From Octopus vulgaris (taxonomy: Eukaryota): DNA of 64,000 nt. The notes under the pieces were generated by a model. That model had not been told where the DNA came from. It saw nothing but the letters and a program-made list of their open reading frames with translations, and made no database searches. Below are positions 1 through 64,000 of the stretch, in pieces. The translations under genes were made by a program, and so were the position numbers. How positions within the stretch are numbered: position 1 is the stretch's first letter; each line of letters starts with the position of its first letter. Location: positions 45,260,001-45,324,000 of the forward strand of contig OX597817.1 in assembly GCA_951406725.2 (NCBI GenBank). The letters run 5' to 3'.

Positions 1-949
1 TGATTAAACTCTACCAAATATTAGGCTTCATTTTATCACGAGAGACCTGCAAGTGTGGGGAAAAATTCAAAGGGCATGTAGAATGAATTAACTTACCTGA
101 GATCCGCATACACAGTTTGTAACTCTTATATAAGATTCAAGTCGTATTTATCCTTCTACGTATGCCTTTTGTGTTTCTGTATGTATGTATGTACGTACAC
201 ACATACGTTTGTATGTATGTATAGATTTAGTGAATATTATACTTTCACTTTCGTTTTCGTTTACATTAAAAATATTGCTTGACAACTGTTTCTTCAAAAC
301 TCAAAATCTATACCACAAGAGGAAATCATTACAAAGCCCAGTGAATGAAATATTGCCGTTTAGTATTTATTCAAATGCGGAATAGTTAAGTAATTCTGTT
401 TTTATACATTTCTATGCCAGAAACCAGGTTGCATAAATAAGAAGTTAGAAAACAAAAATTACAAGAAACAATCACATTTTACACTGAATCAAACTAGAGC
501 GCCATATGTATGTGTAACTTGATTTAATTCTTTGGCATTTCTTAGAATTTCGCATTATCCTATTATTACTTCGTCCATTTAATACGAAATTGCTTTATTT
601 CTTTCCAGTATCTATACATAAATTTCTTATATCCATAAATATTTATATATTCGCAGATTCGCTATTCGCTGTCCAGCATAATTGATATTATCATTCTGTT
701 TAACAGAAACCACATATCTCTTCACACGCTCAGCGTCATATATTCTCATCGATTCTCATCTACAAATTAAAATTAATGCAGTCATTTTTACACTTCATGT
801 TCCGTTGTTTTATACCGTTTTTATTAATAACATACCAACAGTTTAACAACTTTTGTGTTCAGGTGCTACAAAGCTAAAGAACATATGTATAGGTTTTAGC
901 CAGTACTAATATATATATATGGAAATATGTAAACAACTTGGTTCGATTT

Positions 950-1206
950 TCTTTCTTTTCTTTTATTCTTATATTTGTTTCAGTTATTTGACTGCGGCTA
1001 TGCTGGAGCACCGCATTTTGTCGAGCTAATCGGCCCCAGGACGTATTCTTTGTAAGCCTAATACTTATTGTATCGGTGTCACATGCCGAACCGCTAAGTG
1101 ACAGGGACGTAAACACACCAGCATCGGTTGTCAAGCGATGTTAGGGGGACAAACACAAACACACAAACGTATACACACACACACACACACACACATACAC
1201 ACACAT

Positions 1207-1237
<31 letters not shown>

Positions 1238-1403
1238 CGACGGGCTTTTTTTCAATTTCCGTTAACCAAATCCACTCACAAGGGTTTGGTCGGCCCCAGG
1301 CTTTAGTAGAAGACACTTGCGCAAGGTGCGATGGAGTGGGACTGAAACCGGAACTATGTGGTTGGTAAGCAAGCTACTTACGACACACGCACTCCTGCGC
1401 CTA
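950..1403 (-). mobile_element. tRNA-derived SINE, family A (internal (TA)n(TG)n microsatellite)
   Basis: Reverse complement starts GGCGCAGGAGTG..GTAAGTAGCTTGCTTACCAACCAC..GGTTTCAGTCCCAC (A/B-box-like head); the same body and tail recur at 3241, 15404, 23385, 52819, 54120 and 55269. Confidence 0.9.
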
Positions 1404-1711
1404 TAGAGTTTTCATACTTAAAAGAACAGTTTTTATACTGAAAAGAACTTGACTAGTAATTCTGTCAATGATTTGCTTATGCGTTAAGAGGGTCTATTTG
1501 AAATGTTACATTGTATATGTCTATAGGTTATACCATAACAGTAAAATTGTAAGCGTATTTGCATCACAGCACAGACAAACGTTAGCTACACCATTATTTT
1601 ATGATGTTAAAATGTTTTGCTACCCTCATGCTTGATAAGTTGTCGTAAGAGCAAGATGATCAGCATATATGTTTCGCTGGTCCTTTGATTGCTCTTGAAT
1701 GATGGCCGAAA

Positions 1712-1942
1712 CAGTGAGCTGGATGAAACGTTAGCACGCCGGGCGAAATGCGTAGCCGTATTTCGCCTGCCGTTACGTTCTGAGTTCAAATTCCGCCGAG
1801 GTCAACTTTGCCTTTCATCCTTTCGGGGTCGATTAAATAAATACCTGTCACGCACTGGGATCGATGTAATCGACTTCATACGTTTGTCTGTCCTTGTTTG
1901 TCCCCTCTATGTTTAGCCCCTTATGGGTAATAAAGAAATAAG
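1712..1942 (+). mobile_element. SINE family B, tail type 1
   Basis: GAGCTGG..AAACGTTAGCACGCCGGGCGAAATGCG..GAGTTCAAATTCCGCCGAGGTC..GCCTTTCATCCTTTCGGGGTCGAT..AATAAAGAAATA; about 10 copies in the window. Confidence 0.9.
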
Positions 1943-2354
1943 AAAACTTCGTATCAGGATGCACAGGAAACTGAATACAACATCAATGTTGATAATATCT
2001 GCCAATTAGTTCCTGAGATGACACACAAGACGAGGCTATCAATGATTTAAAGTTTATTTCCTCTCATTTCGTTATTACTGCCTCCTATTTATTTTCCTCC
2101 TTTCTAGTAGGAAAGATTCCCATACACACAAAATAATAACACAGAATGACTATAACAAAACATGGCAAGAAATTCATTGAATGTTAAAATCGCTTGCCTT
2201 CTCCAGGGCATGTGAAGTGAGTATTGGCGCAGAAACCTCGATCATAAAAAAAAAATTCAAGATCTCTTTCATAGTACAGGCCTCATTCTTCTCTTTAGAG
2301 ATAAACATATGGTATGGGAACACGATCAATGAGGACATTTATTGTTACATATAT

Positions 2355-2586
2355 ATTTCTTTACTACCCACAAGAGGCTAAACACAGAGGGAACAAACAA
2401 GGACAGACAAACGGATTAAGTCGATTACATCGACTCCAGTGGGTAACCGGTACTTAATTTATCGACCCCGAAAAGATGAAAAGCAAAGTCGACCTCGGCG
2501 GAATTTGAACTCAGAACGTAACGGCAGACGAAACACGGCTACGCATTTCGTCTGGCATGCTAACGTTTCTGCCAGCTCGCCGCCTT
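2355..2586 (-). mobile_element. SINE family B, full length, with TSD-like flanks
   Basis: Reverse complement of the 1712 copy; flanked by CATTTATTGTTACATATAT (2336) and CATTTATTGTTATATATAT (2593). Confidence 0.9.
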
Positions 2587-3036
2587 CAAAGTCATTTATT
2601 GTTATATATATTCTTACTAATACATATCAATCCCTAATAAAATTGCTGAGCACGAGAAAGTGATGTCCTCTCCATAAATTCTTAGGATCAGGAGATATTA
2701 GATGTTTTCAATACACAGACACACACATACACATTTACATATGAGTGTTTGTATTTGTGCGTGTGTGTGTGTGTGAGTTTTTGTGTGCGCGTGAACGTGT
2801 ATGAGAGTTGAAATAACAAACAATTTGCTCAGTCATAATTGGTCTTGAAATGCCGTTTGAAATAGAGGAATTATTCAAATGTTATACAGCAACTTCACAG
2901 AGAGCATTGAAGGCAATGAAGAATATGCATCGGTCGAACATCCCTAATTTATTTGACTGGACATTTGCAAATAAGAACAGGCAAGCAGTATTTATAAACA
3001 TAGATATATGTGAGTATTAGTGTGAATAATAAACAT

Positions 3037-3200
3037 TGTATGTATGTATGTATGTATGTATGATGTATGTATGTATGTATGTATGTATGATGTATGTATG
3101 TATGTATGTATGTATGTATGTATATATGTATGTATATATGTATGTATATATGCATGTACGTATGTATGTATATATATATACATATATATATATATATGCA
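3037..3200. repeat. (TATG)n/(TA)n microsatellite
   Basis: Direct reading. Confidence 0.95.
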
Positions 3201-3240
3201 CACATAATAATTGTGTATACGTAAATGTATATATAAAATA

Positions 3241-3386
3241 GTGGTAAGTAGTTTGCTCACCAACCACATAGTTCCGGATTCAGTGCCACTGCGTGGCTGC
3301 TTGTACAATTGTCTTTTACTATAGCCTCGGGCCGACCAAATCTTTCTGGGTAGATTTGGTAGACGGAAACTGAAAGAAGCCCGTCG

Positions 3387-3437
<51 letters not shown>

Positions 3438-3662
3438 CTGTATGTCTGTCTGGCTATGTGTGTGTATATGTTTGTGTGTCTATCTCCCCCCCCCCTCAAC
3501 ATCGCTTGACAACCGATGCTGGTGTGTTTGCGTACTCGTAATGTAGCGGCTCAGGAAAAGAACCCGATAGAATAAGTAGTAGGCTTACAACGAATAAGCT
3601 CTGGGGGCAATTTGCTCGACTAAAGGTAGTGCTCCAGTATAGCCGGCGTCAAATGACTGAAA
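3241..3662 (+). mobile_element. SINE family A
   Basis: GTGGTAAGTAGTTTGCTCACCAACCAC..GACGGAAACTGAAAGAAGCCCGTCG(TA)n(TG)n..CAACATCGCTTGACAACCGATGCTGG..AAATGACTGAAA. Confidence 0.9.
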
Positions 3663-4035
3663 TATATAATAAAGGGTAAAATTAACTAATCAATTAATAA
3701 TTAAAAATTTTACCAAATAGTTCGGTATGTTAAAAGAATCATTATCGGTAACCTTATAGAAAAATTCTATAATTATAAGCATTATTATAATTAGGGTTCA
3801 GCAAAAATTCCTTCACCACATACCGAAATTTAGAAATAGTAGTTAAACACCTTTCCACCGCCCTAAGACAGCAATACTCTCAAATTACCTGCGTGAGTTG
3901 AGAGTATTGCTGTCTGGGAGATATCTTATGGTAGTGGAAGAGTATTTTAATTGCTATTTCAAAATTTCGGTATGTGGTGAAGCAATGTTTACTGAACCCT
4001 AATTATAATTATGCTTATCATTAGAGAATTTTCGT
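3662..4035. mobile_element. Fold-back (palindromic) element, probable PLE 3'-end derivative
   Basis: Perfect 18-bp inner stem 3866-3883/3898-3915; diverged outer arms about 3757-3859/3930-4034; unique tail beginning ATAAAGGGTAAAA; ends in (TA)n. Confidence 0.7.
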
Positions 4036-4370
4036 ATATATATATATATATATATATATATTGTACTAAAAACCTATCCATTCTTGTTGCTTCATTCTCG
4101 CGTATATATATATATATATATACGCATAAAACAAACACACACACACATATATATATGCATTAAGATAGCCACCCATCTCTGTTTGTATGTCTATGTGTGT
4201 TCGAATCTTGCTTTGCCGCGCATCACTACTCTGAGGTCTTCATTGTGTACGACACTTTAAGAAATGAAAATATAATTCACTTCATCTTTCTATACGGCAA
4301 TTAACTTGAGATTTTCTTTCCGGTTTGTACATCCAACACCTGTCCAACTCATTGTCTATCTATCCATTCA

Positions 4371-4377
<7 letters not shown>

Positions 4378-4456
<79 letters not shown>
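4378..4456. repeat. (TCTA)n microsatellite (similar tracts at 5031-5118, 32565-32690, 35750-35810)
   Basis: Direct reading. Confidence 0.95.
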
Positions 4457-5031
4457 GTTTATTTATATATCTATGTGTATTTCATCTACTTGTGTGTATG
4501 CTCATGTACGTGAGCGAGCTTTGGAGCGTTTGAACATTTTGGAATCTATGTGTGTTTCTGTGGCGCGTGCGCGCCTCTCTAAGTGGTACTTTTTTGCACG
4601 ATTCTTAAAGTTCTATTTTTTAACGAATAATCATAAGAAATAATTGCTTCTAATTATTGCCAATCCTAGCTTGTTTCAATTTGAACATTGAAGTATTGTT
4701 ATCTTATTTACTTGCATGACTGATTCTTTAACTTTATATTTTTTATTTTGTTTCAGTTTTTATCAGTGGGAACAGAAGATTTAAAACTGTTGTGCTGCAA
4801 GAGTTCACAAGACACACCATTTTGATAATATTCGAATATCCAATATATTACTAAAAAAATAATTTCCATAGTTATTATAGCAATAAATAAATGAACAAAA
4901 TATGACTCACCAGTATTATGTATGTCAGGTACATATGCTTTGATAGTTTCGTTAGTATTTTCATTACGGTTGCAATTAATCGCACGAATGGTCAGGTGGT
5001 ATGTGCAGAGTTTATACAAAAATATGAATGC

Positions 5032-5123
<92 letters not shown>

Positions 5124-5186
5124 ACTTAACTATCTATCAATCTTGCTGTTTCTATAAAACTCATTGCATCTACGCATAAATTTATA

Positions 5187-5224
<38 letters not shown>

Positions 5225-5322
5225 AGGATTTATGTAGATATATATTCACACTCTCACACATACGTTCACACATATATGTACATGGACACGCACACACACA
5301 CAAATACACACAAACACACACA

Positions 5323-5366
<44 letters not shown>

Positions 5367-5378
5367 AATATATTTATA

Positions 5379-5990
5379 TATTGGGTCATCCTATAAAAAT
5401 GCGATTTTTTATACTTCTATTATTTTTCAAAATTAAAATAAACGAAGTCTTTTTAATCTAAAATATACATTTTCTACAAAGATCTTCCATCTATCCGTTA
5501 ATGCTCCTCTTACAAAATTCGCACTTCCGTGACGAAAAATCACTCATCCAATACAGTTCTGACCTCATCGAAAGAATTCATATTTTCTCAGCCCAAATGA
5601 TTTTGAAGACTGCTGAATAAACGTTAATCGGAGTGGGGGGGGGGAAATGTCCAGTGAATATGGCGGTTAATGCTTCGTTTCCCATTCAAACTGCTCCAGG
5701 CTTTGGAATATCATCCTGTTTGTATGTAACCGAGCATTATCCTGTGGGAAAAACACCTTTCCTCTTGAAACTAAAGATGGTCACTTTTCTTCTAGCGCTT
5801 ACTTAAGCCGCTAAAGCTGGTCGCAGTAGGCCTGCTTTGTTATTGTTTTGTTTTGGGTTTGATATTTCAAAGTGAACAATATTTTCATATTCCACCAAAC
5901 AGATAACAACACCTTAGATGGGTGAAAACTTTCTTTAGCCGGTAGCGTTGGTCTTTCTCTTTTCTCTACCTACTGGTTTCGGCGCTTGAC
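5379..5990 (-). mobile_element. Decayed mariner transposase fragment with one terminal inverted repeat
   Basis: Minus-strand translation gives HPSKVLLSVWWNMK, QDNARLH and FEWETKH*PPYSLDISP (mariner HDNARPH / HPPYSPDLAP motifs); TA-TTGGGTCATCC terminus at about 5380. Confidence 0.85.
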
Positions 5991-6239
5991 ATTTGTGTAC
6001 GGGACGCATTTCCCGTCACCAGTCACTAAACATTCGTGAGACGTTAGAACAAAGAAGAGCTCACATTCCCTCTCTTCGCGCGATTAGATCCCGAAGGTTC
6101 GTGCGGAAATCAGGGACCCAATTTTATAACTTGGCTATGAATTCCTCCCCCAACCAGCGTAAACCCCAGAGCTTTCTCCTAATGACTACCACTTTTTGAA
6201 GCACCTTTGTGGGTAATTTTCATAGTAAATTAATAATTA

Positions 6240-6296
<57 letters not shown>

Positions 6297-6298
<2 letters not shown>

Positions 6299-6527
6299 AT
6301 AAAAATGGTAAGACAAGAAAAGAAAGAAACCTCGATACTATGTAAATAGAGGAATTTATCTGTAAAAGTAACGTGTGACAATTATTCGGTATCCATGATA
6401 AAACTTCGAGTTTCGGAGGCCGGGCCGGATAACTGAAGAGATGGCGGCGTAGATTTCCACCTCGACATCCGAAACGCGGAGTTTTATCATGGCTACCGAT
6501 TAATTGTCACATATTACTTTTCCAGGT
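6297..6527. mobile_element. Fold-back element between (TA)n tracts; same family as 59737-59998
   Basis: Arms about 6364-6420 and 6463-6521 are reverse complements; shared tail GTAAGA..AAAGAAAG..ACCTC..ATGTAAATAGAGGAA. Confidence 0.8.
6428..6488 (+). ncRNA. Minimal type-I hammerhead ribozyme motif
   Basis: GATAA-CTGAAGA-GATG..CATC(C)-GAAA-CGCGGAG-TT-TTATC: stem I GATAA/TTATC, canonical core, GUU site; stems II and III imperfect. Confidence 0.6.
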
Positions 6528-8188
6528 ATATATATATATATATATATGAATATATACATGTATATATATATAAATATATATGTATATGTGTAAATATATA
6601 TATATATATATGAATATATATATACATGTATATATATATATAAATATATATGTATATGTGTAAATATATATATATATATATATATATAATTCAATGAATG
6701 TAAGAATTATATGAGAGCGTCTTCTCATTTTGAAAATTTCAGGTTCAGATCATGCAGTAATAGGACATTCATATATAATGTATGTGGCAGAATCTCTCAA
6801 TTGCTCAGGCTTGAATTACATTGTTATCATGAGAGAGAATGCGAATCAATCATGTGAAGTTGTCAGGGATAAAAACGTGATAATCAATTACATGAAGAGT
6901 ATTTTTTAATGCAGAGTATTGTAATACAAAAACAAAACAGTTTTCTTGTAAGTGTAGTCAAATCCGACACAACGTAAATTGTGATAAACTATGTGTCTAA
7001 TCCATTGAGGAGTGAGTCTTCCAATTTCTTGATAACAAATCTTTTAAATATTTTATAACAAATTCAGAAGGCTATTACAGGGTTTCAAAAAAAAATCTAA
7101 TATGGATCTTTTGTTTTAGCTATCACTTTTATCCATTAATGCATAATATAAATCTCTCTACAATAATCCAATTAATTGTGGGTGCCTATTACTCTCTTTC
7201 AGATTCCAGATACGGCTTCCTAGCCTTAGAAAGATTGGGAAATGAATTTTCGAAGTCACGTGCGCAGTATTTGTTATATGATTTTCTCTCGGTTGTTTCA
7301 TGTGGTGGAATAGAGGTGACCTTATCTTTGTATACGAATGCAACTAACCATGCGTGCTCGACTTAGTGTACAAGTTCATTTGTTCCTACTGTTACAGTTT
7401 GCTGGCGGATGCCTTGCGTAGTTTACCTGAAATTATACTTTCTTTTTTAAATTAGAACTGCAAATCTGGAATATTTTCATGGAGAACGTCCATTGCTTTA
7501 TATATATCGCTATATATATATATATAGCGGTGTACGTACACCCTTGTTCTCACCTTATAGTAGGTATGTATCTAAATTATGTACAACTGTTACTCTATCT
7601 TTTATTGGCCCTCTTTCACATTTATTGGCCCTCTCTTCCTTTAACTCCCACTATTTCCCACTCATTTATCTCCCCTGCAACTTTTCCCTTGTCTGATATT
7701 TTTCTAATCCCCCAATCCCGCTGTCCCCTACCCATTTCTCCTCCTTTCACGTGACCGGTGTCCGGCCAGCCATGATATTTATTTCTTGGCCTGAATGCTG
7801 ACCGTCAAAACGTGTTGTGTCTATCTCCCATGTTTCTGCCTTTAGGCTTTCACTTCATACACACCAGCTCAATCGTTCTAAGTCGAAAGACGCCTGTTGT
7901 TATTTCTTCTGGTATTCGTAATTGTGTACGATGCTCTCTGTTTTTTTTTGCGTTTTTGTCTCTGTTACCGCACACATTCGCTAGCTCTCTTACAAAGGGG
8001 TATAATGCTCTTAGCTTAGACATTTTTGGGGACAACCAGAACGAACCATCTGTGTAACTGTCCGAAATAGGAAAGAAAGACAAGAATGACCCGTCTTTTT
8101 TCACCTGTCCTTCTAATTGTTGTTTCTCTTCTCCGCCTTTGTGTCCTCTATCTGTCCGAAAGTTTCAATAGCCTCTATTCCGCTTTTG

Positions 8189-8226
<38 letters not shown>

Positions 8227-8227
8227 C

Positions 8228-8300
8228 TACAGTAGCAATAACCACCACAACAATAAAAACAACATTAACTACTACTACTACTACTACTAAAACAACATTA

Positions 8301-8349
<49 letters not shown>

Positions 8350-8364
8350 ATACTACTACTACTA
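8228..8364. repeat. (ACT)n microsatellite
   Basis: Direct reading. Confidence 0.9.
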
Positions 8365-8441
8365 AACTTATTTTCATCTTTCAAGCGGCCGCAACCTATA
8401 TGCTTTGTTTTACCCCACTGCACCAGATACCCCACTCTGTC

Positions 8442-8652
8442 ATTAGCTGCCGGGCGAAATGCTGAGCGGTATGTCATCTGCCGCTACGTTCTGCGTTCAA
8501 ATTCCGCCGAGGTCGACTTTGCCTTTTATCCTTTCGAGGTCGATTAAATAAGTACCAGTTACACATTGGGGTCGATATGATCGACTTAATCCGTTTGTCC
8601 GTCCTTGTTTGTGCTGTCTGTATTAGCCCGTTGTGTACAATAAAGAAATAAA
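8442..8652 (+). mobile_element. SINE family B, 5'-truncated
   Basis: GCCGGGCGAAATGC..TTCAAATTCCGCCGAGGTCGACTTTGCC..AATAAAGAAATA. Confidence 0.88.
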
Positions 8653-9581
8653 AACGCCAACGTATTTGAGATTATTGCATCATCTTTTGTGATGCAAAAG
8701 TTTCTGGAGTAGAACTTTATTAACATCTTTTATAACCTATTGTTCTGCTTGATAGTCACGGCCTGCAATGTCCACCATGAATACCATAGAGATGTTTGGA
8801 ATATTCCCATGAATATTCTCTTTGGTCTTTTGCTCATAGCATGATATGTATTGGTCGTCTTCCTGCTGAGATGTTTGGTGTTTCTACCAGTCTTGAAGAT
8901 CCTTCTTCATATATTCAGTGCCGGCTCTGTACAGACAAAACCATTGTACACATATCCCGAAGCTACACTTCGTGACGTTGCAAAAGCGAGTCTTCCAGGT
9001 GTTTTCAAATTTGCTACAGGTGTGCTACTTTTAATCATTTTCCGTCAGGATGTATTGATTACTGTCCGCAACGTATTAGCTAAGGTATTAAAGGTCAGTT
9101 GTTTCTGGGAGTTATATACTGATATTGAAAAAAATATCAGATGGCTTTCATCCTAATATAAGGTTATACGCTTAGTTATCTTTTGCGATTCATAAAACGA
9201 ACTGCCTTGACTGAACATTCTCAGCTTTTACAGAAATTTATAAACACTTGTACTGTGTTATTTGAGGTATACAGACTACGCATGAAATACTGATCACATC
9301 ATCTGTTCATTTCAGTTGCTTTCATTTTCGTTAGTTTTTCAACTGAAAATATCTATAAGCTCTGTTATGTTGAATTGCACATGCTCATCCATGGGCACGA
9401 AATATTCAATGGTGTGTGAGTTGTAGCAAATGCATGTGATACGAGATGTTTGAAAGGAAATGGATCTATATGTGAAGACGCGATGAAAAAAAAAGTGATA
9501 CTTACCTCAGTTACAGTGGGAGAGCGAAAGTGGAAAGTGGTCATGCGAATGACTGGAAAGTGAGAGAGAGAGAGAGAGAGT

Positions 9582-9629
<48 letters not shown>

Positions 9630-10379
9630 TGTGGAAATAACAAAGCCAACTGTTAAATTATAGCAGCATTCTAAAACGAACATAAAATCTATAGGAAAAC
9701 TAATGGTGTTAAGAGGAAGGCGAAGCCATTATAGAAAAATTACTTTAACTAGAACGCGTGTGACACTAATAACGTCAAAATCTTAAAAGTTATTCGTTTT
9801 AACGAGATTTGCCGTGACTGAATGACGGCAAGTGACATTGACGAAGATGTGTTAAAATTGCTGGGAACAATGCGTACAAAATTTTTTCTCATACCTCAAA
9901 GATGTCCATCCACAAACTGGTTCCTTAAGCAATTGTTATTTCAAAAGCGCCTTTATAGTTCTGTCGATATATATTTACTAGACATTTTAGCAAAGCAGTT
10001 TAGGTTCGCTGTTTTGTGAAAAGAAAAGTGCATTAAATGTGGACAGTTATGTGAATTGAAGATTGAAATTGGCGTGGTCAATTTTCTAATCAAAATACGT
10101 ATGTAGTCTCTATGATGGTAATTGTTTGGGGGAGAAGTAACTGCATTTGCTTGCTTGAATAGAGTTGTCATACGGAAGAATATGTCAGTCAAGTAGTTTA
10201 TAAAATACGCAGATTTGGAAATAGCCTAAAAATGGTTTTGAATATCGGTGATAATGTATAGGCATTTCAAATTATAAGTACACACACACACACACACGCA
10301 CATCCGCATGCACGCACACACACATGTTTATATATATATATATATCATATACGTGTGTGAGTGGAGTGTAGGTGTACTG

Positions 10380-10777
<398 letters not shown>

Positions 10778-11444
10778 GGAAGAGAGAGAGATGGGGGATA
10801 GATAGATTGAGAAATAGATAGATAAATAGACATACATATGCATGAATATATGTGTGTATATATGTATATATATATATATGTGTATATTTATATATATATA
10901 TATATATATTTGTGCGTATAGATATATGTATGTATATGTTTATGTATATATATGTACACACAAACAAATACGAATTGCGATGGGTAAATTGTCGCCCTTT
11001 TATATTTTTTATTTCGTGCATTGTTTGTTTTGGATTTTGCCGACTACGCAGTATAGTACGGTCAGATTGGCACCGTTTGTGAGACGAAACAGCAGCATGG
11101 CACTTGTAGTGTATTTCTTGTCATAATAGATTCCAATGGATCAGAAAGCTCACACATGCTCCGGCTTTATATATTGGAGATACAATATTGAACAAAATCT
11201 CCTACGCATAAACCTAGCTTCCAAATATCAACTGTTTTCAAGAATCACGTATCAGGTACTCATATGCACCTCTACTTGTTGTAGGTATTTAATATATGAA
11301 AGTCTTTGTGTTCTAGCAAACAAATATTACAGCAGGTAGAATATATTAAAACATCATACTTCATGACAAAATTTATGATATTGCTTTAAGTATTGATATA
11401 CAAATACATAAATGATTATAATATTGTACAGAGTAGAATAGCAT

Positions 11445-12010
11445 CGAGCTGGCAGAAACGTTAGTACGCCGGGCGAAATGCTTAGCGGTTTTTCATCTGC
11501 CGCTACGTTCTGAGTTCAAATTCTGCCTAGATCGACTTCGCCTTTCATCCTTTCGGGGTCGATTAAATAAGTACCAGTTTCGCACTGGGGTCAATATAAT
11601 CGTTTGTCGGTCCTTGTTTGTCCCCTCTGTGTGTAGCCCCTTGTGGGCAGTAAAGAAATAGGTATTTCGTCTGCCGCTACGTTCTGAGTTAAAATTCCGC
11701 CGAGGTCGGCTTTCATCCTTTCCGGGTCGATTAAATAAGTTCCAGTTACGCACTGGAGTCGATGTAATCGACTTATGTTTTTGTCTGTCCTTGTTTGTCC
11801 ACTCTATGTTTAGTCCCGTGTGGGCAATAAAGAAATAGGTATTTCGCCTGTTATTACGTTCTTAGTTGAAATTCCGCCGAGCTCGACTTTGGCTTTCATC
11901 CTTTCGGTCACGACAAATTATAGAACAGTTGCGTACTTGGGTCGGTCTAATCGACTGGCCTCCTCCCCAAACATTACGGGCCTCGTGCCTAGAGTAGAAA
12001 ATATTATTAA
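11445..12010 (+). mobile_element. SINE family B tandem trimer (one head, three bodies)
   Basis: Head at 11445; body restarts at GTATTTCG at about 11662 and 11839; first two units end in tail type 1, last in tail type 2 (CCTCCCCAAA..GCCTAGAGTAGAAA). Confidence 0.85.
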
Positions 12011-12719
12011 TTAGTTCAGAAGAAATAGAACTCTAATCTAGTGTCATTTTAGAACATCCCCGGTCTGGTAGAAAATGAATATTGTTTGTATATTCCGGAA
12101 GGGAGACTATGTACGTCCATTACTCAGCATTAATTCACTGATACTTTGCAGAGTTTCCTTAGTAATGGACTTCTTTATTGGCAGCTGATGTTAGCCTTAT
12201 TTAATTATTAATTTCGGAACTAATAATCGAAATATGAGTAACGGTATACAAATTGAAAATGTTAAATGTTTGATAATATTGAGGGTCCCAGTCTGTAATT
12301 ATGATAGGAGAGTAGTCTTTAATGATATAAATATCACCCTCTATAACAGTTCATCTTCTTTGCTCCTTAATTATATATCGCCCTCATCGTAAGTTGGTCA
12401 GTTAGAAATTATAAATAATACAATAAAACCCTTTGAACATTTCCTTAATCAGTTGTCAGTTTCGTTTGAGCAATCTATACTAAAGGCTAATTTCATTAAG
12501 CCTAGGGAATACTGAATTATCGCCCTCATAAATTGTGAGATAATGAAATGTTTGTTTATACTACAATAGGAAATTCCACGACGATATTGGAAACTGTGGG
12601 AGAATTTTAGGGACAAAGTGCAGCTTGGAGTAAGGAGAATTGCATTTTTTTCCACAACCTAAGTCTGAAACTATAATTATTTTACATCTAAGTAATTGCT
12701 GTGTAACAAATATGCTAAA

Positions 12720-13129
12720 TAGAAGGTGTTCAAAAAGTCTCTCGGCAGTAAGTATTTTATTGCAAAAGAAATATTTATAAGATGGTATAAGATGGTATAT
12801 ATAAGTATATATAGACTTCACTAGAATTTAAAAACTTTATAAGAGGTGTTGAAAGTGTCGTCCTTCAGTTTCAATACATAAGTTGACTCTTCTACACACG
12901 TTTTGAAATACATCGTGGAGACACTGACGCGGTATGGACCGTGTGAAGGTTATGATTTCGTCTTCTGGCTCATTTATGTGCAGGGCGATTCCTGTACACT
13001 GATCCTTTACTTGCTCCCCGGAAAAAATTCTGGTGGTTTGAAATCTGGTGATCTTGGTAGCTAAAGTCCCTTCGAAATAATCCGTTCACCGAAAAATTAA
13101 CTGCGGAGCGACTTTTTGAACACCCTGTA
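12720..13129 (-). mobile_element. Internally deleted Tc1/mariner element with both TIRs
   Basis: TIRs GGTGTTCAAAAAGTCTCTCGGCAGT / ACTGCGGAGCGACTTTTTGAACACC with flanking TA; minus translation LPRSPDFKPPEFFPG resembles the WPPRSPDLNPLDFFLWG motif. Confidence 0.85.
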
Positions 13130-15403
13130 TATTTACTTCTCCGAAATGTATACCTTACGAGGACAAATGTACTTCAACCTAATATTGAATTCTAGCATTT
13201 ATTTCGAAGTTCAATATCCACTTAGTGAAATTCAAGACATGTTCAAGTATAATGATGCTAGTTCTTGCTTTGCAATCAATGTAGTTTGTATATCAAATTT
13301 TGGAAGAAACCTCTCAAAATTGTATAGAGTTGATAACGTCAGAATAATGAAGATGAAAATATGGATTTTTAAGACTATATGCATCTTCACTAGAGACGAC
13401 TCATTGGAAAATATTTGAAAACTCCTGACCCTTTCGAGGTTGCCGAAGCAATATATAAGTATTCGATCAAAATCGTTGACCCCAGGTTTTACTCTACTGT
13501 CTTAGAAATGGTTACGGTATTTTGTTTAATGTACTCCGAGATGCTATATCCTAATATATGAAAGCATTATGAGAGAGAGAACCTTTGATATATCATCTCT
13601 CAATAAGGAGCGAACTTGTACTAAACAAATACGAAACAACTTTCTCATGCATCTGTATTTCAGATGCGTAACGTTATAAGCCATAAGTAGAGGTTAATTC
13701 TAACACTTCAGATCATTCAGGCCTATTTCCATTTGTGAAATTTATTAACTGATTTTGGTGATGCATGTAATGACTTCCTTTAAACTATACCATTTAAGGA
13801 TTCTTCATAAAATATTTCTAACGACTGCGCTCATTAAACATACACAGTAACTCGAGGGAGCTCGGAAAAGTATAAAATATTGTCGGCACTGTAATATTCT
13901 GTTGTATAATCTGTTGTTATATTCCGTTGTATTACTCGTATTAATATCTTTGACTCATCTATCGTGCTATCACTGATAACTCCGCAACACAATGAGTTTG
14001 AGGCATTTGTCGACCTTGACGGTAACTCGAACCCTACTATAACACGTAAGTGACACTGACTCCAACTGAGAACTCGTACAACGACTCTACTGCTACTGAC
14101 TTGCTACAACGACTTTATAGTGACTGTATCATACCAGTTTATCACGTGGGAGGAGGAGTACCATTTTCACTACAACATCTCCCCTTTTGGTTTTTCAGGG
14201 GAAAGAAGTAATTTTATTTTAATTTTATCCACCCGCTCCCATTTTACGTTTGTTTTTCCAACTTAATATTTTTTTTATTATTGGCGTCTATTTGTAGGAA
14301 TTCTGTGTTCTTCCTTTTTCATCTATTTGTGCGCGTGGATTCAACCACCTGTAACGGCGTTGGTACCTGGAATGTGTCATGCAGATATTCCATAGATTCT
14401 TCTAATCTGGTTCATTTTCAATGAATCACTTCAATTGTTTTCTGCGTCTTTTTTCAATACCTTTTCTGTTTTTAATTCCGTACATCATTTTTCCTATGTA
14501 CTTTGTATGCTTTCCTTCTTCCCAGTATTGTTTTCCATTTTATACGACCTTATATACACATTATCAGCAATTTCGAAAAATTTTAGATTGTCTTTCCTGG
14601 TACTTTTTTTCTTTCGTCACCTGTTAACGGTTTATCAAAAACTGATTTTACCTTCCTCACGAACATCTGTTCCGCTGGTGAGCTGGTTCGGTGTCCCACT
14701 GTCTACCCTTAGGAATTGCTGCAGAGCGACTTCGTCTGTGACTTCCTAATTTGCTTTTCTCTAAGCTCTTTTAAAAGTGTCTGCAGAATGCTCTACCTGT
14801 TCATTTGATCTGGGATAGTAAGGTGCTATCGTTTTATATCCTACCGTGAAAATTTTGCAGAATTTTCTAAATTCATTGGACACAAATTGTGTTCCATTAT
14901 CCGATATAATTACACCTGAGATGCCAAATCTTGCGAATAATTCTTGCAAAAAATTTATTACAGTTTCGGCGGTTGGCCTTTTACACTTAACAATTTCCGG
15001 CCATTTTGTAAAACTGTCAACTACTACTAAGTAGTATTAATCATTTAATGGACCCTCAAAATCGATATATAGTATTGACTACGGATTTTTTACTTCTAGC
15101 CAAGGCTCTCATTTTTGAGTAGATAATTTTGCCGCCAGAGCGCATTCTTTGCAGCCTTTTTGCTACGTTTTCAACTTCCTTGTCCATAAGCACTTTCATT
15201 CTTGCTATTTCCGGGTGTCCAATATGGAATTCTTTCAACATTGTTTTTTGTAAAGTTTCAGGTATCACTTCCCTTTGGCAATGCATCAGTACACCGTCAC
15301 CTGTTGAATATATGTTTACATGTTGCTGTTTTTTTTCTTACCGAAGCTATTTTCGTTTTCTTTAGCTGATTACATAGTTTTTTTTGTTTCATTAATGAAA
15401 TTA

Positions 15404-15569
15404 TAGGCGTAGGAGTCTGTGTGTGGCAAGTAGCTTGCTTACCGACCACATGGTTCCGGGTTCAGTCCCACTCCGTATCACCTTGGTGTCTTCTACTATA
15501 GCCTCGGGCCGACCACAGCCTTGTGAGTGGATTTGGTGGACGGAAACTGAAACAAGTCCGTCGTATATA

Positions 15570-15622
<53 letters not shown>

Positions 15623-15623
15623 G

Positions 15624-15662
<39 letters not shown>

Positions 15663-15880
15663 ATGTGTATATGTTTGTGTGTCTGTGTTTGTCACTCCAA
15701 CATCGCCTGGCAACCGATGCTGGTGTGCTTACGTCCCCGTAACTTACCGGTTCGGCAAAAATGACGGATAGGATAAGTACTAGGCTTACAATGAATAAGT
15801 CGAGGGGTCAATTTGCTCGACTAAAGGCAGTGCACCAGCATGGCCACAGCCAAATGACTGAAACAAGTAAAAGAGAGAGT
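15404..15880 (+). mobile_element. SINE family A nested in Gypsy pol
   Basis: Full head-to-tail match to family A; interrupts the pol region. Confidence 0.9.
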
Positions 15881-16521
15881 TATCTTTTGATGCGTGTCTC
15901 TTTATCTCCTGCAGAGTTATTGGTAACTCTCTTACAATGTTCTACATTATGTGCTTAATTTCGCCTTTGGCTCTTAGGGCTGCTGTTACTGTGTCCTCCA
16001 ACGGATCACCAGTTCTGGGCATTAGTCTATATAAGCCGTCAGCATGTCCAAGACTTTTTGAGAGGAACTATTCCATTGCATAGTCGTAATTTAGTAGTAT
16101 GTTACCTCATCGCTGCAACCTGTTTATTGCATTTACTGGAATTCCTTTCTTGGATTCATAAACCGTTAGCAACGGGTGATGGTCTCTTTGAAGTGTAAAC
16201 CTACAAACATGAATAAACCTGTGGAACCATTTCATGCCGAATATAATCGCCAATGCCTATTTTTAAAATTTGGCTATGATTGTATATGACAAGTCTGAAG
16301 TTAACATGCTTTTCAGTTCCTCAAATGTTTCTGGCATTTTTTCTGACCAAAACCACTTGGCATCCGTTTTTAGCAGCTCATTTATTGGAGGCCTTGACTT
16401 GTGTATGTTTGGGATATATACTTGATACTAGTTTACCAAGCCTAAAAATGCTTGTAAAAATTCGACGTTCGTTGGGACAGAAATATTTCGTATTGCCGTC
16501 GCCTTTGATGGGTCTGGTCTT

Positions 16522-17205
16522 ATAATAATAATAATAATAAACATTGTGTACAGTGCTCAGGTGCACTACAACTCATCGAAAGTGTATATATAATCAGGTG
16601 TAGTTTCGACGGTTTTCGGAAAGCATGAGGGCCTTAAATGATGCAGTGTCATGGTAGTCAACAACTGACGCGGGCAGTTTATTCCATGCTTCAGCAACTC
16701 TGAGTGTGAAGAAATGTTTCCGAAAGTCATGGGAGCTGTGTTGTTTTCTGACTTTGTAGGCATGTCCACGTGTGTTAGACACATGGAGATCAAAAAGGTG
16801 TTCAGTGTTGTTATTGGTGAGGTGGTTGACAACTTTGTGGGTGTTTACCAAGTCCGTCGCCAGACGCCGGAGCTTCAGTGAATCCATACCCAGGGAAACA
16901 AGGCGCTCAGAATATGGTAGGTGTCTGATGGAGGGTATGCGTTTGGTTGCACGTCTCTGAACAGATTCCAGGAGGTCAATGTTCTGAGCAAGATAGGGGT
17001 TCCAAACTGATGATGCGAATTCCAAGTGTGGTCGTACCATGGCTGTATACAGTTTTAAATAGATGGCTGGAGAGCGGCTAACAAAAGTCTTGCTGAGTGA
17101 TGCCAAGACACCCTCGGCCTTCTTGACAATTTTAGAGATATGCTTTGTCCAACGCAAATCACTGCTGACAGTGATGCCTAGGTCACGCTCGCAAGAGGAT
17201 TTCTT
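16522..17205 (-). mobile_element. 5'-truncated CR1/L2-group LINE (ORF2 C-terminus) with (TTA)n tail
   Basis: ORF 16594-17157: LYTAMVRPHLEFASSVWNPY..LESVQRRATK..TRGH..FFTLRVAEAWNKLP; tail at 16522-16540. Confidence 0.92.
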
Positions 17206-17261
17206 AGGTCAATTACTTGACCTAAGTATTTGATGTTTTCTCCAGAATTCGCCTTTGTCTT

Positions 17262-17466
17262 ATATAGGCACAAGGCCTACAATATTGTGGGGAGGGTCAA
17301 ATCAATTACATCAATGTTAGTGACAAACTGATGTTTATTTTATCGAACTCGAATGGAAGCAAAGGGAATCGATCAGGGCAGAATGTGAAGCTTAAACGTA
17401 AACATGGATGAAATGCTGCTAAGCATTTTGTTCGGCTTGCAAACGATTCTGCCCGCTCACCACCTT
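17262..17466 (-). mobile_element. Old diverged SINE family B copy (tail type 2)
   Basis: GCACAAGGCC..GGGGAGGG..TTTTATCGA..GCTAAGCATTTTG..AACGATTCTGCCCGCTCACCACC. Confidence 0.7.
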
Positions 17467-19486
17467 CGTTCTATGAAAATAATGACTGTGCTCTTGTTCG
17501 TATGATACCTAAGATGAGTGGCACATGTGTGGGACTGTTTTAGAAAGATGCCGTATTTATATTGCTCACTCTGAATGAGAGAGCATGTTGTTTCACATCT
17601 TCTGACGAGGGATTGGAGTATATAGGGATTGGAGTATGTAGGGATTGGAGTATGTAAGTATGGCTTTTGGATGCAATCTACATTATTTTCTACGAGGAGC
17701 AAAACCTTTTAAATGGGATCAGAATTCAGTTGTGTGTTTCACTTAAATGTTGATACCTTCGAAGGTATCTTTAAAGTAAAAAAAAAAGCCAAGTGTCTAC
17801 AATATAAATTGTACTATATTACGAAATGATATACCCAGGAGTGATGATCAGTGACTTTTAAGTTTAACATCAGCAGCGAGACTGAAAGCGTTAAATGTGA
17901 CTTGTACGATATTTGAAAAGGCTGTTTAGGATAATGTTACATTAACGTGTAACAGACCTTTACACTCTTGAAGCAGAAATGTTTCATGATTCTATTGGAG
18001 AATGTTTTCAAGCTACAGTTAATACCTACATGAGGAATGTGACGTGACGCTTCTTGGTTGCATGTACTTAACAGCTGTATTCAGAGAATCTGGTAAATGT
18101 GAAATTCATTATCATCCATATGTAAATTACTACTAATGCAACATATAGTACGTGTCTATAAACGTTTTACGCAGCAGGAATCCTTCAAAGTCTTTAAACA
18201 CCTACAGCACTGATTAATGTTGTTGATGCCCAGTTTGTAAGACGTCAGCGACTAAAGTGAAAAGTAAGGCAGAAAACACAAAACATTTGTTATATATAGA
18301 CATAACAGTCTTATGTGATTCAACAGGGTAAAGGCATAGTTATTGTACAGAATAGATAGAAATAAATATAAAGAAGTAAGTGGAGAGTATGGTGAACATA
18401 ACCGATACTTGTGGGATATCGCTCACCATACTATATAGAAACTGACTTAGAGAGGATGTATCTGAGTAACGCGATAATTTGATCTCTGAGAACGAACCAG
18501 TATGGATACAAAACCATTTTTCTACAGTGATTACAATCGTGTGCACATTTTAGCAGAAGGATGTAAGGCGTTGGCGATTATAAAAACAGAGACTTTTATA
18601 TCATCCATTACACACGGTTAGAAGCAGTGGGATGTACAAAATCACTCGACGAAAATCAAAAAGTTATATCCGAAACTGAATATTTGTATGTCTTTCTACT
18701 GTCCTTCTTATAATTGAAATCAGAATTTAATGGTGACAAATTTTATGCAAACGAAAATAATTATTTAACGATGTAGTTCTTCCGCAACTACCATCAGACT
18801 TACGTAATTGATAGCGGATTTATTTACAGATACATGAAAAAGCAGACACAACGCATTGCAATAACACCAAGTATATTGCTGCTCCTTATCGATTAACCGA
18901 AATTTATACGTGGCTGCTGGTGTAAATTTAGGAAATCTTGATAATGAAAATGATACTTGTTTTCTGCCTTCATTTCTCTGAAAATTTTCATTTATTCTTC
19001 ATCTTAAAGCTAATTTGTCTCTCCATACTAGAACAACTAATACGTTTGTTTTTTTTTTCAAATATAAAATTTTGTTGGATTTGTTGTTTTGTATGACGTT
19101 CACTTGATTTTCGATAGCTAACTTAATTATCTTCATAGTTTCATGATTTTCTCAGACATTTTAATAAGTCTGTCTGAAATACATAAATAAAGAAAAAAAT
19201 GTAATGATTTCATTTCTTTTATTTTTTTAACTTCCAAAATTTTAGTGGAAACTCAATGATATGTTATATGGAATTAAAGTTAATCAATAAAAAAGTAAGA
19301 TACAAAAGTAAGATACGATCGTGTACACATTTCGACTGAAGGACGGAAGGCGTTGGTGATTATAAAAAACTGAAGCTTTAACACGACTTGGTTTTCCTGT
19401 TAGAAAAGTTTACTAATGACTCTAATACTTCAGAAAAGACTTAGGCAACTGGTCGTATATCTTACAAGCATATCTCTGTGGGTTGT

Positions 19487-19914
19487 CGGATCTTTTCAGT
19501 TTGAATGGCAGTTTTTTCTAGCGGTGTTATATGAAATTGTCACCCATAATTATGACCCTAGAATCTATCTATTGCATTTCAATCTGTTTTAGGCTTAGGG
19601 TTAGAGTTAGGGTTAGGTGTGGGGGAGGGTATCTTTTTTTTCTTCTGAAATGTAAATAAACCCCATCTGTTTCTTAAACGAGGGACATATTCATACGGCA
19701 CAGAATGTTTTCACCTTAACAGACGTCATTGATTGGTTGAAATTGCAGAAATTGAAGAAAAAACAACAAATATCTTACAAACTATAGAATTTTCTCAATA
19801 AAGCCAAGAGAAAAAGATGTTTTATAAGCACATTCTACCAGTATGTGAAGTTTTAAAGTGTTTAGTTACGAGGAAATTATTTTAAAACACTGCCGGTCAA
19901 ACCGAAAAGATCCG
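19487..19914. mobile_element. MITE with about 26-bp TIRs and internal TTAGGG-like repeats
   Basis: CGGATCTTTTCAGTTTGAATGGCAGT / ACTGCCGGTCAAACCGAAAAGATCCG; flanks GGTTGT and GGTTTT; TTAGGCTTAGGGTTAGAGTTAGGGTTAGGT at 19589-19618. Confidence 0.85.
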
Positions 19915-21282
19915 GGTTTTCAAAAGCCACAAAAAACACTTCCATTACCGCAGACTTCGATAGTCATATTTACTGCAGTACTAACCAACTAAACAAATGC
20001 GCCAATTGCGATACTTCAATGTTCTTGCGTCAGAGTCTAAATTCGCATTGATATTCTTTCATATGTCTACACAGAGGGTGCAATTCAGAATGAACTGGTT
20101 CGTCAGTAACAAAACCAAATTACATTGAAAATACATAAAGCATTGATCTCGCCGTTACTTCCACACTGCTGCATCGCATCGAATTTCTGTGTTGCTATAA
20201 GTAAGGTTTTAATGCTAAATCAATTGCTGTAATTATTGCAAAACACTATAAGGTTCCACAATACTATAATTGTTAAATACTGTTATTCCGTCAACTGTAA
20301 ATCGAAGTAGTGTCACGAGCAGCTAACTCAGAAATTTAATAAAATTTACTTATTTACTTAATCATCGTTTAGTTCAGATTATTTGTATGAAGTAGCAATT
20401 ATGGTAATTAATTGTAATTCTGTTTAAGTTGGCGTATTTAAGTGGAAACTTTTGGGCGTTGCGATTGAGATTATTATTGTAGATTACACGAGCAGAGGGT
20501 TATTTTATGTCTGTTGCAGATACCAAACATAATTTAACCGAAATAATTACACATATAATATCTGTAGAAGGTATAAAATGTCGCTAAAATGATACACTAA
20601 AGGAAATTTACTGTAAATTAAAAATTAAACAGAAACGTCAAGGTTTAATAGGCCCAAGTTTCAGTTTGTGATATCTCGAGTGATTCCTAATTAGAATCAG
20701 TTACCATGTTCCGTTGAATGTTTCATTACAATGAAAGAAGCGATTCGACAAATAGGTGAATAAAAGAATTATTATACAATGGTTATCTGCGAAGACATCT
20801 GTGTAATTTTTCAAGCAAAAGTTATTGGCCTGGTAAATATTAAACGCTAAGTGCATTGTTTTTGATCCCGAACGATTTCACTAATCAGCTTTGATCATCA
20901 AAACGTAACAAATTAGAAACCAATCATTTAATCTGAGGATATTTTTCTCTTCCAAATCGATGCAGTAGTTAAATATCGGAAATATTGAAGCCATTATGAA
21001 ATTCTTTGAAGGTCAGCTATATCACTATAACTAACAGACAACCCATCTATTTCCTATCAATATACCTTTCTCATTTCCTCTGCTATTTATTCCAGTTCCT
21101 TCATATGTCTCTCTATTTCTATGTGTTAGTCTTCTCCCTCACGCTGTCAGTCTTTGCGATACATTTTGCACGCATACCCAAACGTGTCTTTTCGCAAAAG
21201 TTCGCAAATGTTTCTCATTCTCTTTTATTTTGGGCCTTTCGGCAAAAACAGTCTCTTTCTTTCCTTGCAATTTCATTTCTAA

Positions 21283-22180
21283 ATATCATCATCATCATCA
21301 TCATCATCATCTTCTTCTTCTTCTTCTTCTTTTCCGTCCACTTCCTCCTCCTCCGCCTCCTCCGCCTCCTCCTCCGCCTCCTTCTCCGCCTCTTCCTCCT
21401 CCTCTTCCTCCCCGCCTCCTCCTCCTCCGCCTCATCCTCCGCCTCCTCCGCCTCCTCCTCCGCCTCCTCCTCCTCCTTCTTCTTCTTCTTCTTCTTCTTC
21501 TTCTTCTTCTTCTTCTTCTTCTTCTCCTTCTTCTTCTTCTTCCTCCCGTTCTCCTCTTTTTCCTGTTCTACTCTTTTCCTGTTCTACTCTTTTTCTTGTT
21601 CTACCCTTTTCCTTCCTCTTCTTTTTCTTCCACTTCTTTTCTTCCACTTCTTTTTCTTCCTCTTCTTTTTGTTTCTCTTCTTTTTCTTCCACTTCTTTTT
21701 CTTCCTCTTCTTTTTCTTCCTCTTCTTTTTCTTTCGCTTCTTTTTCTTCCTCATCTACTTTTAGTTTTTCTTTTCCTCTACTTCCCCTTATTGATCTCCT
21801 TATTTCTTCCTCTTCTTTTTTTTCCTTTTCATGTTGTTATTGTTGTTGTTGTTCTTCTTCTTCTTCTTCCCGTCTTCCTGTTCTTCTCTCATTTTTGTTT
21901 TTCTCTTCTTCTTCCCTCTTCTTTTTTCTTCCCCTTCCTCTTCTTTATCTCCGTTTTCTACCTCTTCTTTTTTCCCCTTGTTTTTTCTTCCTCTTCTTTT
22001 TCTTCTCCTTCTTCTTCTCTCTCCTTTCCTTCTTCTCCTTCTCCTTCTCCCCCTTTGACTTATCCTTCCCCTCCGCTCCTCATCTCCCCTCCTCCCCTTC
22101 CTCCCTTCTCTCCCTCCGTTCTCTCCTCCTCCTCTACTCCCCTCCTCCATCCCTTCCTTCCTCCCTCCCCTCCTTTTTTC
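21283..22180. repeat. About 900-bp polypyrimidine low-complexity tract (CAT/CTT/CCT compound repeat)
   Basis: Direct reading; plus strand is almost entirely C/T. Confidence 0.95.
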
Positions 22181-22597
22181 ACATTCTTCTGTATGTTTCA
22201 TACGACTGTTCCAGTAATCATATTTTCATCATCACTACTATTCTTACAAAAAACAACTAAACAAAACAAACAAGAACACAAATGAGAAAAAACCCTCACA
22301 TCTCGTCTTCTCTACCATTCACTCAGAAACTGCGTTACTCTGTTTTATTCTCTATAATAAAACATGTAATTACATATATCTGGCGTTGAGCGATAACGAG
22401 TTGTTAGGACGAAAACAAATTGAAAATGTAATTTATTGCAATAAATTTATGTATCTTCATCAGATAAAAAAATATTATTAACAGTCTTTGATAAGTCATT
22501 GCAATAATTTATTGGTGTAGCAATCTCTTTCTCTATCTCCCTCTGTCTCTCTTTCCCCTTCACTTTTTCACTATCACCCATTGTCGTCTATGTATGT

Positions 22598-22599
<2 letters not shown>

Positions 22600-22657
<58 letters not shown>

Positions 22658-22671
22658 ATATGTATATGTGG

Positions 22672-22702
<31 letters not shown>

Positions 22703-22878
22703 TGTGTATGTATATATATATATGTGTATATATATAAATATATGTATATATATATATATATATGTATATATATTTATATATGTATATATATATGGACATG
22801 TATATGTATGTATATATATATATATATATAAATATATGTGTATGTATATATATATGTGTATATATATAAATATATGTG

Positions 22879-22911
<33 letters not shown>

Positions 22912-22912
22912 T
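22600..22912. repeat. Compound (TA)n/(TG)n microsatellite
   Basis: Direct reading. Confidence 0.95.
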
Positions 22913-23384
22913 TGTCTTTATACATGCGTATATTTATACGTATTCTTTTATGGGTAGACTCGTTGGAGACGTACGCAATTAAAATTCTAGCAAGCCGACC
23001 TCGAAGTCTGGTACAAAATGAAAGTGACGCAGTGAATATCACTTTAAAGTCAATAAATGTGTAAAGTTGATTGTTTTTAAATATATCTTTCTTTCCGTAA
23101 GTTTATTAAGCATATTTATTCGACGTATCTGTACTTTACTCTCCTTTCTTGGCAAAACAACATGAAAGGCAACATTATTCGGGGTATCTAAAAATTTGTA
23201 ATCTTTTCAAAATTTCTACTCTAAAGTACAGAAATTCTTTTATGCCCAGAAATGGTGAACCGTTGGAGGACATAGTATTAGCAGCCGTAAGAGATCTCGT
23301 ATAACTTTCGTACAATGTGGGAACATTGTACGAGAGTTACCACTAAATCTGGAGGAGATAAAGCGGCACGTGTCAAAAGATAAC

Positions 23385-23601
23385 TCTCTCTTTTACTCTT
23401 TAACATGTTACAGTCATTTGATTGCGGCCATCCTGGAGCACTGCCTTTAGTCGAGCAAATCGACCCCGGGATTTATTCTTTGTAATCCTATTAGTCCTTC
23501 TATGGGTCTCTCTTAACGAACTGCTAAGTTACAGGACGTAAACACACCAGCATGGGTTGTCAAGCGATATTGGAGTGGGGGATAAACGTAGACACACAAA
23601 C

Positions 23602-23639
<38 letters not shown>

Positions 23640-23797
23640 CGGGCGTCTTTCAGTTTCTACGAAATCCAATCACAAGGTTTTAGTCGGCCCGAGGCAATAG
23701 TAGAAGACACTTGCCCAAGGTTCCCCACAGTGGGACTGAACTCGGAACCATGTGGTTGGTAAGCAAACTACTTACCACACAGCCACACCTGCGCCTA
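23385..23797 (-). mobile_element. SINE family A
   Basis: Ends in CTTACCACACAGCCACACCTGCGCCTAT; body matches other copies. Confidence 0.9.
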
Positions 23798-24044
23798 TAT
23801 AGATTTGCAAAATATAATTTTCCATTTGATCATGCCTAAGGTTGTGATGAGACATGAACTCTGTTGTTTAGAAACTAAATTCCTGAACGTTAAGATAATT
23901 TTAGCGCATCCTATTATATATTTATGGAATATAGTACAAAACAATAACTTAACGTTTCAGTATAAAATGTAAACATGAAATATATTTGCTATATTATTCA
24001 ATCTTAGTGGAGGCACATGGCCAAGTGGTTAAAGAAGCGGACTC

Positions 24045-24445
24045 ATTTTGGGATGAGAATGGTAGATGGGGTCGCATTGGCGCCAGAATTTACACTGGGG
24101 GTACAATGGGGTGGGGAATGGTGTGAGGAGAGTTGCGAGTCTCCCGGGGCTACCGTTTGTTTGCCATGGTGAGGAATAAGGGAAAAATTGAGTTTTATGG
24201 GCTAGACAGTTTGCGCTGTTTGAATAATGGGGGCTTTTCATGTTGCTGCTGGGGCTTGAGGCGGTTATCTTTAATGGTGGATGTAAAACTGTGGGGGGAA
24301 TTTTGGAAAGGGGGGGGGTAAATAAGAGGGCAATAAAAAGAACCAGAGAAAAAATGACGAACAAAAGAAGAAAGGGAAAAGGAGACAACACGCACAAAAC
24401 AACACCACCACCAAAACACGAGCGAAGCGCGGGTCAAAATAGTTT
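24045..24445 (+). mobile_element. G-rich repeat with Helitron-like 3' end, following a truncated SINE head at 24010-24045
   Basis: Ends in CACGAGCGAAGCGCGGGTCAAAATAGT, resembling the GCGAAGCGCGGG..CTAGT ends of non-autonomous Helitrons. Confidence 0.35.
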
Positions 24446-26598
24446 GTCGAAATATATAATGGAGATATACCTATTTTAATCGAGAAAGCTCGGTCATTTT
24501 ATTCCTTAGTATTCATAAATATCTTATGCTGTTTTCATCATTTGACATATAAGTTCGGAAATATACATTTGCCAGCTTGGCTAATATCGGAAATATGGCA
24601 TATGTATACACACAATAATTATAGCTTACTTTTATTAAATTTGTTGGCGCTATAAAAACTAATGATATAAATATTACTTTACAAAGAAAAATATTTGTTA
24701 TCTTAAAATAAAATATTAAATAAAATAAATTTCCAATTTGTAAATTTGCAATAAATATTTGTAATTATGATTCTAAATTTTATAAATATGGTCGCTGTCT
24801 ACTCCATCGAAAAATATCTCTGTCAAATGTCATTCAAATTTATGTTTGAATGACATTTGAGAGAGGTATTTCATTTTTACAAACGTTTATCATTACTTGC
24901 CACAAAACCTCGCGTGTGCACTCATCCTAAGGCACTTCAATTAAGTCTCTCTATACTCACTTTTATCGAACCCCTCCTCTCTACATACAACGTTACGCGC
25001 GACTATAAAATCAACCAGTCAACTAACGAAATAACCAAAATTTGTATCAGCTATTATCATATGATACAAGAATATATGTTACTTAGATATACCGCCATAC
25101 AATATACTCACATGATTTTCAGCCATCTTCTAAGTAATAGATGAAAGATGCTAAACTCCAAAAACTAAATATTTGGAGCAAAGCTATACTTTGAACGAAC
25201 CTTTGTGTGTAATTCTCAGTAATTTTTCAAGAAAAGTTATTGTTCTATAACGTAGTTCCTAGCTAACATATCTCTGATTTAAAATGCGTCATACGTTGAA
25301 GTAGATATGATGTTAGTAGTTGAGATATATGGACACCTTCATATAATATTTTGTGCTGCACATTTAAATTATAATCTAGTGAGGTTTTACTATTGTACAG
25401 TAATTTGTTAAAAGATATTTTCTCAGAAAATCAGTTTCAATTTTTGTTGTTTGATGCATAGGCAAAAAATACCGATCTTGGAAATACTATTTTGCAAGAA
25501 GCAGTTCATGTAAACTAGAGACAAGAATAATGGTAGGAGTTTCTTTTGTTATGGAGGTTTTCCCGTATTCTTACATCTACCTAAACTGAAGTTTCTTATT
25601 AGAGGTAATAGCGAGAAATGTCTGTTAAATATCTCTGAAAATTTTCTCATATCCTAAATGATCCTTCCTCCAGACAATATGATTCCTCCCTCTTTAAATA
25701 GTCTGGATGCAGCCCACAGAAATCAAACCGTCTACGGCGTAGTAAATCAAGTAATTGATCGAAATTGCTTGGGGTTCTATAGTTTTCTCGTCGAAACTAA
25801 TGTAGAATGATGTGTAATTTTGCGAGATGAATGAGAGTCAATTGTGAAATTATTCTGGGTCATATAACTATTTCTATGTAAATAGGACGTGTCATCCAAA
25901 GAAGGATTAACAAATTCGCTCGCTCTGTTTATAAGAACAGTATCCAAATATTTCTTCAACTGTAATCAGGTGCTAAAATGCAAAAAACAATTACATATTG
26001 ATTTTAGATTTCAGACGACATTGAAAGTGAGCATAGTTAAATAAAGTATCCAATGAATTATACTCTGTATTTGAGGGACATTTCACAGAACGAAAAATAT
26101 TAAGAGATACTATTTAAGACAACGGACGATTCTCATTTTATTTTCATTTTGATTAGTTATTTCACTTTCAGTAAAAATAAAGTATTACATGATTTTAAAA
26201 TTCCTCTCTGCTAAGCACTTCATACTTCTCTGCTTCTCTCTACCGCTTCAACAAACATTTTAACCATGTAATTCCCATCTTCATATCTTTAACATTTCTC
26301 TCTTTTTTTCACCTCTCACGTCCACTAAAAACCTGAGTGAGAGCATAATGCATCAGCTGGCTATCTGCCCACTCGCTGTCCTCTCTCTCACTTTCAACCC
26401 TCTCATTTCAAACAGGCTGAAGCGTAAAGTGTGAAGGAAATGTTAGAAGAATAATATCATTATCTAGTTCAATAAAAAAAATAATTTTCACTATCAAGAT
26501 CCCACCACCACCACCATCATTATCGTCATCATTATATTCCGTAACAAATCTCACTTCACTTCATTTCTATCCATCTATCTGACAATTCAAACGCTATC

Positions 26599-26659
<61 letters not shown>

Positions 26660-27418
26660 CTTAATGCAACTGCCTCCCTTGTCCAACTCTCCCTATCGGT
26701 CTTTCTTTAACCTCACCACAAGTATATTACTCTCTGCTATATATTGTATCCTAAACATATATCTTTCTCTTTACCTTACCCTCCCCATCGTACAACATAT
26801 GTTAACGCTCCTCTCTCCCTCTTTTCTCTAACCGTCTTTTACTCTCGCTCTTACTCTCTGCCTTCAACTAACACACGTGACACATTTGGCCTTATACATC
26901 TTTCTGTATTTCTTTCTTCTCTATTCACACTCCTCCCCTCTTTCTCTATTACTCATCCCACCTTCACCTCTCTAACTAAAGTATAACGCGCGAACTAACA
27001 GGCAGATTATTATATATATATATATATACTCTCACTTGGCCAAAGTGATTCGCTCAAAACCCTTGTATCCCATTTAGAAAATTCCAACATACGATTTGGT
27101 GTTTCATCAGCTTTGTATAACATATAGAATAACTTAGCGGAAACTAATACATCTCTAAATATCGTTTCCTTGATACAACCAACAAATAATGCCATTCATA
27201 TTAAACGTTAAAAGACGAAAATCACATTGGATAAATTCATTCTGTATATACTAAGGAAACATTATACCTGGTTACAAAATTGTTAGAGAAGTGAAAATCA
27301 ATAATACGAGAGACGTGTTGTTCTAATAGCCAAATAATCCTCCACTTTGTTTTATGAAAAGAAGAAATTTTTATTTAAAAACGTATACGTCGTGCTAAAA
27401 AGAGTTTGTATTCTGTTA

Positions 27419-27950
27419 TTAACCCCTTGACGCCGGTATTACGCGAAGCATGCGATACACTGCTACGGTTTCTTTTTATCTAATGAGGCCACACAAACAC
27501 ACAAGTGCCAACGAGCTCTCATCTATTTACGTTCACCCTTACAATAACATAGCGTCGTACATTTACGTCTATCGGTTTATGAAAACGAACTATGTGAAGC
27601 TATTTATCATAATATGATATGCACGAGTTATTCTGCTCATTTTCAAAAAATTGCTTGCGTGTGGTACAACTCAAAACACGGTATTATGCATGTAAAGTAT
27701 CCGCATGTCATTGGTCTACTGCTAGTCTCATGACTTGAACGTAACCTAAAATAGCTAAGATAATGCACGGGATGGCGAGCGTGCGTACCTCAAGAGATAA
27801 AGTACACGATAGCGAAAGGTAAACATACGTCAGCCGCTAAAAAGTCCGTGATAGATGTAGGGCAGCTCTACGTCGTATATTTACGTTAACCGCGGGTAGG
27901 CAAGCAACAGTGTGATCGCATATTTGCGTCAACCGTTATCAAGGGGTTAA
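27419..27950. mobile_element. piggyBac-type non-autonomous element
   Basis: TTAA-CCCCTTGA at left and TCAAGGGG-TTAA at right (TTAA TSD, CCC/GGG termini). Confidence 0.8.
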
Positions 27951-27967
27951 CGTAATACGATGTCAAA

Positions 27968-28160
27968 TGTTTGGCACATTGTCTGCAGTTTCGAGCGAGA
28001 GAATAAATTGATTAAATCGACTCAGTGTTCAACTGGTAGTTATTAACTCGACCCTGAAACGAAGAAAGGCAAAGTCGACTTCGTTTGAATTTCAACTCAC
28101 GGAGTAATCACGGTCGAAATGCAAGTAAACATTGCATCTAGCGTGCTAACTATTCTCCGA
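27968..28160 (-). mobile_element. Old diverged SINE family B copy
   Basis: TCGACCCTGAAACGAAGAAAGGCAAAGTCGACTTCG..GAATTTCAACTCA. Confidence 0.7.
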
Positions 28161-28574
28161 ATGTATTTTAGCTACGACTACTATCCATATGCTCTAGTTG
28201 TTCTTATGAGCGAAACATTACTTCTGCAACGAGAAACCGTATTACGTCACCTGATGAGACGTTATAACACCATGGAATGCGCCGAAATGTCTTCTATAGT
28301 TTTCCTCCCTCGAGGGAATGATGCAGGATGTGTTGAAACGATCGTTGTGATAAATAAAATATCCAGTATATCTATCTTCTGTATTCATTGTTTCTCTTTT
28401 AATCAGTGTACACCGACTTATTGCTAATGTAGATCCCACGACGACTGAGCCATTACCGTGGATGATACCAGGTAGCCATAACCATCCAACGTGCTTTATC
28501 GGTATACTACTAGGGACAAAGCTAATAGTTAAATTTTAAATTAAACTTTAAACTTTAATTTTACCTTACACACA

Positions 28575-28647
<73 letters not shown>

Positions 28648-29368
28648 GCGTGTGGGTCACTTTGTCTGTGTGTGTGTACATGTGTGTGTGAGAATGTGCC
28701 CTTGTGAACTTCTGTACAAATGTAAATTCAAGAGGTATAAACGCTGAATAAAGATATCTTTATCCACATGACTTCCGTAGGATTAAGGCCATATAGCGCT
28801 CTTCATAATGTCGTATTGATTTCAGTATGGAAGAAATTAAGCGTAGATGTTTGCATAAATATGCATGCCCAGCATCATATAATATAATTGTATACATTTA
28901 CAAATTAATGCAAATAAAGAGAGTTTGCTCATTAAATCACCTGGACACCATAGTTACATAGATAGAGATTTCTGTATTAGCATTAATTTGTAAACGTAGA
29001 GTTGTATCATATAATGCTGAGCACATATTCACGTAAACTTGAACGCATAAGTTCTGGCTAACAAAAATTAATATCATATGATGAATATTGCGAAAACGAA
29101 AGGGCCACAATCCTATTGAAGGCAAGTGGTTGATTAAATATATATTCGCCTCATATACCTACTAATTTTGTCATTTTATATATACCGCTCAGAATTATTT
29201 TTAGTTCTGGGAAAGTTTTACATTACATTAGTTTGCCGTTGATTACAACGTGGTGAGTTAGACGTGTCCGAATGCGGTTCATATTGCGTTAGCCACACGA
29301 TTCTCTGAACCCAACATTTTAGTACTCGTTTATATATATATATATATACATTTATATACATTTAAATA

Positions 29369-29437
<69 letters not shown>

Positions 29438-29440
<3 letters not shown>

Positions 29441-29667
29441 GTTTTTTTACAGAAAAAAAATTCATCAAAAAAGTGGCAGTATATGAAAATACCTTTAAAG
29501 ATTAAAATTATAAACAACTTATACACAAGGGCAAAAGAAAATTATTGCAATGCCAATATGCTGATAACAGACTTTTATATATACCTTTATATATACCTTT
29601 ATATAATATAAGTCTGTTATCAGCATATTGGCATTGAAATAATTTTCTTTTGCAGTTGTTTATAAGT

Positions 29668-29670
<3 letters not shown>
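29438..29670. mobile_element. Fold-back element between (TA)n tracts
   Basis: Arms 29531-29574 and 29610-29653 (about 1 indel) plus TTATAAACAACT/AGTTGTTTATAA; unique tail 29438-29507. Confidence 0.75.
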
Positions 29671-29706
<36 letters not shown>

Positions 29707-30086
29707 ACATATATATTTATATACATTTATACATGTCTGTATGAGTTAGAAGTTAAGGAACCATCCTATGGATAGTGAATATCCAATATACTGCTAGATG
29801 TATACCTACGTATTTATATCCAATTGCAGGGCAATATCGCATTTCAATACTACGCAAAGTTGGGGTACAACAGACATTTGCCGAGGATTTACAAAGGAAA
29901 TAAGAAAATAGGAAGGAGAAACAATCGACAAACATCAACCTGTAAACATTCAGTTATACCTATGTTTTAGTTGATTACAGTCATATGTATGAGTGATCCA
30001 AATACACGAATGAAATAAGCAAATAAATAAGTACAGAGATACGTAAAATAAACAAATAAGGATGAATGAGTGAACAAATACTAAAC

Positions 30087-30229
30087 TCTTACAGCTGTTT
30101 CTAACATGGGGTTACCCAATCTTGCAACTTTTCCACATCACGCCAGTGATTTACTGGGATTTTACAAATGTTGAACAAACATTGGACAGGGGTTGGAGAG
30201 TGGCTGAACCCCCAAGGCTTCATCAAAGA
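30087..30229 (-). ncRNA. Degenerate hammerhead-like motif in a probable PLE pLTR fragment
   Basis: Minus strand TCT-TTGATGA-(GGGGTT..AACCCC long stem II)-GAAA-CAGCTG-TA-AGA; palindromic stem III. Confidence 0.45.
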
Positions 30230-31324
30230 CCAAATGTTAGTAAACTAACATCTGGAGAAGTAAGGTAAAATAATAAAGTAAAATAGAAATAACATAATAG
30301 AAATAGTAAGGAATTGTAAGAATGTCATTTCAAGGTGATATCGTAAATCCACGGAATTACATCTTATGGTAAAGAAAATCACTTCCAGGAATAAATTCCG
30401 TAGGCTATGAGAGTTACAACGTGTTTCAATTATAAACATAATTAAATCATTGATTGGCTATATCACTTATCGGGCCTTTTGCCCAGGCGATAATGCTTTG
30501 TCAATATGGATATGATTCCTTGTGTAGAACAGTTTTCATAGGTCCTCATAAACGCATTTCTGCTTCTCTTGTTCTTTCTTTGTGTCCTTTATTCTCTCTC
30601 CTCTTTTTTTCCCTCTTACATTGTCTGGGATCCCGGCTCTTAATATCTATCTATATTTCTAGGTCATATTTCTACTTGTCTTTTTAACTTCTTTCCAGAA
30701 TAGTTCTTCAAACACATAACGTTATACATATACATAGATAAAATCTTCTTCCACTTCTGGGGAGGACTTCTCTCTCATCAAACCCCTGAATTCATTTCCT
30801 ATATATGCTTATGCCTTTTTCTTTGGTAATGATTCTTTGTGTATACATAAAGATACAAATGTTTTCCCAAATAATATTGCCCTTCATGTTTGAAGCTTCC
30901 ATAAAGTCATAAGGTGTTACACAAACATACAAATATGATTACAATACATCTTAGAGAAGAAACGCCTGTATTGACGTAATTTATTATCCCTTTGTCATTT
31001 TAATTCGTATTATTTATATAATATACATATGTAAATATATATGTATATGTATGTATAAGTATATATGCATGAAATATATTTCTCTCTCTCCCACTCTCTC
31101 TCTTATTTTATATATACTCACATGCATATTATGTATATGTATATATATGTACACATGTATGTATATATATGTGTGTGTATATATTTATATATATATATAT
31201 GTGTATACATTTATATATATATGTATACACATTTATATATATGCATATATATATATACATTTATACATATAAATGGATATATGTGTGTATGTGTGTGTGT
31301 AACACGGGCAATAGATTCACACAC

Positions 31325-31362
<38 letters not shown>

Positions 31363-32519
31363 TTATATATATAAATGCATATATGTGTGTACATCTGTAT
31401 ATACATATATATATGTATGTATATGTGTGTGTAACATGGGCAATAGTGACTCTTTATGATAGTTGCAGTTTAGAGCAAACAGTTTTATTAACAATGCCGT
31501 TTCAGCCATGACACGTCTGCCGTATTCCCTAAGCAGTGCATATAAAACTCTACTTTTTTCATTACTTAGACAGTCAAAAATAATTTATGGAATTTTTGAC
31601 TATTACTTCTAGCGGTTAGGAACAGTTATAGGTTTTCTTCTTATTGATGGTGATAGTCGTGGTAGGCTTCATAGCATCTTCTTTACGTTTTCCATTTTGT
31701 AAGGCTACATTATATTGGAGATTGTTTTATCAGTGATGTTGAATCATCAAACTTATGGATTGGAATGGGGAAAATATTACATATTCATGAAAAGGTTGAA
31801 ATGAAAAGAATAAGATTGTCACTTGTAATTTTGTGGGTATAGTTATTGGTTTGATGCCGTGTTATGTGTGATGTTTTGATAGTGGTTGCATTTTTGTCAG
31901 TCGAAGTAATGGTGGTGGTTGTATGTACCCGTGTGTATATGCGCACATATGTGTATATTTACTGGTATTAGAAGTATTGGTGAGGAAACGCAACGGAGTA
32001 AAGAATTAATAAGATGTTATTACTTTTGCCATATCAAAACAGAAAAAAAAAATTGTAACAAAAACAAAAATAAATAAAATACATAATAAAAATATTACTA
32101 CCATTATCTTTTATTCATTTCTCTTTTGCATTTTTCATGTTGCGTCCCGTAGAAATCCCGAGGTGATATTGATATTAATCTGAATAAATACATATAAAGT
32201 TAACCGAAGTTAGCCTAACGGGCATATCACAGTGTGAAAGACAACGAATTGAAAGACGTCAGATTCTGGTTTCTGTAATAATATATATGAAAACAGATTT
32301 TTAGCTAAAAATCTTGTGACAATTCGCTAAAGAACTAACGTCTTCTGCAATCATTCGCTTCTACACCCAGCTATGTAGATATCAAGATGTGAGAGTGGTG
32401 GAAATATTCGCATCCAGTCTTCTATTACACAGGGATGCTCTTCTTGCATGTCTTTACCTGTGTGCTTGCTTCTCTCTCACCGTATATATGCGCGTGTGTG
32501 TGTGTGTGTGTATACATAG

Positions 32520-32566
<47 letters not shown>

Positions 32567-32569
32567 CTA

Positions 32570-32612
<43 letters not shown>

Positions 32613-32635
32613 GTCAATCTATCTATCTATCTTTG

Positions 32636-32688
<53 letters not shown>

Positions 32689-33551
32689 GTCTATGCTTTT
32701 GTATATAAGATTTGATGTCATTAACTGTTTCCATAACAACCATGCTAAAATACTAAATGTGTTCATTTAGATTACATACGCACCGACGAATTCCTATATA
32801 GCAGCTTATATTTGTGTGGTCAAGTATATACCGACAACTGTAAATGCGCAATGCACATAAATATACATTCTAGCCCCCGTTTCCGAAGTGTCTTTGTGAA
32901 TATCTTGGTTGCGTTTCGATTTGTACAAACATTACAAATACGAGTGTGTGTGTGTGCTTGCGTGTCTGTGTGTATCGTTGCGCGTGCTGACGATACGTAT
33001 TAGTTACTATAAATTACCACAAGGAAGCTACATATTTTTGACACTACATATGCCGCTCTACTCGTACCATTTTTGCTGCTAAAAATCGCATTATTGGTTC
33101 AAATTTCGTAGAAGGGGCGAGTCGATTACGTCGACCCCCAATGTTCAACTGATATTATTTTATCGACTTCCAAATCATGAAAAGCAAAGTCGACCTCTAA
33201 GCCGGCCACCAGAGGAATTACATATATTAAAAGGGATATATTAATGTGATACCGTCTAGCATTGACTTACATCTTTATTTGAATAAGGTTATGCTTACTT
33301 GTTGACTTTGTGTTCAACTGTAATGTTACGTGACCCAATTTGGAATTTGGCAATACAGCAATAGCATAGAGAACAACAGATGATACTATGCTAAATGCAA
33401 TAAGTATTATATATATATGATATAATAGGTAATGGTGTCATTGAGACCCAAAGGTAATGCTGAATAAGCTCCATAGACAGATCACAGTTAATTTCCAGGT
33501 TTGGTGATTTTGCGAATAAGGGGTTCAACGTTGGTCATATGTTAGTTTGTG

Positions 33552-33647
<96 letters not shown>

Positions 33648-33649
<2 letters not shown>

Positions 33650-35370
33650 AAGGGTGAAAAGGAACACACGAGTTGATATATATGAAAAAACAAGTCAAAA
33701 TAGAAAATGCTAATATAATTTTATAAAGAACATTTCAGTACCGGTTTCGGTCATTTTGAGACCTTTTCAACTGTAACGATTAAATAATTAAATTTAGAAA
33801 AATTAAAAGAAAAGTTTTTTTAAAGGAATATTTGTATAGTGTTCAAATATAAGTGGCATTCTGCCTTTCTCTGTCTCCCTTGTTTGCACTTGTGTGTTCG
33901 AGGCCGTTGTGAATTCTTGGTAGGGTAGAAGAAGAAGAAGGTTGATGAGGAGAGGGGTGGAAAATTTGGGAGTGCCTTGATGGTCGTATTTTGAATGGTC
34001 AGTGGCGGCTAGCAGTTGCAGTTCAATTCAGGAGAATATTTCTATTGAAAGGTTTGTTTATGGAATTTTCGTAGGTGTTATACTAAAAAGCATTAGTGAT
34101 AAAGTTAAGAGGTAGAAGGTGGAGAAGAAGAAGAAGAAGAAGAAAAAGAAGAAGAAGATGACGATGTTGATGATGATGATGAAGAAGAAGAAGAAGAAGA
34201 AGAAGAAGAAGAAGAAGAAGGAGAAAGAGAAGAAGAAGATGATGATGATGGTGATGATGATGACCACGATGATGATGATAATGATGATGATGAAGAAGAA
34301 GAGGAAGAAGAAGAAAAAAGAGAAGGGAGAATATGAATGGGTGAAAGTAGTGACGTGTTGTATGACCTGAAGTTGGCACCTTATGGATTATAGCTGTGAT
34401 TGGGGCTGATTTGTAATGGATTGTTTGGAATGTAATATTTGTGTGTGTATTTCTTTTATTCTAAAGTTGAGGTATATTAATCGTTTGTCGTAGACCCGTT
34501 AAGAAGTGGCCTGTATTTTGTAATAAAGAGAGTTTCTTTACTTATTCGTTGTCTCGAGGTTGTATCGTCCCTAAATTGGTAGAGGGGGAAATCCTGAAGC
34601 CTGGTGTTTTGTTGTTGGCGCAAGTAGCTATGTGTTGGCTGAAAGCTATTTTTCTGTTTTGGGGAATTTTTATCTGGGATCTGTGCAGGACCATTCTTTT
34701 ACGCAAACTATTTTTTGTTTGGCCTATGTACTGCTCTTGACACCCGGAGCAGGTTCGTGAGTATATTAGGTTCTCCGAAGCACATGTGAAGTTGCTTTTC
34801 ACTGTAAACCGTTGTCCCTGTTTGAAGGAGAACTCTGATCCCTCAATTAGATAATCGCATATCCTGCAATTGGGTCTTCCACATTTTTTTACTGTCGGCT
34901 TCTGTGTTGAAGAGTGTATTCGGGCTTGTGTTAGGAGACTTTTCATAGATTTAGGCTGTCTCTTGCTTTTTATGATCGTGTGTGTTTGGAGGATTGTGTT
35001 CATTCTGTGTTTTTTTTAGGAGGGGTATGTTGTGGAGGATGGTGCCGAAGGCTTCATTATTGAGAGGGTTTTGTGTGGAGATGTATGGTAAGGCTTTTGG
35101 TCGTAAGTTTTTCTTTGATTTGGGATGTCTCAGTTCCTTGATATTAAAATTTCTTGGAATTCTATGAGTTTTTCTATATTTTTATGCCAAAGAATGAAAC
35201 AGTCATCTAGATATCTCTTCCAGTTGTTTTCTATGTAGATGGAAAAAGGGCTGCCATATATTTCTAGAACCTTACGATACAGACCGATCTCTAGATATCC
35301 TATGACTAGGTTGGCAAAGGAGGGGGCCATTCGTGTGCCCTTTGCAATCCCCGATTTTTGTCGGTAGAAG

Positions 35371-35372
<2 letters not shown>
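33648..35372 (-). mobile_element. Penelope-like element (Neptune-like), 5'-truncated and internally deleted, flanked by (TA)n on both sides
   Basis: RT motifs GTRMAPSFANL..WKRYLDDCF (35130-35370); linker LPYISTQNP; CGRPNCRIC zinc knuckle; GIY-YIG NLIY..CSGC..YIGQT..R..H (34542-35003). Confidence 0.92.
33731..33778 (-). ncRNA. Minimal type-I hammerhead ribozyme (U3-A8 variant) in PLE 3' end
   Basis: CGTTACAG-TTGAAAA-GGTC-TCAAAAT-GACC-GAAA-CCGG-TA-CTGAAATG. Confidence 0.75.
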
Positions 35373-35407
<35 letters not shown>

Positions 35408-35763
35408 TTTTAGGACCAGTTCATATGTATGTTCCACGCGTGCGTCATACAAGTGAGGTGGTCATAGAAAAAAGTTTTAACTCTCGTTGGATAGAGTACT
35501 CTTTTTGTTGAACCTGGCCTACCAACCTATTCATTATATATATATACTTCATATTAATTTAATATTTACTTTCTATTTACTGAGTATTAATTGAAACAGC
35601 TGTACGGGATGATGATTGATTTACTATTAATAATAAAAAATTAAGTTCCTAATCTCTATTTTCTTTTTCTTCAGTTATATATATATGTGTGTGAGTGTTT
35701 TTGTGTGTGTATACACCTATCTATCTAACTGTCTCTCTCTCACTCTCTCTATCTATCTATCTA

Positions 35764-35874
<111 letters not shown>

Positions 35875-36366
35875 ATAAAGAAAACGGAGAAAGAGACAAC
35901 CAGAAAAAATCAACAACGTGGGAACGGAGCACATGTAAAGTATTAATAAGACGCTCAGTAAAAAGAGCGGGTCACAATCATAGTAAGCAATAAAGGTCAC
36001 ACATCTTTCGTTTTCCCTCAAATGCATAACGTATAGTCTGAAATCACTTTAAGGCTTTCGAAATATTGCATTCACAAGCTATTTCCGAATTTTGCAATAG
36101 TTATAGCCTAAAGCCATTTTGAAGCTTACAGATTTTTATGGTTGCATTTTAACAGTAGAATCGTCTCTTCGATCGGAACATTTTAGATAATATCAATACT
36201 TTTCTTGCGCTTAGATGAATGAATACTGAAGTCGGTTATGTATTTCTGCTAGTTCCCGTAAAAAGCATGGCAATCTTTTGTTGTTTTTCCTCACGAAGAA
36301 TTATAATTTACAAAGATCCTGTAAACGCACGAATCACATTATGAATGCTGATATACGAAATTTTGA

Positions 36367-36600
36367 AGGCGGCGAGCTGGCAGAAATGTTAGCACGTCGG
36401 GCGAAATGCGTAGCCGTATTTCGTCTGCCGTTACGTTCTGAGTTCAAATTCTGCCGAGGTCGACTTTGCCTTTTATCCTTTCGGAGTCGATTAAATAGGT
36501 AACAGTTACGCATTGGGTCGATATAATCGATTTAATCCGTTTGTCTCTCCTTGTTTGTCCTCTCTGTGTATGGCCCCTTGTGGGTAGTAAAGAAATAGAT
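36367..36600 (+). mobile_element. SINE family B, full length, tail type 1
   Basis: GGCGGCGAGCTGGCAGAAATGTTAGCACG..AGTAAAGAAATAG. Confidence 0.9.
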
Positions 36601-37889
36601 ATAGGAAATTTTATATTTATCCATAACCCAAAATTTTCTTTCATATAAATATCTCCTTATATACAACCTAGGAGTGGTTTTTAATAGGATTTTGAGTTTT
36701 ATATTTTTTATAATATCAATAATCAGTATCTCAAAACTTAAATCTTTTAATTCTACGGAGTGCGATTTCGAAAATAAAATACAAACTCTTGTATAGAGAT
36801 ATAGATAAATAGAAATACTTCTCTACTTAACCATTGCTATTGCCGGGCAATATCGCATTTGAATACTAGGTATGGGTGGCGTAAAACATAAACAAGTTTA
36901 TTTCTTACAAATCTCTCTGTTACTTTGATCACACTGTAATTACTCTTACCTCAATATTTAACGGTATGAAACTGTATTGAATGTCGTTAACATAGAGTAG
37001 ACACAGCTAATTATTTCTGTAATGTTTTCCGTCGAAGGAACAGATCTGTTGTGAAAAGCATCATACCACATATGAATAGACCTGAGGGAAAATACATATC
37101 AGAAGGACGTTGTACATAACAAATATACGTAGAATGGTCTCGCATATGCAATGTAGACAGTTGAAAAGCTTCCATTAACTGAAATAATCAAACATACAAT
37201 CAATAGACATATTCCACCTTCAGGGGTGGCGTCTAAAATCTAAAAACGAAAAGCAAAATAAAGATTATTCCAATTATATCGGCAACGCAAAATGTTTGGA
37301 AAGTAAAAATAGTGGAGAAATGTACGTATCATGCCTTCAAGGTAACTAGCAAAACAGGTACATGTTTCAAAAATATTAAATCTCCTCAGAGGTGGTTATT
37401 TATCTTAGTGGTAAGTATATAGAAATAATCAGCAAACAGGAAAACCGAGACTCTAATGATGAATGTCAATAATAGGTCTAAGAGGAAATATATTGTGGCT
37501 GTTATTATTTTTTGTTAATATAATAGCCCCAGTATCTGGCATGCAATGTAGTAAATAAATTGAAAATTCAATCCTAAATTCAGTTAATATTTAACTGCAA
37601 TATATGCAGACATGTCATCGGAACCCCATATGGAAAGAATATTAGAATATCACTTTTAACTTTTATAGATTTACTGGCGCTTGTATTCTTCAATTCAGTG
37701 AAATACATTCTTAAGAATATCCCTCCTCTAAATATACATGAATATAATGCGACCATCATCGTCAAAAGATGTTAGTTTTGTGCATTATTAAATTCACATA
37801 AGTAATTCAGATGTTCTACAGGTCATGTTATATCTCTAGCCTGTGAAGAGATCATGAAACGTTTCTCCGTTTTCTTGCATCAGTGTTGG

Positions 37890-38310
37890 TGTTGTGATGA
37901 GAATACGACACCCTCTGACGACAATAGACAGAACCACTACATATAAGTTGTAGCGGTCTAACGTAGTCGTGTGTTCGTAGTTTGGTTTTCGAAGTTCAAG
38001 TACAGTTTACATTTTGAGTTGGTGTGCTGGCCATTTTGATTTTTGGTCCGTAAAAGATTGTTGGTTCGTTGCGTGTTTGTTACTGCCGCTGTTTCTGTTT
38101 TGCTTGTCATAATACTGTTACAGCGTATTCTTTATCTATCGTTAATAATTTTCAATCGTAGTATGATATTGGAGGCGTAACGATATAACATTTGGCGACG
38201 AGGATTTCTCGAAGCCCACATCGGTTATATGACTATTTGTGCGTCATACAAACTGTTAAATTATGGAGAACCTATTAGCTTCAGTAATACAGCTTCAAGA
38301 GAAGCAACAA
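37890..38310 (+). mobile_element. 5' LTR + primer-binding site + probable start of gag of a Gypsy-type element
   Basis: TGTTGTG..ATAACA (37890-38190) immediately followed by TTTGGCGACGAGGA (PBS-like); ATG GAG AAC CTA TTA (MENLLASVIQLQEKQQ) at 38263. Confidence 0.7.
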
Positions 38311-41207
38311 TCGTACTACGATATTAGAAGTGTAAGGATATAACAGTTGGTGGGAATAGTTGTGGTGAATGTACCGTATGTTTGACTTGTTTGTAGGATA
38401 CAATATCATTCTCCACATTTATATATGTAAACTGGAATGTATGAATAGTAGATATTGGTGGAAGATAGTACATTGGTATATTTACTAAAGGGTAGAGAGT
38501 GAATTTACTGTTCCAAGTCTACTATCTGTAACTGAAGGAATATAGATGGTAGCGTTTAAAATCATCGACGAAAGTACTGCGCCTACAGCAGATAAGAGCA
38601 TATATAATAATATACTACTGTGATTTGTTATTTAGCCACGCACTCTGACTGTTTCATTGCTTACGTAAACTTAGAGAAATTTTCTATTGATCGCAGCAAA
38701 GTTGTGCTTTTCGTGAAGTCTTTAACATGCCTCCCGTTTTTAGTAATGATTTTACTTCAAGTAACGAGTCAATGCAGTCACCTCTTGTTAGATTTCTGTA
38801 ACTTGTGAGTGCATTGCACGGCAGTATCAGCAAGACACACCAGGTACTGTTATGCTAAGTAACTCGCACGGCGTGCTCAGAGCATTATGGTTACTGATGA
38901 GGTGATCTAATGATTTGCGAGAAAGTGGGGCACACACTTACAGTATTAGCATTATCTTGTTCAACCATGATAATGTGTCCTTTAAATGTTTACACTATAA
39001 GTGGCATCTCAAGTATACTTCGATAGACTTTTAGGCAAATTATGTCAGTAGTTTACACATAAGGATTATCAGTATTGGACAGTGTTCCACGGTTGAATTT
39101 ACTGATAAAGGGACACAAAACGTGTTAGAAATATTCGTCAATTTCATTGACAGACAATACTGACTCAAAGAGCGAAGTCGTTCCCTTAGGGTTCTCATCC
39201 TTGAATGTGTTGCATTATGGATTCATTTGTCCTTCCGGGTGTAAGCTGAAGCAGATGCTCCTTCGGAAAACCTTTTCAGCTGTAAGTACACATTTACTCA
39301 CATTGTCCTTAATCCACTTTGCAAGACAGCAGCATCTCCCGTTTGTATATCGTCCTTTGACCTTCCTCATGCAAGTGAGTAGTCACTATTTTACTTTAGC
39401 TAGTTAATGGTTACGAACAAATCCATAATCTTACACTGAATCGCATGTTGTAGTAATACAGTTTAATCTGCAAACCTTGGAAACGCTATTATTCCGAAAC
39501 AGAACAATCACGGTAACACGGCGTTACTTAAGCGATAATTCCATTCTTCTCAATATCAAGGATTTCGCAACCTTAGACACCGGCAACTGATACAGTTTAA
39601 GCTTATATATAGCAACTTGCTTTGAAGACCATCTTCGTTTGCTTCTTTCTTATACGTTACAGTTGCCTTGATTAACAGAAGTCACAGTATAATGGTAATT
39701 GTTTAAACCAAATATCAATGTGTATAAACAACGGTATCAGAAAGCAACGAACGACATTTCCACTGCGCGAAAATGCCAGCATAGGTCATGGTTGGCTTTG
39801 AAATAAGTCTTATTGATTATTCATAGATTATATGAAGTTGAAGGGCCTTATTTTGCACCAACGCTTTTCTCATTCTTTCATTGATCCAGAAGAGAATGCT
39901 CTTTGACTTAATTATATTTCTATCACTCTTTACTAGATGTTTCACGTATTGACTTCTTGTACATGATAAAATTGAGAACTTCCTTATTATTCCTTATTAT
40001 GTCTTGATATAGGATTTATTCTAAATCTTTCTAAACACAGCCCGACAGACAGTTTTCAGTTAACTTCGACCACTGCATCCGGTCCTATGAGACGTGAATT
40101 GCAATCGATGTGTCAGTTTGCATAACATCACAAATGATTAAGATTTACTTTTAACACAGCTAAAATGGCTAGAATCGATTAGACGTTGTAAGTATTCTTC
40201 GCGAAACAGATTTCCCCATTGTTGCGTGCATGATAGACTGAAGCAAGACAGGATATCTCAAGTGATTGAATCAGTTTAAAATACAAATACATTCCAATGG
40301 TGCGTCGTTGTCTTGATCAAGGTAAATCTTTATCAAAATCATTAACGCATCTTTCGCTAAATACATGCGGTGTTATTACAAACCAAATTAATACTAAGTA
40401 TGTTAGCTAATATTACTTATTATTAATGATCAACGTGTTATGCCTAGACGGCGAAATAATTTATATATTCAATGAAACTTGCAATATAAACCGGATAAAT
40501 GTGTTTGTTGTAAGTTAATCAATAAATTTCCGGTAGTAGCATTGCTATTTTTGTTTCAGATTTAGTGAATCTAGCGCTATCCATTCTACACTGCGCTTTT
40601 TTAAAGACTTACACTGATTTGAAGGAATTTCAGGCAATTTTATGGTAGGCTCAATTAAAGATTTTGTAACTGGATATCGGCTTAATTAATTAACATCAAA
40701 AGTATACCAAAATTATATTTTCAGAAAAGATTAAATATTCAAAATTAAGCATCTTTAGATATTTTCTTTCTCAACAAGATAGGTTAACAGAACATTTTCC
40801 ATTCAGTTGGTATTGCAAGTATTCTTGCATTTACTGCTGCTGCTGCTGGTAAATAGAATTATTGTAGAACTAAATGGAAACTCTTAGACGTCAACTTACT
40901 AAACATTTGCATGACTAATACGATCAGAGAACTTGGAATGATGTTTGATGAATTTGCATAATGTTAGGAAATATATTCGGCCAAATTTAGGTGAGAGACA
41001 AATGGAAGCAGGAGTAGAGAATAAAAGCAAGAATGAGCAATGTGATAGCTAGCTCCAGAAGACAAGTGTAGAGCAGGCCTATAGATTTTGGTTATTCACG
41101 GCGAATGTTAAATTGTCTCACCTTTCAAGGGATTTAGTTTGAGCCATTTTTCTACGAGGAAGGGCAAAATAAGTTTAGAGTCCAAATGGCATTAATCTTG
41201 AAAATAA

Positions 41208-41398
41208 GGCGGCGAGCTGGTAGAAACGTTACGTTCTGGGTTCAAATTCCGCCGAGGTCGACTTTGCCGTTTCTCGTTTCGGGGTCGATTAAATAAGTCC
41301 TAGTTATGCACTGGGGTCGATATAATCGACTTAATCCATTTGTCTGTCCTTGTTTATCCTCTCTGTGTTTAGCCCCTTGTGTGTAGTAAAGAAATAGG
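41208..41398 (+). mobile_element. SINE family B with internal deletion and TSD
   Basis: Flanked by GGCATTAATCTTGAA / GGCATTAATCGTGAA. Confidence 0.88.
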
Positions 41399-43149
41399 CA
41401 TTAATCGTGAATTGTATTAAAGTAAAATATGGCACACTATATTCGCACATATCAATTAATAAGATAAATGGATTTCATATAAATGAAAATGCTATGTTGT
41501 AGCTAAGAAGGCAGGCGTCTATTTTATTTGATATTGAATATGATAAAACGGTCGTCAATATATTTCTTTCCTGTATAGAAATACGAAAATAATATATACT
41601 GAAACTAATAAATTTATTTTGGAATCTTGCATTATTTCAACTTTGATGTATTCCCTTAAAAACACGGTATACCATAATAATAGATCAGCTCAAATGTACG
41701 CACAGTGATGGAAACCAAATAGCTTAATTTTAAATATTCGTCAAAGTATGACTTGCCTTTTTCATGATTATTATTCAAAAGTGTGATCAAGAACATTTGG
41801 AATCCTGACAACCATGGTACTTCACATAATATTAAGTAAGTTCTAATTCTAACGCCAGGCTTCCATTGCATTAGAATTTAGATGAGAATATCCATTTTTG
41901 TGACAAACCTTGTGAGTAAGGCACAAGAAACTCCTGAACATTCTTTGTAAATAACTGATTTCAAAATGATTACTTTTTCCATCACTTTGGCAGGCGAAGG
42001 TAATTATTTGCACCTAAAACCAAAACATTTTTGTATATTTATAAAGTGTTACAGATTTGCATTTGGTTTACGTTCACAGAACATGATGTATCTTTCATCT
42101 TCAAGTTATTTATGAAGTGGTTATTATGATAATGCTATTTTCTGTCAGAAACTTGGCTCCGAATCAATCTCATTATTTTAATTAAAATTTTTCCGTCAAA
42201 TCAAATTTAAAACTGCAGATATTCAGATAATATGAAAGTGTTTCCAATCTCCATAATTTGAAGAATAAAGAGCAGTTGCCGACAACTTAAATGTTTAGTT
42301 GTTTGTTAGATGGATTTGTGTAAAATCAGAAAGCTCACAACAAATGCATTCACATGTCGAAATTGTTTAAAATAGCTATCTTGAAAACAGTTATTTATAA
42401 TCGGAATAAAAATTGTTTTTGAAAAAGATCAATATGATGAAAACCTATAGAGTTGTCATTGTTATATAAATTTATAGGAACGTGGGGGATGATAATGAAA
42501 AATTAGTTTAAAACCTAATAATTGTAGTAGTGATAATCTTTATATGATTAATTGATTCATACATTTAATTATAGGCTATATTTGATGTGATAAATAACTG
42601 AAGTATTTATATCACAGACTATGAAAACAGTCAATCCTTGAATATCAGGTATACACAAAAGAGGTACTAACCATATAAAGACCCCATATATCTTAGCATC
42701 TGAAAAATAGGTAAAAGTAAAGAGTTGTAGTATTTCGCAAAGCAATTAAAAAAAAATTTTACAAACTGACACGAAATCGTAACTTAAATTATACAACATA
42801 AATACATTTAAAAACGCCTTCATGATAACCATTAATGAATGTCTTTGAATTTGAATTTTGTTATGATAACAGGAACTACCATATTAAAGGCCGTGTTAAT
42901 GTATTTATTTAAAGTAGCGAATGTCCATGCAGCGTAGAGTCACTTAATGCATCTCAGTAATTTAATTTTTAACTCTTTCTTGTTTCAGCTATTAGACTGC
43001 GGCGAAGCTGGGGCATCGTCTTGAAAGTTTTTTGCTGAAGAATCAACCGCAGTAATTGTTACGCAAATACACACTATAGATCTCTACCCGCACTGACTAC
43101 ATGGCCAAGGGCGTTAGAATCAGAAATATTACTTGAAACGTAATCCTCA

Positions 43150-44330
43150 AATCCTATGAACGCTTCATCACCACTCCTCTATAGAAAGAAATGGCAATTA
43201 TTGCTAGCATCAAAATAAAGAAAACGTGATATCAGGCATTGACGAAATGAGCTCAAATCTAGCCACATGCCCAGAGGAATTCCCAACAATCATCTTAAAG
43301 AAATGCAAAGGCGCTGTAATACGATTCCTTTAGATTCTTTTCCAAAGCTTTCTGGCAACTGGAAGACTTCCTAAAAAGTTAAATGAATGCATATGTCCTA
43401 TCCATGAAGGGGATAGCAGAACAGATGCTAAAAGTTATTGTCTATCTAAACCCCGCCCAATTCATGAAATGCGTCGTCAAGAAGTAACTGACTGCGTTGT
43501 TTGAAGATAATAACTTGCTCCCTGACACCCATCATGTCTCCTGCTCAGGAAGAAGCTCCTTTCCCCAATTTTTGCAGGATTATGACTGTGTATTGAAACA
43601 ATTAATCAAGCGCTCAAACGTGAACGTGAACTATCCCGATTTTGCCAAGGCCTTTGATAAGATTGATCATGGGAATAATAATCATGAGCTACGGAAACTT
43701 GGCATAGCTGGAAAAGTGGGAGACAGGTTGCATGACGTGCTAAAAGTAAGAAGCCAGGCTGTGGCAGCCAATGGAACTCTCCCCAAGGAGACATTAAGTG
43801 AGAGTAGGGCGCCTCACGGAACTGTATTGGGGCCGCTGCTGTTCATGGTGGCTCTTTCAGAGATGCAGTCAGTTACACAGATTACAATCAGCCATAATTA
43901 CTAACTGTGCCGACAACATTAAACTAGTATAAGCAGTCGAGGAACATTCTGATACTAATCTCTTACAGAAAGATATAAATACCATATATAAAAGGGCTGC
44001 AGAAAACAACTTAATGAATGTAAATTCCAAGCTCCTCTGGCACCAGCTAATTGGTTGTTAGGAGACGCGACAACGATACTTTGATCCAAATCGAGCGGCA
44101 ATCGTAGAGTTATGTAGTCCGGGGATTAATATAAGCAACGATTCCTCATTTCATATGCATATAACCATTGGTGGCATTGCGCAGACGAATGATCGGGTAG
44201 GCTCTGGGAACCTTCAGGACAAGGGCCCAAGAAACTATCCTGGTCCTATGGAGAACATGTATACTCAGCCCTCTAGACCCACAGCATCTTCATGGCGTAG
44301 ATGCAGTTTTTGTTCGAAAACCATCTTGAC
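43150..44330 (+). pseudogene. Decayed CR1/L2-group LINE reverse transcriptase
   Basis: ORF 43497-43904: YPDFAKAFDKIDH..PHGTVLGPLLF; frameshifts and stops on either side. Confidence 0.88.
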
Positions 44331-45263
44331 TTCCAGATGAACCAATATCAAGGCATGGAACTCAAAGGAAGAGGTGTCTTGCAAGTCTACCAGATAAGAG
44401 GATAGATTACATAAAATGAAGGAGAGTATGTTTTAGATTAAAAAAAGAACTTTGTTTATATTAATTTTGAAAAATAAAAGAAGTATACAGAAAACCGCGT
44501 TTTCTATGGGATGAACCAATATATACTTACAAAATTTACGACGAATTGCGAGTGTATTTTAAAAACCTCTTTTATGGAGCAGTTTGATATTTATGTTCTA
44601 CGTAACATAAACTAAATGCTTCTTATTCTTTGACGTCATATTTCATTAATCAAATTTATTCCAAACGTCGGTATCGTACAGTTATACTCAAAAATAATTT
44701 AATTGCATTTAGTATCTCAAAATATCGCGATTCCTATGACGTATTGATTTATCAAAAGTGGTGATTCTTAGCTACAATCTAAACTTGTCCAATAACACAA
44801 TATACACTCATCTATGCAAATCTCTCTCTATAAACCTCACTCTCTATTTATCTATCAATGTATTTATCTTGCTATATATGTGTGGGTATACCCGTGTGCG
44901 TATATTTGAGCGAGCTATTCGAAAACGTATGGCCAGTGGATGGGGAAAATTTGGTTTCCAATATTTTCGTTCATGTATGATTATTTTCGTTCATGTATGA
45001 TTAACAGCTCCGCCCATGGGTCACTAGTAGAGCTTGTAAATATGTAAAGATAACAACTGTATAAGACAATAATGAGGTGCGCCATCTTAAGTAAACATAC
45101 GTGTAGAGTTCAAAAGATGAGTACGGGCCTTTGTGAAAGTCCTTCACTAACTCTCTACGGAATGTTCTCGAAGTTTATATCGTTAGTTATCTCTCATGTA
45201 ATAGGAATCTTAATACACACTCACACACACACACACACACACTCACACACACACACACATTTA

Positions 45264-45430
45264 TAGGCGCAGGCGTGGTGGTGTGGTCAGAAGCTTGTTC
45301 CCAATCACATGACTCCGCGGTTCAGTCCCACTGTGTTCCAGCTCGTAGTCATGTGCCTGCTACTATAACCTAGAGCCGACCAAAGACATGATTGGATTTG
45401 GTAGACGGAAATCGAAAGAAGCCACTTTAT
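45264..45430 (+). mobile_element. SINE family A, 5' half
   Basis: GGCGCAGGCGTGG..GGTTCAGTCCCAC..GATTTGGTAGACGGAAATCGAAAGAAGCC. Confidence 0.8.
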
Positions 45431-45868
45431 TGTATTACCATGTGGATTCCTCATTCCATTACGATTACCCAGAAGGCGCGCATGGCAGAATTTTGGAGGG
45501 AAAATTTACGTTCCCAGTCGTTACTTGGTTTTAACATCTGCGCACTTCCCCCCCCACTATCTGATGTCGCTGGATCAGAAGTGAGGGCTGGTGGCATTTG
45601 ATAAAGCTAACGAATATAGCGCTGATGACGGAATTCAAACTCACCCTTTTTTTATATGTTTGTGATCCAGAAACACCGTGTTCGCTATTAACGGTAAGTG
45701 ACTGAATTCGTATATTTGCCACTCCGGTTTTGTGTATGTGAGCCACAAGGGCCTTCGTTTTTGGAATCTCTACTTATAGAAATGGAAAAAACGGTCTTTG
45801 ACTGCCATTTCTAATTCCTTCGGTATGAGGCGAAACAGCTTGCTGCTAGCCAACTTATTTTTCTTTAC

Positions 45869-45903
<35 letters not shown>

Positions 45904-46503
45904 CATATATTATATATTATATATATGTGTGTGTGTGTGTGTGTATGTGCGCGTGTGTGTGTGTGTGCGTGTATGTGATTAGACACACATCACTTTTGTA
46001 TCTGGTTTGCAAGATTCTTTATGTGAACTCGGGTGTTGAAGCATATTATACTGTGTCTGTAGAGTGTCAAATTATCGTAACGCCTTATATTCAGACATAA
46101 ACATTGATTTGACTTCCACTAATTTATCATTTATAAATTTCCTTCTAAAATTTCCGTTGCCTTTTGCAACTTTGTCAATGAATATTGACTGTCACTTATG
46201 AGATCTGTATCATTATTTGTTTGTTTGTGCGCATACGTATGCCTCAGTGTGCATGTGTGCTTGTGTATTTGCATATTAATATACGTATGTATGTGAGTCT
46301 ATGTATATATGTATGTATGGTGGGTATAAATGTATGTCTGTGTGTATGTATTCTGCATGTCGATGTGCTTATGTGACCACATATGTGCATCTGTTATGTA
46401 TTGGTGTCTGTCTCCATATGTGCATTTCTGTGTATGGGAATATGTGTGTGTGTATGGCCATGTGTTTCCGTTTGTTTCTGTGAGTTGTGCGTGTGTGCGC
46501 GCT

Positions 46504-47593
46504 TGTTGAACTTTTCTTAAAGTTTCTATGTTGATTTCTGTTGCACGTCTGATCGTGCAACAGAAATCAACATAGAAACTTTAAGAAAAGTTCAACACAA
46601 CAACACACCTTCCCCGAAAATACTACCTTACATATCTACATACAACCCCAGAAACAAAGAAGCCTTCACCATCATCACCCAGAATTTACCAATACTTCAT
46701 AAAAACCCAAAATTAAAGGAAATTCTAAACATACACCAAATCATTAAAAGCTACAAACAGCCTAAATCACTTAAAAAGATTCTCACAAAGGCAAAATTGT
46801 CTTCTGAAATTACGGAAGCAAAAGTAAAAAAAATGTGGTAGATCGAACTGTGCAACATGTCCTAACCTATTGGAAGGATCAGAATTCTTCTTTAAAGAGA
46901 GACAGAAATTCAAGATCAAATCTAACTTTACTTGTGCCTCTGAAAACATAATTTATGTCATTAAATGCTCGGGCTGCCACCAAGACTACGTGGGTTCCAC
47001 GGGACTATCACTCAGGCGTAGATGCACACTGCATCGACAACAGATTGCATTCCCAGAATATAGAATGATACCTTTTAGTGAGCACATTGAGAAATGCGCA
47101 AAGCAACTACTGCCACAATTTTTAATCTTCCCATTTTACCAATGTGCTTTCGGATCATCAACACGAATGAGACTGAACAAGGAAACATTCTTCATTGAAA
47201 AGTACAAACCCAGACTCAACCATCCGAACATACTAACACAGAGAAATTAACAAGGGAAAGGGAAAAAAATTTTTAAGCGATTATCTCCCTTACACCGGAA
47301 GAAATCACTCACTACCTCCCCTTATTTAGAAACTCCTGAAAATAAACACAACGATAACTCCATTCAATATAAACATAACGTCACAAGAAATTTGAAAAGC
47401 TACACGCGAAACCGGTAATTTCTTTAAAAATTTTAAAATTATGTCATTTTAAGGAAAGGAAAAAAATTTTCCAATATTCTCCAGACATTTTGACACAAAT
47501 ATATATATTTTTTAACATTTAAGCCTTCTGTCGTTTTTTCACTCTTTACTATTTTCTTATATATTCACCCACGTGCTTTACCAAACAAACTTT

Positions 47594-47596
<3 letters not shown>
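46504..47596 (+). mobile_element. Penelope-like element (Neptune-like) 3' part with a 44-bp 5' inversion; ends at (TA)n
   Basis: LPYISTYNP..KQPKSLKKIL (frameshift) CGRSNCATC..NIIYVIKCSGC..YVGST..R..H..E..PRLN; same family as 34542-35003; hairpin 46504-46547/46554-46597. Confidence 0.92.
47385..47424 (+). ncRNA. Minimal type-I hammerhead ribozyme (U3-A8 variant)
   Basis: AAGAAAT-TTGAAAA-GC-TACAC-GC-GAAA-CCGG-TA-ATTTCTT; perfect 7-bp stem I, palindromic stem III, GUA site. Confidence 0.8.
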
Positions 47597-47659
<63 letters not shown>

Positions 47660-47660
<1 letters not shown>

Positions 47661-47775
47661 GATGGTCTTCTTTCAGTATCCGTCTACAAAATCCACTCAC
47701 AATTCCTCGGTCCGAGGGTATAGAAAGACCTCGGGACCACGTGTTTGGGAAGCAAGATTATTTCTAAACAGCCAC
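47660..47775 (-). mobile_element. SINE family A fragment
   Basis: TTCTTTCAGTATCCGTCTACAAAATCCACTCACAA. Confidence 0.7.
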
Positions 47776-48812
47776 TTGAGAGAGAGAGAGAGAGCAGAAA
47801 GAACAATTTACATCAGCTGTATATATGACTATGGTGTAGAGATATTCGCTTCAGTTTTCGCATATCTTCTCAGTTAAGATTTGATTTCAGGTCATTTTAG
47901 CTGTTATATCTGACTAATCAAACGACAGCGTGCAAGAGGCAACTCATTTATATCGACTTGATTTAGCACATGCCAGTTTCCGTTTTAGAACGAGTAAAGA
48001 TTTCCATAAATTCATTTCTATTTCCTTCAATCTCAAACCTCCCCTCCCCGCCATAAAAAGGAGGAAATATACGTGTTTTGATTGTTTGTTGCAGTAACGT
48101 ATTACACTTGAGAAAAACAAAATAAGAAAATATAAGCACTTTCAACATTAGTTTCATTGCAAGTTAAATCGAGGCTTATTCATAGGCAAATCAGCATGAG
48201 GTAATATGATATTTAAATGGATAACTCCGTAACAGACCATCTTAACGATGGAAAAACCATCGTGGCAAATTTGGACAAATGTAAGAAATAATTTTCATAA
48301 ATTGTGTAATCTATGTTGTTTCCAAACGTAGTAAAATAAAATTATTGTTTTACGCATGTGATCAGTAGCCATTTGCAAATAAATTGAAGTCAGTCTTCCG
48401 TAAGAGTCACAGCGTAAAACCTTTTTGATATGCTAGTTATAGAAGTCAAATCTCTGCAAAAGTACGCACATATAGTAAGGTACCGTCATAAATATAAGAA
48501 AGAGTATATTTAAGGTTTAGTTGTAGATTATAATTAATGAAACTGAAACAAAGAAAACCGGTACATCTTTTCATTTCGATCCTGTCGGATTTCATTCCCT
48601 GTGTATAACAAAGCCATATTGAAATATATGCGTACTGAAGTAACAGTTCATCTTTGGCGTAAATGAAATATGACAGGTGTCGCACTTACCTTTGTTTTGA
48701 TCAAATATATTTTTTATCAGCCGCTTCATTGCAGTCCATTCTTTATCTAATAGGGTTTTTGAGCGTAGATTAAGATAGAAATGTAAGCTTATATGATTTT
48801 CTTTTTAACCCT

Positions 48813-49139
48813 TCTAAAAGACTCCGCCGGTTACGACGACGAGAGTCCCAGCTGATACGATCAACGGAACAGCTTGCTCGTGAAATTAATTTGTAAATGG
48901 CTAAGCATTCCACAGACACGTGTACCCTTAACGTAGTTCTCGGGGAAAATCAGCGTGACACAGAGAGTGACAAGGCTGACCCTTTGAAATACGAGTACAA
49001 CTCATTTTTCCAGCTGAGTGGACTGGAGCAACGTGAAATAAAGTGTCTTGCTCAAGGACACAACGCGTCGCCGGGAATCGAACTCACAACCTTACGATCA
49101 TGAGCCGAATGCCCTAACCACTAAGCCACGCGCCCTCAC
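48813..49139 (-). mobile_element. tRNA-derived SINE family C with 12-bp TSD
   Basis: Minus head GGGCGCGTGGCTTAGTGGTTAGGG..GAGTTCGATTCCCGG then GTGTCCTTGAGCAAGACACTT; TSD CTTTTTAACCCT at 48801 and 49140. Confidence 0.9.
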
Positions 49140-50828
49140 CTTTTTAACCCTAGATGAACTGATGTAACTAACCTGGGTTTATTTTGTATTTATGCTCTAT
49201 AACCGTTTCATAAATTTGTGCAAGAGCAGTTTTCTTTTATCAGCTGACACTACTTTAATAATTTCAGTTTCTGGAATGTTAGATGACGAAATCATGTGAA
49301 TGCAAATTCGTTATCCAGAAATAAATATTTTATAATTTATGATATAGAATTTGTATTTAGCATGATTATTTATTTTCATAGATGACTCACGCATAAAAAT
49401 ATATATCGTTGTCTTTTAGTCTTACACTGGCGAAAATAGAAGAAAAAATATAGTATTAACTTTTTCAAATGTTTGAAGTTGAAGCAGTTTATTGTAGGTC
49501 GATAAACACAAAGTCAAAAAGTATCTATACATATTTAAAACACAGAATAAATTTGGGTAAAACCAACATTTTGTTGCATAAAATCTAATAGTCTTTCGTT
49601 TCTGCATTACCACTATTTTATACTTTCTAATAAAATAAGAATCTCAGAGGTACAATGTCACACACTTTGGCGTAGGACTTAGTTAATGTGATCCAAATCA
49701 GTTAATTTCTTATGTCTTATTTTATAGAAACAAGAGTGACGGAAGGCTAAGGAGATTCCAACCAAATTTAAAACCTAATGTGCACTATTAAGAATTACAT
49801 GTCGTAAATTCTGTCAAAAATCACCAATGAACTATAGGATACGAAATAAACTCACACATTGTACAGCCATAAATATACTTTACTTTGTAGGTAATGTGTT
49901 AATAAATGAAATCATTGAGTAAATACACAAATCATTACGATTGGTCAGAGTGTAATATGCCAGTGTCACTTCCCAGTGAAATATTTATACTTCATTTCTG
50001 ATATGACTTCTTTCCTCGCTACCAAATTAATTATTGATGATACTGGAGATATTCAGTTATTTAGCTAAAGTTATGATTGTTTTATTTAAACAGACGACTT
50101 TAGTGTTCATTGATATCAGAATAACTCTTTCAGAAACCCATTCATTCAATTTGATTTAAGAGAGCTAACTTTTCATAATTATTCATCAGGTACAATACGG
50201 TAACTGTTCGAAATATATGACGCTTTTATTTACATTCTGTTCAAATTTTGTAATATGATTTCATATGTTCTGATATCTTTAAATGATATATGTTGTAGAT
50301 TGATACTTTTTTTTTATTCCTACTTTTAATTAAAATTATGTCAAAACTGTATAAACGATTGCACAACTTTTATCTCTTCTTGTCAAGCTGAACGTTGCAT
50401 TTCTGTTACACTTGATTACATGAAGATTACTGGAAACCTTACATAAGTAAAAGGATTCTTTATAATGCTGAGCGACTCTAGAGGCCAATGCAACATATAT
50501 CAACAATGGTCGCTCAAGGCATAAGGAAGTCATATGAAACGGTTGTGAGTTAAATAATCTCAACATGTTGTGCAACTACATTTTGCAGTTATTTTAATTA
50601 AAATGTGTCTGTCTTAATAAGGTTAGAACGAATGATATATGCTGTTAGATGTGATTTAGTTAACTATATACCTTTATAACTTAAGATATAGCATTGCAAT
50701 CGTTTAATTTGTTAACTAAATATGATGTATTAGAGCACAAACATCTGGATCTTTGAAAAAATTGATATCATTTCACATATACCAGAAATATGAAAATGAG
50801 GAATTTCCCTCTGGCAAAACAAGTAATC

Positions 50829-51400
50829 TGTTTCTTTATTAGCCACGCAGGGCTGCACACAGAGGGGACAGATTATAAAGTAGAGCTTTTCTTTATAGGG
50901 ACAAAAAAAGTGGGGTAGGTTTTCGATCAAAAGGGATCGTAAAAGGGAAAGAAAGGAAAAAATAAGAAAAATCGATCAATAGGGATCGTGTATCACAGAA
51001 ATGTCACGATGTAAAGTGTAAAGGGGGAAGCAGATGGGGTTTATCCGTGGAAAGAAGAGTCTACGGAAAAGATCACGGTAACCTCGGTCAATAATGCCGC
51101 ATGTTAACACATTTGGTTGCAAGTAGGTTACCCTCTGTTTTAAAGTTTTCCGGGTTCATAGGATTATGCTCAAGGTGGCTTCGTCATTCATACTTGCCAG
51201 CCTTGCTATATTCACCCATCATTTTTTAAGCATTCGCTAGACAAAACTTGCCTCTCTACTCTCACTTTCCTTTTCAAGTGATACTGGCAAAATAAGTAAC
51301 AACGATGAAAGTCGTGGACTGGCGGGGCGCCACCACAGATCCAGTTCAGGAGCGATAATTCACTAATTACGCGGCTTATCAAAATCATGTACGGAAACCA
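50829..51400 (-). mobile_element. LINE 3' fragment (Tx1/L1-like ORF2 end + 3' UTR)
   Basis: YHLKRKVRVERQVLSSEC C-terminal remnant; T/C-rich UTR ending in AATAAAGAAAC; clade call is tentative. Confidence 0.6.
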
Positions 51401-51819
51401 AATCGGAGGTAAATCATACTGCCAGTCCATGTCTTATATGCATAGTGTGTGTAAACAATGTGCAAATACGCCAGGACATACGTAAGAATAAATTCAAATA
51501 GAAAATAGGAGTGTTAGTAAAATAAACATTATCGTCCTCACATACTTAACGCACAAACAGTTTGGATGTGCCGGCAGTCTGCGAATTAGCCAGGTAGAGA
51601 TCGGTCTCTCGGAGCGCCTGGTGTTCAAACAACTGAAGCTCATAGACAGGTAGAACAACTTACCTCACACCCCATTGACAAATCTGGCAGGTGTCTTCCA
51701 TTAAATTCCTAGGCCGAATAATACCTTGTGAATGAATTTAGTAGGCATATGCATAGAGCTAGACGAGATATAGATAATAGATTAGATAGATGTAATATAT
51801 ATATATATATATATATACA

Positions 51820-51881
<62 letters not shown>

Positions 51882-51929
51882 AGTGCAAATGTGTAAATAT
51901 ATATACGGTAATACGTCATTTTACGAAGA

Positions 51930-52360
51930 TCTGCTTTACGAGTTTCATTTTCCAAGCACAAAATCCAAATTTTGAAGGAAGTGAAAAAGTTTCTACTACT
52001 ATAACAAATTATTCTGCGTGTTAGCGACAAGTTTATAGAGAGCAAAAAAGAAGCTTCTTCTAAGCAAACAACTCTAGACTTGGTTTTGAAAAGGAAATCT
52101 ACAGGTCCGTCTACGAGTGCTTGTGAATCGGTGATCTCATCTACAAAGTATAGAGTATGCAAGTCAAGTGCAACTGAAAATAATTCAGAAATGATTATAT
52201 TAATAATAATTTTTATTATAACTGATCTTGGCATTCTTTTTCTTTCCATAAAATATTCTTTACTTTCTTCTCTTGTTTTGTTGACATTTATTTACTACTT
52301 TCATAAATTTTCCAGCTAAAATATTTTTCTGGGAACGAATTACGATTTATAACGCTGGTA
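51930..52360 (+). mobile_element. Tigger/pogo-like transposase C-terminal remnant
   Basis: QNPNFEGSEKVSTTITNYSAC*RQVYREQK..KQTTLDLVLKRK resembles the DPN.ERS.KV..CY..IY.EKK..QTTLD.F end of Tigger transposases. Confidence 0.6.
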
Positions 52361-52818
52361 CTATAGGAAATTATTGATGTATATAATATGTGAGTATGTC
52401 TATGTAAGTGATCGTTTTTGACTGTTTGTTCCTCACCACTTAATGGCCGCTGTTGGATTCTTTACATACATATAAATTAGCAATAGTGCCCAATAGAATA
52501 AGTACCAGATTGAAATAATATGCATTGGGGCGAATTCGTTTAACTAAATTATTTCAAGTTCTTCCAACACCATGGTCACAGTCCAATGATATTTAAAAAA
52601 AATAAAGAACTAAAAGATGAAAGATATCTCGGTTTTACTTATTGGTTCATAAACAATATGGTATTTTAAAAATAATTTGCCAATTATTCTCCGGAATTAT
52701 TTTACTTTCGTCAAATTCTTACGTTATAGTATTAAAACGCAAGTTTCAAATGCACAAGTAACATAACAATCAACCCCATCTAAGAAAGATGCTGAAAATT
52801 TCACTGAAGATAATAAAT

Positions 52819-53250
52819 AGGCGTAGGAGTGGCTGTATGGTAAGTAGCTTGTAGGCGTAGGAGTGGCAATGTGGTAAGTAGCATACTTACCAACCACATT
52901 GTTCCGGGTTCAGTCTCACTGTGTGGCACCTTGGGCAAGTGTATTCTACTATAGTCTCGGGCCGACCAAATACTTGTGAGTGGATTTGGTAGACGGAAAC
53001 TGAAAGAAACCCATCGTATTTACATATGTATGTGTGTGTATATGTTTGTGTCTGTGTTTGTCACCCCAACATCGCTTGACAACCGATGTTGGTGTGTTTA
53101 CGTCCCGGTAACATAGCGGCTCGGCAAAAGAGACCGATAGAATAAGTACTAGGCTTACAAAGAATAAGTCCTGGAGTTGATTTGCTCGACTAAATGCGGT
53201 GCTCCAGCATGGCCTCAATCACATGACTGAAACAAGTAAAAGAGTAAAAG
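52819..53250 (+). mobile_element. SINE family A with duplicated 5' head
   Basis: AGGCGTAGGAGTGGC..TGGTAAGTAGC occurs twice (52819, 52853) before the body. Confidence 0.9.
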
Positions 53251-54119
53251 ATTATATTACAGTATATACGCAGAATCATTCGTTATGTTAGTAGAAACTT
53301 TTGTACTTCGTTCAAAATTTGGATCTTGTGTGTGAAAAATAAAACTCGTGAAACGGATCCAGTATATTTTACTATAAGTTTCCGAGTATGTATCGAATTC
53401 ATTGTTTTGAGTTTCATCCATTCCACAAAGCCGAATAATCTGTAAAATTAAGAAAACATAACTGTTAATCCTACATTTTTACAAGTTAAGTTATCTACAA
53501 ACATTTATTTTTCAATGCTTTGCTTTCAATTTCTTAAATAATAAATAAGTGAGAACGAACGCATAATATAAATAAACTGAACACAAACTTGATGGCAATT
53601 TCCTGAATTTGAAGACTGCATTCTGCTGGCCAAGATATGATGTTTTATTAATTGATAGTTTTATAATGAGCGTAGTAATACCATAATCCGTAATTAGAAA
53701 ATTAGAATAATGTTAGTTAAATCTGATGGATAAATGTCACTAAACTAATCATATTACACTCTAAACTTAATCTTAGGTCCAAGTGAACGTTAATGTTCTC
53801 AGAATTATTGGTAGAATCAACGACTGTATAGATATATCACAGCAATTATTATTTCAGGTATTAGAGGGTGAAAATGACACGATTATCATTATTAGAAGTT
53901 GACAGATTCATCTTCCATCTTTAAGTTCTGGTATCAAATTCCATGAGACTAAGTTTACCATTCATCCTCTGGAGATAAATAAACTAAATGCCGGTTCAGC
54001 ACTGTGGTTGGTGTGATGAACTGGCTCAGCCCCCAAAAAAACATTACTGTATGCTTTTATATTATTTTTCTAATTTGTAGAAAAGATTATGAAATAATCT
54101 CTAAATTCCTTTAATTGTT

Positions 54120-54314
54120 ACACTCATTTGACAGCAGCCCTGCTGGAACACGGCCTTTAGTCGAACAAATCGACCCCAGGACTTATTCATTGTAAGCCTA
54201 GTACTTATTATATTGGTCTATTTTGCCGAACCACTAAGTTGCGCGGACGTAACTACACCAACATCGGTTGTCAAGCAATGATGGCGGGGGGGGGGGGTCA
54301 AAGACGGACACAGA

Positions 54315-54353
<39 letters not shown>

Positions 54354-54495
54354 GACCGACTTCTTTCAGTTTCTGTCTACCAAATCCAATCACAAGTCTT
54401 TGGTCGGCGCGAGGTTATAGTAGGAGACAGTTGCCCAAAGTGCCACGTAGTGGGACTGAACTCGGAACCATATGGTTAGGAAGCCATAATCTAAC
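54120..54495 (-). mobile_element. SINE family A
   Basis: Reverse-complement match to family A. Confidence 0.88.
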
Positions 54496-55268
54496 TATTA
54501 TTTTTTAAAAAAATAGTATCATTTATATTACAATTCACAAATCAATCATACTCGTTCAAAAAATTACAACTGGTAGTCGGGTGTAAGTAATAGATATTTA
54601 AAACATTGAAAATCAGTTTGGTTAAAACCGCTGATTATAAAAGAGTGTTTTTGTTCACGTCAGTGAACAGCACTCTTCTGGGTCATTCATTTTAAAGCCT
54701 GAAATCGAAATAATGTTATATAGAGATAAAAATAATCTTTTATGTAGGTGAAAGATAAATATGATTCTCAATTGTATATTATTAAGAATTTTAATCACAA
54801 CGTTGTTCTATTTTTATGAATATCTAACGATAGATTAAATTGTTGCAGAGAGAATGAACTCGTTTGAAACAGTTATAGATAAATTTGTTCGGTAGAATTT
54901 AGATCTTTTAAAAATATTTCTATGAATGTTTTTAACTTGAATTTCCAATGCGTTTTGGATTGACATGCATCAATCTATATCGATTTATTTTCAATAGGCA
55001 GCTGAGGATTTTAGTACATAAAGTTCAATTCCTGGGAGATGGTTTAGTGAATACGGGAATTTTATAAAAAATATTAACTAGATGTTGTTATACACAATTT
55101 TATCACATCTACTTATTGTCTTTCACTTTTGTAGAATTTTTGAGGAAGGAAAATTATAGGGTAAGGCGGTGATACATCTTCTAAGACAGTAAAAGCGAAA
55201 AAAAAAATGGTGTGACAAATTCACCAAACCACCAAGGAGAAAATAATACATTAAAGTTAGTCAGTTGT

Positions 55269-55436
55269 GGCGCAGGAGTGGCTGTGTGGTACGTAGCTTC
55301 CTTACCAACCACATGGTTCCGGGTTCAGTCCCACTGAATGGCACCTTAGGCAAGTGTCTTCTACTATAACCTCAGACCGACCAAAGCTTTGTGAGTGGAT
55401 TCGGTTGACGGAAACTGAAAGACGCCTGTCGTATAT
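55269..55436 (+). mobile_element. SINE family A, 5' half (split by PLE insertion)
   Basis: Head through GAAAGACGCCTGTCGTATAT. Confidence 0.9.
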
Positions 55437-55437
55437 G

Positions 55438-57576
55438 AATTTCTACACCAACCCAGCGTTAAGACTCATATGCCCTGCTAGTTCTGATATCGGGACCATC
55501 AGTAAGTACATTTTAGATAAATATATCCCTAGTTTAGTAAATAAGCTGAAGCTTAGCCTCTGGGCTAACTCCTCGCAGGTAGTGAAGTGGTTCTCTTCCA
55601 TCCCAAAGAAGAACCGTACTAGGTTTATTCAGTTTGATATCGCCAGCTTCTACCCCTCGCTTAACCCTAGTGTACTAAATAAGGCCCTTTGGCATGCTCA
55701 CAACAAGGCAGGCCTCACTAGAGAAGAAATTGATATTATTTTAGTTGCCAGAAAATCATTTATAAGGTTTGAAAATAAGTTGTGGATTCGTAAAGATACT
55801 CCCAATGAATTCGATGTGCCTATGGGTAGTTCGAATAGTGCGCAGATAGCCGATTTGGTCGGAATCTATATTCTCTACGAATTGTCCGACCAATTCCCGG
55901 ATATCGCGGGCGGCCTGTATCGGGACGATTGTCTGTTTTACCTGCAAAGGACCACGAACAGAATCGTACAGAAAACTAAGAATAGGTTAGCTAGGTTCTT
56001 TAATAGAATGGGCATGAATATAGTTTTTGATAATGAACTCACCAAGGCTAATTTCATAGACGTTACACTAACCCCCCATAGCGATTCATACTGCCCTTAC
56101 CATAAGCCTTCCACTAATTTGAAGTATGTCAGTGCCTTCTCCAATCATGCCAAAACCGTAACAGACAATTTGGTTAAAAACATCTCTCTAAGATTGTCTA
56201 ACTTGTCCGCTAGTGCCGACATTTTTATGCAGAAAGCGAAATTTTATAACGCCGCACTATCCAAAGCCGGTTATAGGCAGAAGGTAGTATATATTGATCC
56301 AGCCCTTCCGATGCCACCATTCGGTCATCAGGATACGGCCGTCTATAATAACATAAATAATTTAAGTAGTGACGGGAGCGCGGGGAGTGTTAGAGCAGGT
56401 ACTTCCGGATTTAATTTAGGGAACAAAGATAATTATCGGTCCGGGGGAGTTCACACTAAACCAAAACCCGTTATTCATCCTATAATCACCCACCCTAATG
56501 TTAGAGCTGGCTTCCCGACCCATCACATAAATAGGAATAAGTATATATGATTTGTAATTCCCTTTGGTAAGCAGATTAGAACTAACCTTCCCCTCCTGTT
56601 TTGACAAGCCATCGCCAGTAACTTCCCCAGAGATTCCAAATATTACTCCACGGTTAATTCGCATAAAGTTAGGATAGCTTTCTCCAACACAAAAAACGTT
56701 TCCCAGATAATCGCCTCCCATAATAATAGGCTGCTTATTAAAACCCTACCACCTTTGTCCGGAGGCGCAGCTCCGTCCGCTCCCAGTTTAACGCTCAGTA
56801 GGAATAATAATAGTAGTAATAATGATAAGAGAGCCAGTACAGTGACTGATAACCTCAGTACCAACCAGGGATTAAATACTAGATGTAGCGATAGAAGAAA
56901 TGGTGATGTCATTAACGTTAGTAATGGCAATAGTGAGGTGAGCGCAGCTCGGGTCATTAATGTAGAGAGTCCTAATAGCAACTCCAGCACCGTTTCCGGC
57001 AATAGCAGGCCCACGGATACTAGCATTTACAGCGCTCTCAATGATAGGGAAGACTCAAGGGTTAGTCCGTTAATAAATAGTGAATTTGAGGAATATAAAG
57101 TAGTAAGCGGCCGCAGTTCTCGCAATAAATATAGTAACAGTAACGCAGTTCTAATTTCAGAAGCTAATCCCAATAGAATAAGGTTCTTGTCGAATAACTC
57201 CAAGATCAGAAATGCCATTTACCAATGTAAGGTTTACACGGACTCAGATGTCTACTCGTATGTCGGGGCCTCATCGTCAAAATTGGCCTTGCGAATTTCC
57301 AACCATTTCGCAACTTTTCGCGATGTGAATAAATACAAAGCTACGGGACTTAGCAAGCTTATATGGGGTTTGAAGAACGCGAACTCAGGTTTCAGGCTGG
57401 AATGGTCGATTTTGTCGGTGGCCCTCCCATTTGATAGGGGCAGAAGGAAGTGCAATCTTTGTGTCTCTGAGCTTTTCCACATATTGTTCGCCAGAGACCG
57501 GTTGGTAAACGGACTTTTACAGTCGGCTTTTCGATGTCCCCATTGGCGGCGTTATACTTATCTTGCTTATAAATGA
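55438..57576 (+). pseudogene. PLE RT + GIY-YIG endonuclease reading frame with two in-frame TGA codons
   Basis: ORFs 55354-56550 and 56755-57576 are in the same frame; the gap reads I*FVIPFGKQIRTNLPLLF*QAIASNFP..KVRIAFS..IIASHN; TGA at 56548-56550 and 56602-56604. Confidence 0.88.
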
Positions 57577-58170
57577 TACCTAAGATAATTAGCACCAATA
57601 ATCCTTGGAAATAATTTTTGAAAGAGCTTTTTAAGAAATATATGAATAACCCTTGCAAGGGGAATTTACTCCCATTAGGCGAATGGTGGTTTGTTTTGGA
57701 AGCAAACGCAGGAATTTTATATACCCTTAGGATTCTTTGACGACGTTAATTTTTTGACAAGCAGGCCTAGACGAACACACGAACACAAAAAATATTTTCT
57801 GCCGCCTGACGAATTTTTCAGCAGTGACCATTATGGAGCGCCTTTTACCAACATACGGCCGCGCACACATAGGCCAGTACACACATACATGCTTCTAGGT
57901 AGTTTTTGTCTCGCCCCCAAAACATACACCCAGTATTCTTAAAATATTCAGAATTTTAGTTTTGGTCACACAGAACATCTCCACACCCATTGCTCTCACC
58001 TACTGGATTTGACCGCCGCCTGACCTGTAAATATCTTCAACGCACCCACCACCCGATTTCAACGTACATTGATAATCATTTCAGCCATGGGCTCTTAAAG
58101 AGCCTCCTCGTTCAAATTGCTTTGCTGCGCCTCTGTTCTGTTTTGTTCTGCCAACGGAATTCCTATTTTT

Positions 58171-58250
58171 TTCCTGAAGAGAAAGCCACAATATGGTATC
58201 CTTATTTAATCAGAATTTGGAAAATTGTGGCTTTTGAAACATGTGTAGAA
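58171..58250 (+). ncRNA. Hammerhead ribozyme motif in the Naiad-like 3' pLTR
   Basis: TTC-CTGAAGA-GAAAGCCACAAT..ATTGTGGCTTTT-GAAA-CATGTG-TA-GAA; 12-bp stem II, canonical core, short stem I. Confidence 0.7.
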
Positions 58251-58305
58251 TGCAATAAAAGGAATTCTGTTCAATCTTCGTTCAACTCCATTTCTTCAAT
58301 TCACT

Positions 58306-58309
<4 letters not shown>

Positions 58310-58388
<79 letters not shown>

Positions 58389-58630
58389 TGTGTGTGTGTC
58401 TGTGTACGTGCGTGTGCGTGTCTGTGTTAGACCCCCCAACATCGCTTGACAACTGATGCTGGTGTGTTTATGTCCCCGCAACTTTGCGGTTCGGCAAAAA
58501 GCCCTATAGAATAAGTACAAGGCTTTAAAAATATGTCCTGTGGTCTATTTGCTCGACTAAAGGCGGTGCTTCAGCATGGCCGCAGTTACATTTCTGAAAC
58601 AAGTTAAAAGAGCAAAAGAGTAAAAGAGTA
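58310..58630 (+). mobile_element. SINE family A, 3' half
   Basis: (TA)n(TG)n then CCCCAACATCGCTTGACAAC..GAAACAAGT..AAAAGAG tail. Confidence 0.9.
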
Positions 58631-59166
58631 AATGAGTTGTATCATATATTAACCTAATTTTAACGTTTGAACGAACGAAATTAACAGTAGAGAACAGAGA
58701 TGGAAAAAATTCGAAGAAATCTTAGAAGCGTTTGCAGAGGTAGGTAAAGAATTTTAGCGATTACATAGGAGTTCCTGTGATGCATCACTGTGTGAGTGTG
58801 CGCGCAGGGATGTGAGTGTAAATGTGCATCCACATCATGCGAGCATAATTTCTCAGTCGGGTGTCAGAGATCCACAAACAAACAATGGCCGATAATTTTG
58901 AAGCAGTAGAAGCAATGCACGCCGCTTTCACAATAAAACACTGTCATATCTGTAAACCATTGTAGTGTCCTGGTTCCTTTTGCAAACACGTCTATATTTC
59001 TATTGGCATCTGTCCCTCGAAAGTGGGAACTTGACTATACTGTACTGTTTTATGGCTTCGGTATCACACGTAGTTTTGCTATGAGGAAAATTCACTTGAA
59101 ATTCAAAGTACAAGGTCATAATCGATCATCTAAGAGTATTACAAATTTATGGCTACACACACACAT

Positions 59167-59207
<41 letters not shown>

Positions 59208-59208
<1 letters not shown>

Positions 59209-59702
59209 GGCTATAAAGATTTAAAAAAAATTTACTACCTGTGGCTTAGTATGTAGAAAAAATTAGTCAATAGACTATATATTATTCATATAAATACAGT
59301 GTACATTTAAACACTTAAGAGGTATTCGTCATCAGATTCCTTAACGCTAGAAGGAACAGCTAAAGTCCAAACAACTAATTAGGGATAAGAGCTCAAAGGG
59401 AATGAAAATTAAAAACATTTACCATATATCTCCTGGACCATGGTTCAGACTTTTTCAGCACATAATTGTCGCGTACTTATATGTTTAATCTAGGCGTACC
59501 TGTTGATAAAGACCTCTCCCAGCAAGTTATTTTATTTGCTAAAAAATCTCTGAAACCATGGTTCAGGAAATAGATGGTAAATGGTTTTATTTTTCATTCC
59601 CTTCGAGTTTTTATCCCTAACAGCTTTAATTGTTCCTTCTATCAGGAAAGGAAACCTATGGCGGATACCTCATATGTGTTTAAATGTACACTGTATTTAT
59701 AT
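59208..59702. mobile_element. Fold-back element with diverged arms
   Basis: Arms about 59288-59462 and 59536-59702; outer 27 bp perfectly complementary; (TA)n on both sides. Confidence 0.8.
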
Positions 59703-59736
59703 ATATATATATACACTGTATTTATATATATATATA

Positions 59737-59996
59737 TTGGTAAAAACAGTAAGATAACAAAAGAAAGAAAGAGACCTCAATATCATGTAAATAGAGGAAA
59801 TTTATCTATAAAATAATGTTACATTACTCAATAGTCAAGATAAAACTCTGAGTTTCAGATGCCGAAGTGGAAATCCACAACACCATCTCTTCGGTTATCT
59901 GGCCAGATAACCGAAGAGATGGTGTTGTGGATTTCCACTTCGGCATCTGAAACTCAGAGTTTTATCTTGACTATTGAGTAATGTAACATATCATTT

Positions 59997-59998
<2 letters not shown>
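59737..59998. mobile_element. Fold-back element containing a perfect 174-bp palindrome and two opposed hammerhead motifs
   Basis: 59816-59989 is its own reverse complement (centre TGG|CCA at 59902/59903); GATAA-CCGAAGA..GAAA-CTCAGAG-TT-TTATC at 59906-59966(+) and 59839-59899(-). Confidence 0.9.
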
Positions 59999-60068
<70 letters not shown>

Positions 60069-60120
60069 TGTGTGTGTGTGTGTGTGTGTGAGTGTGTGTA
60101 TGTGTGTGTATGTGTGTGTA

Positions 60121-60164
<44 letters not shown>

Positions 60165-60166
<2 letters not shown>

Positions 60167-60831
60167 CAATAATAAATCTTAGAGCGAGTTATAAATAGTA
60201 GCTGCAACACATCGTGACATATATTTGCCATTTAAATATGGCTAACCCCTAAGAGTGGATGCTACTGTAGTTTGCAACCCCAGGAGGACACCTCCTCCAG
60301 CTGGCTTTAGACACACTTTCTGAGCCCTATCAGTATTTGCAAAGGGAAGCCATCCTTCCCGTCTTCAACTTATGATACACACGGACTCGAGTTTCTGGGT
60401 ATTGACCCGTCATCGGCGTGTGACAATCACAGTTGTCGATGAAAAGTAGGTTCCCTTTGCAAATACTTATCTCTTTTTCAGTATCGTAAAGACACTGATA
60501 TCGAAAAGGTGTAATCAAGCAACAGTAAATCTTGATTACACCTTTTCGATATCAGTGTCTTTACGATACTAGAAAAGGGATAAGTATGTGCGAAGGGAAC
60601 CTACTTTTCATCGACAACTGTGATTGTCACACGCCGATGACGGGTCAAAACTCAGAAACTCGAGTCCGTGTGTATCATAAGTTGAAGACGGGAAGGATGG
60701 CTTCCGTTTGCAAATACTGATAGGACACAGAAAGTGTGTCTAATGCCAGCTGGAGGAGGTGTCCTCCTGGGGTTGCAAACTACAGTAGCATCCACCCTTA
60801 GGGGTTAGCCATATTTAAATGCAAATATATG

Positions 60832-60835
<4 letters not shown>
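60165..60835. mobile_element. Fold-back element with about 305-bp arms and opposed hammerhead motifs
   Basis: Arms 60214-60519 and 60531-60835, 11-nt loop, inner 40 bp perfect; mirrored ORFs 60330-60518(-) and 60532-60720(+). Confidence 0.9.
60628..60672 (+). ncRNA. Minimal type-I hammerhead motif (mirror copy at 60378-60422 on minus)
   Basis: CACACG-CCGATGA-(stem II; GGGT/ACCC in the minus copy)-GAAA-CTCGAG-TC-CGTGTG; palindromic stem III, GUC site, U4C core change. Confidence 0.7.
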
Positions 60836-60898
<63 letters not shown>

Positions 60899-61825
60899 GT
60901 ACATACACACACCCATATACAGACATGCACCGTTAGTGTATATTTATATAAATATGTGTGTGCATGCATGTGTGTGTGTCAATGGGAAACTAAACATCTT
61001 CACTGTGATATAAGTTCTTCTTTTGACTAGTCACGCTAATTATTATTATTATCTAAAAATAGATGCCTCTCCTATACGTGACAACGTCATTTCTTGTTAG
61101 CCAGACAAATGAAGGAGAAAGAACAAGAAGGAACGAATGTGATTGACTATTTTGATATGAGCGTGTAGAATATGCATCGTGTAAGCAAAGCAAACGGAAT
61201 GAGATTGTGTATATATACTTACATATATGCGTGTGTATGTATGTATTTACATGTATTTATATTTATGCTCGTATTTACACGACATTGCTTTTTATTTATG
61301 AAGCATATACTTCTGATTTTGTATTTGTAAACAAAAGGGAATGAAACTAAAGAGAAAATAAATATTACACGACATTGTTATTATATTTATATTAGTTTAA
61401 TTATTTAGAACCGCTCTTCCATAATTCAATTCATTGATTCACAAATCAATTTTCTTGGCACACTTATAAATCTCCTTAATTTAACCGTTAGAGTTATTCC
61501 GGAAGAAATTTGATTTTGTCGCATCCTTTATAGGTTTAATTCACTTTCATTCCCAATGTTTATTCTTAAAATTTAATTTAAGAAAATTTGAGGTTTTTAA
61601 TTTGATGCTGTATTAATTGTTATTGTTTTAAATTTATTCTTGTTTATTCAGACGAATCACTTTTATGGAAGCCCTGTTCAATTTATGTAGTTATATTTTG
61701 AAGCGTTTTATATTTGACTAGATTAAAAGTGTATTTAAAAGCAAAACTATTTGTTCGATAAAGTGCCTTTCATATGTCGTTTCTGTGCGATATATATCGA
61801 TGAGTTCCTTTTATGTTAACAATTG

Positions 61826-62076
61826 CTGAGACCCCTTCGGTCATGACTGACCACAGATTGCACCTAGAAAATTACCCTCCGAGGCACAAGTCCGATCAAG
61901 GTTATTTATGGAAGACAAGCAATCGCCCATGCATACCGGTCTCCTCTCTCCACACCACCAGTGTTATCCAAGGGAAAGGCAAAGGCCGATACAGCTTGGC
62001 ACCTGTGACGTCGCAACTCATTTCTACAGCTGTGTGAGCTGGGGCAACGCGAAATAAAGTGTCTTGCTCAAGAACG
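61826..62076 (-). mobile_element. SINE related to family C (same central domain, different tail; head missing)
   Basis: Shares CAACTCATTT..CAGCTG..GCAACG.GAAATAAAGTGTCTTGCTCAAG with 48998-49056. Confidence 0.75.
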
Positions 62077-62077
62077 C

Positions 62078-62250
62078 AGCGGTATTTCCTCTGTCTTTAC
62101 GTTCTGAATTCATATTCCACCGAAGTCGACTTTGCCTTTCATCTTTTCGTGTTCGATAAATTTAGTACCTGATGCATATTGGGGTCGATTTAATCCACTG
62201 GATCTCTCCCACAAAATTTCGGGTCTTGTGTCTACAGTAGAAAAATATAT
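62078..62250 (+). mobile_element. SINE family B body without head, tail type 2
   Basis: GCGGTATTTC..TACGTTCTGAATTC..GTCGACTTTGCCTTTCATC..AGTAGAAAA. Confidence 0.8.
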
Positions 62251-62497
62251 ATGTTTAGATTCAAATTAAATCTACTGAGACGAAAGTCATTGTGTTTTGG
62301 TTTAGCTTTTCCAGACAGCAATGTGTGCGTGTGAACTCAATCGACAGTTAGTCACGTGGAATGCGTATATAAACGACCACCGCAGAATAAAACTAAAAGT
62401 GAACTTAAATCCAATGGAATACTGCTTCAGCTTGTGGAGGACAATGGTCTAAATACTTATTTAACTGGTCTGGTATATTATACATATAGCAACATGA

Positions 62498-62712
62498 GGC
62501 CGCGAGCTGGCAGGATCGTTAACACGCCTGACGAAATGTTTATCAGTTTTTCGCCAGTCGTTACGTTATGAGCTCAAATTCCGCCGAGATCGACCTCACC
62601 TTTCATCCTTTCTGTGTCGATCAAATAAGTAGCATTTATGCACTGGGGTCAATGTAATCGATTTAATTCCCACCCCACAACTGCCTTTGTTACAATAATT
62701 TGAAATCATTAT
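62498..62712 (+). mobile_element. SINE family B
   Basis: GGCCGCGAGCTGGCAGGATCGTTAACACGCC..CCTTTCATCCTTTC. Confidence 0.82.
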
Positions 62713-62727
62713 ACATATAACAATAGA

Positions 62728-62990
62728 AGCACATGGCCTAGTGGTTAGAGCAGCGAACTCGCGGTCGAGGGATCACGTGTTCGAATCTCAGACCGGGCGA
62801 TGTGCGTGTTTATGAGCGAAACATCCAAGCTCCACGTGACTCCGGCAACTTTCTCTCGCTCTTTCCTCCTGCATCTAGCAGCTCACCTGCGTAGGACCGT
62901 CATCCCGTCCAGGTGGGGAACCTATACGCCAAGGATACCGGGACAGCCCGCCCTTATTAGCCAGACGTGGTTTGAGCAGGAACAAACAAT
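62728..62990 (+). mobile_element. tRNA-derived SINE family D
   Basis: GCACATGGCCTAGTGGTTAGAGC (A box)..GTTCGAATCTC (B box), body ..CCCGTCCAGGTGGGGAACC.., AACAAACAA tail; same head at 24010. Confidence 0.8.
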
Positions 62991-64000
62991 TCATGTAGCG
63001 TCATGTGCCACGGTTTTAGTTTGTCTAAACGACGGTGGTTATCAAGTAATTATACGGGTCCTGGCGATATTCAGAAGCAAAATCTATACAAAGGGAACAT
63101 TTGATACATCAATCAACGAATGTGTACAGATATATATTCGGTTTTCATCCAAAACAATCACGTTTATTCCTGGTGCAGATTCCTTTAAACTATAGACGTT
63201 GTCTCATGAATTGTATATCTACGGAACAGACAGTCACATGCGTTTAGTTATGGCAGAAAAAATACACAAATCAATGCAAACCTATAGTCTCCAAATGAAA
63301 TTTACAGCATTGCGAAAATGCACCAGTAAGTCCTTTGGTGACAAATGAAATAAAACTATTTTTAGTCTGCTGGAAATCTGTCCTTATCGAAATAAATTAA
63401 TGTAACAAATAACTTGAAAAAAATTATTATCTGAAATATCATTGAAGTGAATTATATTTTTTAATATTTGGAAAAAAAAAGTTTTCTTTTTACTTTCATA
63501 AAATCGTATCTCTATATCGCTCTGGCAACATTGTTTTACCGTAAGTCTATGTTAAAATAATTAGGTTTTGTTAAAATGTATATTAAATTCACATTTATTT
63601 CTTTTATTTTGTCACATGGATTCTGTTGCTTCACTGCTGTATTCTAAGTTTCCCAAGTAAATCATGTTATAGATTAATATTGCTGATCTATTACTTTTAT
63701 GAATTAATTTACAATTACATCAAGTTTAAAGGGCGTCACCAACTCAGACGTATTCGCTATATGTTGAGAGCTAAACTACCAGTGAATATTTAACTGTTTG
63801 CACTCACATGGAAAGGTTAGAACAAACGACACTGCAAATAAATTATATTTTCGTAATCACTTTTGTTATTTGTAAGTATATTGTTTTCTATAATGTCAGT
63901 TGAATGACGAATGATTAAACTTTTCTTCTGTAACATTGATACGTCATTCCATAAATATATGTATATATGTATGTATGCATGTATGCATGTATATATATAT

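What the first reader, a model, noticed from the sequence alone, without database searches (positions are those of the whole stretch)
60165..60835. 620-bp hairpin with a minimal hammerhead (palindromic CUCGAG stem III) in each arm
Stem I CACACG/CGTGTG, core CCGAUGA..GAAA and a GUC cleavage triplet are visible. Known: minimal PLE hammerheads with palindromic stem III cleave as dimers. Here the two copies are antisense to each other, so any read-through transcript would trap the ribozyme in about 300 bp of dsRNA, a possible self-silencing arrangement (inference). The U4C change is in both arms and also in the 59.9-kb family.
Basis: partly seen in the sequence, partly recalled or inferred. Interest (0 to 1): 0.7.

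Follow-up and report, generated by a model that had tools for sequence, protein, structure and literature searches.

The report
Back-to-back retrozyme copies, insertion by-product
The hairpin is two back-to-back copies of a 353-letter, protein-free repeat that occurs in thousands of places in this genome and carries a hammerhead ribozyme shape; it is likely the ordinary footprint left when a Penelope-type jumping-gene enzyme pastes into both DNA strands, not a built-in silencing switch, and self-cutting is untested.

Summary
The hairpin and both hammerhead motifs are real. They are two head-to-head copies of a 353-bp non-coding tandem-repeat unit (3,206 exact hits of one 21-mer), a non-LTR retrozyme inserted in (TA)n. 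Head-to-head pairs make up 67 of 155 sampled insertions, join at scattered positions, and 51 of 55 intact pairs carry the 44-bp tail on one arm only. This is the published footprint of Penelope-like elements. The arms have drifted 4% apart with no sign of upkeep, so the dsRNA trap is predicted to form but looks like a by-product. Stems I, II and III covary between subfamilies, and the motif is predicted to fold as a dimer. U4C marks a middle-aged subfamily: older ones have U4, and the youngest regained U4 plus the canonical G10.1-C11.1 pair, matches Rfam Hammerhead_1 and has about eight times more tandem multimers. That link is the one new, testable lead, but it is confounded by age. The 59.9-kb palindrome belongs to a different, protein-coding Penelope-like family with C4 throughout. 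This scan noted the same kind of thing earlier in other families of this genome.

The parts
60164..60530 (-). Left arm: one whole 353-bp unit (60519-60167) plus 11 nt of the preceding unit at its 5' end and 3 nt at its 3' end; the tailed arm
60164..60210 (-). Tail (unit positions 310-353 plus 3 nt), present on this arm only; inferred to lie between two reverse-transcription start sites
   Evidence: mechanism from PMC11167929
60531..60835 (+). Right arm: unit positions 1 to about 306-309, no tail
60520..60530 (.). 11-nt unpaired centre, a two-change variant of the last 11 nt of the unit; the arms meet at a short CAAG/CTTG inverted match
60628..60672 (+). Type I hammerhead motif, right arm (C3 at 60634, C4 variant, predicted cut after 60666); two private changes in stem/loop II
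60378..60422 (-). Type I hammerhead motif, left arm (C3 at 60416, C4 variant, predicted cut after 60384); identical to the common form of its subfamily
60328..60468 (-). Predicted 141-nt RNA rod (unit 52-192) with the hammerhead at its tip; the same rod lies at 60582-60722 on the + strand
   Evidence: z about -5 to -6 against 40 shuffles; self-inverted match
60551..60557 (+). ATCAGTG, the motif found about 58 nt upstream of U1 and U2 snRNA genes here; weak promoter lead, also part of a covarying hairpin
60121..60163 (.). (TA)n target, left flank
60836..60898 (.). (TA)n target, right flank

Best explanation
The hairpin is a head-to-head pair of copies of a 353-bp protein-free, hammerhead-bearing repeat (a non-LTR retrozyme), likely made in one insertion event in which a Penelope-type RT/endonuclease cut both strands of a (TA)n site and copied the same or a sister RNA outwards from two preferred start sites. 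Shown: copy number, tandem unit, the two 3' ends, one tail per pair, scattered junctions, shared variants in the arms, stem covariation. Inferred: the mobilising enzyme (Hydra-clade type, by target and ribozyme shape; not identified), the two-site priming, and that the ribozyme acts as a dimer in tandem transcripts of source copies to release unit-length or circular RNA. This copy is most likely dead: it has no tandem partner, its C4 core and C.A mismatch predict slow cutting, and a read-through transcript would fold arm on arm. Any dsRNA it yields would feed host silencing as a side effect.
For: Family: 3,206 exact hits of a 3' 21-mer, 379, 489 and 59 hits of three subfamily HHR patterns; head-to-tail arrays with a 352-353-bp period, up to 9 units; no partner ORF upstream of the unit in the loci inspected. 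Architecture: head-to-head in 36 of 85 and 31 of 70 insertions; one tailed plus one tail-less arm in 25 of 28 and 26 of 27 pairs with both ends intact, p 3e-12 against independent arms; 68 of 94 tail-less ends run into (TA)n. The same layout is drawn in PMC8557442 Fig. 2, its File S2 lists Penelope-13_HM with the hammerhead on both strands, PMC4209133 reports opposite-strand motif pairs 100-700 bp apart, and PMC11167929 shows cleavage and extension of both strands and two RT start sites bounding the tail. Common source: arms share 9 non-majority variants, three of them rare, and only 3 of 73 other copies are as close. No upkeep: 13 differences in 308 nt, 6 hard mismatches, 4 G.U on + and 3 on -; rare alleles 67 of 9,842 in paired against 107 of 12,138 in unpaired columns, p 0.11. 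Ribozyme: both-side changes in stems I, II and III, dimer is the cofold minimum (-31.7 against 2 x -12.5 kcal/mol), youngest subfamily matches RF00163 at 32.2 bits, E 1.3e-6.
Against: No protein-coding partner sharing sequence with the unit was found among four Penelope-like families checked. Cleavage, circles and transcription are untested. 5' ends do not pile up at the cut site (2 of 89), so templates were uncut or circular, and the ribozyme's role is not shown. A fold-back of one cDNA at the 4-nt centre match would also give related arms. Rare-allele density is slightly lower in paired columns (odds ratio 0.77, not significant). No public contig bridged the centre of this copy, so the junction rests on the assembly.
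Confidence: 0.85

Rival explanations
1. The inverted pair is a selected self-silencing or self-limiting arrangement: read-through RNA traps the ribozyme in dsRNA and makes small RNAs that hold the family down.
For: Full hairpin folds at -566 kcal/mol with stem I probability 0.0 on both strands. Head-to-head insertions are common (67 of 155), so the genome holds many potential dsRNA sources for this family.
Against: Junctions are scattered; only 24 of 67 pairs hold both ribozymes; arms decay independently with no strand bias in G.U pairs; the layout is generic for Penelope-like elements, including clades without a hammerhead (PMC8557442); the family kept amplifying after this copy inserted. No host exon was recognised in the window and transcription is not shown.
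Confidence: 0.07
2. The hairpin arose by fold-back or template switch of a single cDNA (or a later local inverted duplication) at the short inverted match at the unit junction, not by priming on both strands.
For: Both arms start at the unit junction, joined at a CAAG/CTTG match around an 11-nt loop; arms share rare variants.
Against: A fold-back copy has no reason to stop at unit position 309, the family's second preferred 3' end, as it does here and in 51 of 55 intact pairs; most other pairs have arms that start at unrelated positions.
Confidence: 0.1
3. The unit is only the terminal repeat of a still unseen protein-coding Penelope-like element, and the hammerhead is a passenger with no role in copying.
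For: PMC11167929 found that ribozyme mutants do not affect insertion in vitro; a C4 core is in 100 of 100 listed copies of the very abundant 59.9-kb autonomous family; the C4 subfamily here spread widely; no pile-up of 5' ends at the cut site.
Against: What precedes unit position 1 is the end of another unit or flank, not an ORF, in the loci inspected; pure arrays of up to 9 units exist; all three stems covary and the youngest subfamily moved back to the canonical core.
Confidence: 0.15

Closest known systems
Metazoan non-LTR retrozymes (PMC7229834; 10.64898/2026.07.22.740005)
   Same: Protein-free 150-450-bp tandem units with one type I hammerhead each, as monomers to multimers; mussel units are 350-390 bp; strongly self-paired RNA; proposed mobilisation by Penelope-like elements.
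   Different: Circular RNA and cleavage were shown there and are untested here. No homologous protein-coding partner was found here. In the passages searched, PMC7229834 has no mention of octopus or of inverted copies.
Insertion units of endonuclease-bearing Penelope-like elements (PMC8557442 Fig. 2; Penelope-13_HM in File S1/S2; PMC4209133)
   Same: Partial tandems, an inverted 5'-truncated copy at the 5' end, a tail at one end only, (TA)n target, hammerhead on both strands.
   Different: No RT/GIY-YIG ORF; the tail is 44-47 bp rather than 30-40 bp.
Hammerheads of Hydra-clade Penelope-like elements (PMC8557442 File S2)
   Same: Short stem II with an extra nucleotide on each side, near-palindromic stem III starting AC and ending GT, position 100-200 nt from the 3' end; PLE-X1_cBra has the same C and A flanking stem II.
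   Different: All cores in that table have U4; the window's subfamily has C4. A natural U4C variant is reported in a viroid as slower in vitro but sufficient in vivo (PMC3088659).
Rfam RF00163 Hammerhead_1
   Same: The youngest subfamily aligns over all 45 model positions.
   Different: 32.2 bits is below the gathering score of 34; the window's copies give no match.

Membership tests
Non-LTR retrozyme | Short tandem-repeat unit with a type I hammerhead in each unit | tested here: met
   352-353-bp arrays of 2-9 units; family level, the window copy itself has no tandem partner
Non-LTR retrozyme | No protein-coding capacity | tested here: met
   No ORF of 120 aa or more in the element; two short frames gave no Pfam match
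Non-LTR retrozyme | Highly self-paired monomer RNA | tested here: met
   z -5.0 linear and -6.4 circular against 40 shuffles; prediction only
Non-LTR retrozyme | Expressed as linear and circular monomer RNA | tested here: inconclusive
   Only contigs from runs guessed to be RNA were available; they cannot show ends, strand or circles
Non-LTR retrozyme | Self-cleavage in vitro | not testable with these tools
   Needs a transcription assay
Penelope-like insertion unit | Fixed 3' ends with an optional tail, variable 5' ends, partial tandems, inverted 5'-truncated copy | tested here: met
Penelope-like insertion unit | RT plus GIY-YIG ORF, own or in a homologous partner | tested here: not met
   No ORF in the unit; no sequence shared with four Penelope-like families checked; the search was not genome-wide
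Type I hammerhead ribozyme | Core C3 U4 G5 A6 N7 G8 A9, G12 A13 A14, A15.1-U16.1, H17 | tested here: not met
   Window copies differ at one position (C4); all other core positions match; older and younger subfamilies have U4
Type I hammerhead ribozyme | Three stems supported by covariation | tested here: met
   Both-side changes in each stem; few independent events, hand-picked rows
Type I hammerhead ribozyme | R10.1-Y11.1 closing pair of stem II | tested here: not met
   C.A in the window; unpaired in 49 of 51 distinct rows; G-C only in the youngest and A-U in one other subfamily

The most novel reading that the evidence does not exclude
This family records a natural experiment on what the Penelope-type hammerhead is for: the line went U4 to C4 and back to U4 while the first pair of stem II stepped from C.A through C.U and U.U to G-C, and the subfamily with the fully canonical ribozyme leaves about eight times more tandem multimers. 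Better cleavage would give more circular RNA, more rolling-circle copying and more self-renewing tandem source copies, so ribozyme strength would set how long the parasite's copies are.
Probability: 0.3. Interest if true: 0.6.

Novelty: new member of a known kind. Interest (0 to 1): 0.3.

Why it matters
The hairpin itself is ordinary and should not be chased as a silencing device. The family around it is useful: the role of hammerheads in Penelope-like elements is stated to be unclear (PMC8557442) and was dispensable in the one in vitro system (PMC11167929). Here natural variants of one 45-nt motif, ordered in time and differing in multimer output, give a ready test set. The 51 of 55 one-tail rule is also a genomic count in favour of coordinated two-site priming.

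Tried and rejected
Rfam scan of the window: no hammerhead among the listed matches, only repeat-driven miRNA noise. U4C as simple CpG decay of a C4 ancestor: rejected for most T4 copies, which carry many linked subfamily differences; a few T4 copies inside the C4 clade probably are decay. Search for a protein-coding parent: two widely spaced motif pairs (L061, L063) held unrelated neighbours; two endonuclease searches and the 59.9-kb family showed no shared terminal sequence; L173 looked like a parent but is a LINE-like fragment next to an old copy. Cleaved linear templates: no pile-up of 5' ends at the cut site (2 of 89). Circular template from arm lengths: both arm types cluster near one unit plus 0-40 nt, judged by eye and not tested, so only suggestive. 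snRNA-type promoter: ATCAGTG is present but occurs in 3.6% of 2,000 shuffles and is changed to ATCAGCG in the youngest subfamily with its hairpin kept; left open. Expression: no RNA holder listed on record; contigs of runs guessed to be RNA cover the unit but may be DNA or read-through. No contig bridged the hairpin centre in four runs, which proves nothing. Host gene: 110 short frames of the window plus one longer frame gave only mobile-element or sub-threshold Pfam matches. First alignment had the left arm mis-placed by 6 nt and was redone. The paper on dimer cleavage of Penelope-type hammerheads (PMC5785218) was not held; it may list C4 variants.

Full report
Observation. The inverted repeat is real: arms 60229-60519 and 60531-60821, 96% complementary around an 11-nt centre, extending to about 60214-60838 with one gap. 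The left arm is longer by a tail at 60164-60210. Both flanks are (TA)n. The genome is 2.8 Gb in 227 contigs; that it is an octopus is taken from earlier scan notes and from the by-eye likeness of a local protein to Hydra-1_Obim, not tested otherwise.

What it is. One arm retrieves a large family (2,582 candidates, 40 scored). In most of the best loci the arm's first base is preceded by the end of another copy, which defines a 353-bp head-to-tail unit. Exact 21-22-mers give 3,206 hits for the 3' part and 379, 489 and 59 for three hammerhead subfamilies, each with 0 hits for the reversed control. Arrays reach 9 units. The unit has no ORF and is predicted to fold strongly, with the hammerhead at the tip of a 141-nt rod. 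This fits the description of non-LTR retrozymes in PMC7229834 (part 2 of 6 and passages read) and 10.64898/2026.07.22.740005 (parts 1-3 of 5 read).

Why it is a hairpin. Two samples were taken in genome order: loci of the first 100 hammerhead-pattern hits (85 insertions) and most loci of the first 100 3'-pattern hits (70 insertions). Head-to-head pairs were 36 of 85 and 31 of 70; both arms held the motif in 17 and 7. Outer 3' ends fall at unit position about 309 or about 352. Among pairs with both ends intact, one arm was tailed and the other not in 25 of 28 and 26 of 27; 8 and 4 pairs with other ends were left out. Independent arms would give about half (p 3e-12). Inner junctions are scattered. 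PMC8557442 (passages, supplement part 2 and two supplement searches read) draws this layout, with a tail at one end, and lists Penelope-13_HM with the motif on both strands. PMC4209133 (parts 1-2 of 4 read) reports opposite-strand pairs 100-700 bp apart. PMC11167929 (passages and part of the main text) shows a Penelope-type protein extending both target strands from two start sites that bound the tail. The window's arms share 9 non-majority variants, three rare, so they come from one source, and then differ at 13 of 308 sites. There is no strand bias in G.U pairs and no significant shortage of rare alleles in paired columns (p 0.11). The hairpin is therefore best read as an insertion by-product.

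The ribozyme. A tree of 130 copies (bootstrap not fully settled, midpoint root, order supported by end-branch lengths) gives a succession: old U4 with C.A at the base of stem II, then C4 (the window), then U4 again with U.U, A-U or G-C. On 58 hand-picked rows (51 distinct; 28 found by a pattern that fixes core and stem II) 88.5% of cells pair against 85.2% in shuffles; stem I has a G-C/A-U swap (28 and 21 rows, none unpaired), stem II one (43 and 6), and the stem III palindrome one (C-G 20, U-A 17, U.G 11). These are few independent events, but each stem has one. Two left-arm motifs cofold as the double hammerhead; the right arm, with two private changes, does not. Only the youngest subfamily matches RF00163, just under the cut-off. 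PMC3088659 (passages) states that a viroid U4C variant is much slower in vitro but sufficient in vivo. The review PMC6765202 (passages) summarises dimer cleavage and low rates. The window's motif is thus predicted to be weak, and in this copy it lacks a tandem partner.

The dsRNA trap. In the full hairpin stem I has probability 0.0 on both strands, against about 0.6 in a single arm. The physical claim holds if the locus is read through, which is not shown. Nothing indicates selection for it.

The lead worth keeping. Insertions with two or more motifs in tandem are 8 of 18 in the youngest subfamily against 2 of 45 in C4 and 1 of 43 in old U4, and 20 of 57 against 2 of 47 and 0 of 37 by pattern coordinates (p 8e-5; the two counts share loci, and exact patterns under-count older copies). 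Old U4 copies are also poor in multimers, so U4 alone does not explain it; the restored G10.1-C11.1 pair, youth, or a different partner enzyme could. 5' ends avoid no site in particular at the cut (2 of 89) but gather at unit 165-200, the 3' foot of the rod (27 of 89, interval chosen after looking), as expected if RT stalls at structure on uncut or circular RNA.

The 59.9-kb family. Its motif has 3,904 exact hits, C4 in 100 of 100 listed. It is the 3' end of a 2.58-kb tandem element with a 717-aa ORF, 40% identical over 286 aa to another RT-like frame in the window; Pfam and NCBIfam gave no match for it, so its RT/GIY-YIG reading rests on visible motifs and likeness to Hydra-clade proteins. 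It shares no sequence with the 353-bp unit. C4 thus occurs in two unrelated, successful families.

Literature searches: six. None listed a paper on octopus retrozymes or on core changes across retrozyme subfamilies; PMC5785218 and the supplements of the 2026 preprint could not be seen and may bear on C4. Verdict: real, a new member of a known kind, in a known insertion layout; interest 0.3.

Noticed in passing
window 59740-60005: Second head-to-head insertion with a tail on one arm: 3' ends of a 2.58-kb protein-coding Penelope-like family (Hydra-like), C4 core in 100 of 100 listed of 3,904 hits; intact 717-aa frames in L332.
   Followed up: yes
window 59290-59700: Third, more decayed inverted repeat (74% between arms) between (TA)n runs, with a CTGATGA core on the - strand near 59330; probably another Penelope-type end pair.
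   Followed up: no
window 46828-47250 and 34542-35015: GIY-YIG-like frames; the first belongs to a very young family (150 of 150 scored hits at 99-100%) whose 3' end showed no hammerhead in my pattern scan but has the same optional tail.
   Followed up: partly
window 55297-58310: Hydra-like element with an unusually long linker and a long 3' region; no hammerhead found by the pattern scan.
   Followed up: partly
window 6353-6520 and 45622-45682: Two further hammerhead shapes: an older U4 relative of the 59.9-kb family, also inverted, and one with C and A flanking a long stem II.
   Followed up: no
L062 2931-6050: Nine-unit array of the C4 subfamily; inner units differ by 0-9 changes, the first by 9-15, suggesting later expansion at the DNA level.
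   Followed up: partly
   Followed up: partly
L208 3005-3342: A more distant relative (63-70%) of the unit with the same junction and ATCAGTG motif; likely a sister retrozyme family.
   Followed up: no
L255-L289, 90 nt upstream of U1 and U2: Shared upstream motif ATCAGT(G/C) about 58 nt before the start in 15 of 15 U1 and 17 of 20 U2 genes shown (one more has a one-letter change, two lack it).
   Followed up: partly
window 14764-15036 (-): Integrase core domain fragment (Pfam rve, E 1.7e-14), probably from an LTR retrotransposon.
   Followed up: no
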